From an uncultured Candidatus Saccharibacteria bacterium (GTDB lineage Bacteria > Patescibacteriota > Saccharimonadia > Saccharimonadales > Saccharimonadaceae): a DNA stretch of 64,000 bases. Below are positions 1 to 64,000 of this stretch, piece after piece (the stretch's first letter is position 1; the number at the start of each line of letters is the position of its first letter). The stretch covers positions 38,339 through 102,338 of the forward strand of contig CAURZF010000002.1 in the NCBI GenBank assembly GCA_963529335.1, in the 5' to 3' direction. The position numbers were made by a program, and so were the translations under genes. The notes beneath the pieces were generated by a model, which had not been told where the DNA came from, did no database searches, and worked only from the letters and a program-made list of their open reading frames with translations.

Positions 1-82
1 CCCGCGATACGTAAGCGTCAGGTACGCAAACCAAGACGCCCGCCCTACCGTACATAGATTGGCTAATAGCTGCGTCAGTCAT
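1..82 (-). CDS. 5' end of an unidentified CDS truncated by the window edge
   Basis: An ATG at 80-82 (minus) opens a frame that stays open to base 1 (MTDAAISQSMYGRAGVLVCVPDAYVSR...). A promoter-like pair TTGCAC (196-191), 18 nt, TATGAT (172-167) lies upstream. It is too short to identify and is absent from the ORF track because it is truncated. Confidence 0.3.
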   Translation of the reverse strand, partial: MTDAAISQSMYGRAGVLVCVPDAYVSR

Positions 83-229
83 GACTACCCTACTTTCTTT
101 TGTTATTTTACGCGGTGGTGTTTGTTTTGACTCGAGATTCTTATCTCTTGCCTTGCCACTAGCTTTATCATACAACGTTTCATCATGCTTGTGCAATACC
201 TTTTTTACTAAAAATGATAACTTCTTTAC

Positions 230-296
230 TTTTCCACAAAAACGTGGAAAACTATAGCGTTTCAACAAGCAAATAGACGCTATATCTAGCGTCTAT
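230..296 (-). terminator. Two hairpins downstream of the yvcK-like gene (possible terminator)
   Basis: The hairpins are ATAGACGCTA-tatc-TAGCGTCTAT (273-296) and TTTTCCAC-aaaaac-GTGGAAAA (230-251). The U-tracts are weak, so termination is plausible but not proven. Confidence 0.4.
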
Positions 297-324
297 AGAG
301 GTCAGCCATGACAGAAAACGCTGC

Positions 325-1332
325 TTATGCAAAATATATCCGCATCAGCTGGCGTGCTACTGCGTCAGGGTCGTGCCGGATAAAACTGCGTACCGCTGCA
401 ATCGGATCGCTCGACTGGGCGCCCGACCAAACTTTCTTTGCTAGAATGCTAGCACCGCGGAATTCGTAGTGCTGGCGTTTTAGCTCGCTGATATCATATT
501 GCACCACATGCTCACCGTCATGAGCATACTTATCCATTAGTTCTGCCGATGGCTGATCAGTGTTAAAAACTACATAGTCAAGGAATTCACTGCCTGCCAA
601 ACGCTCAATCTCGCTAGCAAAATCCACCACGCTCAAATTATCAGTCGGACCAGGCTTAGTAACCAAATTACAGACAAAGACACACTTCGCCGATGTCGCC
701 GCTAGCGCCTCCTGAATTTCTCGAATCACCAGCGCCGGAGCTAAACTGCCATACAGATTGCCCGGTGCAATCACCACCATGTCAGCCTCCAGGATCGCCT
801 GGACAGCTGCTGGGTGCGCTACTGCCTCTGGCTCTAGCCATACCTTCGGCTGCTTAGATATATCGGCATGTGCGATCTTGAATTGCCCTTTGATCGGCTC
901 GCCCGAAGCGCTCTCGACGCACAGCGTAATATCGGTTAGAGTTGTCGGGATTACTCTACCTTGAATATTTAGAACTTGGCTAGCCAGCTGCACCGCCTCG
1001 CCAAAGCTGCCAGTCATTTTCTCGAGTGCTGTCAAAAACAGATTACCGAAAGCATGCCCCTTCAAACTACCATCGTCAAAACGATAATTAAACAAATCGC
1101 GCACCCGCGGGCTATCGCTCAGCGCTACTAAGCATTGCCGCACATCGCCCGGCGGCAGCACGCCAAGTTCGTCGCGCAGCTGTCCCGTTGATCCGCCATC
1201 ATCTGCCATATTGACCAGCGCTGTCAAATCAGACACGTATTTTTTGAGACCTGTTAGCAGCGTGAAGCTGCCAGTGCCGCCTCCGATAACTACAATTTTT
1301 GCTCCGCTGTCGCCATGTTCTTCGCTCATCAT
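325..1332 (-). CDS. yvcK: YvcK/CofD-family (UPF0052) gluconeogenesis-factor-like protein
   Basis: 335-aa ORF. The N-terminal VVIGGGTGSFTLLTGLK and MADDGGSTGQLRDELGVLPPGDVRQC blocks are signatures of the family. Its ATG overlaps the upstream stop (ATGA at 1329-1332). Confidence 0.88.
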   Translation of the reverse strand: MMSEEHGDSGAKIVVIGGGTGSFTLLTGLKKYVSDLTALVNMADDGGSTGQLRDELGVLPPGDVRQCLVALSDSPRVRDLFNYRFDDGSLKGHAFGNLFLTALEKMTGSFGEAVQLASQVLNIQGRVIPTTLTDITLCVESASGEPIKGQFKIAHADISKQPKVWLEPEAVAHPAAVQAILEADMVVIAPGNLYGSLAPALVIREIQEALAATSAKCVFVCNLVTKPGPTDNLSVVDFASEIERLAGSEFLDYVVFNTDQPSAELMDKYAHDGEHVVQYDISELKRQHYEFRGASILAKKVWSGAQSSDPIAAVRSFIRHDPDAVARQLMRIYFA

Positions 1333-2336
1333 TCCCCTTCTGGCGTATTCACTCCGCTATCGCCGCGCAGTTCCTTCTTGCCTTTTAATTCATACTTGAT
1401 ACCAGTCATATCGCTAGTCATATAGTCGTCGTTGAGCAGATTAACAAACTTCGCCGCATCCTTGGCATCCATGATAATAATCTCGCCCGTCGCATCGTCC
1501 GTCATTAGTTCCAAGCCCATCTCATCGGCTTGCTCAACAACCTGATCCTGCGTCACCAGACCGACGTCGACTTTTTGCAGCTTAGTTACTAACGATTTAG
1601 TATCGCGCACTAACGCATCGAAAGTCATACCTTCAGGGAACTTTAACTTGAAATTTTTCTCGATTTCAGCAATTTTTTCCTCGGCAACAGCGAACTGTTT
1701 AGCGTCGTAACCAAACAAACGGATGAATTTCGACTCGTTAAAGGCAAAGATATCACCGCCGGCAATCAACACTTGATTGTCTGGCGTGATTTTCAGGCCG
1801 ACATCAGCACTGAACGGTTGAAACGAATCGCCGTTATACATCCAAGCGGTTGCACCTTTAAGCACTTGCGACTGCGGCAAAATCTTGGCGACAAAAAACG
1901 GCTCGGCACCCTGGCGGCTGAAACGCGCTACGATTCCCTTGACCTTCTTGAATTCATGGTCGCCTTCGCGGAACACCTCTAGCGTTTCCTCGCCGTAGCG
2001 AATCTGCTCAATCACCTCTTGCGCGTGATCTACCCGGTCCAAGGTAGTACGCTCCAACACATTATCCTCAGCAGCGGCCGCTTCAAAGTCGCGCACTGTC
2101 ATGCCAGTGGCAGCACCAGTTTGCACCTGGCTAATCATGTCGTAAAGGAATAATACCTTGAGCTGCGCCTTGAGCTCCTTGGCGTAATTAGTGGCGTAGA
2201 CAGTGTAGCCCTTCGTAAATAGAAATAAGTCGATTTCGAGCTCGTCCTTATGCGCATCAGCTTGATTCGCCCAGAGGAAAATATCAGTCGGCTCTGGCGG
2301 CTGGTCATCAGCCGGTATTGATTGGTCATTATTCAT
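1329..2336 (-). CDS. Hypothetical protein, possibly DUF4868 / KwaB-like
   Basis: I moved the start to the ATG at 2334-2336 (MNNDQSIPADD...), because the longer ORF would run into the helicase gene. TAGAAT (2349-2344) lies 7 nt upstream. I see no catalytic motifs. The overall pattern (FFVAKILPQSQVLKG ... DIFAFNESKFIRLFGY ... NLLNDDYMTSDMTGIKYELKGK) recalls DUF4868. That call is from memory and was not searched. Confidence 0.75.
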   Translation of the reverse strand: MNNDQSIPADDQPPEPTDIFLWANQADAHKDELEIDLFLFTKGYTVYATNYAKELKAQLKVLFLYDMISQVQTGAATGMTVRDFEAAAAEDNVLERTTLDRVDHAQEVIEQIRYGEETLEVFREGDHEFKKVKGIVARFSRQGAEPFFVAKILPQSQVLKGATAWMYNGDSFQPFSADVGLKITPDNQVLIAGGDIFAFNESKFIRLFGYDAKQFAVAEEKIAEIEKNFKLKFPEGMTFDALVRDTKSLVTKLQKVDVGLVTQDQVVEQADEMGLELMTDDATGEIIIMDAKDAAKFVNLLNDDYMTSDMTGIKYELKGKKELRGDSGVNTPEGE

Positions 2337-2373
2337 GATATATATTCTACTACAATTATTAGACGCTATTCTA

Positions 2374-3909
2374 CTATTGCACGGCATCTTCGCCAAAATG
2401 TTTTTGCAAACGCATTTTGATTGAACCGTGATGGCGGCCAAGTTTCTGGCTCATCGCAGCAATACTTTCGCCGTTAATGAACATTTGGCGCAATTCATCG
2501 TCATCAGCCTTAATCCATGGTTTATAAGCATTAGGATAAGTCTGGCGCATTTTAGCAATTTTAGCCGACCAGCTAGAATTAGTACTGTTCACTTTTTTGG
2601 CGGGCGTAAGTTCGCCGGATGCGCGTTTGTCAGCTTTTGGCTGTAAGTGCGCGAACTTTTTAGCATCATCTGCCGCCCGCGCGCGCAGCTGCTTGTCAAT
2701 AGCATAGGCTTCGTCGCTCATCTGCAAAGCCATGCGGTTAATACCCGTCAAATACAAATTATCAATATCGCGCACCCGGCTAAGCGCCACATAGCCCATG
2801 CCCGGCACAAAGGCTTTGCGGAGGTCAATTCGCGCACTATCCAGCGTCATGCCTTGGCTTTTGTGGACAGTAATCGCCCACGCTAAACGCAGCGGAACTT
2901 GGCTAATGCTAGCTCGTTTGCGCGTCCCATCGCGCAACTCCCAAGTATCAGGCTGCATAGTCACCGTCCGGCCATTACGAAACTCCACTACCGGATAATC
3001 CGTCGCTGGCTCGAAATCGACCACCATGCCGATACTGCCATTAGCATAACGCCGCGCCTGATCGTTTTTGACCGCCATCACTAATGCGCCTATTTTAAGG
3101 GTCAGTACCTCTGGCGCTAGTACGCTACGCTGCAAATTATCAACGTAGTTGTTACTACCAGTAGTGTGGCGTTGATACAACACCTCGTCGCCCGGCAATT
3201 CAGCCAGCCTGGCTTGATTAATTCTATCGACGTCAACATTCACAGTATGCAATTCTGTCAGATCTGCTCCGGCTGGCGGTTGATATTCGGTCCGCTCTAA
3301 CAGCTGCTCGGCGTGGCGGCGGCGCAAATCGCCAGCCCGCATCGCCGTCAAGATTTCTAGCAGCGTATCGCCGTCGCGCTGGCGAAACTGCTCGCTCAGA
3401 TACAATACCGTCGGATCAAGCTCGCGCCACGCCGATGAATTCACTACGAACCCGCCCTCGCGGCCTTGCGCTCGATTAACTGGCGGCAGCTGAAAGAAGT
3501 CGCCAGACAGTACCACTTGAATGCCGCCGAACGGCTCGTCGACTCTCTTGCGTACTAAACGGCAAACTTCATCAACCATGTCCAAGCGGTAATCGTGCAA
3601 CATGCTAATCTCATCAATAATCAAGACATCGGTTTTTTCGATAATTTCGCGGCGGCTTTTGCTGACATGCTCGGCAAAACCATTCGGCAGGCGGTCGCTA
3701 ACGCCAATTCCCGCCCAAGCGTGGATCGTCGCGCCGCCCAGATGCGTTGCCGCCAGCCCGGTCGTCGCTGTCACCGAGACATACTTGCCGCTAGCCTTGC
3801 TCAAGTTGATGAATTGATTCAGCACGAAAGTCTTACCCGTTCCTGCCGGGCCGGTCAGCAGTGCGCTTTCGCCGCTCAATAATATTTCTAAGGCTAAATC
3901 TTGCTTCAC
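2374..3909 (-). CDS. Pif1/RecD-like SF1B DNA helicase with C-terminal helix-turn-helix tail
   Basis: It has Walker A LLTGPAGTGKT, Walker B LIIDEISML, and the late helicase motifs WAITVHKSQGMTLD and GMGYVALSRV. The C-terminal tail (DDDELRQMFINGESIAAMSQKLGRHHGSIKMRLQKH) is typical of bacterial Pif1-like proteins. It uses a GTG start, with TATAAT 7 nt upstream. Confidence 0.85.
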   Translation of the reverse strand: MKQDLALEILLSGESALLTGPAGTGKTFVLNQFINLSKASGKYVSVTATTGLAATHLGGATIHAWAGIGVSDRLPNGFAEHVSKSRREIIEKTDVLIIDEISMLHDYRLDMVDEVCRLVRKRVDEPFGGIQVVLSGDFFQLPPVNRAQGREGGFVVNSSAWRELDPTVLYLSEQFRQRDGDTLLEILTAMRAGDLRRRHAEQLLERTEYQPPAGADLTELHTVNVDVDRINQARLAELPGDEVLYQRHTTGSNNYVDNLQRSVLAPEVLTLKIGALVMAVKNDQARRYANGSIGMVVDFEPATDYPVVEFRNGRTVTMQPDTWELRDGTRKRASISQVPLRLAWAITVHKSQGMTLDSARIDLRKAFVPGMGYVALSRVRDIDNLYLTGINRMALQMSDEAYAIDKQLRARAADDAKKFAHLQPKADKRASGELTPAKKVNSTNSSWSAKIAKMRQTYPNAYKPWIKADDDELRQMFINGESIAAMSQKLGRHHGSIKMRLQKHFGEDAVQ

Positions 3910-3939
3910 TACCCTTATTATACAACTTAAGACGCGGGA

Positions 3940-4935
3940 CTACTTATCCCAAGCAAAGCCGTTACCAAAATGGCCGTAGCGCGCTGTTGGTTCGTATTGC
4001 GGACGAGCCAGCTGCAGCGTATCAATAATACCCGCTGGACTAAGGTCATAACCTGCGATTGGCTTCTCAACGCCGTCAACTACCGCTGTAGCCTCAACTG
4101 GTTGGTCGTGGCCGATTGCGTACGCCAAGCGCACCAACACTTCCTGAGCTGCAAACTTTTTAAGATAATCAACTGCGACCCGCCGCGCCATATAGGCACC
4201 GCTGCGATCGACCTTAGTGGCGTCCTTGCCGCTAAACGCCCCGCCGCCTAGCGGAATCCGCGGGCCATAATTATCAACTGCTAATTTGCGCCCGGTCAAA
4301 CCAGCGTCCGCCGCGAAACCGCCAATTTGCCAATCGCCTGCCGGATTTATATGCAGAGAAATACCATCAAAATCACCTGCCACATATTTTTGCTGCGCAA
4401 ACCACTGCCGCACTGCAACCTCCAGCTCGTCGTGCGGCGCATTCTGGAAGCTAGCGACAATCGCCGCAATCTGGCCGCCATAAGTCGTCACCTGCGTTTT
4501 GCCGTCATACGGCCATTTCTCATACAAAAAGCGATTCAAGGCCCGCGCCAAAGCATACTCTAGCGGCAATAATTCTGGTGTCTCAGCGCAAGCATAACCA
4601 ATCATTACCCCTTGATCGCCAGCACCGCCCGCGTCCACACCCTGAGCAATCTCTGGGCTCTGGCGTGCAATCCGCTCAATAATTTCCACGTCGTCGCCAG
4701 CCAGCCGCCGCGCAATCTGCTTGACGTCAACTAGCTCGCTCGACGATACTTCGCCAGTTAGAAACAGTGCGCCATGGCCGCCGCAAGCTTCAATCGCCAC
4801 TCGGGCTTGCGGGTCTTTGGCAAGATACGCGTCCAGAATAGCGTCGCTGATTTGGTCGCAAATCTTGTCCGGATGTTTCGGCGAAACGCTCTCAGCCGTA
4901 CGATATACTGCTTGATTGTTAGGTTCTACAGACAT
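3940..4935 (-). CDS. metK: S-adenosylmethionine synthetase (compact form)
   Basis: It carries the MetK signature blocks SPKHPDKICDQISDAILD, GAGDQGVMIGYA, GLTGRKLAVDNYG and GGGAFSGKDATKVDRSGAYMAR. It lies directly downstream of a SAM-I riboswitch. Confidence 0.95.
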   Translation of the reverse strand: MSVEPNNQAVYRTAESVSPKHPDKICDQISDAILDAYLAKDPQARVAIEACGGHGALFLTGEVSSSELVDVKQIARRLAGDDVEIIERIARQSPEIAQGVDAGGAGDQGVMIGYACAETPELLPLEYALARALNRFLYEKWPYDGKTQVTTYGGQIAAIVASFQNAPHDELEVAVRQWFAQQKYVAGDFDGISLHINPAGDWQIGGFAADAGLTGRKLAVDNYGPRIPLGGGAFSGKDATKVDRSGAYMARRVAVDYLKKFAAQEVLVRLAYAIGHDQPVEATAVVDGVEKPIAGYDLSPAGIIDTLQLARPQYEPTARYGHFGNGFAWDK

Positions 4936-4936
4936 A

Positions 4937-5090
4937 AAAACTCCTTTCTATCTGCCCCGCTACAAGGCCAAGAAAGGAACTGCAAAGACAATATCTCTCC
5001 TGGTCAAGCAGGCTGGAATTAGCACCTTGCTGCAAAGGCAGGTTGCCGGCGAGTCATCAGGCCAGTCCCTCGTCGCACTCTGGATATTAA
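4937..5090 (-). promoter_or_regulatory. SAM-I (S-box) riboswitch with SD-sequestering expression platform
   Basis: The minus-strand RNA AUAUCCAGAGUGCGACGAGGGACUGGCCUGAUGACUCGCCGGCAACCUGCCUUUGCAGCAAGGUGCUAAUUCCAGCCUGCUUGACCAGGAGAGAUAU (about 5087-4991) matches the conserved SAM-I core: GAGGGAcuGGCC..AUGA..GGCAACC..AGGUGCUAAUUCCAGC..AGAGAUAU closing P1. Downstream, UUCCUUUCU (4979-4971) can pair with the SD AGAAAGGAG (4949-4941). Confidence 0.9.
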
Positions 5091-5164
5091 ATTATTAATA
5101 AGTCCATTATAACACGCTTCATCCCGCCAAATCTAGATCGATAGCAAACCAACCAAGACTCTCG

Positions 5165-5584
5165 CTATAGACGAACGCCAGCCCGCGCTTTGTTTGCCCA
5201 CTCATCCGCTAGCTCGTTCTGCTCGTGGCCGACGTGGCCGCGCACCCAAACCAGCTTCGGTTGCGTCGATTGGTAAAGCGCATAAGCTTGCTGCACGAGA
5301 TCAAGATTCTTAATTTCGCCGCCTTTTTTACGCCAACCTTTAGCAGCCCAGCCTGGCGCCCACTTGGTCAACACATTGATCCAAAATTCGCTATCGCTAT
5401 GAATTTCGCACGGCTCATCGCCAGCTAATTCCATAGCCGCAATCAGCGCCAGACCTTCCATACGAATATTCGTCGTCTGGTCGTCTTCGCTACCCAAAGC
5501 TACCGGCTGGCCGTTTTCAATTACCGCATAACCGCCTGGACCCGGATTTGGGCTAGCACTACCGTCTGTAAAAAATACTCTCAC
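5165..5584 (-). CDS. rnhA: Ribonuclease HI
   Basis: It has the RNase H type 1 blocks FTDGSASPNPGPGGYA, TNIRMEGLALIAA, IHSDSEF and GHVGHEQNELADEWA. I chose the GTG at 5582-5584, preceded by AGGAAAG, because the longer ORF overlaps the upstream gene. The start is uncertain. Confidence 0.85.
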   Translation of the reverse strand: MRVFFTDGSASPNPGPGGYAVIENGQPVALGSEDDQTTNIRMEGLALIAAMELAGDEPCEIHSDSEFWINVLTKWAPGWAAKGWRKKGGEIKNLDLVQQAYALYQSTQPKLVWVRGHVGHEQNELADEWANKARAGVRL

Positions 5585-5598
5585 TTCTTTCCTGCTTT

Positions 5599-6189
5599 CT
5601 AAATATCGCGGACTGGCCGCAGCAGCTTCAGCTCGTCTGGCATATACCACTTGTTGCCGCGATTATCTTGTTCATATTTATACTCTATCATGTGATCAGC
5701 CTGAAAATAGTCGCCCGTACCAACAATCTTGTACTGAATATACATTTTGCGTACTGAATCGCTCTGCGGCATCGGCCCGCGATACAAACGCAGCTCAAAA
5801 ATCTCGCCTGGCTTGAGAAATTTATTCAAGTCACCTCGCTGCCCTAATATCTCATATTTATCAAGCTCCACGTCAAAGCTCGCGTGGTTGCGAATATGCG
5901 CCCACACCTCGAGGTACTTATTATCGCCCGACGGATGCGCCTCGGTGCGCTCAACTTCTATCTCGGGAATCACTTTTTGCCCGTTGGCCGAGTGATATTG
6001 ATCGGGCTGAGGCTTACTGTCTGACTTCCTAGTATCTGCAGCAACCCCTGAAGTGTCTTTATCGAAGTTATTTTCGTCCCTACTGCCGCGATTATCTTGC
6101 GGCGAGACCATATCATTATTATTAAGACGCGCCAAATATTCGTCATCACCATCCGGCTCGCCAAAAATTAAATCACGCAACCATCCCAT
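5599..6189 (-). CDS. Hypothetical protein (disordered N-terminus plus about 115-aa beta-rich C-terminal domain)
   Basis: 196-aa ORF. TACAAT (6201-6196) lies 6 nt before the ATG, a leaderless layout. I recognised no motif. It sits immediately upstream of rnhA. Confidence 0.65.
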   Translation of the reverse strand: MGWLRDLIFGEPDGDDEYLARLNNNDMVSPQDNRGSRDENNFDKDTSGVAADTRKSDSKPQPDQYHSANGQKVIPEIEVERTEAHPSGDNKYLEVWAHIRNHASFDVELDKYEILGQRGDLNKFLKPGEIFELRLYRGPMPQSDSVRKMYIQYKIVGTGDYFQADHMIEYKYEQDNRGNKWYMPDELKLLRPVRDI

Positions 6190-6221
6190 ACATCTATTGT
6201 ACCGTATTTAGACAAAGCTAC

Positions 6222-6260
6222 ACATACGCTATATATAGTGGCACTATATATAGCGTATGT
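6222..6260. repeat. 39-bp perfect palindrome in a divergent promoter region
   Basis: The sequence is ACATACGCTATATATAGTG-g-CACTATATATAGCGTATGT: 19-nt arms that are exact reverse complements around one central base. Confidence 0.95.
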
Positions 6261-6323
6261 ACTGCCGTGGAAAAATCAGGGAAATCTTCGAGGCACGCTA
6301 GACTACTGTTATTTTACTTATGT

Positions 6324-6350
6324 TTGGCACTCTTGACACGCGAGTGCCAA
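6324..6350 (+). promoter_or_regulatory. CIRCE-like inverted repeat (putative HrcA operator)
   Basis: TTGGCACTC-N9-GAGTGCCAA compares with the CIRCE consensus TTAGCACTC-N9-GAGTGCTAA. The only change is a symmetric A-to-G / T-to-C substitution in both arms. It lies 62 nt upstream of the hsp20 start. Confidence 0.8.
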
Positions 6351-6361
6351 CCAATTACAAT
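6333..6361 (+). promoter_or_regulatory. Sigma70-type promoter of hsp20
   Basis: TTGACA (6333-6338), 17 nt, TACAAT (6356-6361). The -35 box sits in the CIRCE spacer, and the right CIRCE arm fills the promoter spacer. Confidence 0.75.
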
Positions 6362-6411
6362 AAAATATAGAGCAAAAGCTCGCCAAATCATAAACGAAAG
6401 GAGTAATACAA

Positions 6412-6852
6412 ATGAGTAAACTCGTTCGATTCGACCCGTTTGCCGAAATGGATGCCCTGCAGCGCCATTTCTTTAATGACGACAACTGGATGCCGCGCCA
6501 AGTGCGCTCGGTTGGCCTGCCTACCACTGATGTTTACATGAAAGATAACGCGCTAGTCGTCGAGGTTCACCTGCCGAAATTCGATGAAGACGACGTCAAT
6601 ATTTCTGTCGAAAACGGCAACTTGGTTATCCAAGCCCAACGGCACGAAAAAGAAGAAGACAAAGAAAAGAAGTACGTCGTACGCGAGTCAAGCAGCAGCT
6701 TCTACCGCAGCGTCCAGCTGCCAGAGCGCGCTGACGCCGATGCTATCGAAGCACACCTGGACGATGGCGTCCTGAAAGTCACCGTGCCAGTCACGCCAGC
6801 GCCAGAGCCAAAGAAAATTACCGTCAAATCACGCGGCAAGAAGAAAGAGTAA
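6412..6852 (+). CDS. hsp20: Hsp20/alpha-crystallin family small heat-shock protein
   Basis: It has an alpha-crystallin domain pattern (DVYMKDNALVVEVHLPKFDEDDVNISVENGNLVIQAQR ... FYRSVQLPERADADAIEAHLDDGVLKVTVP). An AAAGGAG SD lies 8 nt upstream. Confidence 0.95.
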   Translation: MSKLVRFDPFAEMDALQRHFFNDDNWMPRQVRSVGLPTTDVYMKDNALVVEVHLPKFDEDDVNISVENGNLVIQAQRHEKEEDKEKKYVVRESSSSFYRSVQLPERADADAIEAHLDDGVLKVTVPVTPAPEPKKITVKSRGKKKE

Positions 6853-6877
6853 GCCTTTCTCAGCTTTGGCCGTCAAG

Positions 6878-6906
6878 AAGGCCTCGGGATTACCCGAGGC
6901 CTTTTG
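6878..6906 (+). terminator. Intrinsic terminator of hsp20
   Basis: The hairpin AAGGCCTCGGG-atta-CCCGAGGCCTT is followed by TTT. Confidence 0.8.
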
Positions 6907-6946
6907 CTAATAACGAAATTCCGTAGTCTAGCTAGAAAGCGTCAAA

Positions 6947-7684
6947 CTATTCCGCGTATTTTTCAACGAACCGCCGCAACATCTTGACCGGCTCGGTTAC
7001 CAATTCTGATTCGCGGTACGCTGCATCGATCAGATCTTGAGCCTCCTCCGGCGCGAAATAGCCGGCATGCTTATAGATATTAATCCGCAGAGCCAAGCCA
7101 TCAGCATCAAGCTCAGGATGGAATTGCGCCGCATAAACATTTTTCCCGGCGCGCAGCAATTGTATACAGGTCTCAGAACGTGCTAGCACCACGCTGTTCG
7201 GCGGCGCCGTATCGGTGCCCTCTTTATGCCCGACGAAGCCGCGAAAACTAGCTGGCAAGCCAGCCAGCAGCGGATCGTCCTGCGCCTCCGGCGTCAAATT
7301 TATATCCACCGCGCAAACCGGCTCACCATGATCGAAATCCGTCCGACCACCCAGCGCCGTTACCAGCGCCCCCACACTCAAGCAAGTGCCTAAAAATGGC
7401 TTATCCTCGGCTGCAATCCGGCGAAGCAGCGGCATGATATAATCTTCAAACTGCAATTGTTCCGGCGATTTTTCCTCTGGCGGATAAGCAAAATTAGCCG
7501 GCCCGCCGCCCATAAAAATACCGCTATAATCATCCAAATTAACTGGCGAAAACTCGCCGCGGTCAAGTCGCAAGCGCTGCAACTGCTCCGGCCGCAAACC
7601 GCCAAATTTCAAAAAAGCTGCATATTCGTCGTCAGACGCTTCGTCCTCGGGACGGGATTGTAAAAGAAGAAAAGGTTTTGTCAT
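6947..7684 (-). CDS. Class I glutamine amidotransferase-like protein
   Basis: GATase1 pattern: the nucleophile-elbow region FLGTCLSVGAL and a C-terminal AAQFHPELD with the His-Glu pair. TGTTACACT (an extended -10) lies 6 nt before the ATG. Confidence 0.8.
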   Translation of the reverse strand: MTKPFLLLQSRPEDEASDDEYAAFLKFGGLRPEQLQRLRLDRGEFSPVNLDDYSGIFMGGGPANFAYPPEEKSPEQLQFEDYIMPLLRRIAAEDKPFLGTCLSVGALVTALGGRTDFDHGEPVCAVDINLTPEAQDDPLLAGLPASFRGFVGHKEGTDTAPPNSVVLARSETCIQLLRAGKNVYAAQFHPELDADGLALRINIYKHAGYFAPEEAQDLIDAAYRESELVTEPVKMLRRFVEKYAE

Positions 7685-7758
7685 AAATCAAGTGTAACAC
7701 GCCGAAGGCTAATCGGCCAAAGCGTCGGTGAGTTACGAATCGCATACCCTAATTGCTA

Positions 7759-7977
7759 CTAATCCACATCAATAATTTCACCAGGCTTTAAGGCTCTTCC
7801 AACTGTCGTTTCAAACGATACTAGTGGACCACAGTCTGGTAAATCGGCACCACAAATACGCGGCTGAGGCTCGCGCTCAATACCTTGCCAAACATCACAA
7901 TTTTTTCGCACTGATGAATTATATAATGCAGTATGATTTACGTCAAGAGATTTTGCTAGCTTTTTTAATATAATCAC
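7759..7977 (-). CDS. Small hypothetical ORF (doubtful)
   Basis: 72-aa ORF whose only ATG overlaps the 3' end of the NUDIX gene by 35 nt. I recognised no motif, and it could be non-coding. Confidence 0.25.
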   Translation of the reverse strand: MIILKKLAKSLDVNHTALYNSSVRKNCDVWQGIEREPQPRICGADLPDCGPLVSFETTVGRALKPGEIIDVD

Positions 7978-8527
7978 GAGGCGTTAAATCTTCGGCCGAC
8001 TCAACATCGCGAAGCCACGGAAAATACCGGAGCACGTTGTCTTGATGCAGCACTTCTACCAAGGGCGCTGATCTAACCGTAATATTTTCGCCGGCATCAA
8101 GATGCTGCGCTGCTCGATGTAACGCTCCTGTAGCCAGAAACAAATAAGTAAACCACTCGATTTTCTTTTCTATCTGCACGACATCTAGCAGTCTCCAATT
8201 AGCAAAAGTCCAGCCTGTTTCTTCGCTAAATTCGCGCTGCGCCGCTGCTTGCACCGACTCGTCGCTAGAGTCAACCCGGCCGACTGGCAAATGGTTCTTG
8301 CGGACAATCCCGCCCGGTTGCTTTTCGTCGATTACTAGAACATCGCCAGCCTCGTCAAGCGCAATGACCATCACAGTGTCTGGACGGCGCAGCATTTCAA
8401 AAGTTTCTACGCTGCCATCGGGCATCTTTTGCGGCCATTGATGTACTTCATAAATCTCACCTCTAAAAACACAATCTGCTTTCGGAGGAATCAGACGAGC
8501 ACCTTTCGGCAAAACACGTTCGGTCAT
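7943..8527 (-). CDS. NUDIX hydrolase (ADP-ribose pyrophosphatase-like)
   Basis: Nudix box GRVDSSDESVQAAAQREFSEETGW (GX5EX7REUXEEXGU). Confidence 0.85.
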   Translation of the reverse strand: MTERVLPKGARLIPPKADCVFRGEIYEVHQWPQKMPDGSVETFEMLRRPDTVMVIALDEAGDVLVIDEKQPGGIVRKNHLPVGRVDSSDESVQAAAQREFSEETGWTFANWRLLDVVQIEKKIEWFTYLFLATGALHRAAQHLDAGENITVRSAPLVEVLHQDNVLRYFPWLRDVESAEDLTPRDYIKKASKIS

Positions 8528-8529
8528 CG

Positions 8530-8865
8530 CTATGCTCTCAACTTTTTTATCAAAATATCATAACCGTCAGTCACCTCATCTTGACGGCTGACGCCTAATT
8601 CCGCCATAATGCGCCACAGATCATCGGTTATAGCGGCAGGGTCGGCGTTCTCGCCAGCTAATCGCTCTAATTCCATAAAGTCGCCCAAGCCTTCCACCGA
8701 GTCGATACACACTTCCACATCATTCAGCTTACCAGTCCGGCGAGTCTTCGACAAGTCCGAAAACGGCACGAAACCTAGTTCCTTGACGATAGCGATCATG
8801 GCGTCTGGATCACCAACTTCCGTTTCGCGCTCAATACTATCCAGCTGCCCAGTATATAAATGATA
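8530..8865 (-). pseudogene. N-terminally truncated CYTH / CyaB-like (triphosphate tunnel) gene remnant
   Basis: The 89-aa ORF (8530-8799) contains only the C-terminal part of the fold (KLNDVEVCIDSVEGLGDFMELERL...). The frame stays open upstream to a TGA at 8866-8868 (YHLYTGQLDSIERETEVGDPDA-MIAIV...). The preceding gene ends at 8872, so the N-terminal half is absent. Confidence 0.5.
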
Positions 8866-8871
8866 TCACGT

Positions 8872-9444
8872 TTAGGACACATCCACTGGACCGATAATAT
8901 CCGTATTGCCAAAGTAAAAATCGGTTAAGACCTGCCGCCATGGCGTGCTGGTTGCCGCAGCATATATCATTTTGCCAATATCGCCATGGCAAGCCAACAA
9001 CACCGTTTGATCTGGATGTTGATACGCCATGAAATCAAGTACCCGCTGGCCGCGAGCCAATAACTCAGGAAAAGTCTCAGCGCCGTCAGGATGCAAAAAA
9101 TAGGTCACGTTTTCTGCTTTGATGATGTCCGGCGCGCAGATTTCCTCAATATCAGCGGCCGGCTTACCAGCCATAATGCCAAAATCACGCTCGATTAAAT
9201 CGTCGTGAACTATCGGCTCGGCAAGACCCAGCGCCGCCGCTACAATCGCCGCCGTCTCGAAAGCTCGACCAAGCGGCGATGCATACACTGCGTCAAAAAC
9301 TAGTTCCCTATCCTTGATGTGACGCGCCAATTGCCGCGCTTGCTGACGTCCCAAATCGGTCAGCGGCAGGTCGCGATGGCCGTTCAAAATCCCGCGCACA
9401 TTGTCTTCATTCTGGCCGTGGCGAGCGATATAGATAGTAGTCAT
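8872..9444 (-). CDS. Histidine phosphatase (phosphoglycerate mutase-like) family protein
   Basis: RHG motif IYIARHGQNEDN near the N-terminus and a second catalytic His in LLACHGDIG. I moved the start to the ATG at 9442-9444. TGATATACT lies 7 nt upstream. Confidence 0.85.
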   Translation of the reverse strand: MTTIYIARHGQNEDNVRGILNGHRDLPLTDLGRQQARQLARHIKDRELVFDAVYASPLGRAFETAAIVAAALGLAEPIVHDDLIERDFGIMAGKPAADIEEICAPDIIKAENVTYFLHPDGAETFPELLARGQRVLDFMAYQHPDQTVLLACHGDIGKMIYAAATSTPWRQVLTDFYFGNTDIIGPVDVS

Positions 9445-9520
9445 GAACCTTAGTATATCATCTCTATCGGGCGGCAAGAAACCTCATAGAAACCCTACTT
9501 ACCACTAAAATTCCTTGTTA

Positions 9521-9916
9521 TCAAACCATCGATACGTCCCGCGAATGACGCTCCAGCCAATCAGCAATCGCATCAATATCGAAATGATCGGTCGCGGCGC
9601 GGACAGCGAAATCTTCTAATTCAACAGCCGCCGCAGTCATTCTCCAGCCATTTCTCGCCAAAAAGATACCAGCAATCGTCACCGCTGTACGCTTATTGCC
9701 ATCGGTAAAGATGTGGTCTGCTATGCAATTACGCAAATAAACCGCCGCCTTTTCGTGAACTGACACATATTGCTCCTCACCAAAAACAACTGTTTGCGGC
9801 GCCGCCACCAGCGACTTTAGCCCCAGTTGATCGCGTACGCCATGCGAGCCGCCAAAATCCTCAATTATCCAAAAATGCAGCTCTAGAATTTCGTCAATCT
9901 CCAGATAGCGAATCAT
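9521..9916 (-). CDS. doc: Doc (death-on-curing) family toxin, Fic fold
   Basis: Doc-type Fic motif HIFTDGNKRTA (HxFx[DN][AG]NKR). It overlaps the antitoxin gene by 4 nt. Confidence 0.9.
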   Translation of the reverse strand: MIRYLEIDEILELHFWIIEDFGGSHGVRDQLGLKSLVAAPQTVVFGEEQYVSVHEKAAVYLRNCIADHIFTDGNKRTAVTIAGIFLARNGWRMTAAAVELEDFAVRAATDHFDIDAIADWLERHSRDVSMV

Positions 9917-10140
9917 CGGTCTGCCAAGTTTTTCAGCGTTTCGCCGTACTGCTTTTTGAAATCATCATAATCCTGACGAAGCGACGGCTTATTTGCTTGC
10001 TCAATTGGCTTTACCTGCTCAACCGTTAATCGCACCTCGTCGCCATCGCGAATCCCCAGCGCCCGCAAATCCCGCGCCGGCAGCGTCACGCCGCGGCTCG
10101 AACCAATCTTGATAACCTTCTGAATTGTAGTGATTGTCAT
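9913..10140 (-). CDS. AbrB/MazE/SpoVT-type antitoxin
   Basis: N-terminal swapped-hairpin pattern KVIKIGSSRGVTLPARDLRALGIRDGDEV. It is a 75-aa protein upstream of, and overlapping, doc. Confidence 0.85.
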   Translation of the reverse strand: MTITTIQKVIKIGSSRGVTLPARDLRALGIRDGDEVRLTVEQVKPIEQANKPSLRQDYDDFKKQYGETLKNLADR

Positions 10141-10146
10141 GCGAAT

Positions 10147-10175
10147 ATTATAACAAAATTATAATTTTATTGCAA
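10147..10175 (-). promoter_or_regulatory. Leaderless promoter of the toxin-antitoxin operon with embedded palindromic operator
   Basis: On the minus strand: TTGCAA (10175-10170), 17 nt, TATAAT (10152-10147), 6 nt, ATG (10140). The spacer contains the perfect 14-bp palindrome AAAATTATAATTTT. Confidence 0.6.
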
Positions 10176-10198
10176 TATTAGCGAAACCAAATCAATAT

Positions 10199-10693
10199 TT
10201 ACCGCACGATTTCGCTATGCAGCTCCTGCCATTTCATATGCGCCCCATACGCTCGAGCTGGCGCGTCAACCTCACTTTCCTGGAGCAACAACTCCTCAGG
10301 GTCGATAAACATTACTTCGTCACCCTCTTCACCTGGCGCAAAGTCAAAATTCTCCGGCCAGACACGGCAATAAAAACAGATTTGATTGGCATCAATCCGC
10401 TCAATATACATCTCGTCCGACGCATCAAACAGTTGATAGCGCAAATCGCCTTTATAGCCGACTTCTTCGAACAACTCGCGTTTCAACGATAATTCAAAAT
10501 CCTCATCGTAATCCATGCCTCCGCCCGGCAAATCCCAGTACGTCCGATTGATTTCCTTAACGACCAAAATTTGCCCAGCATCGTTATAAATCAAGGCTTT
10601 GAGCGAAATGCGATACAGACAATCCAGATGATCTGTGCCGTCTAGATTTTGCGTAATGATATGTCCTTTGGTGATTTTTGTCATGAGAGTCAT
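10199..10693 (-). CDS. NUDIX hydrolase
   Basis: Nudix box GGGMDYDEDFELSLKRELFEEVGY. Confidence 0.85.
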   Translation of the reverse strand: MTLMTKITKGHIITQNLDGTDHLDCLYRISLKALIYNDAGQILVVKEINRTYWDLPGGGMDYDEDFELSLKRELFEEVGYKGDLRYQLFDASDEMYIERIDANQICFYCRVWPENFDFAPGEEGDEVMFIDPEELLLQESEVDAPARAYGAHMKWQELHSEIVR

Positions 10694-10803
10694 TATACTA
10701 CACCCGAACGCCAGATGGCTGATACCATTTCACCTACAGTATATTCTGTCTTTCCAATATCCATGATTAACTGCTCATTGGGTGTTAACACGTTGGGAAT
10801 TAT

Positions 10804-11421
10804 CTAATTGTGATACTCTTTTATTTTACCGTCATATTCAGTCAAAAGATTCTTTGAATAAATTTTTTCATTTTTTGAATTTCTAACTTCTTTCCAAAGA
10901 ATAGAAGCTACTTTTAATTTGTTCGAATAGTTGCGGCTATTTTCATCTGCACAGAAATCCTTTAAAAATTGATTCCATTGACAAACCGAATTATCATATT
11001 TGGCATAATCTGACTCGCCATAATACACCTTTAGCAAATCTTTGATTGTAAATTTGCTATCCTTTTCGCTTTTTACTTTCCGCCAAGCAGTCGCCATATC
11101 GGCAGTAAATTTAAAAGGTGTAATACCTGTTACGGCGGAGAAATATTCTCTAAATTTTGCGTTAAAGGAAAACCCACATTCAAGTAATGGCATATCTAGA
11201 GTAATATTTTCAACTTGCTTCTTTTCATTTTTTATTAGTGATTTTTTAATCAGATTACCCTTAAAGTACTGCTCAATAATGTGATTGAGTTCTTGTTTTG
11301 TACCTCTATATTCTAATCCTAATGACTTGCATATCTGTGAAAGTTCTTCACGATACCAATAATATTTATTAAACTCGTCAAACGATGCAATTTTATCAAA
11401 CTCAGGTCTACTTTCTATCAA
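10804..11421 (-). CDS. SAP-domain-containing hypothetical protein, visibly AT-rich (likely foreign)
   Basis: The N-terminal region YWYREELSQICKSLGLEYRGTKQELNHIIEQYF looks like a SAP helix-extended-helix motif. It has a TTG start preceded by GAGGAG with 8-nt spacing. Its base composition is clearly more AT-rich than the flanks. Confidence 0.7.
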   Translation of the reverse strand: MIESRPEFDKIASFDEFNKYYWYREELSQICKSLGLEYRGTKQELNHIIEQYFKGNLIKKSLIKNEKKQVENITLDMPLLECGFSFNAKFREYFSAVTGITPFKFTADMATAWRKVKSEKDSKFTIKDLLKVYYGESDYAKYDNSVCQWNQFLKDFCADENSRNYSNKLKVASILWKEVRNSKNEKIYSKNLLTEYDGKIKEYHN

Positions 11422-11465
11422 TATTTTAGCTCCTCAAAACTAATTTATTTTTTCATATCTAGTAT

Positions 11466-12809
11466 CTACAGCTCTCCGACCCTCACCCGCCGCTGCTCCG
11501 TCGTATCCCGCTCACGCACGGTGACCGTGCCGTCCTCCAGCGTCTGGAAGTCGATGACCACGCAGTGCGGCGTGCCGATTTCGTCTTGGCGGCGGTAGCG
11601 TTTGCCGATGTTGCCGTTGTCGTCCCACATCACTCGGCCTGGGTTGGCTTTGGCGAGTGCGGCGTAGACGTCGCGGGCTTTTTCCACCAATTCTGGCTTG
11701 TTCTTGAGCAGTGGCGAAACGGCAAATTTGACCGGCGCCAAGTGCTCTGGCAGCGCCAAGTACACCCGCTTTTCACCGTTTTGCTCGTCCTCGCGGTACG
11801 CGCCCGACAACACCGCCATTAGCGCTCGCTCGACACCAAACGACGGCTCGATGACGTGCGGAACAAATTTTGTGTTCGTTCCCTTGACGGTGTACTCCAT
11901 GCTCTTACCACTGACCCGCTGGATGTTCATCAAGTCAAAATCAGTTCGGTACGCGATGCCCATCAACTCCTCGCAGCCAATCGGATAATCGTATTCGATG
12001 TCGATCGTCTTTTTGCTGTAGTGCGCCCGATCCTCCGCTGGCACGTCCAGCTCGTGAATGTGCTCTGGTTTCAGACCTAGTTCTGCCAAAAAAGCATGTG
12101 TCGCCGCCAGTAGCTCATCAAATGCCTCCTGCCAATGCTCGGGATCGACGAAATATTCAATCTCCATCTGCTCAAACTCGCGAGAGCGGAAGACGAAATC
12201 GCGCGGCGCAATCTCATTACGAAACGCTTTACCCTGCTGAGCAATACCAAACGGTAAATTAGGGTAGAAACTATCGACGACGTTTTTGAAATTGGTGAAG
12301 ATACCTTGGGCGGTTTCTGGGCGGAGATAAGAAATACTGTCATCACTCTCGGTCGCGCCAACGTGCGTTTTGAACATCATATTAAAGGTGCGCGATTTGC
12401 TCAGCGGATTGCCATCGGGGCTTTTGATGCCTTTCTCAGCAATCACCGCATCCATCTGCTCCATGGTCATGCCATCTACATCAACGCCATTGTCCTTGAG
12501 GATATGATCGGTGCGAAAACGGCGGTGATTGACCGTGTCTTCGCACAGCGGATCGACGAAGGTATCAACATGCCCACTCGCCCGCCAGACCTTCTGGTTC
12601 ATCAAAATCGACGCATCCACGCCATACATATCGTCGCGCTCGTCAACAAACCGGCGCCACCATAAATTCATGATATTACGCTTCAGTTGCACGCCCAGCG
12701 GACCATAATCCCACGTACCGCTCAACCCGCCGTATACATCCGACCCCTGATAAATAAAGCCGCGGCGCTTGCACAGACTAATAATATCTTCCATTTTTGC
12801 TTGACTCAC
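11466..12809 (-). CDS. glyQS: Glycine--tRNA ligase (dimeric GlyQS type)
   Basis: N-terminal ISLCKRRGFIYQGSDVYGGLSGTWDYGPLGVQLKRNI and class II motifs (FRNEIAPRDFVFRSREFEQME; SFGVERA). It has a GTG start with an upstream GGAGAAAGGAG. Confidence 0.95.
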   Translation of the reverse strand: MSQAKMEDIISLCKRRGFIYQGSDVYGGLSGTWDYGPLGVQLKRNIMNLWWRRFVDERDDMYGVDASILMNQKVWRASGHVDTFVDPLCEDTVNHRRFRTDHILKDNGVDVDGMTMEQMDAVIAEKGIKSPDGNPLSKSRTFNMMFKTHVGATESDDSISYLRPETAQGIFTNFKNVVDSFYPNLPFGIAQQGKAFRNEIAPRDFVFRSREFEQMEIEYFVDPEHWQEAFDELLAATHAFLAELGLKPEHIHELDVPAEDRAHYSKKTIDIEYDYPIGCEELMGIAYRTDFDLMNIQRVSGKSMEYTVKGTNTKFVPHVIEPSFGVERALMAVLSGAYREDEQNGEKRVYLALPEHLAPVKFAVSPLLKNKPELVEKARDVYAALAKANPGRVMWDDNGNIGKRYRRQDEIGTPHCVVIDFQTLEDGTVTVRERDTTEQRRVRVGEL

Positions 12810-12924
12810 AAGAAGTCTCCTTTCTCCTCTCTGCGTTGGTGAGCGCGAGCACTTAACTCTTTATGTTTTAGTATAACACGCTTTGGTTTTTGATGGCTTC
12901 GCTGCAATACGGACAATTCAACAA

Positions 12925-13599
12925 CTAAACGCCCGCATGTTGGCGAGCCAATAACCAGCAGCCTGGCAATATCTGCTCGACCCCGCCAATTTGCGCCACC
13001 AGACGCAACGATTTATTCGCTGCTAAGCGCAAAAACTTAATATGATCAGCGGTAAGCTCTCCTTGTTCGCTCAGTCGCAAGCCTCGCTCAATCGAATCGT
13101 ACATGTAGCGCTTTTGGCGATCAAGCGGCTGGCCAGCAACATCGTTCACTAAACTCAGCTCATAGCCTGTTAGCTCAGCGTAGCGCAAGTAAAACCATAC
13201 TTGCACCAACTGCAAAGAAACTACATCGCCCAAGCCTGCCAGCGTCTCGCTTAGCACTTCAAACCATTCTGGAATATCGACGTCGCGGCTGGCGCGTTCA
13301 ACCAGTTTGATACATTCATAACCAAATTGTAAGCGGTCATAGTCTTGCAAAATCTGGCGGTAAAAACGATCAAGCCGCGCCTGCGTAATCGTATACAGGC
13401 TACCTTTACCGCGGCGCAACACTACATCGCTAACCGCAAACAGCTCGATGCCGCCCGCCAAGCGGCTTTTTTCGCGCCGCACGCCGCGCGCTATAGCACT
13501 GCGTTGCCCTAGCGGCGTTAATAGTGTCAAAATGCGATCTGCCTCGCCGTAATTCGTCCGGCGCAGCACTATCGCTTTAGTACGTTCAATAGCAGTCAT
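12925..13599 (-). CDS. recO: DNA repair protein RecO
   Basis: The N-terminal OB-fold pattern KAIVLRRTNYGEADRILTLLTPLGQRSAIARGVRREKSRLAGGIELF is typical of RecO. Its ATG overlaps the stop of the response regulator. Confidence 0.88.
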   Translation of the reverse strand: MTAIERTKAIVLRRTNYGEADRILTLLTPLGQRSAIARGVRREKSRLAGGIELFAVSDVVLRRGKGSLYTITQARLDRFYRQILQDYDRLQFGYECIKLVERASRDVDIPEWFEVLSETLAGLGDVVSLQLVQVWFYLRYAELTGYELSLVNDVAGQPLDRQKRYMYDSIERGLRLSEQGELTADHIKFLRLAANKSLRLVAQIGGVEQILPGCWLLARQHAGV

Positions 13600-13961
13600 G
13601 CTGCCACCTCTCGCACCGCTTTGGCAATATCATCTGGATGCATCGATACTTTGTCTAATAATAATCGCACGCCGTACGGCCGCAACTGCTCGAGAGTAAT
13701 GTCATTTGCACTTGTTGTACACACGACAACAGGAATGCGGCCTAGGTCGTCATACGATTGCAACTCGTGCAGCAGCACTAAACCATTTGGGCCTGGCATG
13801 AATAAATCAAGAATAATCACCGCGGGTCGAAAACTATCTATCAAATCAAGCGCTTCTATGGCATTTGGAGCACTCTGTACTACCATACCGTTGTGCTCGA
13901 GACGCCGCGTAAACAGCTTCGCTAGCCACTCGTCATCATCAATTACTAGCACGCGCGTCAT
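13596..13961 (-). CDS. Single-domain response regulator (receiver only)
   Basis: CheY-like pattern: VLVIDDD, phospho-acceptor region IILDLFMPGPNG, and a conserved T/K region. It has no output domain. Confidence 0.9.
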   Translation of the reverse strand: MTRVLVIDDDEWLAKLFTRRLEHNGMVVQSAPNAIEALDLIDSFRPAVIILDLFMPGPNGLVLLHELQSYDDLGRIPVVVCTTSANDITLEQLRPYGVRLLLDKVSMHPDDIAKAVREVAA

Positions 13962-14677
13962 AATAGCCTCAGCTGCGTCGATGCTGGTACATCAACATAA
14001 AAAGTTGCGCCATCGCGATGACGGATAACGCCAATTTGTGCGCCAATTGCTAAAGCAAACTCATTAGCGATAAACATACCCAGCCCGCTGCTGCCTGGAC
14101 GATTATGCAGCGGCAGCGGCTCGCGCAACCCTTGGCGCAACGCCCGCCAAGCTAGCGCTGGAATTGCCGGTCCAAAATCACGTACCCCGATCCGTACCCG
14201 CTGATTACTGTCGGTAGCCCGCACCGAGATCGCTACCGACGAGTCATCAGCGCTATAGTGTAGTGCGTTATCAGCAAAGTTAGCAACGATTCGCCGCAAT
14301 AAATCACGATTTGCCACCATTAGTCGCTGACGAGATTTTACCTGGGTTTTTAGAGACTTATTATGAGCATGGTACAGCGGTTGAAGTTCGCTCATCACTT
14401 CGTTGCAAAGACCAGCCGCATCAATCGCTTCTAACGTGAATAAGGCGTTTTCTAGGCGGCGAGCTTTGGTTAAATCTGTCGTCAAGCGCAGCGCCCTTTC
14501 GGCCGTCAGTGTGATCCGCTGCGCCAAGACAGCCCGCTCAAGCGCCGTATACTCCCCTGCTTCTAACTCAATCGCCAACTGGCGAATCAGAGCAAGCGGC
14601 GCTTTCAGCTCGTGCGCCGCCACTGTAAACGACGGTGAATCTGCCCACAAACCAGCCTGCGCCTTACCCTCCTGCAT
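13958..14677 (-). CDS. Soluble minimal histidine kinase (DHp plus CA only)
   Basis: H-box FTVAAHELKAPLALI, N-box ANFADNALHYS, and G-boxes VRDFGPAI and GSSGLGMFIA. It has no TM segment or sensor domain. TAAACT lies 6 nt before the ATG. Confidence 0.85.
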   Translation of the reverse strand: MQEGKAQAGLWADSPSFTVAAHELKAPLALIRQLAIELEAGEYTALERAVLAQRITLTAERALRLTTDLTKARRLENALFTLEAIDAAGLCNEVMSELQPLYHAHNKSLKTQVKSRQRLMVANRDLLRRIVANFADNALHYSADDSSVAISVRATDSNQRVRIGVRDFGPAIPALAWRALRQGLREPLPLHNRPGSSGLGMFIANEFALAIGAQIGVIRHRDGATFYVDVPASTQLRLL

Positions 14678-14727
14678 ACACCTAGTTTAGCATGCTGCAG
14701 CAGGCTGTTCTAGCACAAGCAAAACGC

Positions 14728-15390
14728 TTATTCGTTGAATTTGAGAGTCTTCAGCAGCTTCTCGTAGTCAGCAGTGAAAACGTCGCCGTCAGTACGCATC
14801 GTCAGTGTACGATCGCGCATCTTCAGCAGTACTGCCGTACCAAAAGTATCTTTATCAAAGTTACCAACTAGCTTGGTACCTGTATGCCTGCCGTCATTGT
14901 AAACGCTGGACTTCAAGTCACCTCTTTTAATTAACGGATCGTAAGTGGATACAGATTTGTCATAAGTTTTTTGCTCAATTGTTATCCTCAAGGCGATTTT
15001 CGATTCTCTAACAATCGGCGGGATTGTCACTGGGTTCAGATAAGCTTCATATGTCACGCCGCCGCCCTTGCTAATATCTGTTGCCTGATAAGCGCTCCAA
15101 GTCTTGGGATATTCAAATGTCAAGGCGCCGTAATCTGACGGCCCGTTAAACTGCCGATTCGGCTCTTTCTCGCGCTTTTCGAAGTCGCTCTCTAGCTTCT
15201 CGCTATTCTCTTTGACAGCCTGAGCTTTAGCTGTCTCGATTTTCTCATCGACGTTTTCTTTCTGGTCGAGATATTGCATATATGACCAAATACTAAAACC
15301 GCCGAACCCCAGCACCAACACTACCAATACCGCAATAGCGACAATACTGCCAGTGATAGCGCCTTTTTCTGTATGATGCCTACTCTTCAT
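14728..15390 (-). CDS. Membrane-anchored hypothetical protein
   Basis: One N-terminal TM helix (GSIVAIAVLVVLVLGFGGFSIW) is followed by a charged coiled segment and a beta-rich domain. TATAAT lies 7 nt before the ATG. Confidence 0.7.
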   Translation of the reverse strand: MKSRHHTEKGAITGSIVAIAVLVVLVLGFGGFSIWSYMQYLDQKENVDEKIETAKAQAVKENSEKLESDFEKREKEPNRQFNGPSDYGALTFEYPKTWSAYQATDISKGGGVTYEAYLNPVTIPPIVRESKIALRITIEQKTYDKSVSTYDPLIKRGDLKSSVYNDGRHTGTKLVGNFDKDTFGTAVLLKMRDRTLTMRTDGDVFTADYEKLLKTLKFNE

Positions 15391-15430
15391 GCTTACGATT
15401 ATACTTTGTCGAGGCTAAATATGCAAAGGT

Positions 15431-15934
15431 TTAACTTTGCGGCTGCAGTAAATAGAGATTATGCGCGCCCACGGTCTTGTGCAAAGTAAACCCAGCCGCC
15501 TTGAAACCATAGCTAAGCAGCCAGACATCACGCCCAAGACGATTAGTTTCGTGCTGCAAATACTGCACCATCTTGGCGATATCACGAGCATCACCAAAAA
15601 GATAAACGACCGTCGTCTCGGCTGGCAGCGGCGTATGCCAAAAATTAGCTAACCGCACCGACACTTTCTCGTCATGCCGCGATAACCAACGTGAAATCAG
15701 TACTAGCAGCGGTTGTAGTTCGTAACCAATCGCCCGCGCGCCGCGGCGGCTCGCTTCGCGCAGCACTACGCCGTCGCCCGAGCCAATATCCACCAACACG
15801 TCAGTTTTTTTGAGCCGATATAGCTCATCAAAAGCTTTTTGCAAGTCGCGGCGCCGCGACGGCACGTACGGTGCGCCCGTGAAAGCCACAAAGCCAAACA
15901 GCAGCACCACAGCAGCGACAGCGGCAAAAATCAC
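15431..15934 (-). CDS. Class I SAM-dependent methyltransferase
   Basis: Motif I VLVDIGSGDGVVL and an acidic motif II (IGYELQP). It overlaps xseB by 4 nt. Confidence 0.8.
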   Translation of the reverse strand: MIFAAVAAVVLLFGFVAFTGAPYVPSRRRDLQKAFDELYRLKKTDVLVDIGSGDGVVLREASRRGARAIGYELQPLLVLISRWLSRHDEKVSVRLANFWHTPLPAETTVVYLFGDARDIAKMVQYLQHETNRLGRDVWLLSYGFKAAGFTLHKTVGAHNLYLLQPQS

Positions 15935-16131
15935 GCAAATTTTTCCTTGAGAACGGTAATTTTATTACGCAAGCCATTCAAATCTTTCTCAATATCGCTA
16001 GCCAGTTTTTCAGCTGCCTGATAACGCTCTATCGCCTGTTCAATATCGAAGTCGTCGCTTTCAAACCACGCGACCATCTGGTGCAGCTCTTCGATTTTTT
16101 GGTTGATAGTTTTCTCATTTTTGCTTGACAT
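15931..16131 (-). CDS. xseB: Exodeoxyribonuclease VII small subunit
   Basis: 66-aa helical protein with the typical LEELxxIVxxLE-like core (IEELHQMVAWFESDDFDIEQAIERYQAAEKL), immediately after xseA. Confidence 0.85.
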   Translation of the reverse strand: MSSKNEKTINQKIEELHQMVAWFESDDFDIEQAIERYQAAEKLASDIEKDLNGLRNKITVLKEKFA

Positions 16132-17215
16132 TTTTAACCTCCGCTTTGATAATTATTTCTTCTTCCTCGATATTAATAACTTCGCCTATTTCGGTCGAAC
16201 CGCGCACAATCGCGTAACCACGCGCCAGCGCCAACTGCGGATTGTACGCCGCCAAAATCCGCTGGAATTGCGTAATTTCACTTGTTAAGACGTCAGTTCT
16301 GCTATCTAGATGTAGCAATGCGCGCTGCCGCAAGTTGTCAACCTCACTACTTAAATCGCCAATCGCTGACTCCGTCCGGTAGGCCATGCCGTCAACCAGC
16401 GCTTTTATTTCTCGCAGCAGTTCTCGTCGGTCTGGCACAATGATTTGCGCCGCGTTACTCGGCGTAGAAGCCCGCACATCGGCAGCCAAATCCGCCAGCG
16501 TCATATCGACTTCATGGCCAATACCAACTAATGTCGGCACACGGCTGGCAGCAATCGCTCTAACCAACAATTCATCGTTAAACGTATTCAAATTGTCAGC
16601 ACTACCGCCGCCGCGAATGATCACCAGCACTTCAGGCGGCGTTTGATTCTCGTTAAAACGATTAATTGTCGCAACAATCTGATTAGCCGCCGCTTCGCCC
16701 TGCACCTGAACATGCGCTACGTCAATCTGCAAGCCGCCCCAGCGCTCATTTACGATTTTGATAAAGTCCGCGTAACCTGCCGCCTGAGTGCTGCTTATCA
16801 CGCCGATACGCGCTGGAATTTGTGGCAAAGAACGCTTGCGCTCGGTAGCAAATATTCCTTCCTTCTCGAGTTTAGCGTGCAGCAGCTGGAAACTTTTGCG
16901 CAAGCTGCCCTCGCCTAGCGGACGGTAATTTTGCACGGTCACGCTGAATTTGCCCCACTTCGTCACTTTGGGTTGCGCCCGCACCACCAGCTTCATGCCG
17001 TCTTCAATCGGTGTTCGCAGTTGATAAACTGGCATAAAGCAACCGACGCTCGTTTCCTCGTCTTTCAAGTCGAAAAACACCCATTTGCCCTGGTTTACTT
17101 TGAAGCTGGCGACCTCGCCCTCGATCTCAACAGCGCTGCACGAAAACTCCAGCACTTGATTAATCAGCTCAACGAAACCGCTAACGCCGAATCTTGGAAT
17201 CGGATTTTCGTCCAT
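16115..17215 (-). CDS. xseA: Exodeoxyribonuclease VII large subunit (compact)
   Basis: N-terminal OB fold (VEIEGEVASFKVNQGKWVFFDLKDE) and catalytic core (IGVISSTQAAGYADF, IIRGGGSADNL, VGIGHEVDMTLAD). Confidence 0.9.
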   Translation of the reverse strand: MDENPIPRFGVSGFVELINQVLEFSCSAVEIEGEVASFKVNQGKWVFFDLKDEETSVGCFMPVYQLRTPIEDGMKLVVRAQPKVTKWGKFSVTVQNYRPLGEGSLRKSFQLLHAKLEKEGIFATERKRSLPQIPARIGVISSTQAAGYADFIKIVNERWGGLQIDVAHVQVQGEAAANQIVATINRFNENQTPPEVLVIIRGGGSADNLNTFNDELLVRAIAASRVPTLVGIGHEVDMTLADLAADVRASTPSNAAQIIVPDRRELLREIKALVDGMAYRTESAIGDLSSEVDNLRQRALLHLDSRTDVLTSEITQFQRILAAYNPQLALARGYAIVRGSTEIGEVINIEEEEIIIKAEVKNVKQK

Positions 17216-18236
17216 ATTTCACTATTGTTAGCTGGTAAAATACATAGCCTAGCAGCAGCGCCGTCAGCAGTACAATTACCCGGTAAAGTACAATCGCTGC
17301 AATCGACTGGCCGCCACCTATACCTGATAAAGCCAAAACACTAACCATGATTGCCTCGTAGGCGCCCGTTCCGCCTGGCGTTACCACAATGAATCCAGCA
17401 ATCGTCGCTATGCCATAAGCAATCAAAATCGACGCCGGATTGACGCTCATTCCCAACGCTTGAAAAGTAATCCAGATTGGCGCGATCTCGGTAGCGGTAA
17501 ATAACATCGCCCACAAAAATGGCTTCAGCAGCACGCGCTTGTCACTCTTTAGCTCGTTAAAATCGTCATGCATATCATAGAAAAACTTCTCTATCGACTC
17601 CCGCTTCAACACCACCTGCGGCCGCCGCGCAAAAAATGACGCCGTACCGTTAGTTATCATCGTAATTCTCTTGGCTAATTTTTTCATCCGGTGGACGCTA
17701 TTCAAAAAGTAGGCGCCCAGCAGCGTCGCCATCACCAGCAAAAATACCAGCGTTGAGCTCATCAAAATTATCCAGCGGTTAACACGGCCGTCAATCGTCA
17801 CCATCAAAACAGAAACTACCAAAAAGACCACAATCGCCATAAACCCCACCACATAACGCACAAATTGCGCCATCGTCGCTCGTCCGATTGGCACACCGTA
17901 CTTGCCTAGGCGCCAGTTAGCATACGAAATACCGCTGACACCGCCGCTAGGAAAAGCATGATTAACAAAATTTAACTCTAGCGATATGCGTGCCAGAGTT
18001 GCCGGATTAATATTCTTCACGAAGCCTTTCTGACGCAAATATGAAAAAATCATCTCGCCAGTCGCCAAATATCCGGCCGCAATAATTGGCAGCATCCACA
18101 CAAGCTTACCAAGGTTAATTTTACCTAGCAGACCCCAAGCATATACCAGTTCGCTTCTAGCTAGAAAAAGTATCAAAGCAATCAACAACAACGTGGCAAT
18201 ACTCAACCACAGTCGAAAAGACAGTCTCCTTTTCAT
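17181..18236 (-). CDS. Polytopic membrane protein, flippase-like / LPG-synthase-TM (UPF0104) type
   Basis: It has about 8 predicted TM helices and a basic N-terminus (MKRRLSFRLW). I moved the start to the ATG at 18234-18236, with TATACT 7 nt upstream. The family call is by overall pattern only. Confidence 0.6.
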   Translation of the reverse strand: MKRRLSFRLWLSIATLLLIALILFLARSELVYAWGLLGKINLGKLVWMLPIIAAGYLATGEMIFSYLRQKGFVKNINPATLARISLELNFVNHAFPSGGVSGISYANWRLGKYGVPIGRATMAQFVRYVVGFMAIVVFLVVSVLMVTIDGRVNRWIILMSSTLVFLLVMATLLGAYFLNSVHRMKKLAKRITMITNGTASFFARRPQVVLKRESIEKFFYDMHDDFNELKSDKRVLLKPFLWAMLFTATEIAPIWITFQALGMSVNPASILIAYGIATIAGFIVVTPGGTGAYEAIMVSVLALSGIGGGQSIAAIVLYRVIVLLTALLLGYVFYQLTIVKYGRKSDSKIRR

Positions 18237-18257
18237 ACAATCTAGTATACTATATTT
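18237..18257. promoter_or_regulatory. 21-bp divergent intergenic region with overlapping back-to-back -10 boxes
   Basis: The sequence is acaatctAGTATACTatattt. TATACT at 18246-18251 lies 6 nt before the plus-strand ATG (18258). TATACT at 18249-18244 lies 7 nt before the minus-strand ATG (18236). AGTATACT is palindromic. Confidence 0.5.
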
Positions 18258-19442
18258 ATGCATATCACAATACTTGGCCGCCAGCCAGCACTTGGAATAG
18301 CCGAGCTAGAACAGCTCTACGGCGCTGACAATGTCCGATGGTTTTCGCAGCAAGCAGCGCTTGTAGATTCGCCTGATTTTGACTTCGAGACCCTCGGCGG
18401 CAGCCAAAAAGCCGGCCAGGTCGTTCTCGAACTCGACCGCGGCAATTGGCTAACCGCCAGCCGCCAAATCGTTCAGCACTACGCCGCCAAATGGCGCGCC
18501 AGCGAGCATAAAATAACTCTTGGCATCAGCGCTTACGGCTTCAAAATCTCGCCACGCGATGTCCAAAAAACCGGCTTGCTCATCAAGAAAAAATTACGCG
18601 ACAGCGGTACTAGCTTACGTCTTATCCCGAACCCAGAAATCGCCCTTAACACCGCTGCTAGCCATCACAACAAGCTTGGGTTATCGCCAACGAAAGTTGA
18701 ATTGCTAGTCATCCGAGCGCCAAATAACCGTCTCATTATCGCTGAAAGTGTCGGCGCCCAGAACATCACTGCGCTGGCTGCCCGCGACCAAGCTCGCCCG
18801 CGCACCGATGCTTTCGTCGGTATGCTGCCGCCGAAATTAGCGCGGATGATGATAAATCTATCTGGCTATACAAAACCTGGCCGCCTCTGGGACCCTTTTT
18901 GCGGTACTGGTACCGTTCTCCAAGAAGCGCGACTCAAAGGGATAGACGTCTACGGTAGCGACCTAAGCCAAAAAATGGTTGATTACGCCACAGAAAACAT
19001 GCAGTGGCTCGATAATAAATACCAAATCAACCCCCAGTGGCAAATCTTCCAAGCTGACGCTACCGCTGTCAAGCTCAACGCCGTTCAAAAATCTGAAATC
19101 ACCCGCATCGTCTGCGAGGCCTACCTCGGCCAGCCCTTCTCAGCCCCACCAAAGCCCGCCAAACTCACCGCAGTCCGCGGTAATTGCAATCACATCATCA
19201 GCCAATTTTTAGTAAATATCCGCTCGCAAATTAATCTGAATATAACGCTAGTCGTCGCTGTGCCCGCCTGGCGCGACCATAGCGGTAAATTTACACATTT
19301 ACCGCTTATTGATCAGTTAGTAGATTTAGGCTACCGACGCCTACATCTAAACTTAGTCAGCGACGAGCAGCTACTCTACTACCGCGAAAACCAGGTAGTG
19401 GCACGAGAAATCTTACTGCTTAAACCTCTCGATGAAAGTTAA
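18258..19442 (+). CDS. Putative RNA/DNA methyltransferase (Trm11/UPF0020-like class I SAM MTase)
   Basis: Motif I LWDPFCGTGTVLQEA and an acidic motif II (VYGSDLS). The N-terminal about 170 aa form a putative substrate-binding domain. Confidence 0.7.
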   Translation: MHITILGRQPALGIAELEQLYGADNVRWFSQQAALVDSPDFDFETLGGSQKAGQVVLELDRGNWLTASRQIVQHYAAKWRASEHKITLGISAYGFKISPRDVQKTGLLIKKKLRDSGTSLRLIPNPEIALNTAASHHNKLGLSPTKVELLVIRAPNNRLIIAESVGAQNITALAARDQARPRTDAFVGMLPPKLARMMINLSGYTKPGRLWDPFCGTGTVLQEARLKGIDVYGSDLSQKMVDYATENMQWLDNKYQINPQWQIFQADATAVKLNAVQKSEITRIVCEAYLGQPFSAPPKPAKLTAVRGNCNHIISQFLVNIRSQINLNITLVVAVPAWRDHSGKFTHLPLIDQLVDLGYRRLHLNLVSDEQLLYYRENQVVAREILLLKPLDES

Positions 19443-19495
19443 AAGCAACCCGCCCGCCAAGCTCACGCCTGCTATAGTAATTACTTTCGTAAAGC

Positions 19496-19524
19496 TTGAC
19501 ATTTCCGATAGCTTCGCGTACAAT
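19496..19524 (+). promoter_or_regulatory. Promoter of rpmA
   Basis: TTGACA (19496-19501), 17 nt, TACAAT (19519-19524). An AAAGGAG SD lies at 19550-19556. Confidence 0.75.
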
Positions 19525-19560
19525 AGCATAGATTGTCTTATATTAAATTAAAGGAGTTTT

Positions 19561-19833
19561 ATGTCACACGTTAAAGCTGGCGGTTCGAGCGATAATACCC
19601 ACAAAAGTGCTGGTAGGCGCAATGGCGTCAAGCGTTTCGGCGGGCAAAAAGTCAACCAGGGCGAGGTGCTAGTTCGCCAGACTGGCAGCACCAAAATTGC
19701 CGGCCCAGGTACTTACATCAGCCGCAACTACACTATCCACGCAGCTAAGAGCGGCACCGTAGTTTTCAAACATATCAAGAAGCCATCGTTCACTGGCAAT
19801 ACTCACCCGCGAACCCAAGTTTGCGTCGAATAA
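19561..19833 (+). CDS. rpmA: 50S ribosomal protein L27
   Basis: It shows the bL27 pattern in HVKAGGSSDNTHKSAGRRNGVKRFGGQKVNQGEVLVRQTGSTKIAGPG. Confidence 0.9.
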   Translation: MSHVKAGGSSDNTHKSAGRRNGVKRFGGQKVNQGEVLVRQTGSTKIAGPGTYISRNYTIHAAKSGTVVFKHIKKPSFTGNTHPRTQVCVE

Positions 19834-19863
19834 GCTAAGTTCACATAAGGTATACTACCCTGG

Positions 19864-19894
19864 CTAGCGAGATGCCGCTAGTGGTTTTGTTTTT
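19864..19894 (+). terminator. Possible terminator of rpmA
   Basis: A short stem, CTAGCG-agatgc-CGCTAG, is followed by TTTTGTTTTT. The stem is weak. Confidence 0.4.
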
Positions 19895-20855
19895 CGTTTT
19901 CTTGGCGACCTACTGATACGTTCATAAATCTTTGCAGTTCTTCGATACTGTTGTTCAGCTGTAAAGCACGCTGTGAATATTCTCCGCCACCGATACGTCT
20001 TGAAAAGCCCTGCTCAGCAACATTATTCATTACTGCCAAAGCGTGCCTAACCTGGTCTATGGCATCACCCAGGCGGGCTGCTTCGCTCAGTGGCAAATCG
20101 CCTCCGACTTCTTCGACAGAGCCGTTGAACCTATTGAGCATGGCTAAGATGCCTGACGTAGACTCTTGTATGCGCCCGAATAACACAGGAGCTCGCAAAG
20201 TACCTGCCGTGCTCAGCACTCTAGCCAAATCCTCTGCCGCACCCGCCATATTTCGTATAGTAAGCTGCGTAGTGTCCGCTTCTGCTAACGCTTTCAAAGC
20301 CTCAGAAGCGTTAGGAGACTGCTCGCCTGACGTCTCTGACGATGCATTTGAGTCTTGCTCATCTGAGTTCCCCGGCTCATCTTGATTTTCTGGCGCGAGA
20401 GATTCGCCTTCAGTATCGGCGACAGGCGAATCGCCATCTGAATTAGCCTCCTTACCAGTTGGCGAAGAATGCTCGCCTCTAAGCGCGGCTAACACCTCTT
20501 CGCGGGTTTGCGGTCGTGGTCTTGGATCTGACTGGCCAGTTTCCGACGCTCCATATGTATCAGATACAGCTTCATTAGTCGACGACTCTGACTCTGTTAT
20601 CGGGTTTAACTTACCAGCCTCTCTTAGTCTAGCACGCAACTTTTCACGCTGATCGACTGGCTGCTGCCCTAGAGGCTGACCATCACCAGGTCCAGGCTCG
20701 CAAAACCGCCTGCCAGCAGCCAATCTGCCTAATTCAGCACTTATTCTACCTAATTGTTCCCCGCTAGCCTCTTCTTCAGGCTTAGTAACTAAATCTTCAG
20801 TGCTTGGAGGTTCGCCGTCTGGCGCTGTACTTTTTGATGTATGTATTTCTGGCAT
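19878..20855 (-). CDS. Hypothetical protein: long acidic/Ser-Pro-rich disordered region plus about 130-aa helical C-terminal domain
   Basis: 325-aa ORF with no signal peptide or TM helix and no recognisable motif. Confidence 0.65.
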   Translation of the reverse strand: MPEIHTSKSTAPDGEPPSTEDLVTKPEEEASGEQLGRISAELGRLAAGRRFCEPGPGDGQPLGQQPVDQREKLRARLREAGKLNPITESESSTNEAVSDTYGASETGQSDPRPRPQTREEVLAALRGEHSSPTGKEANSDGDSPVADTEGESLAPENQDEPGNSDEQDSNASSETSGEQSPNASEALKALAEADTTQLTIRNMAGAAEDLARVLSTAGTLRAPVLFGRIQESTSGILAMLNRFNGSVEEVGGDLPLSEAARLGDAIDQVRHALAVMNNVAEQGFSRRIGGGEYSQRALQLNNSIEELQRFMNVSVGRQENEKQNH

Positions 20856-20935
20856 ATACTACTATTATATCAAAACATAAGCGAAATGTCAACTACAACG
20901 CCACAAATAAGCAAACTAAGCAATTCTACAAGCAG

Positions 20936-21322
20936 CTACTTGCTCATACCTAGGTGGTAGCGCACCCGCTCGACGACATCGCCGATAACTACTTGCGATT
21001 TCACTAAATAATCGTCAACACCGAGCTGCTCGGCGCGTTCTTTGTCTTTGGGCTGGCTGAGCGCCGTTAGCATAATCACCCGGATATTGGTAGTCTCCGG
21101 CGTATTACGCAAAATATCCAAAACGTCAAAACCGCTAATTTTCGGCATCATAACGTCCAGCAAAATCAAGTCAGGATGTTCAGACACCGCCAACGACAGT
21201 GCATCCTCGCCATTATTTGCTTCACAGACGTCAAAACCCTCCAGTTCAAGACGCGACCGATATACCGATGCTAGCGCAGTGTCATCTTCTACTAGCAAAA
21301 TCTTGCGTTTGCGTGTATCCAT
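20936..21322 (-). CDS. Single-domain response regulator (orphan)
   Basis: Receiver-domain pattern: ILLVEDD, LILLDVMMPKISG, MLTAL, and a conserved K (DYLVKS). Confidence 0.9.
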   Translation of the reverse strand: MDTRKRKILLVEDDTALASVYRSRLELEGFDVCEANNGEDALSLAVSEHPDLILLDVMMPKISGFDVLDILRNTPETTNIRVIMLTALSQPKDKERAEQLGVDDYLVKSQVVIGDVVERVRYHLGMSK

Positions 21323-21361
21323 AGTTTATATAGTATACCAGCCTGGCAATAAGCACAAGGT

Positions 21362-22579
21362 CTATGCCGCTAATTCTTTAGCGCGCGCCATTTGCGGATC
21401 GCGGCCAGCATTATTATCGTCCTGGCTCATTTTAACTGTCTGATTCGGCTGGATACCTTCTTTGGTGATGTTTCTATCCTGCGGCGTGTACCAGCGGGCC
21501 ACTGTCACCTTGAGGATACGATCGTCGGATAGGTTGATCACCTTTTGTACCGTTCCCTTACCGAAGGTTTTTTCACCGACCAAGGTGGCCGCTTGATAGT
21601 CTTTCAGCGCGCCAGCCACAATCTCGCTAGCACTGGCTGAGCTGCCATTGACGAGGACAATGGTTTTCTTACCTTTAAGTGTCGGATTTCCCGAAGCTTT
21701 AACTGTCTCGGTAACCTGGCCACGGCTTTTTTCGGTAACGACCGTCTTGCCGTTATCTAGCCATAGACTCGCTACTTCTTGCGCTGCTGTCAAATAGCCG
21801 CCGCCGTTGTTACGCAAATCAATAATCACACCCTTAACACCTTTGTCAATGAACTCTTTAGCAGCTTTGCGAGCTAGCGAACCAGTATTATCGTCAAAGC
21901 GCGAGATCGTCAATATACCAACGTCGTCGCTAACCGACCAACGGACGCTAGGATCGCTAATCTGAGCCCGCGTAATTGAAAAGTCTAGCGATTCGCTGCC
22001 GCGGCGCATAGTTAGCTTGACGGTCGTGCCCGCTTCGCCAGTAACTTTATCAGCCACGCCGCTAGCCGTCTCGCCCGCTACTGACGTACCGTTCACAGCC
22101 ACAAAGATATCGCCTGTTTTAAGGCCAGCTTTCTTGGCTGGAGAGTCATCAAGAACTCTGAGTACTGTCGGCTGTAAATTGCGCACGCCAATTTCGGCAC
22201 CAATGCCAGAAACTTCGCCGTTTAGACTTTTGTTAAATTCTGCCGCTTCTTCCTTATCTAGAAATGTCGTGTAGTCGTCGCCGACCGCTTTGACCATGCC
22301 GCGAGCCGCCCCGTCAGACAGCTTATTAGCATCCAAATCACCGTCATAATTCGCCGCTAGTTGACGATAAGCCTCTTTCATCACCTCGGTATCAAGCGGC
22401 TGCTTGGCCACCTTGATGCCAAAAATCGGCGCTGCTATCTGATAGATTTCTTCGCTGCGCGTACCAGCCGCAAACGATACGATTATTGCCAAGACCAACG
22501 ACGCCAAGAAAACACTCTGCGAGACCTTTCGCTGCCGAGGCTTCCGCCCCTTATTTTCAACTCCCTGTTCGTTTGCCAT
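21362..22579 (-). CDS. ctpA: S41 carboxy-terminal processing protease with PDZ domain
   Basis: It has a PDZ domain (GLKTGDIFVAVNG) and the S41 core (IIDLRNNGGGYL; VLVNGSSASASEIVAGALKD; GEKTFGKGTVQ). I placed the start at the third codon ATG (22579), which lies 7 nt after TATAAT (22592-22587). Confidence 0.9.
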   Translation of the reverse strand: MANEQGVENKGRKPRQRKVSQSVFLASLVLAIIVSFAAGTRSEEIYQIAAPIFGIKVAKQPLDTEVMKEAYRQLAANYDGDLDANKLSDGAARGMVKAVGDDYTTFLDKEEAAEFNKSLNGEVSGIGAEIGVRNLQPTVLRVLDDSPAKKAGLKTGDIFVAVNGTSVAGETASGVADKVTGEAGTTVKLTMRRGSESLDFSITRAQISDPSVRWSVSDDVGILTISRFDDNTGSLARKAAKEFIDKGVKGVIIDLRNNGGGYLTAAQEVASLWLDNGKTVVTEKSRGQVTETVKASGNPTLKGKKTIVLVNGSSASASEIVAGALKDYQAATLVGEKTFGKGTVQKVINLSDDRILKVTVARWYTPQDRNITKEGIQPNQTVKMSQDDNNAGRDPQMARAKELAA

Positions 22580-22643
22580 AATCATAATTATAGCGCACTC
22601 TAGCTGAGTACGCTATAATTTACTGATTATTATATTGATCTCG

Positions 22644-23801
22644 CTAGAAATATATATAAGTTAGCCCAGCACTTGAACGCGTGTAGTAGTGATAGCGACC
22701 CCAGCCTAAACCGTCGATATTATTGTTGTAGTCGCTAACAGTAATCGTACCATCGCCATTAACCGCTTCGACATACATAGCGTGACCATAAGCACCAACA
22801 TACTGAATAGCTACCGAGCCAGCTTTTGGCGTTGGGCCGTTTGCAATACCATAGCGAGACGTTGTGCTCGGCCACTGATTAGCGTTACCCGCCCCGCCAA
22901 AATGCGGCACATAACGGCCAGTGCTGGCTACCTTCCAGGCGGTGTAGCTGACGCATTCGCGGTTGTAAAGGCCCCAGTTATCAACTATCGTATCTTGCTC
23001 GGCATTAGCCCAAACCGACGGATATCCGCCGCCGCTAGCCGAGCCCGTACCAATGTTAGTAGAGCCTGAAGCACGGGCAGCTGCAGCCATAGCGGCAGCC
23101 TGCTGAGCGCGAACGCTGCTGATTTCGCTGTTACGCTTGGCGACCAGGTTATTGTAAGCTGATTCTTCGCCGCGCGTGTCCGAAACTAATTTAGCCTGTT
23201 CAGCTTCTTTGGCAGCTAGCGCGGCTTTTTGCGACTTCTGGTCGCGCAGTACGTTCTCGACTTGCTTTTTCTGCTTTTCGAGCTGCGCTTTGAGCGATTT
23301 AATCTGTTTGATCTTGGTGCTCAGATTGTCCTGCATTGACGAGCGGTATTCTTGCTTGTCAACGTAATCGCCGATGTTTTTGCTGCTAGCCAGCATCTCG
23401 AGCGGCGAGATTGAGCTATCAACGTACATATCGGCAACAATTTCGCCAAGAGCTTCTTTGTTAATCTCGATTTTCTTTTCGGTAGCAGCGATATCTTTCT
23501 CAAGCTTATCGCGCTTAGCCTGGCTAGTATTAATTTGCGCTTGGATTTCATTTTTTTGCTTGGTTAATACATCAAGCTGCGCCTGCAACGTTGATGCCAG
23601 CGCGCCAAGCGTCGCCGCCTGCTGCTGATATGAATCAGCTTCTGACTGAAGTTTTTTGACCTGTTCGTCGTACTGGTCGGCCAACACGTTTTGCGCGAAG
23701 GCAACCGGTATACTTGCGCTCATCAAAACAGCCGCTGCGACGATTGACGACTTCGCAACGTGCCGCCTTGACGAAACTGGTGTGGTGGACCTATGTTTCA
23801 T
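22644..23801 (-). CDS. PcsB-like peptidoglycan hydrolase: signal/anchor, coiled coil, C-terminal CHAP domain
   Basis: The CHAP catalytic Cys is in NRECVSYTAWKV and the His in AYGHAMYVEAV. A long coiled coil precedes the domain. The start was moved to 23801 (MKHRST): TTGACA (23836-23831), 17 nt, TACGCT (23813-23808), 6 nt, ATG. Confidence 0.85.
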   Translation of the reverse strand: MKHRSTTPVSSRRHVAKSSIVAAAVLMSASIPVAFAQNVLADQYDEQVKKLQSEADSYQQQAATLGALASTLQAQLDVLTKQKNEIQAQINTSQAKRDKLEKDIAATEKKIEINKEALGEIVADMYVDSSISPLEMLASSKNIGDYVDKQEYRSSMQDNLSTKIKQIKSLKAQLEKQKKQVENVLRDQKSQKAALAAKEAEQAKLVSDTRGEESAYNNLVAKRNSEISSVRAQQAAAMAAAARASGSTNIGTGSASGGGYPSVWANAEQDTIVDNWGLYNRECVSYTAWKVASTGRYVPHFGGAGNANQWPSTTSRYGIANGPTPKAGSVAIQYVGAYGHAMYVEAVNGDGTITVSDYNNNIDGLGWGRYHYYTRSSAGLTYIYF

Positions 23802-23876
23802 ACCTCTAGCGTAACAAAGCATTACCGCTTTGTCAACAAAGCTAAGTCGAATAAGCACCTCCTTTCGTAAATTACT

Positions 23877-24911
23877 CTACAATTTGAGATAACGGCGAGT
23901 AGCCAGTGTCGAGGAAATAATCCCAATCAACGAGCCTAACAACATCATACTTAGCAAGACCAGCAGCAAATTATTTACCAGAAAGTGCGATGTAGCTACA
24001 GCAGCAATTCCATAAGCCTGTAATTTGCCAGAAATCGTCGCGAAAACCCCTACCCCTATAGCGGTCGCTACAACCGCAGCAATACAACCATACACCATTG
24101 CCTCTACCAAAAACGGGCCGCGGATAAAGCTTTTGTCAGCACCGATAAGCTTCATCATCTCGATCTCGCTTTTACGATTGAATATTGCCATTCTAATGGT
24201 ATTAAAAACAATCAACGAAGATATTACGACGAAGAGTACGCTCGCTGCCAAACCGGCCCGCTGCGCAAAATCTGTCCAGCGGCCAATATTTTCGATAGCA
24301 TCGCGCCGGTCGCCAGCAAACGACGGTTCGCGCTTATCATCAATAATTTTTTTGAGCGGCTTATTAGTTTTAACAAAATCACTAAGACTGTCGGTGTCAT
24401 TGATATTCTCTAGATTAACGCGAATCACTGCTGGCATTTTATTGGCAGCTTGATTAAGGGCATCTAGTATATCTTGGTCGGCTTTGTTGTCTTCGGCGCT
24501 TTGTTGGCGCGCTTTTTCCGAGGAAACGAATTCAACGCGCTCGACATTATGCAGTTTGCGCAAATCGGCAATAATCGGTTTAGCCTGCTCTTCGGTAGTA
24601 CCCGTTTTGAGATAAATTGACATATCGACTTTTTTACTCAGCTCCGTTACCGAGTCTGCCAAAATATTGCGCGCCACCACCGTAGTAAAGATAATCAGCA
24701 ACGTAATCGTCATCACCGCGGTAGCCGCAATCGTTAGCCAAGCATTACGAGTGAAATTATTGACGCCGTAGCGACACATTCGCACGAAAGTCAGCCATTT
24801 GCGCTGGCGGCTGCGCCTTTGTCTGGTCAAGGCGCGCGCACCGGTATTTTTTTTGTCCTCGCGGCGGCTTTTCTTTTTGGCAGCCGCTGTCTTGACTTTG
24901 TCTCGTCTCAT
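23877..24911 (-). CDS. ftsX: Cell-division ABC transporter permease-like protein FtsX
   Basis: It has 4 TM helices with a large first extracytoplasmic loop and the FtsX C-terminal pattern (EIEMMKLIGADKSFIRGPF). It overlaps ftsE by 4 nt. Confidence 0.9.
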   Translation of the reverse strand: MRRDKVKTAAAKKKSRREDKKNTGARALTRQRRSRQRKWLTFVRMCRYGVNNFTRNAWLTIAATAVMTITLLIIFTTVVARNILADSVTELSKKVDMSIYLKTGTTEEQAKPIIADLRKLHNVERVEFVSSEKARQQSAEDNKADQDILDALNQAANKMPAVIRVNLENINDTDSLSDFVKTNKPLKKIIDDKREPSFAGDRRDAIENIGRWTDFAQRAGLAASVLFVVISSLIVFNTIRMAIFNRKSEIEMMKLIGADKSFIRGPFLVEAMVYGCIAAVVATAIGVGVFATISGKLQAYGIAAVATSHFLVNNLLLVLLSMMLLGSLIGIISSTLATRRYLKL

Positions 24912-25594
24912 TGCCGATAACTCCCCTGCGCTTGGTCGCTAGTAATCTTGCCGTGGTCAACAGTGATAACGCGGCGCTTCAACCTATTGACAATCTCGAC
25001 ATTATGTGTTGTAAGTATAACTGTCGTGCCATATCGGTTAATCTTCTCGAGTAGGCGGACAATATCCCAACTATGCTTCGGATCGAGATTGCCCGTCGGC
25101 TCGTCGGCGATTAGGATCTTTGGTTGACGCACTACTGCTCGAGCGATTGCCACACGCTGGCGCTCACCGCCCGACAACTGATGCGGGAACTGCTTTTCCT
25201 TGCCCTTTAGACCGACCAAGTCAATCACTTTTGGCACAGTATTTCTAATTTCGCGGTTGGTCATGCCAGCGATTTCTAGCGCAAAAGCCACATTTTCGAA
25301 TACCGTCCGGTTCGGTAGTAACTTAAAATCCTGAAAAACTACGCCAATTTTGCGGCGCAGCAACGGGATATGCTTATCCTTGAGCTGGTCGTAATCAATA
25401 CCGCCAACGACAATCTTGCCGCTAGTCGGCTTTTCTTCGCGCGTCAATAATTTGAGCAAGGTCGATTTGCCAGCACCGCTCGTCCCAACGATGATCACGA
25501 ACTCGTTCGGCTCGACATGCAGATTAATACGGTCAAGCGCTGGCTTGCTGCCCTTACCATACACCTTGGTCACTCTATCTAACAGAATCATCAC
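24908..25594 (-). CDS. ftsE: Cell-division ATP-binding protein FtsE
   Basis: Walker A GTSGAGKST, signature LSGGERQR, Walker [12 protein letters not shown]. It sits upstream of ftsX. Confidence 0.95.
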   Translation of the reverse strand: MMILLDRVTKVYGKGSKPALDRINLHVEPNEFVIIVGTSGAGKSTLLKLLTREEKPTSGKIVVGGIDYDQLKDKHIPLLRRKIGVVFQDFKLLPNRTVFENVAFALEIAGMTNREIRNTVPKVIDLVGLKGKEKQFPHQLSGGERQRVAIARAVVRQPKILIADEPTGNLDPKHSWDIVRLLEKINRYGTTVILTTHNVEIVNRLKRRVITVDHGKITSDQAQGSYRQ

Positions 25595-25633
25595 TACCTA
25601 TTGTAGCATAAGCTAGTTTATAGCGATAGCCAG

Positions 25634-26719
25634 CTACTCGGTCGCTGCTTGCTGCTCGAGATATGCTTCGATAAAACCGTCAATGTCGCCATCTAGCACG
25701 CCGCGGGCGTTATGCGTCTCGAACTTAGTACGCGTATCCTTGACTAATGTGTAAGGGTGAAGCACGTAATTACGGATCTGCGCACCCCAACTAGCCGACT
25801 CGCCTGCCCGCAAATCAGCTAGCGTTTCGGCGCGTTGTTCTAACTGCATTTGCGCTAAGTGGCTTTTGAGGATTTTTAGCGCGGTTTCTTTGTTTTGGAG
25901 CTGGCTGCGCTCGTTTTGGATCGCCACTACCGTACCTGTCGGCAAGTGGGTGATGCGCACTGCGGAATCAGTTGTATTGACTCCTTGCCCGCCGTTGCCG
26001 CCGCTGCGATAAATATCAATTCGCAAATCTTTGTCGTCGATTTCGACCTCGCCTGGCGCGTCCATTTCCGGCATGATTTCGACCAGTGCAAAGCTAGTCT
26101 GTCGCAAATTATCAGCGTTAAACGGACTGAGCCGCACCAGCCGGTGCACCCCGTGTTCACTGCGCAATTTGCCGTAAGCAAAAGCACCGCGGATAATGTA
26201 AGTTGCGTTCTTGATGCCGGCCTCCTCGCCTGTCGAACGCTCGACTAGCTCGGTTTGCATATCATGCTTTTCAGCCCAGCGCAGATACATTCGCTCTAGC
26301 ATTTCTGCCCAATCCTGCGCATCCGTACCGCCAGCGCCAGCGCTCAACTTGAGAATCGCCGCTCGATTATCGTATTCGCCTGAGAATAGCAAATCTTTGC
26401 GACGCTCCTGGTATTCTGCCTCGAGAGCTGCTAACTGCTCGGTAAACTCAGCCAGCATCGAGTCGTCGCCTAGATCCATCAGTTCGATTATATCCGAGAC
26501 TTGTGAACGCAAAATCTGCCACGGCTCAATTTGCGAACGCAAGCTCGCCGCCTGCCGCGTCAGCATCTGCGCCCGCTCGACATTCGCCCAGACATTCGAA
26601 TCGGCCAGCTGTTCATCAAGCACTGCCAGCTCTTCAGTGCGAGCGTCAATATGCAAAGCTTGGCAAGCGCTAGCCACGCGAGCGCGGAGATCTTCAGCTT
26701 GTTTTCGTAACGGCTGCAT
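25634..26719 (-). CDS. prfB: Peptide chain release factor 2 (single uninterrupted frame)
   Basis: It has the SPF tripeptide (RLSPFNADN) and the GGQ motif ([24 protein letters not shown]). The frame is continuous from the ATG, with no +1 frameshift site. Confidence 0.95.
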   Translation of the reverse strand: MQPLRKQAEDLRARVASACQALHIDARTEELAVLDEQLADSNVWANVERAQMLTRQAASLRSQIEPWQILRSQVSDIIELMDLGDDSMLAEFTEQLAALEAEYQERRKDLLFSGEYDNRAAILKLSAGAGGTDAQDWAEMLERMYLRWAEKHDMQTELVERSTGEEAGIKNATYIIRGAFAYGKLRSEHGVHRLVRLSPFNADNLRQTSFALVEIMPEMDAPGEVEIDDKDLRIDIYRSGGNGGQGVNTTDSAVRITHLPTGTVVAIQNERSQLQNKETALKILKSHLAQMQLEQRAETLADLRAGESASWGAQIRNYVLHPYTLVKDTRTKFETHNARGVLDGDIDGFIEAYLEQQAATE

Positions 26720-26724
26720 AGAAC

Positions 26725-27819
26725 CTAGGCAGCAGTCTCGTCTTGACTTTGGCCATTATCGTCGTTTGACTTGCGGCGAGTTGATTTCTTGGTAGAAGTT
26801 GGCTCTACGGTTGTCGGCTCAGTAGCAGGTTCTGATTCAGCGGGTCCAGAAACATTAGACTGAGCAGCAGCTGGCGCAACGCTCTGCGGCTGATTTTGCG
26901 GCTCAACCACACCCTTCCAATAGTCAATCTGGCTCAACCGGCGTACCAAAAACGGATGATCACTAAAAGTCTGCGCAAAATGATTCATCGGGCGCTCAGC
27001 CGTATACTGCATCCACTGGCGCGCCACCTCGTTCATGCTGTCTGCCGCATCAGGTCCGACATGCACCTTGATCAGCGATTTCTTGACTAATTCGCTATCG
27101 CCCAAATACATCAAAGCTAGACGATCGGCGGTTAGCTCGGCGCGGCGATGCCAGAAACCAGCAACCCAACTGCCAGCCACATTAATAATCGGAATTGCCA
27201 AAAACGGCATCAAATACACGTTAGCGTTGGCATGGCGGTATTTGATATGTGCCATTTCATGTACTACAATCACTTTTAGCTCATCCTTGGTCAAGTAGCG
27301 AATCGATCCAGAATGTAGCACGATAGAATACGGCCTAGCAAAACCGAAAGCATAAGCATTCATCACTGGATTCTGGGTGATGAAAATCTCGACTTGCGGC
27401 ATCTCTAGATCAGCCGACACCTGGTTAGCCCAATCGCGCAGCCACGCATAAGCGCTATATTCAACTTGCAAAGCATTACCCAGCATTTGCTGGCGCATCA
27501 TCCGCACCATAAACATGCCAATACCTAGTAGCGTACCCAACCCTACGATCATAAGAACAATCGCTAGCAGTACAGCAATCACACCATCATTGAACGATAA
27601 TTCAACGTGACGTCCAGCATTATCCGTTGACATTTCCTGGAATGCTATATAAATAAAATAACTAGTCGCAAAGAAACAAAAGATAATGATAGTTATTGTC
27701 AGAACGACATTATCTTGCGCATTGCGAGCCCGCGCTACGGCAAGCTGGCCTTTGGTTTGCGCCTGCGACTGCGGCGGCTGCTGATACTGTTGGTATTGCT
27801 GGTACGGCTGTTGATCCAT
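26725..27819 (-). CDS. M48-family (HtpX-like) zinc metalloprotease, membrane-bound
   Basis: HEXXH motif in VVHEMAHIKYRH, plus TM helices. It has a Gln/Tyr-rich N-terminus and a disordered C-terminal tail. A GGAGGG SD is present. Confidence 0.85.
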   Translation of the reverse strand: MDQQPYQQYQQYQQPPQSQAQTKGQLAVARARNAQDNVVLTITIIIFCFFATSYFIYIAFQEMSTDNAGRHVELSFNDGVIAVLLAIVLMIVGLGTLLGIGMFMVRMMRQQMLGNALQVEYSAYAWLRDWANQVSADLEMPQVEIFITQNPVMNAYAFGFARPYSIVLHSGSIRYLTKDELKVIVVHEMAHIKYRHANANVYLMPFLAIPIINVAGSWVAGFWHRRAELTADRLALMYLGDSELVKKSLIKVHVGPDAADSMNEVARQWMQYTAERPMNHFAQTFSDHPFLVRRLSQIDYWKGVVEPQNQPQSVAPAAAQSNVSGPAESEPATEPTTVEPTSTKKSTRRKSNDDNGQSQDETAA

Positions 27820-27956
27820 AAACCCTCCGATTAGATACTATCTCAAGACTCGCGCCTATTCTGCTACATTATAACAGGATTAATCATAATAAGCAGCAAC
27901 TCCACCGTTTTTGATCACGCTAAATATCACAACTAACTACCAAGAACGCGAGTCGC

Positions 27957-29333
27957 CTAATCAGCTAACTTTTCCACTGCTGCCACGAACTGCTCGCCGC
28001 GGTCATTATAGCTCTTAAACATATCGAAGCTAGCGGCGGCCGGGCTGAGAATCACCACATCGCCAGGTTGTGCTTGATTTACTGCCGCTTCGACGACTGT
28101 CGGCATCGTCGCCATTTCCAGCTGGACAACCTGGCAAGAAACCTTATTTTTATGCAAAATTTCGATAATTTCACTGGCATTAGCGCCGTTGACGATCACT
28201 GCTCGCATTTGCTGCCTGGCGATTTCCTGTGCTAATTCCGTATAGTCCGCGCCCTTGTCAGAGCCGCCCAAAATCAAAATTTTTGGCTCCGTGAAAGCTT
28301 TTAACGCGGCAATAGCGCTACCGGGCGTGGTTGAAATACTATCATCGTAATATTTCACGTCGTTTTCCTCAGCGACGAATTTCAAACGGTGCGGCAGACC
28401 CGTGAAACTCTCTAGCCCAGCCGCATATTGCTCGTCAGTCACCGTAATCGACAGCTCCGTCACGGCGCTCATCGCCGCACAAGCATTCTCGAGGTTGTGC
28501 GTACCCGACAAACGCAAATGGCTAGTGCTGCAAATCTGCCGATTTTGCACGCAAAAGTAACCGTCCCGAACATAAACTTGATCATCGTCAGGAATAGCGT
28601 AGCGCTGCGCGAAATCTAGCGCATCATCTCCGCAGCATTCACACATTGCATGACCTTGCCTATCTAATAGCCCGTCAAATGGCATAGCAGCCACTTCCCG
28701 CGAATATTTATTCGTCGGGTGATATAAACAAACATCGCCAAGATACTGGTGGCAGCGAATATTTTTCTTAGCATTGAGGTAGTCGGCGAAATCCGTATGG
28801 ACATTCAAGTGATCCGGCTCAATCATCAGCACCACCGCGATATGCGGCGACTTTTCTAGATCCCACAGCTGAAAGCTAGACAATTCATAAACGACAATGT
28901 CGGTTTTTTTAATCTTCGGCAAGACATCCAGCGCCGGCACGCCAATATTGCCGACCAGATGTACCGTTTGCCCGGCTTGCTGCAAAATCGAGGCAATCAA
29001 ACTGCACGTCGTCCCCTTACCTTTCGTTCCTGTCACGCCGATAATCGGCACCGGACATTTGTCGAAAAACTCATTGGTCGCCGACCAAATCTTGCCGCTG
29101 GTCTTGATATTACGCGGCGGCAAACTGGCCGTCCGCACCACCAAATCAGCATCGCCCAGCTGTTCGCTGAAGGCATTTTTGCCAGAAATCAGCTTCACGC
29201 CGTCCGGAATTGTTGGCAGTTTATCCGCTGGACGCTCGTCAGCCACCACAAACTCCGCGTCAGGAAATCTCTGCCGGAAATATATCAGATTTGATATACC
29301 TTCTACGCCGTAGCCAGCTATAATAATCTTCAT
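27957..29333 (-). CDS. murD: UDP-N-acetylmuramoylalanine--D-glutamate ligase
   Basis: Mur ligase P-loop GVTGTKGKGTT and the MurD-like N-terminal Rossmann segment IIIAGYGVEG. TGCTATAAT lies 7 nt before the ATG. Confidence 0.88.
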   Translation of the reverse strand: MKIIIAGYGVEGISNLIYFRQRFPDAEFVVADERPADKLPTIPDGVKLISGKNAFSEQLGDADLVVRTASLPPRNIKTSGKIWSATNEFFDKCPVPIIGVTGTKGKGTTCSLIASILQQAGQTVHLVGNIGVPALDVLPKIKKTDIVVYELSSFQLWDLEKSPHIAVVLMIEPDHLNVHTDFADYLNAKKNIRCHQYLGDVCLYHPTNKYSREVAAMPFDGLLDRQGHAMCECCGDDALDFAQRYAIPDDDQVYVRDGYFCVQNRQICSTSHLRLSGTHNLENACAAMSAVTELSITVTDEQYAAGLESFTGLPHRLKFVAEENDVKYYDDSISTTPGSAIAALKAFTEPKILILGGSDKGADYTELAQEIARQQMRAVIVNGANASEIIEILHKNKVSCQVVQLEMATMPTVVEAAVNQAQPGDVVILSPAAASFDMFKSYNDRGEQFVAAVEKLAD

Positions 29334-29390
29334 AACGACTATTATAGCACGCGCCTAACCCGCTAAAATACCAATATTTCACGCGTTGAT

Positions 29391-29419
29391 TTGACAACAA
29401 AATCATTTATTGATATATA
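29391..29419 (+). promoter_or_regulatory. Promoter of the 29491 gene
   Basis: TTGACA (29391-29396), 17 nt, TGaTATATA (-10 at 29414-19). The 5' UTR of about 65 nt contains the hairpin GATAGAACG-tttc-CGTCTATC (29451-29471) and an AAAGGAGA SD. Confidence 0.65.
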
Positions 29420-29490
29420 TTATATTAATCTTTTGCGCCGACCCGCAGGAGATAGAACGTTTCCGTCTATCGTAAGAAAGGAGAACTGCC

Positions 29491-30252
29491 ATGTGGTGGC
29501 TCCTCACAGCGGTGGTTTGTACCATCGTTGGATTCTTTCTCGCTGCCCTCCTTGCTTTCGTCTTCTCCAATTACGGAGATGACAAAGGAAGGTTTGCCGT
29601 AGTTTCAGTTGCGGTTATGGCAATTCTTTACGCAATCGCAAACTCGATGACATACACAAAAACCTCTGAACACGAGTTCAGGGTAGCGACACTCGCCGAA
29701 GCAGCGTCGCTATACGATTTCTCCAGCGGGTCTGAGTACCCGCTGGAAATTGGCGACCGCTCGGTGTCCGCTTCAGGAGAGTTCACTATGAATGGTGGCT
29801 TCTTTTCTGTTAGCGGTTACGGCCAGATGCAGGCAGGAGCCAGCATTTTGGTCGGTTACCAGCATGCCGACGGCGACCGCGAGATACTCGAGATTCCATT
29901 GTCAAATGTCGCTTTTCGCATAATCGATTATAGCGAGTCGTCGTCAATAGTAATTGACTTCAGCGCAGTCTCGGGATCAGCCCCCGAATACACCGCCGAG
30001 GATATTCCCGGCGACTGCCACACCCATATTCGATGGGGCTGGTGGACGCGCGAGTGCGCAACCATTGACACGACAGTCACCTCGTCTACAAACGAAGGGG
30101 TGGCGGGCCTTCTCCAAAAAGCCCTTGCCAGCGGTAACGCTGGTAAGTTCGTAGTTGTGAGCGTGACCGAAGACGGGTATCGGCAGATTCTCGGCTCCGC
30201 TGGTAGCGCCACAGAGACGGAGACGCCAACTCCGTCGCCCGCCCAACGTTGA
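29491..30252 (+). CDS. Hypothetical membrane protein (two N-terminal TM helices plus extracytoplasmic domain)
   Basis: 253-aa ORF with its own promoter, SD and terminator, on the opposite strand to its neighbours. It is locally GC-rich: several stop-free overlapping frames appear in the ORF track. Confidence 0.7.
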   Translation: MWWLLTAVVCTIVGFFLAALLAFVFSNYGDDKGRFAVVSVAVMAILYAIANSMTYTKTSEHEFRVATLAEAASLYDFSSGSEYPLEIGDRSVSASGEFTMNGGFFSVSGYGQMQAGASILVGYQHADGDREILEIPLSNVAFRIIDYSESSSIVIDFSAVSGSAPEYTAEDIPGDCHTHIRWGWWTRECATIDTTVTSSTNEGVAGLLQKALASGNAGKFVVVSVTEDGYRQILGSAGSATETETPTPSPAQR

Positions 30253-30258
30253 GCAAGT

Positions 30259-30298
30259 AAAATGCTCCGCTGGGTCGGCGGCGGAGCATTTTACTTTT
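30259..30298. terminator. Bidirectional intrinsic terminator between convergent genes
   Basis: The hairpin AAAATGCTCCGC-10 nt-GCGGAGCATTTT has A/T runs on both sides. Confidence 0.8.
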
Positions 30299-30314
30299 GA
30301 TTGAAATTATTATT

Positions 30315-31592
30315 CTAAAATAGCTTTTCTAGCTTATCATTTAGCCGCGTCAGCGATTTCTGGTCGCTAGCGCTGACGCCAGCCAGCACCCAAGTGTCCG
30401 CGCCGATAAATTCGCGCGCCGTCGCAATCATGCGTTCGCGAGTAATGTTGCGTATTGCCTCGGGCACGCGCTCGTAATCTTTGACAAAACCGTCGCCGAA
30501 ATAGCGCCCGCTATAGAAATTGCTAATCTGCGCGACTGTCTGCGCCCCCATCTGGTGACGGCCTAGCGCGTAGGACTGCGCTGCCGACAGTTCTTCTTCG
30601 CTAATTTTCCCATCAAGCACCGCTCGCACTTCGCTGGCAATGATATCAAAGAGCTTATCCGCCGTCTCGACATTGACCTGCCCGCCAAAATCCCAGCTGC
30701 TATCATAAAAACCGGCGCTCGCTTCACTAAACATGCCGTAAGCCAAACCCTTTTTGCGGGCAGCACCGAAGATACGCGAGTGCATCGTTCCGGTCAAGAT
30801 ATGATTCAAGCACGACATCGCCTCTAACTCAGCATCATTAATTTCGCGCGGCAGCGACATGCTCCAACCAAAGGTCAAATTAGTCGCTTCTTTACGCTTG
30901 ATAAGGGTCGGAACGGCCTTTTTCAAAACATCGCGCGGTACTGTGAAACGTTCGCCGCGCGGCAACTCCCAGCTCTCAAGCATACTTTTAATCTGCTCGC
31001 GCCGGCCATCGAGCTTGCCCGCAATCACAAAGCGCATATTATCCGAGGTGTGTGTTTTTTGATGGTGGCGCTGAATATCCTCAAGCGTGATATTGTTAAT
31101 CGTCCGCAAACGCTGCCAAAACGTATAAACGTCCTCGCCTAGCAGCTGCTGGACTTTCGGCCAAAGCACGCGGCCGTGATTGTTCAAATACCCCGTTAGT
31201 TCGCTGCGGACATTGCCCTTTTCAGCCTCTAGCGATTCTTGCTGAAAGCGCGGCTGGCAAATCGCCACTTGCTGCAATTCTAAAATCCGATCCCATTCAA
31301 AATCAGCGCAGTCAGCCACATACACCATTGACAAGTCGCTTGTCCATGCATTATGGTACGCGCCATTTTTGGTGAATTCTGCTTCGTAAGCATGCTCGCT
31401 TGGAAACTTAGCGTTTGCACCAAACGACATATGCTCCATCACATGAGCGGTTTCATAAATATTTTTGCGTCCAACATAGCGGTTGCCAGCGCGAAATTGA
31501 AACTGGAAGCTCATCACCGTTGCGCCAGGCACGTCAATAAGCAGCCCACGCGAACCATTGTCGAGCCGTACTTCTGTTACTGTGTGTTTCAT
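30315..31592 (-). CDS. M16-family (pitrilysin/insulinase-like) zinc peptidase
   Basis: Inverted zinc motif HxxEH in ETAHVMEHMSFG. Its ATG directly abuts the secA stop. Confidence 0.85.
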   Translation of the reverse strand: MKHTVTEVRLDNGSRGLLIDVPGATVMSFQFQFRAGNRYVGRKNIYETAHVMEHMSFGANAKFPSEHAYEAEFTKNGAYHNAWTSDLSMVYVADCADFEWDRILELQQVAICQPRFQQESLEAEKGNVRSELTGYLNNHGRVLWPKVQQLLGEDVYTFWQRLRTINNITLEDIQRHHQKTHTSDNMRFVIAGKLDGRREQIKSMLESWELPRGERFTVPRDVLKKAVPTLIKRKEATNLTFGWSMSLPREINDAELEAMSCLNHILTGTMHSRIFGAARKKGLAYGMFSEASAGFYDSSWDFGGQVNVETADKLFDIIASEVRAVLDGKISEEELSAAQSYALGRHQMGAQTVAQISNFYSGRYFGDGFVKDYERVPEAIRNITRERMIATAREFIGADTWVLAGVSASDQKSLTRLNDKLEKLF

Positions 31593-34226
31593 CTAGCGGC
31601 TCTTTTTTCGATTCTGGCGCTTGGCCTTTTTCTTTTTACGGGCAACGTTGCGCCTATGATTAGTTTCGGCGGTCGAGGCGGCTCTTTTTATTGAACCGCC
31701 GAAATCGTGATCGCGATTCTCTTCGCCGCCAGTGATTTCGTTGACTCCATGCTCGACCGAAGTCTCGGCAAGCTTCGTCAATTCCGTTTGGTGGTCATCG
31801 TCAATTGATTCGCGGCTAATAGCGTCGGTGGCGCGCACATGATAAATAGCACGCAAAACTTCCTCGCGCAATGTCGCTTGCAAGCTATCAAACAGCTTCT
31901 GCGACTCGCTGCGGTATTCAACCAGCGGGTCGCGCTGGCCGACGCTGCGCCAGTGAATACCTTCGCGCAAATGCTGCATATTTTCGAGGTGCTGCATCCA
32001 TAGCGTATCAAGTACTTGCAGATAAACTTCGCGCTCAACCCCGCGGATTAGATCATCGCCGAGCTCTCTTTCTTTGGCTGTATACATTTTTTGTGCAGCA
32101 GCTAACGCTTTATCGCGGCGCTGACTATCTTTTTTGATCGCGCCAATTTTTTCAATTTCGTCGACCTCCAGCGGGATAATCTCTGCAAATTCTTCGACAA
32201 ATTTTGGATTATTCTTGGCTGGTACCTCTGTTAATTTATTAACCATCGCCCGCAGCAAACGTTGAATTTCTGGTTTGATATTATCGCCTTCGAGGATTTT
32301 GCGGCGCACCGTGTAAACAACTTTGCGATGGCGATTAATAACATTATCGTACTGAACAACATTTTTGCGCGTATCAAAGTTATACCCTTCGACTCGCTTC
32401 TGCGCTGCCTCCAATGTCTTGCTGACGGCACGATTCTGGATTGCCGTTTCCTCATCGACGCCTAAACGCTCTAACACATTAGCAATCCGCTCGCCCTGAA
32501 AGATACGCATCAAATCGTCCTCGGTCGAAACATAAAACTGCGTATCGCCTGGGTCTCCCTGCCGGCCGCCGCGGCCGCGCAGCTGATTGTCAATTCGGCG
32601 CGATTCGTGGCGCTCTGAACCAATGACCACTAGACCGCCCAGTTCTTTGACGCCCGGCCCAAGTTTAATATCGGTGCCGCGCCCAGCAATATTAGTAGCT
32701 AGCGTAATTGCGCCCTTTTCGCCAGCATGCGAGATAATCTCTGCTTCGCGCTCGTTGTTCTTGGCATTTAGAATTTCGTACTTAATACCTTCGCTATCCA
32801 AATATTTGGCGATCATTTCATTTTTAGCGATTGAACCAGAGCCAACCAACACCGGACGGCCTTCATCGTGATATTCTTTGATCGCTTGAGCTACCGCTTT
32901 CAGCTTGCCTTTCTCGGTCTTGTAGATTAAGTCCTGATGGTCCTGGCGAGCAATTGGCTTGTTCGGCGGCACCACCACTACGTCAAGCGAATAAATTTGT
33001 TGAAACTCTTCAGCCTCAGTGAAAGCAGTACCAGTCATACCGCTAAGTTTTTTGTACAGTCGGAAGTAATTCTGGAAAGAAATCGTCGCTAGCGTCATGC
33101 TTTCCTGCAATACTGGTACGCCTTCTTTGGCTTCAATCGCCTGGTGTAAGCCTTCGCTATAACGGTTGCCTTGCTTGAGCCGACCAGTGTGCTCGTCAAC
33201 GATTATCACCTCGCCATCGTTTGTCACCACATAGTCTTTGTCGCGATGAAACAGCGTTTGCGCCCGCAAAGCTTGATCCATATGGTAAACGCTGCGCACA
33301 TACTCTGGAGTGTATAAGTTTTTTATACCCAGCATTTTTTGGACTTTCTCGACACCTTCGTCAGTAAGAGCTACCTGCTTGCGTTTCTCTTCCAAGGTAT
33401 AATCTTCTGGCGTCAACTTCGCCGCAATCTTGGCAAATTGATAATAGCTGTCAGGATTCTCAGAGGCCGGCGCACTGATAATCAGCGGCGTCCGCGCTTC
33501 ATCGATCAGAATCGAGTCCACCTCGTCGACAATCGCAAAATTCAAATCGCGCTGGCGCACCAGCTCGATATCGTTAACCATGTTGTCGCGCAAATAATCA
33601 AAGCCGAACTCATTATTAGTACCATAGGTAATATCTGCCTGGTAAGCTTCTTTACGGGTGCACGGACGAAGCTTCTTCATGCGCGGATCAGTATGCGCCT
33701 CATTGTCATAATTTTCGTCGTATAAGAATGAAGCCTCATTGATGATCACACCGGTCGATAAACCTAGCGCATCATAAATCTGCCCCATCCAGCCGGCATC
33801 GCGCTGCGCCAGATAATCATTGACAGTTACAACATGTACACCTTTGCCTTCAAGCGCATTCAAGTAGGCTGCTAGCGTCGACATCAAAGTTTTACCCTCG
33901 CCAGTCTTCAGCTCGGCCACGCTGCCCTCATGCAATACCATTGAACCAATCAGCTGCACATCGTAATGGCGCTCGCCGATTGTCCGATCGGCCATCTCGC
34001 GCACCACCGCAAAAGCGTCTGGCAAAATCGTATCAAGCGTCACGGATTTCTTCTGCAAACGCTTGCGCAGAATATCGGTTTGGCCGGACAACTCCTCATC
34101 AGACAATTTTTCGTATTTCGGGCCAAGCGCATTAATTTCGTCGACTTTCTTTTGTAAACGCCGCAAAATCCGCTTCTGCGGGTCACCGAAAACCTTCGTC
34201 AGCACCTTCTGTTGTGTTATCGCCAT
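31593..34226 (-). CDS. secA: Preprotein translocase ATPase SecA
   Basis: 877 aa with DEAD-like motor motifs (LKTGEGKTL, VDEVDSILIDEARTPLIIS, TNIAGRGTDIKLG) and a basic C-terminal tail. Confidence 0.97.
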   Translation of the reverse strand: MAITQQKVLTKVFGDPQKRILRRLQKKVDEINALGPKYEKLSDEELSGQTDILRKRLQKKSVTLDTILPDAFAVVREMADRTIGERHYDVQLIGSMVLHEGSVAELKTGEGKTLMSTLAAYLNALEGKGVHVVTVNDYLAQRDAGWMGQIYDALGLSTGVIINEASFLYDENYDNEAHTDPRMKKLRPCTRKEAYQADITYGTNNEFGFDYLRDNMVNDIELVRQRDLNFAIVDEVDSILIDEARTPLIISAPASENPDSYYQFAKIAAKLTPEDYTLEEKRKQVALTDEGVEKVQKMLGIKNLYTPEYVRSVYHMDQALRAQTLFHRDKDYVVTNDGEVIIVDEHTGRLKQGNRYSEGLHQAIEAKEGVPVLQESMTLATISFQNYFRLYKKLSGMTGTAFTEAEEFQQIYSLDVVVVPPNKPIARQDHQDLIYKTEKGKLKAVAQAIKEYHDEGRPVLVGSGSIAKNEMIAKYLDSEGIKYEILNAKNNEREAEIISHAGEKGAITLATNIAGRGTDIKLGPGVKELGGLVVIGSERHESRRIDNQLRGRGGRQGDPGDTQFYVSTEDDLMRIFQGERIANVLERLGVDEETAIQNRAVSKTLEAAQKRVEGYNFDTRKNVVQYDNVINRHRKVVYTVRRKILEGDNIKPEIQRLLRAMVNKLTEVPAKNNPKFVEEFAEIIPLEVDEIEKIGAIKKDSQRRDKALAAAQKMYTAKERELGDDLIRGVEREVYLQVLDTLWMQHLENMQHLREGIHWRSVGQRDPLVEYRSESQKLFDSLQATLREEVLRAIYHVRATDAISRESIDDDHQTELTKLAETSVEHGVNEITGGEENRDHDFGGSIKRAASTAETNHRRNVARKKKKAKRQNRKKSR

Positions 34227-34254
34227 AACGTCAAATTTCCCTCACTTTCAGGTA

Positions 34255-34298
34255 TTTTCCAAAAACTCCCCTAATTATAACTGTTTTCGGGGAGTTTT
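34255..34298 (-). terminator. Intrinsic terminator after hpf
   Basis: On the minus strand, AAAACTCCCC-17 nt-GGGGAGTTTT is followed by TGG and a T-rich run. Confidence 0.7.
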
Positions 34299-34320
34299 GG
34301 AAGAGGCTGCTACTAAATCG

Positions 34321-34698
34321 CTACTGTGTTTCGCGGTCAAAACCGCGTTTGAACCGCGCTAGTATATCGCGCCGGCCGACGTGAGCTAACAAATTTTGCT
34401 TGTACTTGCGAAGTTGCCCGGCTAGCTTGCGCTCGACTATATCAGTTGCCGCCATAACATTCATTGTCGAATCTTTAGCTTTAATTACCTGATCCGGCAC
34501 GTTGATGATCACTTCGACTTCATATTTGTTGCCGTTGTCGCGATTTACTTCCTCGATTTTCACCGAAGCACTCATAGTTTTGCGAGCATGCCGCGTCACT
34601 AAGCGATCTAATCTGCCAATCTTCTTGCTAATATATTTTTTCGTCGGTTCATCCAAAACGTAACCGCCTACGCCAGTTATATCAATATCTGCAATCAC
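34321..34698 (-). CDS. hpf: Ribosome hibernation promoting factor (short HPF/RaiA type)
   Basis: It follows the S30AE/sigma-54 modulation protein pattern (YISKKIGRLDRL ... VEVIINVPDQVIKAKDSTMNVMAATDIVERKLAGQLRKYK). GTG start. Confidence 0.88.
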   Translation of the reverse strand: MIADIDITGVGGYVLDEPTKKYISKKIGRLDRLVTRHARKTMSASVKIEEVNRDNGNKYEVEVIINVPDQVIKAKDSTMNVMAATDIVERKLAGQLRKYKQNLLAHVGRRDILARFKRGFDRETQ

Positions 34699-34743
34699 TT
34701 TGACCCCTTTCGTTAAACCGATAATGTATTTTAATTATAGCAT

Positions 34744-35874
34744 TTAGCCGCGGTGAGCGCTACCAATCGCCTCGGCAATATTCTGGAAGCCATCACGGTC
34801 AAGCAGCTCGACCAGACCCTCGTTAATTTCGCCGACAACCTGCGGCCCCTCAAACATTAGCGCCGTCACCATAGCCACCAGGCTCGCACCAGCACAAATC
34901 TTCTCGTAAGCATCCTCGGCAGTAAACACGCCGCCGACACCGATAATCACAAAACGATCGCGGTATTTGGCATAAGTTTTGAAAATTAAGCCAGTAGTAA
35001 GCTCCCGCGCCGGCTGGCCGCTGAGATTTCCCCTGATCTCGTTATCCAGCAATTTTGAATTACGCAGCGCCGAGCGGTCCTTGACTAGATTGCCAATCGT
35101 TAAACCAGCAATCTCATGCCGATCAATTACTGCTAGCAGCTTCATAAATTCCGGCCACTTTTTATCTGTCGGCATCTTAACGAAAATTGGCCGCGTTAAA
35201 CGCAAGTCATCTACCGCCGTCAATAATTTATCCAGCCGTGCTGGCGTCGTAAACGGCTCGCCGCCATAAGTATTCGGACAGCTAATATTGATTTCGTACA
35301 ACGGCGCGCAACCAGCTGCCTCTAGCTGGCGCAAACTTTGGCAATAGTCGGCAATCGCTTCGATATCGCTAACATTTTCGGGGTTATTGGTTTTAGCAAC
35401 TGACACACTCAACGGGAAATCGCGCCACAGGCGCCGCGGATACCGCTTAATCCGTTGTATATTGCGAGCGACTCCGTTATTTGCCAAGCCGACGTTAACT
35501 ACAATCGATTTCTCGCTCGGTAAGCGGCGAAACCACGGCCGCGGATTACCAGCACAAACCTGTGCAGTAGTCGAACCGCCAATTTCGAAACCTAAGCCAA
35601 TCCGTTTAGCTATTGGCGGCAAGTCGAAGTTCTTGTCCAGCCCAGCTGACATTCCTAGCGGATTCTTGAATTTTAGGCCTAAAATCTCCTGCTCGAGCCG
35701 CGAATTTCGATAATTCCACACCCGCAAAATATTCTCGCCGCGCACTCGGTGCAGTGCTCGCGCCGCTTTGATCATACCCTCATGCGCTTTGTCTGGGTGT
35801 TGTCGAAAAAGCAACGGTTTAGCAAGTTTCTGGTAGCCGCTGCGCGAAACTTGGCGCACCACTCGCTTCATCAC
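34744..35874 (-). CDS. pyrD: Dihydroorotate dehydrogenase (class 2-like)
   Basis: PyrD blocks: FKNPLGMSAGLDKN, EINISCPNT, and GVGGVFTAEDAYEKICAGASLVAMVTALMFEGP. It overlaps serS by 4 nt. Confidence 0.82.
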   Translation of the reverse strand: MMKRVVRQVSRSGYQKLAKPLLFRQHPDKAHEGMIKAARALHRVRGENILRVWNYRNSRLEQEILGLKFKNPLGMSAGLDKNFDLPPIAKRIGLGFEIGGSTTAQVCAGNPRPWFRRLPSEKSIVVNVGLANNGVARNIQRIKRYPRRLWRDFPLSVSVAKTNNPENVSDIEAIADYCQSLRQLEAAGCAPLYEINISCPNTYGGEPFTTPARLDKLLTAVDDLRLTRPIFVKMPTDKKWPEFMKLLAVIDRHEIAGLTIGNLVKDRSALRNSKLLDNEIRGNLSGQPARELTTGLIFKTYAKYRDRFVIIGVGGVFTAEDAYEKICAGASLVAMVTALMFEGPQVVGEINEGLVELLDRDGFQNIAEAIGSAHRG

Positions 35875-37118
35875 AATTCCTCGCGATTACCTAGATACGG
35901 CCGCAGTACCTCTGGTACGCGCAGTTTACCGTCATCGGTCTGGTAATTCTCAATGATTGCTACTAGCGAGCGCGCCAAGCTCACCGCTGTACCGTTAAGC
36001 GTGTGAAGTACCTGCAGCGAGCCATCGCTGCGGCGCACGCGAATATTGAGATTACGCGCCTGAAAATCAGTACAATTCGAGCAGCTAGTCAACTCGCGAT
36101 ACTGGTTATCGACTGGCGACCAGTACTCGATATCATATTTTTTGGATGCTGGCGCACCGAGGTCGCCAGCCGCGATATTCACCACATGGTACGGCACGCC
36201 TAAGTTTTGCCAAATTTCTTCCTCGATCGACAAGATTTTTTCGTGCATTTGGACTGATTGTTCTGGCGTACAAAAGATGTACATTTCCAGCTTATTGAAC
36301 TGGTGCACGCGGAACAGTCCGCGGCTGAATTTACCAGCTGCACCCGCTTCTTTACGATAGCAAGGGCTGTAGCCAGCATAGAGTAGCGGCAAATCTTTCT
36401 CGTCGATGATTTCGTCAGCATGAAAGCCAGTCAGCGGCGCCTCGGCCGTACCAATTAGCATGACGTCTTCGCCGTCGATGAAATACTCATTACTTTCCTT
36501 GTCGCTCTTCGGAGCAAAACCGGAACCGCGCGCCACTCGGCCCGATACCATATGCGGCACTGTCATCGGCGTAAATCCTTTAGAAATCAACAGATTCAGC
36601 GCATACTGATAGATCGCGTTCTCTAGCAGCATCAAATCGCCCTTGATGTAGTAGAATTTCGTGCCAGCCACCTTGGCGCCGCGTTCAAAGTCAAGCCAAT
36701 CGCGGCCAGCTGCAAAAGCTAAATGATCCTCAGCAGACTGGCGTTTATCGCCCCACTCTTTAACTTCCACGCTGTCCTTTTCACCGCCAAGCGGCACGTC
36801 ATCAAGCGTTATATTAGGCACTGCGTCCATTTGCGCTTGAAAATCAGCGTCAACATCATGCAATTCGCTTTCTAATTCTGCTAGCTTTCCCTTCAGCGAC
36901 CGGCCTTTTTCGACTAATTCTGGCGCTGGTTTACCGCCCTTCATCTGGCCAGCGATTTCGTTCCGCCGCGTTCGCAGTTCATCGACCTGCAGCCGCAGCT
37001 GCCGGCGTTTCTCATCGACATCTAGCAAACGAGCAATTGACACGTCATCGTAACCTTTATTTTTTGCCGATTCCTGCACGCGATCGGCATGTTCTCGAAT
37101 ATAGCGAATATCTAGCAT
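35871..37118 (-). CDS. serS: Serine--tRNA ligase
   Basis: N-terminal coiled-coil arm (MLDIRYIREH...) and class II motifs (FRVHQFNKLEM; GTAVSLARSLVAIIENYQ). TATACT lies 6 nt before the ATG. Confidence 0.95.
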   Translation of the reverse strand: MLDIRYIREHADRVQESAKNKGYDDVSIARLLDVDEKRRQLRLQVDELRTRRNEIAGQMKGGKPAPELVEKGRSLKGKLAELESELHDVDADFQAQMDAVPNITLDDVPLGGEKDSVEVKEWGDKRQSAEDHLAFAAGRDWLDFERGAKVAGTKFYYIKGDLMLLENAIYQYALNLLISKGFTPMTVPHMVSGRVARGSGFAPKSDKESNEYFIDGEDVMLIGTAEAPLTGFHADEIIDEKDLPLLYAGYSPCYRKEAGAAGKFSRGLFRVHQFNKLEMYIFCTPEQSVQMHEKILSIEEEIWQNLGVPYHVVNIAAGDLGAPASKKYDIEYWSPVDNQYRELTSCSNCTDFQARNLNIRVRRSDGSLQVLHTLNGTAVSLARSLVAIIENYQTDDGKLRVPEVLRPYLGNREEL

Positions 37119-37197
37119 AATATTAGTATATCATCTAGCGGTACCGTACGCCACACAGACCGCCCAGCGTATCCGCAAAGAACTATTTTATTATAAG

Positions 37198-38565
37198 TTA
37201 TTCTGTTCGCAGCGCCTCAATCGGGTCAAGTTTCGCCGCCTTGCGGCTCGGCAACCAACCAGCTACAATTGCCACCAACATCAGAGACAACACTACAACA
37301 ACAGCGTCTAGCGGCTGGAAAATCAGCAAATCGTGCTTGCCTAGACCCAATGCTTTAGAAATCGCTGGGTTCGCTAGCGTACCGACACCCCAAGCACCTA
37401 GCACGCCGATCATACCGCCCAAAAAGCCAACCCAAGCTGCTTCGTAGCGGAACAACCGCCCAATATCACGTTTTGACGCGCCCAAAGCTTTCATCAGACC
37501 AATTTGCTGCGTCCGCTCGAGCACCGAAATATACATAGTGTTAATAATCCCGAACACACTCACCACCAAAGCCAAAATACCAAAACCCATCACAATAGTT
37601 TGCAAAATATTTACGAAAGTAAAAATCATACTCTGTACATCTTTCGAAGTCATCGACGAATAGCCAGCGTCCTTCAAACTATCGCGAACTTCCTCGGGAG
37701 TTTTACCGCCCGTGGCTGTCGCATTGGCAAAAATATACTTTTGATAAGCATCAGTTCCAGCAGTACTGAAATCCGTTAATTCCTTAGCATCGCTCGAATC
37801 GATATACAGATTTGGCCGGCTAGCCATCTGGTCTGGCGATTTCTTGACAACCGCTACAATTTTGAATTGCTTATTTAGCGTCTTACCGCCAAGAAGCTCT
37901 TTGACACCCTCTTCGCCCTTCTCAATATACGCCTTTTGAATCGTCTCAGTGTCAGTCTGCTGCGGCTGTTGGTTAACTGTAATTGTTAGCGTCGAGCCAA
38001 CCATTTCTGATGCTGTTTTGCCCAGTTTCTCAGTGTAGCTCTCTGGTATAATCGCCTCGCCTGGTGTCAGCTTTGTTCCCGACTTAATCTCGCGTCCAGC
38101 CGCAGGCTCCAACTGCAAAGTATTATCGCGCATCATAACTTGGGCCACGTATTTCTTATCGCTCTTCACGCTAAATACTACATATTTTGGCCGCAGCTGA
38201 TAGTTCGGCTCAACATTTTTAAGATCTTTGCGCTGGCGCAATTTTTCAATATCACTCTGAGTAAGCGTGTCATACTCTTGGCCATAATACGACGCTGCAT
38301 TAGGATTATATTCAGTTAATTCGCTTCTACCGCCTACCGCTGATCCAGCAGTAGTAACCCGCTTGTCCTTAGAAATAATTAGGCCGTTCGGATCAATATT
38401 ACTGCTGATTATCCGATCAACGTACTGCCTAGCACCCTCACCAACCATCAGGCTAGCCATAATCGCGAAGCCGCCCACCGCAATAGCTACACTTGTTAAG
38501 ATTGTCCGCATTTTGGCGCGGCGCAAATTACGGCCGGCTCTAGTAACGATATCAGTAGTTTTCAT
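37198..38565 (-). CDS. ABC transporter permease (MacB/FtsX-like, large periplasmic loop)
   Basis: It has an N-terminal TM helix, a loop of about 270 aa, and a C-terminal FtsX-type 3-TM bundle (QQIGLMKALGASKRDI). Confidence 0.85.
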   Translation of the reverse strand: MKTTDIVTRAGRNLRRAKMRTILTSVAIAVGGFAIMASLMVGEGARQYVDRIISSNIDPNGLIISKDKRVTTAGSAVGGRSELTEYNPNAASYYGQEYDTLTQSDIEKLRQRKDLKNVEPNYQLRPKYVVFSVKSDKKYVAQVMMRDNTLQLEPAAGREIKSGTKLTPGEAIIPESYTEKLGKTASEMVGSTLTITVNQQPQQTDTETIQKAYIEKGEEGVKELLGGKTLNKQFKIVAVVKKSPDQMASRPNLYIDSSDAKELTDFSTAGTDAYQKYIFANATATGGKTPEEVRDSLKDAGYSSMTSKDVQSMIFTFVNILQTIVMGFGILALVVSVFGIINTMYISVLERTQQIGLMKALGASKRDIGRLFRYEAAWVGFLGGMIGVLGAWGVGTLANPAISKALGLGKHDLLIFQPLDAVVVVLSLMLVAIVAGWLPSRKAAKLDPIEALRTE

Positions 38566-39332
38566 TATTTTTCCTCCTCTGTAAATTTGCCGGTCGACTT
38601 ATTTTTAGCAGCGGGTTTCTCTACTTTCTTGCTACGAGTTCTAGCAGCCGATTTCTTGACAGCAGAGTCCGATTCAATCTTGCCGTCTTTGATATGAATC
38701 ACCCGCTGGCATTTTTGTGCTAAGTCTTCATCGTGGGTCACGATAATTAGCGTAGCGTTGTTTTCTTTACAATAATTAAACAACAAATCCTCAATCACTT
38801 TTGAAGTTGCCGAGTCAAGATTACCAGTCGGCTCATCAGCAAATAAGATTTGCGGCCGACCGACAATCGCCCGAGCAATCGCCAAACGCTGTTTTTGCCC
38901 GCCTGAAAGGTCTTTGGCGCGCGACTTGATCTTGTCACCCAAATCAACCGCTTCCAGAGCTTCAATAATCCGTTTCTTGCGGCCGATCCTCGCCACGCCC
39001 GCCGTCTCTAACGCCAAACTGACATTATCGTAACAGCTCTCGCCGCCCTCAACGAAGAAACTCTGGAAGATAAAACCCATCTTCTGCGCCCGAAACCTAT
39101 CGGTAGCCCGCGGCTTCAACCGCAAAATGTCCTCGCCGTCAATTAGCACCTTGCCCTTTTGCGGCTTGTCTAGCCCGGAAATCGCATGCATCAGCGTCGA
39201 TTTACCGCTGCCAGATTTACCCAGAATTGCCACGCTCGAACCCTCTTCGATATTCAGGCTAACTCTATCCAGCGCCGTAAAAGCATTTTTCTTTTTACCG
39301 TATATTTTAGTAATATTTTTGACTTCAATCAT
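38565..39332 (-). CDS. ABC transporter ATP-binding protein (MacB/LolD-like)
   Basis: Walker [10 protein letters not shown], signature LSGGQKQR, Walker [12 protein letters not shown]. Confidence 0.95.
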
Positions 39333-39345
39333 TCAGCCCTCCTGC

Positions 39346-40182
39346 TTATATTGCCGTTATCGCGCCAGTCATTAGTAATAACATAATTATCACGCCCAAA
39401 CCGATGCGGTACCGGATAAACAACGAAAAGTCATTGCGGGCGACAAATTTCAACAGCCAAGCAATCGACCAATAGCCAACCGCAAAAGCCACCGCTGTCG
39501 CCAAAATTGTTGGTACCCAGCCGACGCCGCCGCCAATGTACTTGTAAGCGGTCATCGCCTCTAGCAAACCTGCCGCCACCAAGGCTGGAATACCCAGGAA
39601 GAAGCTTAATTTCGTCACCGTTACCCGATCAAAACCGCGGAATAGGCCCACCGAAATCGTCGCCCCTGAGCGCGACACGCCTGGAATCAGCGCCAAGCAC
39701 TGGCCCAAGCCAATCGCCAGCGTATCCCGCCAAGTCGTCTGCCGCTCGCCTCGCCGCACAGCGCTGCATTTGTCGGCCAGCCACATCACCAGGCTCCAAC
39801 CAATCAGCGCAAAGGCCACAAACCATAAACTGCGCAACACTGTCTCGACCTCATTTTTGAGAGCATAACCGATAGCCGCAATCGGCAGCGATCCAATAAT
39901 AATCGCCCAGCCATATTTGTAATCAAACTGCCGCCGCGCCCGTTTCCACCACAAACCGCGCCACCAAGCACTCAATACCCGCCAAATATCATCTCGGAAA
40001 TAAATTATCGCTGCAGCGATAGCGCCAATCTGAATAATAGCCGTAAAAGCCGTCAAACTCGGGTCGTTGATCCGCATACCCATCAACTTCTCGACAATCG
40101 TCAAATGTCCGGTCGACGACACTGGCAAAAACTCGGTCACTCCCTCGACGATACCCAATATGATAGCCTGCCACCATTCCAT
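39346..40182 (-). CDS. uppP: Undecaprenyl-diphosphate phosphatase
   Basis: BacA/UppP motifs: GIVEGVTEFLPVSSTGH and PGVSRSGATI. Confidence 0.92.
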   Translation of the reverse strand: MEWWQAIILGIVEGVTEFLPVSSTGHLTIVEKLMGMRINDPSLTAFTAIIQIGAIAAAIIYFRDDIWRVLSAWWRGLWWKRARRQFDYKYGWAIIIGSLPIAAIGYALKNEVETVLRSLWFVAFALIGWSLVMWLADKCSAVRRGERQTTWRDTLAIGLGQCLALIPGVSRSGATISVGLFRGFDRVTVTKLSFFLGIPALVAAGLLEAMTAYKYIGGGVGWVPTILATAVAFAVGYWSIAWLLKFVARNDFSLFIRYRIGLGVIIMLLLMTGAITAI

Positions 40183-40326
40183 AATATTTAATAGTATAGC
40201 ATTTGCAGCCGTCTCGGCAAAAATCTCAGCTATTTTTGCCTATTTTACGCTAAAAATATTGACATAAGCGTGATTTTTTGCTATAAGTTATATAGAAAGT
40301 CAGACAAAAATAAAAAGGAATAAAAA

Positions 40327-41658
40327 ATGCGGCGAGAAGGAATGCCAAGAGCAACAGGTACGGCTGGACACGAAGGTCCTGGACGGTCACCAACACAAGA
40401 AGAGATAGACGAGGTCATAGCCCAGGCAGAGGGGTTCAACAGAGAAGCTGCCGAGTCTGAGCAATCACCCACGCAAGGAGAATTCGATAGCGTCGTGGCT
40501 GAGGCGGAACAAATTACTGCAGAAGCCGCCGCCGAGTACGAAGGCGTCGAGCCTGGCCAAGAAAGCGCCGAGGATGCTGCCGAAGTGCAGGCTAACGAGA
40601 CTCTGCGTACCGATGCTGAAGTTCTAGGCAATCGCTATCTTGTTAGTCAAACGATAAAAGGTGCTGGCAATACACTACAGTGGGGCAAGGAAAGAATTGC
40701 AGCGGGCTGGAATAATGCTAAGGAGCAACCAGGCCTGCTTAAAGACAAATTTATGCATGGCTTAGCCAAGAGTTCGTATGACCGGCGCAAAGCAAAGCTC
40801 GACGACGTTGCTCATCTCAGCGACAACCACCCGCTTAAAAAATTCCGCATGAGAAAGCTTCAAAAAGCTGAAGCTCGCCTGAACAAACGCAAAGCAAATC
40901 TCGAAAGACGGCAGAATCGGATGAGCGGACGCCTAGAAACCGTCAAAAACGCCTACGAAGCGCGCCGCGAGGCCACTATTGCCGAACTCTCAAAACGTCG
41001 AGATGAGGCTCTTGCTCGCAAAGAAACTCGTAGAAAATTACGCGAACAAGGCGCGGGCTGGCTTGAGGCTCGTAAAGCTGCCAAAGAGCACGTCAACTCT
41101 ATACCAGAAAATCAACGCCGCCGCATCGCTAGCGCCCTTCTGAACGCCGTCGAAGCCAACAAAAACTCACAAGAGGCTAGCTGGCAAGCACGATACGCTG
41201 AGCGAGCTTCTGCTGACGCGCAAAATCGAGTTGAAATGCTTGGCCAAGAGCTTGGCCAGACCAGGGTTGATCTAGAAAATACGCGCCAGCAGGCTGGAGA
41301 GATAGCCGACATGGAGGCGAACCTCGCCACAGTCAAAGAAAATGTCGCTAAACTTCGAGAAAAAGCCGAATCGTTGTCTGACGATAACGCCAATAAATTC
41401 GCAGCCATGAACGAACTTGTCAAAGCAGAAAATCAGCAGGCAGAGATGGAGCAAACAATCGTCAACCATCACCAGCGCTTAGCCGATCTGCAAAGACAAG
41501 AGGGACGACTAGCACAGGAGTTGATTCAAGCTCAAGCTAATGTTGAAAGCACTGGAAAAGAGCTCGAGGACAGAGCGCGAGCAGAAGCCGCTGCAAAAAA
41601 GAAAGCCGAAGCAACCCAGACAGCTAGGAACCAGAGCATCGAAAATACCTTTGTCTAA
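40327..41658 (+). CDS. Hypothetical coiled-coil protein with duplicated acidic N-terminal motif
   Basis: 443 aa. It has two copies of SPTQ(E/G)E(I/F)D.V(I/V)A(Q/E)AE within the first 70 aa, followed by about 300 aa rich in basic and heptad-like segments. Promoter TTGACA, 17 nt, TATAAG and an AAGGA SD lie upstream. Confidence 0.7.
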   Translation: MRREGMPRATGTAGHEGPGRSPTQEEIDEVIAQAEGFNREAAESEQSPTQGEFDSVVAEAEQITAEAAAEYEGVEPGQESAEDAAEVQANETLRTDAEVLGNRYLVSQTIKGAGNTLQWGKERIAAGWNNAKEQPGLLKDKFMHGLAKSSYDRRKAKLDDVAHLSDNHPLKKFRMRKLQKAEARLNKRKANLERRQNRMSGRLETVKNAYEARREATIAELSKRRDEALARKETRRKLREQGAGWLEARKAAKEHVNSIPENQRRRIASALLNAVEANKNSQEASWQARYAERASADAQNRVEMLGQELGQTRVDLENTRQQAGEIADMEANLATVKENVAKLREKAESLSDDNANKFAAMNELVKAENQQAEMEQTIVNHHQRLADLQRQEGRLAQELIQAQANVESTGKELEDRARAEAAAKKKAEATQTARNQSIENTFV

Positions 41659-41687
41659 GTTAAAACAGAAAAAGAAAGGATAACATC

Positions 41688-41984
41688 ATGCCAATTTTAA
41701 GCCGTAGTCTCCTCGCAGATTTAGGAATCAATCTATCAGACGAAGATTTCCAATCGCTTGCCGACCATTTTGAATCGACGCTAGAAGAACGCGTCATCAA
41801 CGAAATCGTCCTCGAGCTATCACCAGAGCAAGCCGAAGAACTATCACACATGCAAGAAGCCAGTGACGACCAAATCGTCGATTGGGTACGCGCCAATGTA
41901 CCAGACTTTGCAGATATTGTGTCTGATGAAATCGATATCTTGCTCGGCGAGCTAGCTGAGGATAGCGAGAAAATGGCCGCCTAA
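41688..41984 (+). CDS. Small acidic hypothetical protein (possibly DUF5663-like)
   Basis: 98-aa ORF 29 nt after the coiled-coil gene, with an AAAGGA SD. The family call is from memory only. Confidence 0.65.
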   Translation: MPILSRSLLADLGINLSDEDFQSLADHFESTLEERVINEIVLELSPEQAEELSHMQEASDDQIVDWVRANVPDFADIVSDEIDILLGELAEDSEKMAA

Positions 41985-42017
41985 GCCAAGATACCGATAG
42001 CCTCGACAGCTCAAAAG

Positions 42018-43520
42018 CTATAACTTCACTTCTGGATAAATTGCCCGCGTCGTCTCGTCAATCTCGCTTCTTAGCTGCGGGAATGGCACGCCCTCGCGGG
42101 CAGTTACACCTTCAAAAATCCAAAATACCCGCTCAGAATAACCCCAGCCGCAAGCTGGCGGCATACCGTACTCCAGCATCTCCACAAAGTCGATATCCAG
42201 CATCATTGCCTCGTCATCGCCGGCATCGCGCATCCGCTGCTGCTCAACAAAGCGATTCAACTGATCAATCGGGTCATTCAGCTCGGAAAAGCCGTTCCCC
42301 AGCTCCGACCCAGCGATAATCGGTTGGAAACGCTCCACCGTCTGTGGATTGTCGGGGTTGGCCTTAGACAGTGGACTGATGAACTTCGGCGTATTCACCA
42401 ACCACACCGGCCCCGCCACATCTTTACGAATATTCTTCCATAATTTATCGATACTGCGCGGAATGGAATCTGTCTTCTCCACTTCCAAGCCATGTTCTTT
42501 CAACTTGGCAGCTACCTCTTCAATCGTTGTATTATACACATCAATTCCATAGTGCTTGTTGATCACCTCGGCATAATCCCAGACTTCCCACTTGCCGCTC
42601 ATATCCACCGTAAACCGGCCCAGCTGGAACTGCAGCGTGCCAAACGTTTCCTGCAATACATATTTATACATCGCCTCCATAAAGCGCATACCAGCTCGCC
42701 AATCCCAGTACGCAGCGTACCACTCCATGGCGATATGCTCTGGCAAATGCTCATCGGAATAATTCTCATTGCGAAAACGCGGCCCGAGGTCATAAACTTT
42801 CTCAAACCCAGCGCCAACCAATCGCTTCAACGGCAACTCGTGAGAAATGCGTAGGTAAAACTGCTGGTCGTCCAGTGCGTCCATATGCGTCACAAATGGA
42901 TTAGCGTCAGCGCCGCCGGTGGTGTGTTCCAACACCGGCACATTCACCTCGGTAAAGCCGTGACTGTTCAGATAATCACGCGTCGCCTGCCAAAACTTAC
43001 TGCGTCGAACAAACCGCTGACGTACCTCTGGATTGACATTCATATCGACATAGCGGCGACGGAAACGCTCTTCTTTGTTCTCTAGTTTTTCGGGCATCGG
43101 CCTGAGTGACTTAGTTAGCAACCGTAGCTCATGCACGCCAACCGACCTTTCGCCAGTCTGCGTCGTCATCATCACCCCGCGCGCCTCGGCAAAGTCGCCC
43201 GTATCAAGAAGCTTCAGCTGCTTCATACCCAACACGCCGCGGCTAGCGTCCAATTCCGCCACATCATCACGCTGCAAATATAGCTGCACCTCACCGCTCC
43301 CGTCGCGCAGTTTGATGAACGCCAGCTTACCAAAACTGCGGATTGAAGTGATGCGACCTGCCACAACCACTTCCCGGCCCGCCAGTTCATCATACCGCGC
43401 TAAAACCTCACCGCAACCATGCGTCCGCTCCGACCGCGCTGGATACGGATCAACGCCTAGTTCACGCAGGGTTTCTAATTTTCGTAACCGTTCATTTCGA
43501 TAATCTTGTAGTGTCGCCAT
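42018..43520 (-). CDS. lysS: Lysine--tRNA ligase (class II)
   Basis: N-terminal OB fold (VVVAGRITSIRSFGKLAFIKLRDGSGEVQLY) and class II core (YDLGPRFRNE; GWGYSERV). TGCTATAAT lies 8 nt before the ATG. Confidence 0.95.
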   Translation of the reverse strand: MATLQDYRNERLRKLETLRELGVDPYPARSERTHGCGEVLARYDELAGREVVVAGRITSIRSFGKLAFIKLRDGSGEVQLYLQRDDVAELDASRGVLGMKQLKLLDTGDFAEARGVMMTTQTGERSVGVHELRLLTKSLRPMPEKLENKEERFRRRYVDMNVNPEVRQRFVRRSKFWQATRDYLNSHGFTEVNVPVLEHTTGGADANPFVTHMDALDDQQFYLRISHELPLKRLVGAGFEKVYDLGPRFRNENYSDEHLPEHIAMEWYAAYWDWRAGMRFMEAMYKYVLQETFGTLQFQLGRFTVDMSGKWEVWDYAEVINKHYGIDVYNTTIEEVAAKLKEHGLEVEKTDSIPRSIDKLWKNIRKDVAGPVWLVNTPKFISPLSKANPDNPQTVERFQPIIAGSELGNGFSELNDPIDQLNRFVEQQRMRDAGDDEAMMLDIDFVEMLEYGMPPACGWGYSERVFWIFEGVTAREGVPFPQLRSEIDETTRAIYPEVKL

Positions 43521-43551
43521 AATTATTTATTATAGCACCCCCTGTTAGTAG

Positions 43552-44007
43552 CTACGAAATTGCTTTGATTACGTAAACGGTTTCGCCTTTAGGCGTGTTA
43601 ATAGCGGCAGTATCACCTACTACCTTATCAATTAGCGCCACGCCCAGCGGCGATTCATCGCTAATTTTGCCATTCAGCGGATCGGCTTCAACTGGACCAA
43701 CAACCGTATATTCAAATATTTTACCGCCAGATTCAAGCGTCACTCGACTACCCAAACTAACTTTATGAGTGGTGCCGCCCTTGATATCCTCGGCGTTCTG
43801 CAAAATATCCTCAATCTCGGCAATACGCGTCTCGACTAGGCCTTGCTCTTCGCGCGCCTGATCATACTCAGCATTCTCGCTCAGATCGCCATAACCGCGC
43901 GCTTCAGCGATTTTCTCGGCAATCTCGCCGCGGCGACCCTTCAAGGCAGCTAGCTCTTCTTCAAGCTCTTTTCTTCCATCCTCGGTGATCTGATATGCTT
44001 TTTTCAT
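43552..44007 (-). CDS. greA: Transcription elongation factor GreA
   Basis: Coiled-coil N-terminus with GDLSENAEYDQAREEQ and a C-terminal FKBP-like domain (DESPLGVALIDKVVGD). An AAAGGAG SD is present. Confidence 0.95.
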   Translation of the reverse strand: MKKAYQITEDGRKELEEELAALKGRRGEIAEKIAEARGYGDLSENAEYDQAREEQGLVETRIAEIEDILQNAEDIKGGTTHKVSLGSRVTLESGGKIFEYTVVGPVEADPLNGKISDESPLGVALIDKVVGDTAAINTPKGETVYVIKAIS

Positions 44008-44087
44008 GAGTTTTACTCCTTTCGTTATACCGCCCGAAACTTTCTCTGTCTAGAGAAACCCCAGCCCTCCAATACAAAATACTCAGA

Positions 44088-45326
44088 TTAGTTCAGTGTA
44101 GCAAGCAACTCATCTGCCGTCAAGAGTCGTTGTTCGCCAGTCTGACGCGTTGACACCTCCCATTTACCATCATCAAGCAAGCGATCGCTGACCGTCACCC
44201 GATACGGAATGCCCAGCAGTTCGGCATCAGCAAATTTAACCCCTGGACGCTCGTCGCGATCGTCATAGATAGTTTCGACCCCCGCAGATTGCAACTTCTG
44301 ATAAAGTTCGTCAGCTGCAGAGCGCGACTGGCTGCCAATTTGCACCAGATACACTTTAGCTGGTGCAATGTTTTCCGGCCAAACCAGCCCCTTGTCATCA
44401 GCAAATTTCTCGACAATCACGCCCATCACCCGGGTGATACCGATACCGTAGCTGCCCATATAAGCGTACTGCTCTACACCCTCAGCGTCAGTAAAGACCA
44501 AGCGCATTTCCTCGGACTTTTGCGTACCGAAGTTAAAGATATTGCCAACCTCGGCAGTTTTGACCCGTTCTAGTTCGCTGCGATTAATGCCCAGCTCCTT
44601 GACGGCTTCATCCAAAACCTCTTCGTTCACAGCAATATTTTTGCCGCGGTGCAGATAAATATAATCCTCGCCAGCGTCACAAATCGTCTGAAATTCGTGG
44701 CTAAATTTAGTGAAAGCTCCGCCCGAGGCAAATGTTACGTATGTCTCATCGCCGATACCGAAGCGGTCGTAACAGCGTTTGTAAGCCTCGATCGCGGCGT
44801 TATAATACTTATCCAAGTCTTCTTTACTGGCATGTACCGAGTACATATCTTTCATAACGAACTCGCGGCCGCGCATAATACCGCTTTTGGCGCGCAGCTC
44901 GTTGCGCAGCTTATTCTGGAACTGATAAACGCTAATCGGCAAATCCTTATAGCTCTTTAGATAATTACGCAGTAAATCAACAATCGGCTCTTCGTGCGTC
45001 CAGCCGAAACCAACCTCAGTGCCGTCTTGCAGATGAGACTTAAACCAAACATCGACCAACTCGTCGCTCCAGCGCCCAGTCTCCTGCCACAAGTCCTTTC
45101 TCTGCAGCGTACTCATCACCAATTCTTGGCTATCAATTTTATTCATTTCTTCGCGGACAATTTGCTTGATATTCTCAACTACCTTTAGCCCCAGCGGCAA
45201 AAATGAATAAACGCCCGCCATCGTTTTATGCACGTAACCAGCACGAATCAGTAACTGGGCGTTACGCGCCACTTCGTCAGCTGGCGCCTGCTTGATAGTT
45301 CGAGTAAAATTCTTACTTAGTCTCAT
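44088..45326 (-). CDS. proS: Proline--tRNA ligase lacking the bacterial INS editing domain
   Basis: N-terminal LLIRAGYVHKTMAGVYSFLPLGLKV and class II motifs (RGREFVMKDMYS; GSYGIGITR). It has a C-terminal anticodon-binding domain. It is only 412 aa. Confidence 0.88.
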   Translation of the reverse strand: MRLSKNFTRTIKQAPADEVARNAQLLIRAGYVHKTMAGVYSFLPLGLKVVENIKQIVREEMNKIDSQELVMSTLQRKDLWQETGRWSDELVDVWFKSHLQDGTEVGFGWTHEEPIVDLLRNYLKSYKDLPISVYQFQNKLRNELRAKSGIMRGREFVMKDMYSVHASKEDLDKYYNAAIEAYKRCYDRFGIGDETYVTFASGGAFTKFSHEFQTICDAGEDYIYLHRGKNIAVNEEVLDEAVKELGINRSELERVKTAEVGNIFNFGTQKSEEMRLVFTDAEGVEQYAYMGSYGIGITRVMGVIVEKFADDKGLVWPENIAPAKVYLVQIGSQSRSAADELYQKLQSAGVETIYDDRDERPGVKFADAELLGIPYRVTVSDRLLDDGKWEVSTRQTGEQRLLTADELLATLN

Positions 45327-45365
45327 AATATCCTCATTTTACCGTGAATCACGCATATCAACAAA

Positions 45366-46121
45366 TTACCAAAACGCCGCCGCAACATAAACCGCATAAA
45401 AAGCCACGCTATTTTTGATTGCGTGCAGCAAAAAGCCAGACCAAATCGATCCAGTGTATTCGCGCAACGTACAAAGCACCAAACTCAGCGCAAACGTATC
45501 AATACCAACGTTCCACTGCCCGTGCGCCACCCCAAAAAGCAAACTGACAAAAAATACGTTAGCTGCTACTGGCAGCTTCGCCGAACGCAGTTTGCCATAC
45601 AGTATACCGCGAAAAATTAACTCCTCGCATAATGGCACCACTATAACTAGCACCACAAAAGCTATCGCCAAATCTAACGAAAATAGCCTATCTGATATCC
45701 CAACATCTTGAGCTTGGTTTGGGTTAAATCCTGGTATAATGGCTTGCGCAACAAATGATAAGCTCACTGTCAAAGCAATGTAAGCCACCGCGCCAACGAT
45801 TGCCATACCGATATCGCGCCACTCAATCAACCGCTGTACGCCAGCCTGTTTGGCTGATACTGCTTTTTTGATACGCCAAGCTACCGTGCAAACGGCGGCA
45901 ATTGTCAAGACATGAACAAAACATTGCAAAATTAGATTAATCACTGATACGTTAGCTTGTGCCAACCAACCTGTCCGCAATAGCAATCGCCCAACGCCAG
46001 CTACCGCATAAGCAGCCGCTACCATCGATATCGCCACCAGCAGCGTCCAGCCGATCCACGATAGTATCTGCCGCCGGGAAAAACGAAGCTTTTTTAGATT
46101 ACCCACCCGCCAGCGTTTCAT
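45366..46121 (-). CDS. CPBP-family intramembrane glutamic endopeptidase (CAAX protease-like)
   Basis: Motifs EELIFRG, FGVAHG and HAIKN within a polytopic membrane protein. Confidence 0.85.
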   Translation of the reverse strand: MKRWRVGNLKKLRFSRRQILSWIGWTLLVAISMVAAAYAVAGVGRLLLRTGWLAQANVSVINLILQCFVHVLTIAAVCTVAWRIKKAVSAKQAGVQRLIEWRDIGMAIVGAVAYIALTVSLSFVAQAIIPGFNPNQAQDVGISDRLFSLDLAIAFVVLVIVVPLCEELIFRGILYGKLRSAKLPVAANVFFVSLLFGVAHGQWNVGIDTFALSLVLCTLREYTGSIWSGFLLHAIKNSVAFYAVYVAAAFW

Positions 46122-47281
46122 TTGAATAGTTTCCCGACGTCAGAAATCGTTACTAATATTATCAATACTATCAAAACCAAGAAGCCAGTACCATGAATTT
46201 TCTCCTCGGTATCTTTGCGGAGCGGTTTCTTTATTAAGCGGAACAAAGCCGTCACAAACCACCGCCCGCCATCAAGCGCTGGAATTGGCAAGATATTCAT
46301 CACTGCCAGCGACAAAGCGATTAGTCCAGCAATCATCAAGACATAGCGGCCGCCAGCCTCGCCAGCCGCCGGAAACAACATGCCAAATATCGTTACCGGA
46401 CCGCCGACACTATTGCCAACTGTTGCTAATTTTTGATTAGCCTGCTGCTGCGCCTGATCGTTCGGCACGATTTTCATAACCAGCCCCGTCAAACCGTCAT
46501 AAACAACTTGCCCAAGCCCTTGAATAGTTACCCCGGTCAATTGAGTAGTTAGCCCTACGCCGACAATTGGCGCCGACCAAGTCGAATGCATCAAGACCTC
46601 TTGAGATAAACTGGCGCCCAGATAACCGCGCTTGTCATCATTGCTAGACCGCAATGCTACAGGCAGCACTGCCTCTCGACCGTTTCGCGAGTAGCGAATC
46701 TTGACTGTTTTGCCTTTGTCGCGAGCTAATCTCTTGGTCAGCTCATCTGGAGTTTTAATCTTATCGCCATCAACCGATAGAATATCGTCGCCAGTTTTTA
46801 ATCCGCTTTTTTGCGCCGGCAAGTCGTTCTCGACACCAGCTATCTTGACTTCTTTACCTGAAGTTGTCGTGTCGCTAGCCACGGTGAATTGATTAGCGAC
46901 AAGCGGCGGCATACCCCACCACGCCAAAATCGTAAATATCAACACCGCACTCAGCCAGTTCACTGCTACGCCAGCCAGCAAGATTTGTGTTTTTTGCCAA
47001 AATGTCGCTGCGCCGTAGTCGCCAGGCTGCTTATCATCGTCGTGCTCGCCTTGTAACTTAACGAAACCGCCTAGCGGCAGCCAGTTAACACTGTAATCAA
47101 CATTTTTGCCCAAAAAGCTTTTCTTGACCTTCTTCTTATAAGCTGCCGGCGGGAAGCCAATACCAAACTCCTCAACACGCACGCCGTAACGCCGCGCCAC
47201 CAAAGCATGGCCCAACTCGTGCGTCACCACTAAAATAGTCAACACAATTATACCGACAATGATGCCAAAAACTAAACTCAT
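46118..47281 (-). CDS. rseP: RIP (site-2) zinc metalloprotease RseP with PDZ domain
   Basis: HELGHALVAR in the first TM helix, a PDZ domain (GLKTGDDILSVDG), and the C-terminal LPIPALDGG motif. I moved the start to the ATG at 47279-47281 (MSLVFGII...), preceded by GGAGGGTGA. The longer ORF would overlap uppS. Confidence 0.9.
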   Translation of the reverse strand: MSLVFGIIVGIIVLTILVVTHELGHALVARRYGVRVEEFGIGFPPAAYKKKVKKSFLGKNVDYSVNWLPLGGFVKLQGEHDDDKQPGDYGAATFWQKTQILLAGVAVNWLSAVLIFTILAWWGMPPLVANQFTVASDTTTSGKEVKIAGVENDLPAQKSGLKTGDDILSVDGDKIKTPDELTKRLARDKGKTVKIRYSRNGREAVLPVALRSSNDDKRGYLGASLSQEVLMHSTWSAPIVGVGLTTQLTGVTIQGLGQVVYDGLTGLVMKIVPNDQAQQQANQKLATVGNSVGGPVTIFGMLFPAAGEAGGRYVLMIAGLIALSLAVMNILPIPALDGGRWFVTALFRLIKKPLRKDTEEKIHGTGFLVLIVLIILVTISDVGKLFK

Positions 47282-47282
47282 T

Positions 47283-47975
47283 TCACCCTCCAAACCGCCG
47301 CGAACGTTTCGCGTACTCATTTAGTATAGCGGTTATGTCGCGTTTTGTCATATTTGGCCACGATTTTTTAACAAAAATTAGCTCGCTATAAGCACTGCGC
47401 CACAGCATAAAATTGCTTAGCCGCTGTTCGCCGCTGGTGCGCACTATCAAGTCGCATGGCGGCACATCTGGCGTATACAAAAATTGCTCAAAGATTTGCG
47501 CTGTTACTTTTTTGTGTGTTGAAAGCGTTTTGCGCAAGGTGTTGACTGCATCTATAATTTCCTGGTGCCCGCCATAGTTAAACGACAAAATTGCCGTGCC
47601 GTGCGTCAAATCTTTGGTGGCCGCTTCGGCCTCGTCAATCGCTTTTTTGACTCGGCGGCTGAGGCGCACACGCGTCCCCGCCACCCTTAGCCGTATACCG
47701 TGTTCAACGAAAATATGCAAATCGCGCGTCAACATTTGCACCACCAAATCCATCAGATGCTTAATCTCTGGGCCGCTACGATGCCAGTTCTCAGTACTAA
47801 AAATATACGCGCTAACATACGGCACGCCGCGATCGATAGTGTCGATGATAATTTCGCGCAACTTTTCATAGCCAGCGCTATGCCCTTCTTGCGCTGATAG
47901 ACCCTGAGCTTTTGCCCAGCGGCGATTACCGTCGACAATGAAGCCGACGTGAGTTGGCAACACCTTTTCACTCAT
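47283..47975 (-). CDS. uppS: Isoprenyl transferase (undecaprenyl diphosphate synthase)
   Basis: HVGFIVDGNRRWA and RTSGEQRLSNFMLWRSAYSEL. The ATG at 47973-47975 shares one base with the frr stop (TGATG). Confidence 0.92.
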   Translation of the reverse strand: MSEKVLPTHVGFIVDGNRRWAKAQGLSAQEGHSAGYEKLREIIIDTIDRGVPYVSAYIFSTENWHRSGPEIKHLMDLVVQMLTRDLHIFVEHGIRLRVAGTRVRLSRRVKKAIDEAEAATKDLTHGTAILSFNYGGHQEIIDAVNTLRKTLSTHKKVTAQIFEQFLYTPDVPPCDLIVRTSGEQRLSNFMLWRSAYSELIFVKKSWPNMTKRDITAILNEYAKRSRRFGG

Positions 47976-48529
47976 CAGATTGTTAAGATATCCTTTTCTT
48001 TGTCCTTGAAAGCACTCTCTAGTTTGCACTGGAATTCATTCATCAAGCGGTCAAATTCTTTTTCGATCATTTTAAGATCGTCCTCGCTCAGCTCTTTAGC
48101 TTCCTTCATTTTTTTGGCGTCCTTGATACCGTCTTGGCGAATGTTGCGCAAAGCGATTCGCGCTTCTTCTAATTTTTCTGACGCTTGACGAACCAGCTGC
48201 TTGCGGCGCTCCTCAGTCAAGGCTGGTACTGGCACGCGCACTACCCGGCCATCGTCGCTCGGATTAAAACCAAGGCTCTGATCATTGCGAATCGCCGCCG
48301 CGATATTTTGCAAATTACTCGGATCAAAGGGTGTCACCAGCAACATTTGCGCCTCGGGAGCTGTCACGTTGGCCACCTGATTGAGTGGCATGCTAGCACC
48401 GTAAGCTTCAACCATCACACCCGCTAACATACCTGGATGCGCCCGGCCAGTGCGAATCTTGCGCAGCTCCTCGCCAAAGTGCTCAAATGCGCCTGTCATT
48501 TTTGCTTCATATTCATCTGTACTAAACAT
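47975..48529 (-). CDS. frr: Ribosome recycling factor
   Basis: 184 aa following the RRF pattern (RTGRAHPGMLAGVMVEAYG ... LTEERRKQLVRQA...). Confidence 0.95.
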   Translation of the reverse strand: MFSTDEYEAKMTGAFEHFGEELRKIRTGRAHPGMLAGVMVEAYGASMPLNQVANVTAPEAQMLLVTPFDPSNLQNIAAAIRNDQSLGFNPSDDGRVVRVPVPALTEERRKQLVRQASEKLEEARIALRNIRQDGIKDAKKMKEAKELSEDDLKMIEKEFDRLMNEFQCKLESAFKDKEKDILTI

Positions 48530-48562
48530 ATATTCTCCTTTACTTTATTGTACCATTAAACG

Positions 48563-49273
48563 CTAATTTATCTGCGCCACTCCTAGCAAACTAGCCCGCC
48601 GGTCAAATCCCCGGCGCAAACGATACGCCTGGCGAAAATCCGGCGAGCCATCGACTTCTTGATAGGCACTTTCATCAAAAATCAACCACACGTCTAGCGG
48701 ATAGTGCGGCCGTTCGGCTACCCGTGGCATCACTGTATGATACAAGCGGAAAAACGCATCAGTCGTGTGATATGGCATATATGGCACGAATGCTCGCCCC
48801 AAAACCTCCGGCTCGCTGCCATCCCGGTTTAGCGGCAAGCCGCCAGTCTCGCGAATACGTTTAATAAACGCCGCCCGCCCTGCCTCGTTAGTAAATTTGC
48901 GTGATTGCAGCCCGCAAACAATAATTTCTTGATACATGAAACGATGCAAAAACACTATATCCACATAGCGCGAAATCTCGTAAGTCTTGGTGCGATTCGG
49001 CCCCATACCAACGAAAGGATTGTCGGCAAAATCATATCTATAAGCTGGAATATCAATATGAATAATTCCGCCCGTATCTTCGCTTAGCTGGTCTCGCAAA
49101 GCAATCAGCTGATCGTCGAGATCCTTGCTATCAATCCGCTCGTGGTCTTGAAAAACTTCGCTTTCTGGCCGCAAATCAATATCATCCAGCTCTCTCGCAC
49201 GCTCTCGCTCGCCGCCGCTTGGCTTTTCGCGGTTACTATAAAAGTCAAAACCTCCAGATTCAAAATTCCGCAT
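48563..49273 (-). CDS. Hypothetical protein occupying the position where pyrH normally sits
   Basis: 236-aa ORF between tsf and frr. It has no P-loop and no amino-acid-kinase motifs. It has an acidic N-terminal 60 aa followed by a globular region I cannot assign. Confidence 0.7.
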   Translation of the reverse strand: MRNFESGGFDFYSNREKPSGGERERARELDDIDLRPESEVFQDHERIDSKDLDDQLIALRDQLSEDTGGIIHIDIPAYRYDFADNPFVGMGPNRTKTYEISRYVDIVFLHRFMYQEIIVCGLQSRKFTNEAGRAAFIKRIRETGGLPLNRDGSEPEVLGRAFVPYMPYHTTDAFFRLYHTVMPRVAERPHYPLDVWLIFDESAYQEVDGSPDFRQAYRLRRGFDRRASLLGVAQIN

Positions 49274-49362
49274 CTACATTCCGCCGTTGATTGCTCATGC
49301 TTTTATCATACCAAAATAACCGCCATATTTCAGCGGTTATATTGGCTGTATAAGACGTAGGC

Positions 49363-49956
49363 TTATTCGCCGCCAAGCTCGATACGCTTGAACTGGCTAA
49401 CACGCACATTTTCACCGCGCAGCGCTACTTGCTCTTTGATCAGCTCGCCGACGGTTTTGCTATCATCAAGTACGAAAGCTTGCTCAGACAGGACTTGTTC
49501 GGCAAAATATTTTTTGAGTTGTCCTTCGACAATTTGCTCGCGCATATTCTCTGGCTTATCTTGCAAACTGTCGCTTGCCAAAAACTCCTGCTTTTTCGCT
49601 TCGTAAACGTCGCTCGGAATATCCTCGACCGTTGCATATTTTGGCGCCATCGCTGCGATCTGCATAGCAATTTGGTGCGCAAACTCCTTGAATTCTGGCA
49701 AGCGCGCCACGAAATCAGTTTCGCAGTTAACCTCGACAACCACGCCGATACGGCCCGAGTGCACGTAACTCTCAATCAGACCTTCGCGCGTCTCGCGGTC
49801 GCCTTTTTTCTCGGCCTTGGTCAGGCCTTTCTTACGCAGTGCCTCGAGAGCTTTATCGAAATCGCCCTCGGCTTCAACTAGCGCCTTCTTAGCATCGGTC
49901 AGGCCAATACCGCTTAATTCTTTCAGCTTTTTAATGTCTTCAATTGATACGCCCAT
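49363..49956 (-). CDS. tsf: Elongation factor Ts (short form)
   Basis: N-terminal UBA-like IKKLKELSGIGLTDAKKALVEAEGDFDKALEALRKKG and core HSGRIGVVVEVNCETDFVAR. Confidence 0.92.
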   Translation of the reverse strand: MGVSIEDIKKLKELSGIGLTDAKKALVEAEGDFDKALEALRKKGLTKAEKKGDRETREGLIESYVHSGRIGVVVEVNCETDFVARLPEFKEFAHQIAMQIAAMAPKYATVEDIPSDVYEAKKQEFLASDSLQDKPENMREQIVEGQLKKYFAEQVLSEQAFVLDDSKTVGELIKEQVALRGENVRVSQFKRIELGGE

Positions 49957-49957
49957 C

Positions 49958-50662
49958 CTATTTCTCCTCTTTTTTAGTCTTGCCTTCGTTCACTGCTGCT
50001 ACAAAGTAATCTAGCAACAATTGCAAACCTTTAATCGCATCGTCGTTGCCTGGTATTGGATATTCAACTTTGCTCGGGTCGGCATTAGTATCAGCAATTG
50101 CCACCACTGGGATTCCGAGATTTTCTGCTTCAGCAATAGCATTTTTATCAACCAGCATATCGAGTACGATTAAAGCGCCAGGCTTGCCATTCAATTCTTT
50201 GATACCGCCGTATTTGAAGTTCAAACTATCGATTTCTTCTTGGTAGCGCTGAACTTCTAGCTTATTGTAGCGCTTCTCGAGATCGCCGTTGTCCATGCGG
50301 CGCTCGAGGTCGCGCAGCTTTTTGATTTGCGCGTTAGTAGTGGTGACATTAGTTAGCATGCCGCCGATCCAACGATTCACCACAAATGGCTGGCCAGCCG
50401 ACTCGGCAGCCGCTTTAACGATATCTTTGGCCTGCTTTTTGGTGCCAACAAACAAAACTTTTTTGCCGCTCGCTACCGTCTTGGTGATAAACGGTAAAGC
50501 TTTGTCTAGCGCCTCAACTGTCTTCGCTAAATCAATAATATGGCTATCCTGGCGTTTTGAGTGAATATACGGCGCCATCTTTGGGTGCCAGCGGCTAGTT
50601 TTGTGTCCAAAATGAACACCAGCTTCAAACAAAGCTTTCATGTCTACTTCTACAGACATCAT
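49958..50662 (-). CDS. rpsB: 30S ribosomal protein S2
   Basis: LFEAGVHFGHKTSRWHPKM and FVGTKKQA...WIGGMLTN. An AAAGGAG SD is present, and TTGTGA, 17 nt, TATAGT lies about 75 nt upstream. Confidence 0.95.
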   Translation of the reverse strand: MMSVEVDMKALFEAGVHFGHKTSRWHPKMAPYIHSKRQDSHIIDLAKTVEALDKALPFITKTVASGKKVLFVGTKKQAKDIVKAAAESAGQPFVVNRWIGGMLTNVTTTNAQIKKLRDLERRMDNGDLEKRYNKLEVQRYQEEIDSLNFKYGGIKELNGKPGALIVLDMLVDKNAIAEAENLGIPVVAIADTNADPSKVEYPIPGNDDAIKGLQLLLDYFVAAVNEGKTKKEEK

Positions 50663-50789
50663 TACTCCTTTTCCTCGCCCGCTGCTTTTGGAGCTGCAAC
50701 AGGCTGTGTCGTTAAAATTATTACCACACTACTATAGCACTATTACACCAAAATCACAAGCTATCGTATCTATAAAGTTTTATTGAGCA

Positions 50790-52424
50790 TCAATATTCCA
50801 TAGCACTCCATCCTATTTTTTTATCTCTATGTTCTTTTACGGCTGTCAAGTCTAGCGCTGGTAGCGCTCCAGCAAAGACCATAGTCCTGAGCGAATCAAT
50901 ATTCGATACGTTGTCTGGAATGCTCCATCCCATTCTAGATCCAAGAAAACCCGACGCTGGAGCTATTGGACCGCTCCATTCATCTTCACTACAAAATCCT
51001 GCTCTCATGCTTTCCATCGCCATTTCTTGTGATTCCATATGCGATCTGCCTGGACAACCAAGTCTGTACGACAATTGCGCAATCTGCCGATCAAACGATG
51101 TATCAGATGTGTAGTTCTGTCCTATTTCCGTAAAAGATTTTGCACCCAACTGCTTCTCTACAATCCGAAGCGCAACTTCTCGCAAGGTTGACGACGGATG
51201 TTCATCGTTAAATTTTACGCCGAAAGCTTCAGCAACTTGCTCAATAAACTTCTCTTGTTCGCTTGTATAACTGTCTGTTGAAAGATATTTAACACCAGTC
51301 TCATCTTCTTCAATAACCTGTCCTTGATCAGATAACATTTCTTTCGGTTCTACGACTAAAGCTCCTGGCAAAACTAAACTGTCCCCTGGACTCCTTGTAA
51401 AATACGTATCGGCACTAGCCATAGCAGCGGGAATACCATTACTAGAAATCACTCTTTGCATATTGGCAACAATTAGCCTATTTGTATCACTCCATGATCC
51501 GTATGCATGCGAAGACACTTGTCCGTTGGGAGTAAAATGAATACTTGAGCGCATACTACGGGATTCATGACGCGAGGCTGGGTACAAGCACACATCACCA
51601 TCGCTGTTGCGCTGAACTTCATATCTTGTAGAATGAACCAGGGTAACGTCTTTTGGCTCTATCTCAGACAGCCCTGCTTCTTCCATCCTGCGCGCCTGTA
51701 TCGCAGCTTCTGTATCGCATTCGTATCGAATTATTTCCTGTCTCTGCTTTATCGTTTCTCGCATTACATCAAGCCTACTAGATACTAATGACGCCGCGTC
51801 CTCATCACCGCAAATCGCAGCTAGTACAATTGCGTAACCATTCTCGTCAACCCGATCTGTTAACGTATTTCCTCTATCATCGAACATTGTGCAAGCGATA
51901 ATTTTGTCAGTGAATTCTTTTACCTCGTCTCCATACGGACCGCCATTTTTAATATCTTCAAGAATTGTGTCAATCTCAGCCGAACCGCCTGTTAGTTTTT
52001 TCGCCAATGTCAAGATACCTTCTGGATTGTTCGTTGCAACGAGAATTTCAGATTCACGACTTTTAAGCATACTATTAATAAGCTCACGTTTCTCATTCGC
52101 TACACTACTACTATCACTTGGATTATTATATATATCGTCAGTAAAACATGCGCTATGAATACAAGGAACTTCTCCTGCGGAACGAAATGCTATTGTCTGA
52201 CCAAGGACAGTATAGATTGGTCGGGAGCTATCAGGTAAATATCTTCGCTCTATATTCTGTACGACTCTGTTTTCATCTATATTATTTATATTTCCTGAAG
52301 TATCTGTGCTATCATATTCCGAAGCTTCACTAGGTTGACTATATGACGACACTATTTCGCCAGTATCTTCATGACCTGGTATTTTACCTTTGCTATACAG
52401 TTCCTTCATAATATATGAATACAC
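50790..52424 (-). CDS. Large orphan hypothetical protein, visibly AT-richer than its neighbours
   Basis: 544-aa ORF (GTG at 52424, or ATG at 52409). It has its own TTGACT, 18 nt, TATAAT promoter with a leader, unlike the local leaderless genes. It has no signal peptide, TM helix or motif I can name. Confidence 0.7.
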   Translation of the reverse strand: MYSYIMKELYSKGKIPGHEDTGEIVSSYSQPSEASEYDSTDTSGNINNIDENRVVQNIERRYLPDSSRPIYTVLGQTIAFRSAGEVPCIHSACFTDDIYNNPSDSSSVANEKRELINSMLKSRESEILVATNNPEGILTLAKKLTGGSAEIDTILEDIKNGGPYGDEVKEFTDKIIACTMFDDRGNTLTDRVDENGYAIVLAAICGDEDAASLVSSRLDVMRETIKQRQEIIRYECDTEAAIQARRMEEAGLSEIEPKDVTLVHSTRYEVQRNSDGDVCLYPASRHESRSMRSSIHFTPNGQVSSHAYGSWSDTNRLIVANMQRVISSNGIPAAMASADTYFTRSPGDSLVLPGALVVEPKEMLSDQGQVIEEDETGVKYLSTDSYTSEQEKFIEQVAEAFGVKFNDEHPSSTLREVALRIVEKQLGAKSFTEIGQNYTSDTSFDRQIAQLSYRLGCPGRSHMESQEMAMESMRAGFCSEDEWSGPIAPASGFLGSRMGWSIPDNVSNIDSLRTMVFAGALPALDLTAVKEHRDKKIGWSAMEY

Positions 52425-52571
52425 CCTTTTTGTTTTTTCGTATTTACTTTAGTATGGCAATTATAGTAAATAACATCACTTATAGTCAAACTTTATTATC
52501 ATCACTCGTCATATCTTGAATAATCTTGTAACATTTTTGCTAATATTCACCTTTTTTGTTATGCTTACATC

Positions 52572-53018
52572 ATGAAAGAACGTTTTCGCAAGATTTCGTC
52601 GCGCGCCTCAACGCTAGCTGGTTCGGCTGGCGTATTTATCTTAGCAGCCGCTTCGATAGCCGTCTGGTTTATCACCGGGCCGATCTTCAATTTCTCTGAT
52701 ACCTGGCAGCTAGTCATTAACACTGGTACGACAATTGTTACTTTTTTGATGGTTTTCTTGATCCAAAATACCCAAAACCGCGATAGTCGTGCTATTCAGC
52801 TTAAGCTTGATGAACTAATCCGCTCCACCAAGGGCGCCCGCATGCGCTATGTTGGATTAGAAGACTTCAGCGACGAAGATTTAGCCGACATCGAGGAAGA
52901 AATTCGCGCTATTACCCAGCTGCCGGCCTCGCAGCGCGCGCTGCGCAAACTTCACGACAAAATCAGCAGCGAGAAGGAACGTCGTAGCAACGAAAAGCGC
53001 CGCAAAACTCATTTTTGA
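52572..53018 (+). CDS. Low-affinity iron permease family (Fet4-like, PF04120-type) small membrane protein
   Basis: Two TM helices with the conserved FSDTWQLVINTGTTIVTFLMVFLIQNTQNRDSRAIQLKLDELIR block. TGtTATGCT lies 6 nt before the ATG. Confidence 0.75.
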   Translation: MKERFRKISSRASTLAGSAGVFILAAASIAVWFITGPIFNFSDTWQLVINTGTTIVTFLMVFLIQNTQNRDSRAIQLKLDELIRSTKGARMRYVGLEDFSDEDLADIEEEIRAITQLPASQRALRKLHDKISSEKERRSNEKRRKTHF

Positions 53019-53052
53019 CAGACAGATAGATTTTTGTTAAAATACTACAGTT

Positions 53053-53457
53053 ATGAAAAGCAGTATTCACCCACAGGACTATCGCCTGGTCGTATTTAGC
53101 GACGAACAAGCAGGCTTCGCGTTCTTGACTCGCTCAACAGCGCAATCTACCGAAACAATCAGGTGGAAAGACGGCCAGACTTACCCGTTGGTCAAAGTCC
53201 ACATTTCAAGTAAATCGCATCCTTTCTTCACTGGCGAAGAAAAGATCATCGACACCGAAGGCCGCGTTGACCGCTTCAAGGCCCGCCAAGCCGCCGCGAA
53301 GGCCCGCCGTGAAGCTCTCGTCAACAAAGCAAAAAAGGCTAACGCCGCCGCTGCCGCCAAGGCTCAGCAAGCTGCCGATGACAAAACCAGCGACAACAAC
53401 GCTAAACCAGCCAAAACCTCCAAAAAAGCTAAGAAACAGGTCAACAAGAAAAACTAG
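53053..53457 (+). CDS. rpmE2: 50S ribosomal protein L31 type B with Lys/Ala-rich C-terminal extension
   Basis: [11 protein letters not shown] ... [24 protein letters not shown]. It has no CxxC zinc motif, so it is type B. About 50 extra basic, Ala-rich residues sit at the C-terminus. Confidence 0.88.
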
Positions 53458-53476
53458 ACGCCATCAATCGCATAAT

Positions 53477-53515
53477 AAAACATCGCTGCTATCTGTCAGC
53501 GATGTTTTATTTTTC
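53477..53515. terminator. Bidirectional intrinsic terminator
   Basis: AAAACATCGCTG-8 nt-CAGCGATGTTTT is followed by ATTTTT. It overlaps the stop codon of the convergent gene. Confidence 0.78.
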
Positions 53516-54214
53516 TTGCCCGCCAGCTTCCTCATACCCAAATGCCCCCATCAGAATACGCTCCCTAATTCCACTATACGGCATGATAATTCGATTCCCA
53601 GCGGCGTCAGTTAGCGCAATAAACTGATTATCCTTAGAATCCTCGCCTGCTCCAGGAAAAGTTATGGTCTCTTTAGTGTATAAACCTATTCCACGCGCTC
53701 GTCTTTCAATATCAGCAGGGTCGCTCAATTCATCGCCCCTAGACAACACTAGTCCTACATTTGCAAGCGATCCCGTAGCTAGCACCTCAGAAAAACCAGC
53801 CGATTTCAACAATCTTTTACTATCAGCTGTCATACTGATCACATCTGGTACGGTTAACCCCATATCGCGGGCAACCGCACCGTAATATAGCGATCGTACA
53901 AAATCTATATCACCTTGCCCATCTTCATTCCCAACACCTTCTCCGAGAACCGTTTTTCTTAAATGACTCTCCAGGGCTGGATGCTGGCAATTAGTTAATC
54001 TATTATCCGCTAAAAATACCGTTACATCTAGACTGTCTACCCCACCCTTAGCCCTAATATGTCCTCCGCCAACATTTACAACTTGCCACGGCTTTAGCGG
54101 CGGCAGACCTTCCGGTATTTTGTAAGTTTTAACAGGAGCAGCTACTGGCAACAAAGTTGTGCATAACAACTCGCCCGCAGCAGGCTCCGACGGTTTATCA
54201 ATTGACCTACTCAT
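53507..54214 (-). CDS. Hypothetical protein
   Basis: I moved the start to the ATG at 54212-54214 (MSRSIDKPSE...), because TTGACG (54249-54244), 17 nt, TATAAT (54226-54221), 6 nt, ATG fits the leaderless pattern. The track's ATG lies inside the promoter spacer. I recognised no motif. Confidence 0.65.
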   Translation of the reverse strand: MSRSIDKPSEPAAGELLCTTLLPVAAPVKTYKIPEGLPPLKPWQVVNVGGGHIRAKGGVDSLDVTVFLADNRLTNCQHPALESHLRKTVLGEGVGNEDGQGDIDFVRSLYYGAVARDMGLTVPDVISMTADSKRLLKSAGFSEVLATGSLANVGLVLSRGDELSDPADIERRARGIGLYTKETITFPGAGEDSKDNQFIALTDAAGNRIIMPYSGIRERILMGAFGYEEAGGQEK

Positions 54215-54272
54215 CTTTTTATTATACATTAAAACGCTTATTTCGTCAATATATGCTATAATTTTATAAGCT

Positions 54273-55343
54273 ATGGCAAAGATTTCTCTCGATTTAGACG
54301 CTTTGAAAGCCGAACGCTCTCGCCTCGGCGATTTTTTGGCGCAGCCTGATGCCTACAATTCACCGGATTTTACTGCCAACAACAAACGTTTCGCCGAGCT
54401 AGAAACCATTATCGCTACCGCTAGCGAACGCGATACTGTAGAAAAACAGCTAGCGGAGGCAAAAAATCTAGCCCAGGGCAACGATGAATTAGCCGAACTA
54501 GCCAAAGCAGAGATTCCCGAGGACGAAGCTAAAATTGCCGAACTCGACGATAAGTTATTCATATTACTAACGCCCAAAGACCCGAACGACGAGAAAAACA
54601 TCATCATCGAGATCCGCGCTGGCGCTGGCGGCGACGAAGCCTCATTGTTCGCGGCAGAACTATACCGCATGTACTTGCGCTGGTGCGAAGCCAATGGCTA
54701 TAAAACCGAGCTTATCAGCGAGTCCGCTAACGATTCCGGCGGGTACAAAGAAGTCATTTTCATGGTCAAGGGCGACGCGCCATATGCCAAATTGAAATTT
54801 GAAGGCGGCGTCCACCGCGTCCAACGCGTCCCAGTTACCGAAAGTCAAGGCCGTATTCATACCAGCACTGCCACTGTCGCCGTCTTACCCGAAGCCGAAG
54901 AAACTGATGTTGAAATCAACCCGAACGACCTGCGCGTCGATATTTACCGCTCCAGCGGCCATGGCGGCCAGAGCGTCAACACCACCGACTCGGCGGTGCG
55001 CATTACTCATCTGCCAACTGGCATCATGGTTACTAACCAAGACGAGAAGTCGCAGATCAAGAACCGCGAAAAAGCCATGAGTGTGCTGCGTTCGCGGCTG
55101 CTGCAGATGAAAATTGACGAAGAAAACGCCAAATTAAGCGCTGAACGGCGTTCGCTAGTCGGCACTGGCGACCGCTCAGAGAAGATTCGCACCTATAACT
55201 TCCCGCAAGACCGCATCACCGACCACCGCATTCACTACAACCGCAGCAACATCCCCGCGGCAATGAACGGAGACATCAACGATTTGATTGAACAGCTGCA
55301 AGCTTACGAACGAGAGTTAAAAGCGCAAAACGCCGACCAGTAA
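54273..55343 (+). CDS. prfA: Peptide chain release factor 1
   Basis: PxT-type tripeptide region ([14 protein letters not shown]) and GGQ motif ([23 protein letters not shown]). TGcTATAAT lies 10 nt upstream. Confidence 0.95.
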
Positions 55344-55388
55344 TAGTCTATCTATCACCCACCTCGCCCCTGATCATATTAATTTAGT

Positions 55389-55417
55389 TTGACCGCTACA
55401 AACTTGCATTTTATACT
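55389..55417 (+). promoter_or_regulatory. Leaderless promoter of prmC
   Basis: TTGACC (55389-94), 17 nt, TATACT (55412-17), 6 nt, ATG (55424). Confidence 0.65.
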
Positions 55418-55423
55418 ATTCGT

Positions 55424-56221
55424 ATGAATATATCGGCATGGCTCGATCACGCAATCAAACAATTACGAGAAATTGGCGTCGATTCTGCCAGGTTGGACGC
55501 AGAACTTATCTTGGCTAATACGCTGCGGAAAAATCGCACCTACCTGCACGCTCACCCCGAAGACGACATCGACCCGCGGCGTGTTGATATTGCTAATGCT
55601 CGGCTGCGCTTGCGGTTAGAACGCGTACCGCTTGCTTATATTTTAGGTTACCGCGATTTTTACGGCCGAAGATTTACAGTGTCGCCGCAAGTTTTAGTAC
55701 CTCGTCCAGAATCAGAAGCCATCATAGAACTGCTAAAAGAACTTGGTGTTTCTGGCAAGCTGCTAGATATCGGTACTGGCAGCGGCTGCTTGGGCATCAC
55801 CGCAAAATTAGAGATCCCGAAACTTAACGTAATTTTATCCGATATTAGCCAACCAGCTTTACACGTTGCCCGTCAAAATGCTGAAAAATTTCAAGCCGAC
55901 GTCGCTCTGATAAAAAGTAATTTGTTGCGCGCCATACCTGGTAAATTCGATATAATTATCGCTAATTTGCCATATGTCGACCGTTCGTGGCAGCGCTCGC
56001 CCGAGACTAATCATGAACCAGCATTAGCACTCTTCGCCAAAGACGAGGGTTTGGCGCTTATCTACCAACTTATAGACCAACTACCAGCACACTTAAGTCC
56101 TAGCGCCCTAATCTTTTTAGAAGCCGACCCGCGGCAGCACGGCGCAATAATAGCCTACGCTGGTTCGTGCCAGCTGCGGCATAAACTAACACGCGGCTTT
56201 ATCGTCGTACTGCAAGCATAA
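55424..56221 (+). CDS. prmC: Release factor glutamine N5-methyltransferase
   Basis: SAM motif LLDIGTGSGCLG and the NPPY-type motif as IIIANLPYV. It follows prfA, as in most bacteria. Confidence 0.9.
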   Translation: MNISAWLDHAIKQLREIGVDSARLDAELILANTLRKNRTYLHAHPEDDIDPRRVDIANARLRLRLERVPLAYILGYRDFYGRRFTVSPQVLVPRPESEAIIELLKELGVSGKLLDIGTGSGCLGITAKLEIPKLNVILSDISQPALHVARQNAEKFQADVALIKSNLLRAIPGKFDIIIANLPYVDRSWQRSPETNHEPALALFAKDEGLALIYQLIDQLPAHLSPSALIFLEADPRQHGAIIAYAGSCQLRHKLTRGFIVVLQA

Positions 56222-56225
56222 TTTA

Positions 56226-57425
56226 CTATTCTTGATAGGCCGCTAGCGTCGCTTTGATATTTATCGTTTTACCGCTGCGCATCACCGTCAAATCAATAGT
56301 ATCGCCCGGCTGATACTGCCCGAGAACGCTTGATAAATTACCTCGCGCGCCCAATTCAGTACCATTGACCTTGGTAATTATATCCTTGTCTTGAATACCG
56401 GCTTTAGCGGCCGGGCTGTTAGCAGTAACACCAATGTCCTCGCTGCGGCCGCCAGTCACGTACGCGCCATATTTTGATGGCAAACTATAATGCTTGGCTA
56501 TTTCCGGCGTGATATCCGTGTAATTGACGCCCAGATACGCTCGCTGCACGCCTTTGCCAGCCAAAACTTGCTGGATTGTACCTTTTGCTGCGTTAATCGG
56601 GATCGAAAAGCCAATTCCTTCAGCATTCGAAGCTACCGCTGTATTAATACCAATAACCTGCCCGCTGTAGTTAATTAACGGCCCGCCAGAATTGCCAGAA
56701 TTAATAGCCGTATCAGTCTGCAACATATCGGTCAGAGATTCCCGCGAGTTACCGCTGCTATCGCTCGCCGAGACCGCCCGGCCCTTACCAGAAATAATAC
56801 CTTTAGAGACGGTGTTCTGATACTGCCCTAGCGCATTACCGATAGCAATAACGTTCTGTCCGACTCGGGCTGTCGATGAGTCGCCTAGAGCTGCTGGTGT
56901 TAAATTGTTAACGTCTTTGATCTTTAAGTAAGCCAAATCATTCAACGGATCGGTACCAACTAGCGATACCGCGTCGTAAGTCGACCCGTCCGAGGCTACA
57001 ATCGTAACCGACTGCGCGCCTTCTACAACATGCTTATTAGTAAGAACGAAGCCGTCTTTACTGATAATAATACCTGTACCGGCCGCCTGCACCTGGCGGG
57101 AACCGCTAAATAGAGATTGCGACTTAGTATTGGTGACTATCGACACCACGCTTGGCGAAACTTTGTCAATAATATCAGAAACAGAAGCCTCCTTACTATC
57201 AGCCGCCAGATTACCGTCAACGAAAGTATTCAGAGAATTGCGGCCTCCTCGTATTAGCAGCGTACAAGTTATGCCGCCAGCCGCCAAAATAATCGCCGCA
57301 ATCACGATAGAGATCGCTAACCAAACCGTCTTCTTCTGGCAAGGTTTAGTAGACGCAACAACCCGAGGCGGCAGCGGCAGTGAGTCTGACGATCGCAGCG
57401 TAGCATTTTCCTGCTCATTATTCAT
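56226..57425 (-). CDS. htrA: HtrA/DegP-family serine protease with one PDZ domain
   Basis: Catalytic triad contexts (TNKHVV; DLAYLKI; GNSGGPLIN) and a C-terminal PDZ domain. It has an N-terminal TM anchor and a GAGGAGG SD. Confidence 0.9.
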   Translation of the reverse strand: MNNEQENATLRSSDSLPLPPRVVASTKPCQKKTVWLAISIVIAAIILAAGGITCTLLIRGGRNSLNTFVDGNLAADSKEASVSDIIDKVSPSVVSIVTNTKSQSLFSGSRQVQAAGTGIIISKDGFVLTNKHVVEGAQSVTIVASDGSTYDAVSLVGTDPLNDLAYLKIKDVNNLTPAALGDSSTARVGQNVIAIGNALGQYQNTVSKGIISGKGRAVSASDSSGNSRESLTDMLQTDTAINSGNSGGPLINYSGQVIGINTAVASNAEGIGFSIPINAAKGTIQQVLAGKGVQRAYLGVNYTDITPEIAKHYSLPSKYGAYVTGGRSEDIGVTANSPAAKAGIQDKDIITKVNGTELGARGNLSSVLGQYQPGDTIDLTVMRSGKTINIKATLAAYQE

Positions 57426-57518
57426 CAGAAACCTCCTCTATTCGATAATTTGATCATATCCATTATACTTACTATGCGCATACAGTCTTAAAGAATCCTT
57501 AAAAATCCGCTTAACGCC

Positions 57519-58298
57519 CTACAAAGCATCGCTGCCGCTCAAAACCGCAAAGATATACGCCACAACCATCGTCATCGCCGTTAATAATATCGGCATTGCA
57601 ATATCAGCGAAGCGAACTTCGCCGTGTTTATGATAGCTGCGCGCTGTCCGCTCGGCCACGAAACCCATCAATACTGCAAATATAGCGAACTGCGACACCT
57701 TGATAGCAGCCAAACCCGGAACAGTATAAGCAATCATCCAATAATACGAAATCCAGCCGAGTTCAGCGCACACTGTTGCTGCTGCTATCGCGTAAAGATT
57801 AGTGCTGATTCCCTCGTAGCGGCTAGCTACATGCCGCGCTGACGCATAAGCAATCACCCAAACAACTGCTACGAAATAAAACGAATCCCATGAATAAGCT
57901 GTCAACGACAGTGTCACTAGCCCCAAGAACAGCGCAATACCAGCCTGAATAACCGCGTACGTGTATTTTGAGCACTGCTTGATAAATAGCAGCCAGACAA
58001 TATGCAACGCTGTTAGCCCCAGCTGAAGTATCATGTACCCGCCCGACAGCCAAATTAACAGCGCAAAACTAACGCCAACTATAATATCCACCAAATTAGA
58101 CAAAACATTAGCCGCCCAAAAACGTGGCCTTACCGACAAAATCCGCCATTTACCAAGCGCCACCAGCAGCAAAGCAAAAATTGGCGAATTAGTTACATAA
58201 ATAGTTCCAAACACCGCCAGTGCCAGCAAAATATTAAGCGATGCATAAGCCAGCGAGCTTGCCTTAGAGCTATACTTATGCTTTTTTGTTGAACTCAT
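57519..58298 (-). CDS. Polytopic membrane protein of unknown function
   Basis: 259 aa with about 8 hydrophobic helices. TGGTATAAT lies 8 nt before the ATG. Confidence 0.7.
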   Translation of the reverse strand: MSSTKKHKYSSKASSLAYASLNILLALAVFGTIYVTNSPIFALLLVALGKWRILSVRPRFWAANVLSNLVDIIVGVSFALLIWLSGGYMILQLGLTALHIVWLLFIKQCSKYTYAVIQAGIALFLGLVTLSLTAYSWDSFYFVAVVWVIAYASARHVASRYEGISTNLYAIAAATVCAELGWISYYWMIAYTVPGLAAIKVSQFAIFAVLMGFVAERTARSYHKHGEVRFADIAMPILLTAMTMVVAYIFAVLSGSDAL

Positions 58299-58340
58299 AC
58301 CGCTTAATTATACCACCTTAGTATTGTTTCTATAACCCGC

Positions 58341-60011
58341 CTACTCGCCAGCATTCGGCTTGACTGCTATGATAATAACGTAGTCTACCTCTGCATTATA
58401 TTTGACGCCTGGCACGCTCTGTACCGCTTCTGGGGCAGCGCCGTAAAGCGACTGCAGTTTTACAGACGTAGCTGTCTTGGCGCGCGTTGAGACTTTATAT
58501 ATCTTGTTGCTAGAATACGAGCCGTTTTGCGGCGCATTACCGACAGTACTAACCGTCATGCCAAGCTCAGTTAATTTATCAGCTTGTTTTTGCGCCACGC
58601 CTGATACGCCAGTAGCATTAAGTACAACAACGTTAGCATTTTCTTTAGTGATATCTGTCGCATAGAGGTTTTTCTTAACGAAAGCCCGCAGCTGACTGTA
58701 GTCATACGTTCCGGCCGTCGGCACCACCGAACTAGCGCCACCGTACGTGCCAGTTGTCAAGATAGCCGGCTCGGCATCAATCAAGCTGACGCTTTTGATA
58801 TTATCGCTTTTGATGTCGTGTACTAGCTCGACCAGCGTACGTACTTCGCTCTTTTCGAAATTAGTTCGTAGATTCTTGCCAATCGCGTCGATAATACCAG
58901 AAATTTTAGTAAAATCTGCCAGCGTGCCGGCACTTAAGGCCTTGTCGCGAATAGCAACCATAATCTTTTGCTGGTTTTTTTCACGGTCGAAATTAGACTG
59001 TTCGAAACCGTACGTTGGCGCTCGGTCGCCGCGCGCCATCGCCAAATACAGCGCGTGCTCGGCATCTAATTCTACTTCACCGTTTGGATAGCTAATATAG
59101 TGGCCGCGCGGACAACGCTGAGACTTCTCGGCAGACGTCGTACCACACTTCCAGTCAAAATTACTATCCATCACACCATTCGGATTGCGGCTGTCAATGG
59201 TAATCTTGATACCGCCAAGCGCCCCCACCAAATCACGCATAACGCTATAATTCAAATGAACCGAATATTGCACATCAATACCAAATATATTGCCAACAAA
59301 AGCTCTGGTTGCCGTCTGACGCTCTTCCTCGGCGCTGTCGCTCGACCAATTATCGTTGACGCAGTTAAAATAAGCGTTAATCTTACCAGAATAACCCGCT
59401 TGGCAACTCTTACCATATTTGACGTATAAGTCTCGAGGCACGCTAATCATATAAGCATTCTTTTTGTTCTGATCAACACTAAGGATCATCATCGAGTCGG
59501 TTAGATATCCCGCTTCGTGACCAGCGTCATCTTCTGAAGTGCCAAGTATTAGAATATTGCTGCGACCATGAGCGTCTTGCTTGAGCGGTTTCTTCTGTAC
59601 GAAACCGAATATATCGCCCTTAAAAACAGCATTGCCTGCCATCAAAGCCCGTACCCCCAGGAAAATACCAATACCAAGTACAATAACAGTTATTGCGATT
59701 GCCGCACGCTTGGCGATTTTTTTCCAATCGCGCTTTTTTTGGCCATTTTTTGGCACGCCTTTGCCAGAATGTTTGGATGAAGATAAATCAAGATTATTAC
59801 TAATCTCGCGTAAAGACTCGTCAATATCGCTGCGAACACCTCTATTTGGCGCCGAAGTAATCGGCCGCGGCGGCAATTGCTGCTGGCGCCGTACAGACAC
59901 AGTATGTCCCATATCGCCAAAATTAACCGCTGGTTTTTTCTGGCTATCAACAGGCGCTCTGCGCACAGGAGTATTTCGCGGTACAAAACCGTCTATCGCT
60001 CGCTTCACCAT
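58341..60011 (-). CDS. LytR-CpsA-Psr (LCP) family cell-envelope phosphotransferase with C-terminal LytR_C-like domain
   Basis: TM anchor plus LCP core (NILILGTSEDD...TDSMMILSVD...ISVPRDLYV). TATAGT lies 8 nt before the ATG. Confidence 0.88.
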   Translation of the reverse strand: MVKRAIDGFVPRNTPVRRAPVDSQKKPAVNFGDMGHTVSVRRQQQLPPRPITSAPNRGVRSDIDESLREISNNLDLSSSKHSGKGVPKNGQKKRDWKKIAKRAAIAITVIVLGIGIFLGVRALMAGNAVFKGDIFGFVQKKPLKQDAHGRSNILILGTSEDDAGHEAGYLTDSMMILSVDQNKKNAYMISVPRDLYVKYGKSCQAGYSGKINAYFNCVNDNWSSDSAEEERQTATRAFVGNIFGIDVQYSVHLNYSVMRDLVGALGGIKITIDSRNPNGVMDSNFDWKCGTTSAEKSQRCPRGHYISYPNGEVELDAEHALYLAMARGDRAPTYGFEQSNFDREKNQQKIMVAIRDKALSAGTLADFTKISGIIDAIGKNLRTNFEKSEVRTLVELVHDIKSDNIKSVSLIDAEPAILTTGTYGGASSVVPTAGTYDYSQLRAFVKKNLYATDITKENANVVVLNATGVSGVAQKQADKLTELGMTVSTVGNAPQNGSYSSNKIYKVSTRAKTATSVKLQSLYGAAPEAVQSVPGVKYNAEVDYVIIIAVKPNAGE

Positions 60012-60095
60012 ATCTATGTACTATAAAGGATTTTAGCTAAAAAATAAATATCACGCTTATTGTTTCGTTGGTTTTTACAGCGTATAATACGTGTA

Positions 60096-60704
60096 ATGGA
60101 AGCCAGCTATCTCACCCGCCATCCGCGTCTTCGAGATTTTCTAAGTTTTAGCGGATTTGTTATTGCAGTGCTAATTGGCACTTTGTTATTAAATGCTTAC
60201 GTTTTTCGCAGTTTTTCCGTCTCTGGACACAGCATGGATAACACTCTCGCCGACGGCGACCGGTTAATTATTAACCGAATACCTGTAACCATGGCGCAGA
60301 TACAAAATAAACCGTATTTGCCAGAACGCGGAAAGATTGTTGTTTTTGTCAATCCCGTCTATAGGCCTGGAGCGCCAGATCGCTACATCATCAAACGCGT
60401 AATTGCCTTCCCCGGCGAACGCGTCGTTGTCAAGGACGGCGTGCTAACAGTTTACAATAATAAATATCCCGAAGGCTTTCATCCAGACGACAGCACGCGC
60501 AAAAACAACGTCGGTCCAAAATCGCCAACTAGCCACAGCGGCAAATGGACAGTTCCAGAGGGTTCTATTTTCGTAGCGGGCGATAATCGAGTCGGCGACA
60601 ACTCATTCGACTCGCGTAGCGGACTGGGTTTCATCCCAACTTATGATATTGTCGGACCAGTAGCTTTGCGGATTTTTCCGTTAGGCAATATAGACTCGTT
60701 TTAA
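60096..60704 (+). CDS. lepB: Signal peptidase I
   Basis: Catalytic Ser in SGHSMDNTL, the Lys box KRVIAFPGERV, and GDNRVGDNSFDSR. I moved the start to the ATG at 60096: TTGTTT (60060-65), 17 nt, TATAAT (60083-88), 7 nt, ATG. Confidence 0.9.
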   Translation: MEASYLTRHPRLRDFLSFSGFVIAVLIGTLLLNAYVFRSFSVSGHSMDNTLADGDRLIINRIPVTMAQIQNKPYLPERGKIVVFVNPVYRPGAPDRYIIKRVIAFPGERVVVKDGVLTVYNNKYPEGFHPDDSTRKNNVGPKSPTSHSGKWTVPEGSIFVAGDNRVGDNSFDSRSGLGFIPTYDIVGPVALRIFPLGNIDSF

Positions 60705-60779
60705 GTTTAAGGTTACAAACTAGCAGCCTAAAAATTCAATATGTAATTTTTACAACGTTAGATTAGTACAATTCGGAGG

Positions 60780-61670
60780 TTATTCACCCAACAACTTGGC
60801 AATTCGCTCGAAATCTGCTTGATCTTTGAATGAAATAATAATCCGTCCGGCACCTTTTCGAGTCTCTTTGACAGCAACTGGCGTTCCGAAACGCTTGGCA
60901 AAAGATTCCTCTTCGCGAATAAATCTCGAGCTGCGGACGGCTTTTCTACCTTTAGTCGATGTTGTGCCATGCAACTTTTTATAATTCGAGACATAGTGCT
61001 CAATCGTCCGCGCGCTCCATTGCTCTTTTATAATTCTCGGAACAACCCGCAAAATTTCTTCTTCTGGCAAGCTCGTCAGCGACCGCGCCTGGCCTTCACT
61101 TAGTTCGCCGCGCGCTACTACATCGCGCACCGCCCCCGGTAAACGCAACAGCCGCATTGTGTTAGCAATTGCCGCCGACGTTTTACCGACACGCTTACCA
61201 ATATCATCTAAAGTCAGATTAAATTGATCGCGCAGCTTTAAATACGCCGTCGCTGTTTCTAGCGGATTAAGGTCGCGGCGCTGGATATTCTCAATCAGAG
61301 ACAGTTCTAACCGATGCTGGCCCGATAGCGTCCGCACCAGCGCTGGAATACGATCAAGCTTCGCCAGCTTAGAAGCCCGGAAACGGCGTTCGCCAGCCAC
61401 AATCATATAGCCGTCGCCATGCGGCCGCACCACTACTGGCTGCAATACGCCATGCTCCTTGATCGATTTACTCAATTCAACCAACGCATCGTCGTCAAAT
61501 TCGCGGCGCGGCTGATCTGGATCGGGCATAATCGACGCTAATTTAATATAGCGCAAATCGCTAACGCGTTCATCTTGCTCGGCCGTCGGATCGAACGACT
61601 CGTCTAGCAGCTCTGTCGGAATGAGCGAGTCAAAACCTCGCCCTAGGCCCTTTTTAGCCGGCACGCTCAA
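60780..61670 (-). CDS. parB: Chromosome partitioning protein ParB/Spo0J
   Basis: ParB box (GVLQPVVVRP...YMIVAGERRFRA) and an HTH (LTLDDIGKRVGKTSAAIANTMRLLRL). It overlaps parA by 17 nt. Confidence 0.93.
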   Translation of the reverse strand: MSVPAKKGLGRGFDSLIPTELLDESFDPTAEQDERVSDLRYIKLASIMPDPDQPRREFDDDALVELSKSIKEHGVLQPVVVRPHGDGYMIVAGERRFRASKLAKLDRIPALVRTLSGQHRLELSLIENIQRRDLNPLETATAYLKLRDQFNLTLDDIGKRVGKTSAAIANTMRLLRLPGAVRDVVARGELSEGQARSLTSLPEEEILRVVPRIIKEQWSARTIEHYVSNYKKLHGTTSTKGRKAVRSSRFIREEESFAKRFGTPVAVKETRKGAGRIIISFKDQADFERIAKLLGE

Positions 61671-62418
61671 TCACCTCCTTGGCTAGCGCTTTATAAGCGC
61701 GAGCGCCTTTACTAAACCTATCATACGCGCCAATTGGCAAGCCGTGGCTCGGTGCCTCGGCCAAGCGGACATTGCGCGGAATCTTCGTTTTGAACACTTT
61801 AGCTGGAAAATGCTTAGAAATCTCGTCTAACACTTGCGTCGACAGTGATGTGCGGTTATCAACCATTGTCGGCAACACACCTACCAAATCAAGCGTTGGA
61901 TTGAGATTTTTGCGCACTAGTTTCATCGTTTCCAGTAACTGGCCTAGGCCCTCTAATGCATAGAATTCTGCTTGTACCGGCAGCAAAACATACTGAGCGG
62001 CAATTAACGCATTAACTGTCAACAAACTCAAACTCGGCGGACAATCAATGATAATGTAATCGTAATCTATGGTGCAAGCCTTGATAGCATATTTCAGGCG
62101 GCTGAAACGATAATCAGTCTGAGCCAGCTCTACTTCGGTATTAGCTAGGGTTGGCACAGCAGGCACCAACGATAGGTTATCAAACTCGGTTGGAACCGTT
62201 ACTTCTACTAATTTTTTACGGCCGAGAATAGCATCAGCAATAGTTACTTCTAAGCTCTGCTTATCAATACCTAAGCCGCTAGTTGCATTGCCCTGCGGAT
62301 CGAAATCAATCAATAGAGTCCGCTTGCCCATCTTTGCCAGATAGTAAGCCAGATTGATTGACGTTGTTGTCTTGCCAACGCCGCCTTTCTGATTGGTAAC
62401 CGTTATGATAGATGCCAC
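61654..62418 (-). CDS. parA: Chromosome partitioning ATPase ParA/Soj
   Basis: Deviant Walker A NQKGGVGKTTT and the DCPPSL motif. GTG start. Confidence 0.95.
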   Translation of the reverse strand: MASIITVTNQKGGVGKTTTSINLAYYLAKMGKRTLLIDFDPQGNATSGLGIDKQSLEVTIADAILGRKKLVEVTVPTEFDNLSLVPAVPTLANTEVELAQTDYRFSRLKYAIKACTIDYDYIIIDCPPSLSLLTVNALIAAQYVLLPVQAEFYALEGLGQLLETMKLVRKNLNPTLDLVGVLPTMVDNRTSLSTQVLDEISKHFPAKVFKTKIPRNVRLAEAPSHGLPIGAYDRFSKGARAYKALAKEVIERAG

Positions 62419-62469
62419 TGTTTATCTGCCCTCTCTGCTTACGTTTAATTATACCACAAACATCTAGTA

Positions 62470-62507
62470 AATATGAAATTGCCCCGCTTCAGAGAACAGG
62501 GCAATTT
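62470..62507 (-). terminator. Intrinsic terminator after rplU
   Basis: On the minus strand, AAATTGCCC-14 nt-GGGCAATTT is followed by CATATTT. Confidence 0.6.
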
Positions 62508-62523
62508 ATTAAGTTTGTGTCTA

Positions 62524-62829
62524 TTATTTAATCGACGTAATCTCGATCCGGCTATATTTTTGACGATGACCGTTTTCTTTGTGAACGCGTTTCTTACTCT
62601 TGTAGCGAATGACGCGAATCTTGTCGCCCTTGACCTCCGCCTCAACGACTTTCGCCTTTACTACCGCGCCTTTTACCGTTGGCGTGCCAACTTTTGTTTT
62701 ATCACCATCAATCACTAAAAGTGCGTCGAGAGTGAGTTCTTTTGTGCCTTCAGGGAGGAGATCCACCAAGAGGGACTCTTTTTCGCTGACAATGTATTGC
62801 TTGCCAGAGATTTTTACGACTGCTTTCAT
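62524..62829 (-). CDS. rplU: 50S ribosomal protein L21
   Basis: MKAVVKISGKQYIVSEKESLLVD ... IRVIRYKSKKRVHKENGHRQKYSRIEI. I moved the start to the ATG at 62827-62829, with an AAGGAA SD. Confidence 0.92.
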   Translation of the reverse strand: MKAVVKISGKQYIVSEKESLLVDLLPEGTKELTLDALLVIDGDKTKVGTPTVKGAVVKAKVVEAEVKGDKIRVIRYKSKKRVHKENGHRQKYSRIEITSIK

Positions 62830-62893
62830 TTCGTTCCTTAAAATATATTTACTATCAGTGACCAATTATAACAGAGACAGACGATACATGCAA

Positions 62894-63727
62894 CTAACTT
62901 TTCTGTAACTCAGCCATGGCATTATTGGCGCGTAGCCAACCGCTCGGCGAACCGCATTCCATGTAGTCACCCTTGGCCTCGCCAACAGCGATGATACCGC
63001 CGCCCGCAATGTACGCGTTGATGGCGTCAGTCAGTTCAAACTCGCCGCGCTGCGGATTGGCAGGCAATGTCCGCGCCAGCTCGAAAATCTCTTTATTGAG
63101 AACGTAAAAGCTTGAATTACTAAGGTTACTCGGCGCTTCTTCCAGCTTCGGCTTTTCAATGATGCGGACAAAATTACCCTGCTGGTCGGTTTCGATGATG
63201 CCCGTTTGTGGAATAAGTGCCTCCTCAACAGGATTACCCAGCAAACCAGCCGACAAACCGTGCGCCTCCACCAGTTCCGCCAGATCGGCCGCATTTGAAC
63301 CGCCGTCACTACGCCAGAAAAACTGGTCGCCCATCACCACAAACGCCGACTCGCCTGGCTCAATAAATTCGCTAGCCAGCCCCACTGGGATACTAGTGCC
63401 GTAACCGCCCGTACCAGGCTGAGTTAAAAAATGTATTCGCACATCGCGCAGCGGCGCTACTAGAGGTAATTTATCTTCTTTACCGGCACGCCGCAGATAA
63501 TCGTTCAGCTGAATATTTGACCGATAATAACTCTGTACTTGAGTACTCTGCTCGCCCACCACGAAATAAATATCCTTGACGCCCGCCCGAACAATATCCT
63601 GCACGATATAATCAACCACCGGCCGCGTCCCCACCGGCAGCATACACTTTTCGATTGATTTGGTAATCGGCAGCATCCGCGTGCCCCAACCGGCGACTGG
63701 AATGATAGCTTTGGTAATAGTAGTCAT
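62894..63727 (-). CDS. galU: UTP--glucose-1-phosphate uridylyltransferase-like nucleotidyltransferase
   Basis: N-terminal KAIIPVAGWGTRMLPITKSIEKCMLPV, the sugar-nucleotidyltransferase signature. I moved the start to the ATG at 63725-63727. Confidence 0.82.
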   Translation of the reverse strand: MTTITKAIIPVAGWGTRMLPITKSIEKCMLPVGTRPVVDYIVQDIVRAGVKDIYFVVGEQSTQVQSYYRSNIQLNDYLRRAGKEDKLPLVAPLRDVRIHFLTQPGTGGYGTSIPVGLASEFIEPGESAFVVMGDQFFWRSDGGSNAADLAELVEAHGLSAGLLGNPVEEALIPQTGIIETDQQGNFVRIIEKPKLEEAPSNLSNSSFYVLNKEIFELARTLPANPQRGEFELTDAINAYIAGGGIIAVGEAKGDYMECGSPSGWLRANNAMAELQKS

Positions 63728-63820
63728 AGCTCTATCGTAACACTTAATTAACCTATGCGAAAATATGGCCAAGAAACCCTGGAAATTATAAGGGTGTACT
63801 CCTGGTCGCAATTTAGCAGC

Positions 63821-64000
63821 TTAATCAGCTTTCTTCAGGTAGATTTCTACCGGTTTACCGTCAATTTTAACGTTGTATTTTTCCATATCATCCGCCACAG
63901 GACCTATTTTTACAGCCAACGTCTCAGCCTTGATGGTATCGGCAAATACATCGACAGCTTGGGTGATTTCTGCGTCGCTGCTGGCGATATTCAATTCAAT
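63821..64000 (-). CDS. 3' end (59 codons) of a CDS entering from the right edge; possibly a class I aminoacyl-tRNA synthetase (IleRS-like) C-terminus
   Basis: The frame is open from base 64000 to a TAA at 63821-63823 (...IELNIASSDAEITQAVDVFADTIKAETLAVKIGPVADDMEKYNVKIDGKPVEIYLKKAD*). The functional guess rests only on the ...I.AETLA... pattern and is weak. Confidence 0.45.
   Translation of the reverse strand: MELNIASSDAEITQAVDVFADTIKAETLAVKIGPVADDMEKYNVKIDGKPVEIYLKKAD

What the first reader, a model, noticed from the sequence alone, without database searches (positions are those of the whole stretch)
1329..3909. KwaB-like (DUF4868?) protein without KwaA, paired with a Pif1-type helicase and translationally coupled to yvcK
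The 335-aa product of 1329-2336 has no catalytic motif I can name. Its architecture, however, resembles from memory the DUF4868 domain of KwaB, the soluble partner in the Kiwa anti-phage system. The features are an acidic N-terminus, a central block ...FFVAKILPQSQVLKG...VLIAGGDIFAFNESKFIRLFGY..., and a C-terminal ...NLLNDDYMTSDMTGIKYELKGK.

Described Kiwa consists of a polytopic membrane protein, KwaA, plus KwaB. No KwaA-like gene is present here. Instead, the gene 37 nt upstream is an SF1B Pif1/RecD-like helicase with an HTH tail. The downstream stop overlaps the yvcK ATG (ATGA at 1329-1332). The unknown gene therefore sits where Firmicutes and Actinobacteria carry rapZ/yvcJ.

That leaves two readings. 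One is a helicase-partnered, membrane-independent KwaB-type module, a pairing I do not know to be described. The other is a lineage-specific partner of YvcK.
Basis: partly seen in the sequence, partly recalled or inferred. Interest (0 to 1): 0.7.

Follow-up and report, generated by a model that had tools for sequence, protein, structure and literature searches.

The report
KwaA-less KwaB homologue beside Pif1 helicase
A gene in an oral Saccharibacteria (TM7) genome is a real relative of KwaB, the DNA-binding part of the Kiwa anti-phage system, but it lacks the membrane sensor KwaA and is inherited like a conserved chromosomal gene next to a Pif1 helicase, so it is not a standard Kiwa system.

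Summary
The 335-aa ORF at 1329-2336 (-) is a full-length KwaB homologue. It matches Pfam PF16162 at 53.8 bits (cut-off 26.3). Its AlphaFold model (pLDDT 83) matches only solved KwaB structures (Foldseek E 1e-12). No KwaA was found.

It scores far below NCBI's KwaB equivalog cut-off (50.6 against 200 bits), and it does not behave like Kiwa.
- The organism is an oral Saccharibacterium. Relatives were confirmed in 101 species-representative genomes and 430 metagenome stretches.
- GC content matches the flanks.
- A Pif1-type helicase lies within the fetched flanks in 129 loci, co-oriented in 128. This holds across two gene orders and through inserted cargo genes.
- RNase HI is a frequent third neighbour.
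- In the window's clade the protein is at least as conserved as Pif1 or MetK.

The yvcK overlap is lineage-specific, because most relatives carry a GH1 glycosidase in between. Published Tn-seq in Southlakia epibionticum calls both the orthologue and the helicase non-essential.

My best reading is a soluble, KwaA-independent, KwaB-type DNA-binding protein that acts with or beside Pif1 on DNA. Whether it guards against foreign DNA or maintains the genome is unresolved. I rate it a new variant of a known kind, of moderate interest.

The parts
1329..2336 (-). KwaB-like protein, 335 aa. It has a disordered acidic N-terminus (residues 1-12), a Rossmann-like N-domain and a C-terminal DUF4868 domain. 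pI is 4.5.
   Evidence: ORF. Pfam PF16162 at 53.8 bits. PADLOC KwaB models. AF2 model pLDDT 83.3. Foldseek matches only KwaB, E 1e-12. pI.
1404..1949 (-). Stretch matched by the Pfam KwaB/DUF4868 profile (residues 130-311). It includes the lysines K160, K182, K203 and K252, which align with or sit next to the DNA-contact residues of E. coli KwaB.
   Evidence: DNA-contact residues are taken from bioRxiv 10.1101/2023.02.26.530102.
2337..2373 (-). 37-nt spacer between the helicase and the KwaB-like gene. It holds two TAGAAT -10-like boxes (2344-2349 and 2368-2373). The proximal box ends 7 nt before the ATG, and there is no Shine-Dalgarno sequence. This suggests the gene has its own promoter and a leaderless mRNA.
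   Evidence: Sequence. The promoter scan found TTGGCG-17-TAGAAT at 2396-2368. Similar TAGTAnAnT/TACAAT boxes lie about 6-10 nt before the ATG in seven of the ten divergent orthologous loci printed. This is an inference, not shown experimentally.
2374..3909 (-). Pif1-family SF1B helicase, 511 aa, with Walker A motif GPAGTGKT.
   Evidence: Pfam PIF1 at 125.9 bits and Pif1_2B_dom. It is below the NCBIfam RecD2 and RecD equivalog cut-offs. phrog_325 Dda-like helicase, E 2e-63.
2395..2601 (-). C-terminal helix-turn-helix tail of the helicase (residues 437-505), with the conserved motif YPNAYxPW...LGRHxGSIxxRLQKHFGED.
   Evidence: phrog_323, E 6.8e-7. The tail is conserved in both gene-order clades. 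The Southlakia orthologue is annotated 'tri-helical' by ECOD in Table S2 of PMC10633639.
1329..1332 (-). ATGA stop/start overlap between the KwaB-like gene and yvcK. It is a derived feature of the window's close relatives, not a conserved one.
325..1332 (-). yvcK (CofD-related). A syntenic neighbour, not judged to be a functional partner.
   Evidence: Pfam CofD at 316 bits. NCBIfam YvcK at 307.9 bits. A GH1 gene intervenes in most relatives.
5165..5650 (-). RNase HI, the third recurrent member of the conserved neighbourhood (rnhA ... kwaB-like ... pif1).
   Evidence: Pfam RNase_H at 97.4 bits. It recurs near the KwaB-like gene in most genome and metagenome loci.
273..296 (-). Terminator-like hairpin after yvcK, a possible end of the transcription unit.
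   Evidence: This is a consensus match only, and the count of such sites does not exceed the shuffled expectation.

Best explanation
**What it is.** The ORF encodes a soluble, KwaA-independent member of the KwaB (DUF4868) family. It is fixed as a vertically inherited chromosomal gene in Saccharibacteria (class Saccharimonadia). It is not part of a Kiwa system.

**Shown here.**
- It has the full KwaB two-domain fold.
- No KwaA gene is present.
- Across deep divergence, two gene orders and cargo insertions, the gene stays next to and co-oriented with a Pif1-family 5'-3' helicase that carries an HTH tail. RNase HI is usually close by.
- In the window's clade it is under purifying selection as strong as that on MetK or Pif1.

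**Inferred mechanism.**
- Like E. coli KwaB, it forms a dimer that binds DNA non-specifically in a basic channel. Candidate residues are K160, K182, K203 and K252.
- It works with or beside the Pif1 helicase on DNA intermediates such as forks, ends, R-loops or incoming DNA. It may act as a clamp or roadblock that a protein-displacing helicase could load, move or remove.
- The role is conditional, because both orthologues are dispensable in phage-free laboratory co-culture.

**Relative weights.**
- About 0.45: conditional genome maintenance or DNA processing together with Pif1.
- About 0.30: constitutive, membrane-independent restriction of phage or other incoming DNA.
- The remainder: the two genes are only syntenic neighbours.
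For: **Homology.**
- Pfam KwaB at 53.8 bits against a cut-off of 26.3.
- PADLOC KwaB models match.
- NCBIfam KwaB gives a full-length alignment at E 1.5e-13.
- A family profile matches solved KwaB at E 4.7e-5.
- Foldseek matches only KwaB, E 1e-12, over about 316 columns.

**DNA-contact residues** (hmmalign mapping; residues from the Kiwa paper).
- R142 aligns to K160 and R167 aligns to K182.
- K187 and R233 fall next to the invariant or near-invariant K203 and K252.

**No KwaA.**
- The 37-nt spacer and the 4-nt overlap leave no room for an adjacent gene.
- PADLOC found no KwaA hit at E <= 0.1 among ten window proteins, most of them predicted membrane proteins. None appeared among the 25 families listed for 44 further window proteins.
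- phmmer found no KwaA hit in six-frame ORFs of the window and 166 loci.
- As a positive control, a real KwaA scores E 1e-25.

**Vertical inheritance.**
- 101 species-representative Saccharibacteria genome stretches encode a relative. The 80 kept are 75-99% identical to the window protein and sit in the same block.
- A second clade, about 50% identical to the window protein, is also Saccharimonadales.
- GC content equals that of the flanks.

**Linkage to Pif1.**
- 129 loci carry Pif1 within the flanks, 128 co-oriented.
- 79 loci have the order pif1>kwaB and 50 have kwaB>pif1.
- Median gaps are 794 nt and 374 nt respectively.

**Constraint.** Within the window's clade, KwaB-like identity is at least as high as Pif1 identity.

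**Dispensability.** In Southlakia, SEML1_0265 (DUF4868) and SEML1_0264 (helicase) are called NE at all time points, with flat read counts (PMC10633639 Table S1).
Against: - No direct evidence exists for dimerisation, DNA binding, or contact with the helicase.
- Saccharibacterial genomes are highly syntenic in this region (GH1, yvcK and metK travel along too). Conserved neighbourhood within one class is therefore weak evidence of functional coupling.
- The helicase tail shows no co-evolution with the jump in KwaB-like sequence between the two gene orders.
- The gene seems to have its own promoter.
- Five non-phage loci with full 7-kb flanks lack Pif1.
- Residue mapping at 14% identity is uncertain. 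Two of the six DNA-contact positions (N134, D169) are not conserved.
- The protein is strongly acidic overall, with pI 4.5.
- All loci were found through the KwaB-like gene itself, so universality in the class was not measured without bias.
Confidence: 0.55

Rival explanations
1. The gene and the helicase form a fixed, membrane-independent, two-gene anti-phage or anti-plasmid module. The KwaB-like protein binds entering foreign DNA and blocks its replication, as in Kiwa. The Pif1 helicase replaces KwaA as the partner that gives access, specificity or self-protection.
For: - It is homologous to a proven defence effector in sequence and fold.
- Both genes are fully neutral in phage-free Tn-seq, as expected of defence genes. 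By contrast, rnhA and a UvrD-like helicase show growth defects.
- The helicase matches helicase components of PADLOC candidate systems: PDC-S68 at E 1e-19 and PDC-M16A at E 3e-12.
- The spacer between the two genes collects phage-like cargo in relatives: AAA_5/CobS-like plus DUF7192, PP2C-FHA, and an integrase nearby.
- Homologues occur on viral contigs.
Against: - Canonical Kiwa needs KwaA. Deleting either gene abolishes defence (Kiwa paper).
- Canonical Kiwa spreads by horizontal transfer and often sits in mobile elements. This gene is vertically inherited and syntenic, with host-like GC, and is as conserved as housekeeping genes.
- The helicase hits to PADLOC models cover only generic SF1 motor regions.
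- No PADLOC candidate system pairs a KwaB-like protein with a helicase.
- The cargo pattern fits equally well if the two genes are just conserved flanks of an insertion hotspot.
Confidence: 0.3
2. The KwaB-like gene and the helicase are functionally unrelated. They are neighbours only because this chromosomal block is inherited intact in Saccharibacteria. The KwaB-like protein has a separate, possibly non-DNA, role, for example ligand binding by its Rossmann-like domain.
For: - Other unrelated genes (metK, GH1, yvcK) are also syntenic across the same loci.
- The gene has its own promoter-like element.
- Insertions of up to 5.9 kb are tolerated between the two genes.
- There is no co-evolution signal in the helicase.
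- No fusion proteins were found among representatives.
Against: - Adjacency and co-orientation survive a swap of gene order, whereas yvcK and metK adjacency do not.
- Both genes have the same neutral Tn-seq behaviour.
- The family's only characterised activity is DNA binding.
Confidence: 0.2
3. The KwaB-like protein is a lineage-specific partner of YvcK that takes the place of RapZ/YvcJ, as suggested by the ATGA translational coupling.
For: There is an ATGA overlap in the window and its close relatives.
Against: - A GH1 glycosidase lies between the two genes in most Saccharibacteria, and Pif1, LssY_C and GH1 do so in the other clade.
- The protein has no P-loop and no RapZ similarity.
- Its fold matches only KwaB.
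Confidence: 0.03

Closest known systems
KwaB of the Kiwa anti-phage system (E. coli ECOR8/ECOR49; PDB 9mrx, 9mtn, 9nyu, 9o0i; Pfam PF16162, NCBIfam NF041623)
   Same: - Same length, about 315-335 aa.
- Same two-domain fold, a Rossmann-like N-domain plus DUF4868.
- Same C-terminal motif, LLNDDY-x-S-x-(L/M)T-x-x-x-Y.
- Basic residues lie at or next to four of the six DNA-contact positions.
   Different: - Only about 14% identity.
- 50.6 bits against the 200-bit equivalog cut-off.
- No KwaA partner.
- The KwaA-contact residues P100/N101/Q103 and Y157 are not kept; they align to E116/E117/L119 and F172.
- Vertically inherited and highly conserved, rather than horizontally mobile and associated with mobile elements.
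Canonical Kiwa operons in other phyla (e.g. Verrucomicrobiae, loci L167-L169)
   Same: The KwaB component is a detectable full-length homologue, about 25% identical. It shares the N-terminal 'DIF' start and the C-terminal motif.
   Different: Those loci have a 180-aa KwaA overlapping the start of KwaB and sit among restriction-modification genes. The window locus has neither.
Bacterial Pif1-family SF1B helicases (e.g. Bacteroides Pif1, PDB 5FTB) and RecD2
   Same: The neighbouring gene has the Pif1 motor domains and the 2B/SH3 domain. The Southlakia orthologue was assigned to Pif1 structures by ECOD in PMC10633639 Table S2.
   Different: It carries a conserved C-terminal HTH tail. It is persistently linked to a KwaB-like gene. 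It scores below the RecD2 and RecD equivalog cut-offs.
Core-gene-flanked insertion or defence hotspots (as described for Pseudomonas, PMC10250203; title and abstract seen, paper not read)
   Same: In relatives, variable phage-like cargo is inserted between two conserved genes, here pif1 and the KwaB-like gene.
   Different: Here one of the conserved flanks is itself a homologue of a defence effector. The window itself has no cargo, only a 37-nt spacer.

Membership tests
Kiwa defence system (KwaA + KwaB) | A KwaB component carrying the DUF4868 domain (Pfam PF16162 above its gathering score) | tested here: met
   53.8 bits against a cut-off of 26.3, covering the whole profile. Six PADLOC KwaB models also match.
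Kiwa defence system (KwaA + KwaB) | KwaB equivalog by the NCBIfam NF041623 curated cut-off (200 bits) | tested here: not met
   50.6 bits, E 1.5e-13, with a full-length alignment. It is a homologue, not an equivalog.
Kiwa defence system (KwaA + KwaB) | KwaB three-dimensional fold (Rossmann-like N-domain plus DUF4868 C-domain) | tested here: met
   The AF2 model (pLDDT 83.3) matches only KwaB chains. Foldseek gives E 1e-12, probability 1.0 and about 316 aligned columns. TM is 0.43-0.50, consistent with a different domain angle.
Kiwa defence system (KwaA + KwaB) | An adjacent KwaA, a roughly 180-200 aa protein with four transmembrane helices, required for defence | tested here: not met
   There is no room next to the gene. 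PADLOC found no KwaA hit at E <= 0.1 among ten window proteins, most of them predicted membrane proteins, and none among the 25 families listed for 44 others. phmmer found none in the window plus 166 loci. The KwaA models detect a real KwaA at E 1e-25. A very divergent KwaA elsewhere in the genome is not excluded.
Kiwa defence system (KwaA + KwaB) | Residues of KwaB that contact DNA (R142, R167, K187, R233, N134, D169) | tested here: inconclusive
   Two align to lysines (K160, K182). Two fall one position from the conserved K203 and K252. Two are not kept. The alignment rests on about 14% identity.
Kiwa defence system (KwaA + KwaB) | Mobile, horizontally transferred, and often in mobile elements or defence islands | tested here: not met
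   The gene sits in the same syntenic block in all 80 genome loci and most metagenome loci. Its identity tracks that of the neighbours, and its GC equals that of the flanks. tblastn found no match in GenBank phages or PLSDB plasmids.
Kiwa defence system (KwaA + KwaB) | Protection against phage or conjugation | not testable with these tools
   The only available data are Tn-seq in phage-free co-culture, where the orthologue is non-essential.
Pif1-family SF1B helicase (neighbouring gene) | Pif1 motor domains and 2B domain, with an intact Walker A motif | tested here: met
   PF05970 at 125.9 bits against a cut-off of 25.9. PF21530 at 23.1 bits, just under its cut-off of 23.9. GPAGTGKT is visible in the translation.
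RapZ/YvcJ-YvcK-WhiA cluster | A P-loop RapZ-like protein conserved immediately upstream of yvcK | tested here: not met
   No P-loop or RapZ match was found. Adjacency to yvcK is not conserved.

The most novel reading that the evidence does not exclude
The KwaB-like protein and the Pif1 helicase form a previously undescribed two-component, membrane-independent DNA-surveillance module that became fixed in an entire bacterial class. The soluble KwaB-type clamp would bind incoming or aberrant DNA, and the helicase would replace KwaA as its controller. Alternatively, this is the ancestral housekeeping form from which the Kiwa effector was recruited.
Probability: 0.25. Interest if true: 0.75.

Novelty: new variant of a known kind. 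Interest (0 to 1): 0.5.

Why it matters
KwaB is known only as the effector of a mobile two-gene defence system that needs its membrane sensor, KwaA. This lineage keeps a KwaB homologue without KwaA, as a conserved chromosomal gene tied to a Pif1 helicase. That raises two possibilities:
- the KwaB fold can work without membrane tethering;
- defence effectors and housekeeping DNA-binding proteins exchange roles.

It also gives a functional lead for one of the conserved 'hypothetical' genes of Saccharibacteria. This group has reduced genomes and constitutive DNA uptake.

The question is directly testable. Southlakia epibionticum is genetically tractable, and insertions in both genes are viable (PMC10633639).

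Tried and rejected
- **YvcK/RapZ reading.** Rejected on comparative gene order.
- **Search for KwaA.** Nothing was found by PADLOC or phmmer. This Pfam copy lacks PF28043, so Pfam could not be used for KwaA.
- **Direct sequence match to solved KwaB.** Only marginal, E 0.3. Profiles and structure were needed.
- **Scan with alignment A1.** The search for related loci failed because A1 has no conserved stretch. Narrower alignments A3 and A4 worked.
- **Fusions or extra domains.** None were found in longer family members.
- **Co-evolution of the helicase tail with the KwaB-like sequence jump.** No signal.
- **tblastn against GenBank phages and PLSDB plasmids.** No match.
- **PADLOC candidate systems that pair a KwaB-like protein with a helicase.** None.
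- **Literature on DUF4868 or Kiwa in Patescibacteria.** Nothing beyond the Kiwa paper and an annotation table.

Full report
**1. Observation**

On the minus strand the window carries yvcK (325-1332), a 335-aa ORF (1329-2336), a 511-aa helicase (2374-3909), metK (3940-4935) and rnhA (5165-5650).
- The quoted peptide blocks, the 37-nt spacer and the ATGA stop/start overlap are all present.
- Orthologues support the ATG at 2336 as the start, because their conserved sequence begins at 'TDIFLWAN'.

**2. Is it KwaB-like?**

Yes.
- Pfam PF16162 (KwaB) matches at E 3.2e-14, 53.8 bits against a gathering score of 26.3, over the whole profile.
- Six PADLOC KwaB models match almost end to end.
- NCBIfam's KwaB model aligns over positions 10-305 of 306 at E 1.5e-13. 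It scores only 50.6 bits against the 200-bit equivalog cut-off.
- Plain sequence comparison with solved KwaB is marginal (E 0.3). A profile of the family reaches E 4.7e-5 over residues 42-317 of KwaB.
- An AlphaFold2 model built on 44 sequences (pLDDT 83.3, pTM 0.71) finds only KwaB chains in the PDB. Foldseek gives E 1e-12, probability 1.0, about 316 aligned columns and 14% identity. The next hit has E 0.66. TM-scores of 0.43-0.50 suggest a different angle between the two domains.
- According to the Kiwa paper (bioRxiv 10.1101/2023.02.26.530102), KwaB has a Rossmann-like N-domain and a DUF4868 C-domain. It forms dimers and binds ssDNA and dsDNA non-specifically in a basic channel. It stalls phage replication and needs KwaA.

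**3. Residue mapping**

I aligned E. coli KwaB and the window protein to the same profile.
- DNA-contact residues R142 and R167 align to K160 and K182.
- K187 and R233 fall one position from K203 (invariant in the family) and K252 (nearly invariant).
- N134 and D169 are not kept.
- KwaA-contact residues P100/N101/Q103 and Y157 align to E116/E117/L119 and F172.

This fits retained DNA binding and a lost KwaA interface. The alignment rests on low identity, so I treat the mapping as suggestive only.

**4. No KwaA**

- The gene is flanked by a 37-nt spacer and a 4-nt overlap, so there is no room for an adjacent gene.
- PADLOC KwaA models, which detect a genuine KwaA at E 1e-25, found nothing at E <= 0.1 among ten window proteins, most of them predicted membrane proteins. 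None appeared among the 25 families listed for 44 further window proteins.
- phmmer with two KwaA sequences found nothing in six-frame ORFs of the window and 166 related loci.
- More distant family members behave differently. Those about 25% identical, from Verrucomicrobiae, have KwaA overlapping KwaB and sit among restriction-modification genes.

**5. Organism and distribution**

- The closest proteins come from oral TM7/Saccharibacteria.
- 101 genome stretches in the species-representative collection encode a relative. The 80 kept are 75-99% identical to the window protein. They include Nanosynbacter and Saccharimonas aalborgensis.
- A second clade, about 50% identical to the window protein (about 42% for its representative P0130), is also Saccharimonadales. 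430 metagenome stretches encode further relatives.
- An exhaustive search of 1.84 billion cluster representatives found only 189 related clusters, so the subfamily is narrow.
- GC content of the gene equals that of its flanks.
- tblastn found no match in GenBank phages or PLSDB plasmids.

**6. Gene neighbourhood**

- All 80 genome loci have the order pif1 ... kwaB-like ... yvcK, wherever the contig reaches far enough.
- Most species have a GH1 beta-glucosidase between the KwaB-like gene and yvcK. Variable genes occur between pif1 and the KwaB-like gene: PP2C-FHA, a CobS-like AAA_5 ATPase with DUF7192, and unknowns.
- In the second clade the order is swapped: kwaB-like, then pif1, then (LssY_C), GH1, yvcK, then mraZ/rsmH.
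- Over all loci, 129 have a Pif1 gene within the fetched flanks and 128 of these are co-oriented. 79 have the order pif1>kwaB and 50 have kwaB>pif1. Median gaps are 794 nt and 374 nt.
- Only five non-phage loci with full 7-kb flanks lack Pif1.
- RNase HI recurs on the other side or nearby.

The helicase link is therefore persistent. The yvcK overlap is a recent local feature.

**7. Evolutionary rates**

- Within the window's clade, the KwaB-like protein is as conserved as Pif1 or more so. For example, pairs with Pif1 at 70-75% identity have a median KwaB-like identity of 77%.
- In the other clade it evolves faster. Pairs with Pif1 at 60-65% have a median KwaB-like identity of 46%.
- Between clades, pairs with Pif1 at 70-80% have KwaB-like identity of only about 51%.
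- This jump coincides with the swap in gene order and is unexplained. It could reflect a burst of change or a replacement by a distant copy.
- The helicase, including its tail, shows no matching jump.

**8. Experimental data from the literature**

In Southlakia epibionticum (Wang et al., Cell 2023, PMC10633639) the block is:
- SEML1_0262, RNase HI
- SEML1_0264, helicase
- SEML1_0265, DUF4868 protein
- SEML1_0266, GH1
- SEML1_0267, YvcK

Tn-seq calls 0264, 0265, 0266 and 0267 non-essential at all time points, with flat read counts. RNase HI becomes growth-defective. The tables name no AddA or RecB; RecJ and ExoVII are present. The co-cultures contained no phage, so nothing is known about defence.

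**9. Expression signals**

- A TAGAAT box ends 7 nt before the ATG, with no Shine-Dalgarno sequence. A second copy lies 24 nt further upstream.
- Similar boxes sit about 6-10 nt before the start codon in seven of the ten divergent orthologous loci printed, in both gene orders.
- I infer that the gene has its own promoter and a leaderless transcript. This is not shown.

**10. Copies on viral contigs**

- Three IMG/VR contigs carry relatives.
- L084 looks like a prophage end next to host rnhA-kwaB-pif1.
- L085 and L086 (37-38% identity) carry the gene inside an integrase-bearing element. Its neighbours are RecT, a PD-(D/E)XK-FtsK fusion, VRR-NUC, SNF2, PAPS-reductase/DUF3440 and ParB_N, again with no KwaA.
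- BFVD holds a 48%-identical fragment from a human-virome siphovirus.

**11. Interpretation**

The identification as a KwaA-less KwaB homologue that is vertically inherited and linked to Pif1 is well supported (about 0.9). The function is inferred.
- The only known activity of the fold is non-specific DNA binding that blocks forks.
- Pif1-type helicases are 5'-3' motors known to remove proteins and unusual structures from DNA (general knowledge).
- RNase HI is a further nucleic-acid-processing neighbour.

I therefore favour a soluble DNA-binding protein that acts with or beside Pif1 in a conditional DNA transaction. Strong conservation, vertical descent and the housekeeping setting point towards genome maintenance. 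Homology, neutral Tn-seq behaviour and the cargo hotspot keep a fixed defence role alive. Simple synteny without functional coupling remains possible.

**12. Novelty**

Pfam, NCBI and the Southlakia annotation table already label these proteins DUF4868/KwaB-like. I found no description of the following in the searchable literature:
- the absence of KwaA;
- the class-wide vertical conservation;
- the persistent Pif1/RNase HI neighbourhood;
- the rate jump between the two gene orders.

The Kiwa study analysed only complete KwaA+KwaB systems. I classify this as a new variant of a known kind, with interest 0.5.

Noticed in passing
L029:4636-5934; L055:3220-5802; L032:4718-5734; L041:5174-5860: In relatives, the space between pif1 and the KwaB-like gene is an insertion hotspot. 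It holds a PP2C phosphatase with an FHA domain, a CobS-like AAA_5 ATPase with DUF7192 (both match phage families), or unknown genes. The window itself has only a 37-nt spacer.
   Followed up: partly
related loci L001-L166 (analysis): KwaB-like identity jumps between the two gene orders. It is about 51% across orders even when Pif1 is 70-80% identical, yet within the window's clade it is more conserved than Pif1. The cause is unexplained; it could be a burst of change or a gene replacement.
   Followed up: partly
L085:1764-15649 and L086 (IMG/VR contigs): An integrase-bearing phage-like element carries a KwaA-less KwaB-like gene (37-38% identity). It sits among RecT, a PD-(D/E)XK-FtsK fusion (which matches PADLOC SspH), VRR-NUC, SNF2, PAPS-reductase/DUF3440 and ParB_N.
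   Followed up: partly
window 2344-2349 and 2368-2373 (-); L027, L034, L038, L043, L052, L105, L135 upstream of the KwaB-like start: -10-like boxes (TAGAAT, TAGTAnAnT, TACAAT) lie about 6-10 nt before the ATG in seven of the ten divergent orthologous loci printed. The six boxes within 6-8 nt have no Shine-Dalgarno sequence after them. This suggests a leaderless transcript.
   Followed up: partly
window 10500-11500: A low-GC patch (0.34-0.36 against 0.49 for the window) holds a 205-aa gene with a SAP_new25 domain (10804-11421, -). It may have been acquired horizontally.
   Followed up: partly
window 8530-8799 (-) and 9521-9916 (-): An 89-aa ORF matches only the last 80 positions of the CYTH domain and may be a truncated gene. 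A 131-aa Fic/DOC family protein lies nearby.
   Followed up: no
window 6220-6262: A long near-perfect palindrome (20-pair stem, 3-nt loop) lies upstream of the 196-aa ORF that overlaps rnhA, between divergent genes.
   Followed up: no
window 5599-6189 (-): A 196-aa ORF with no family match overlaps the start of rnhA by 52 nt. It travels with rnhA in many relatives at 33-48% identity. Going by gene order alone (homology not tested), its Southlakia counterpart would be SEML1_0261, which is non-essential.
   Followed up: no
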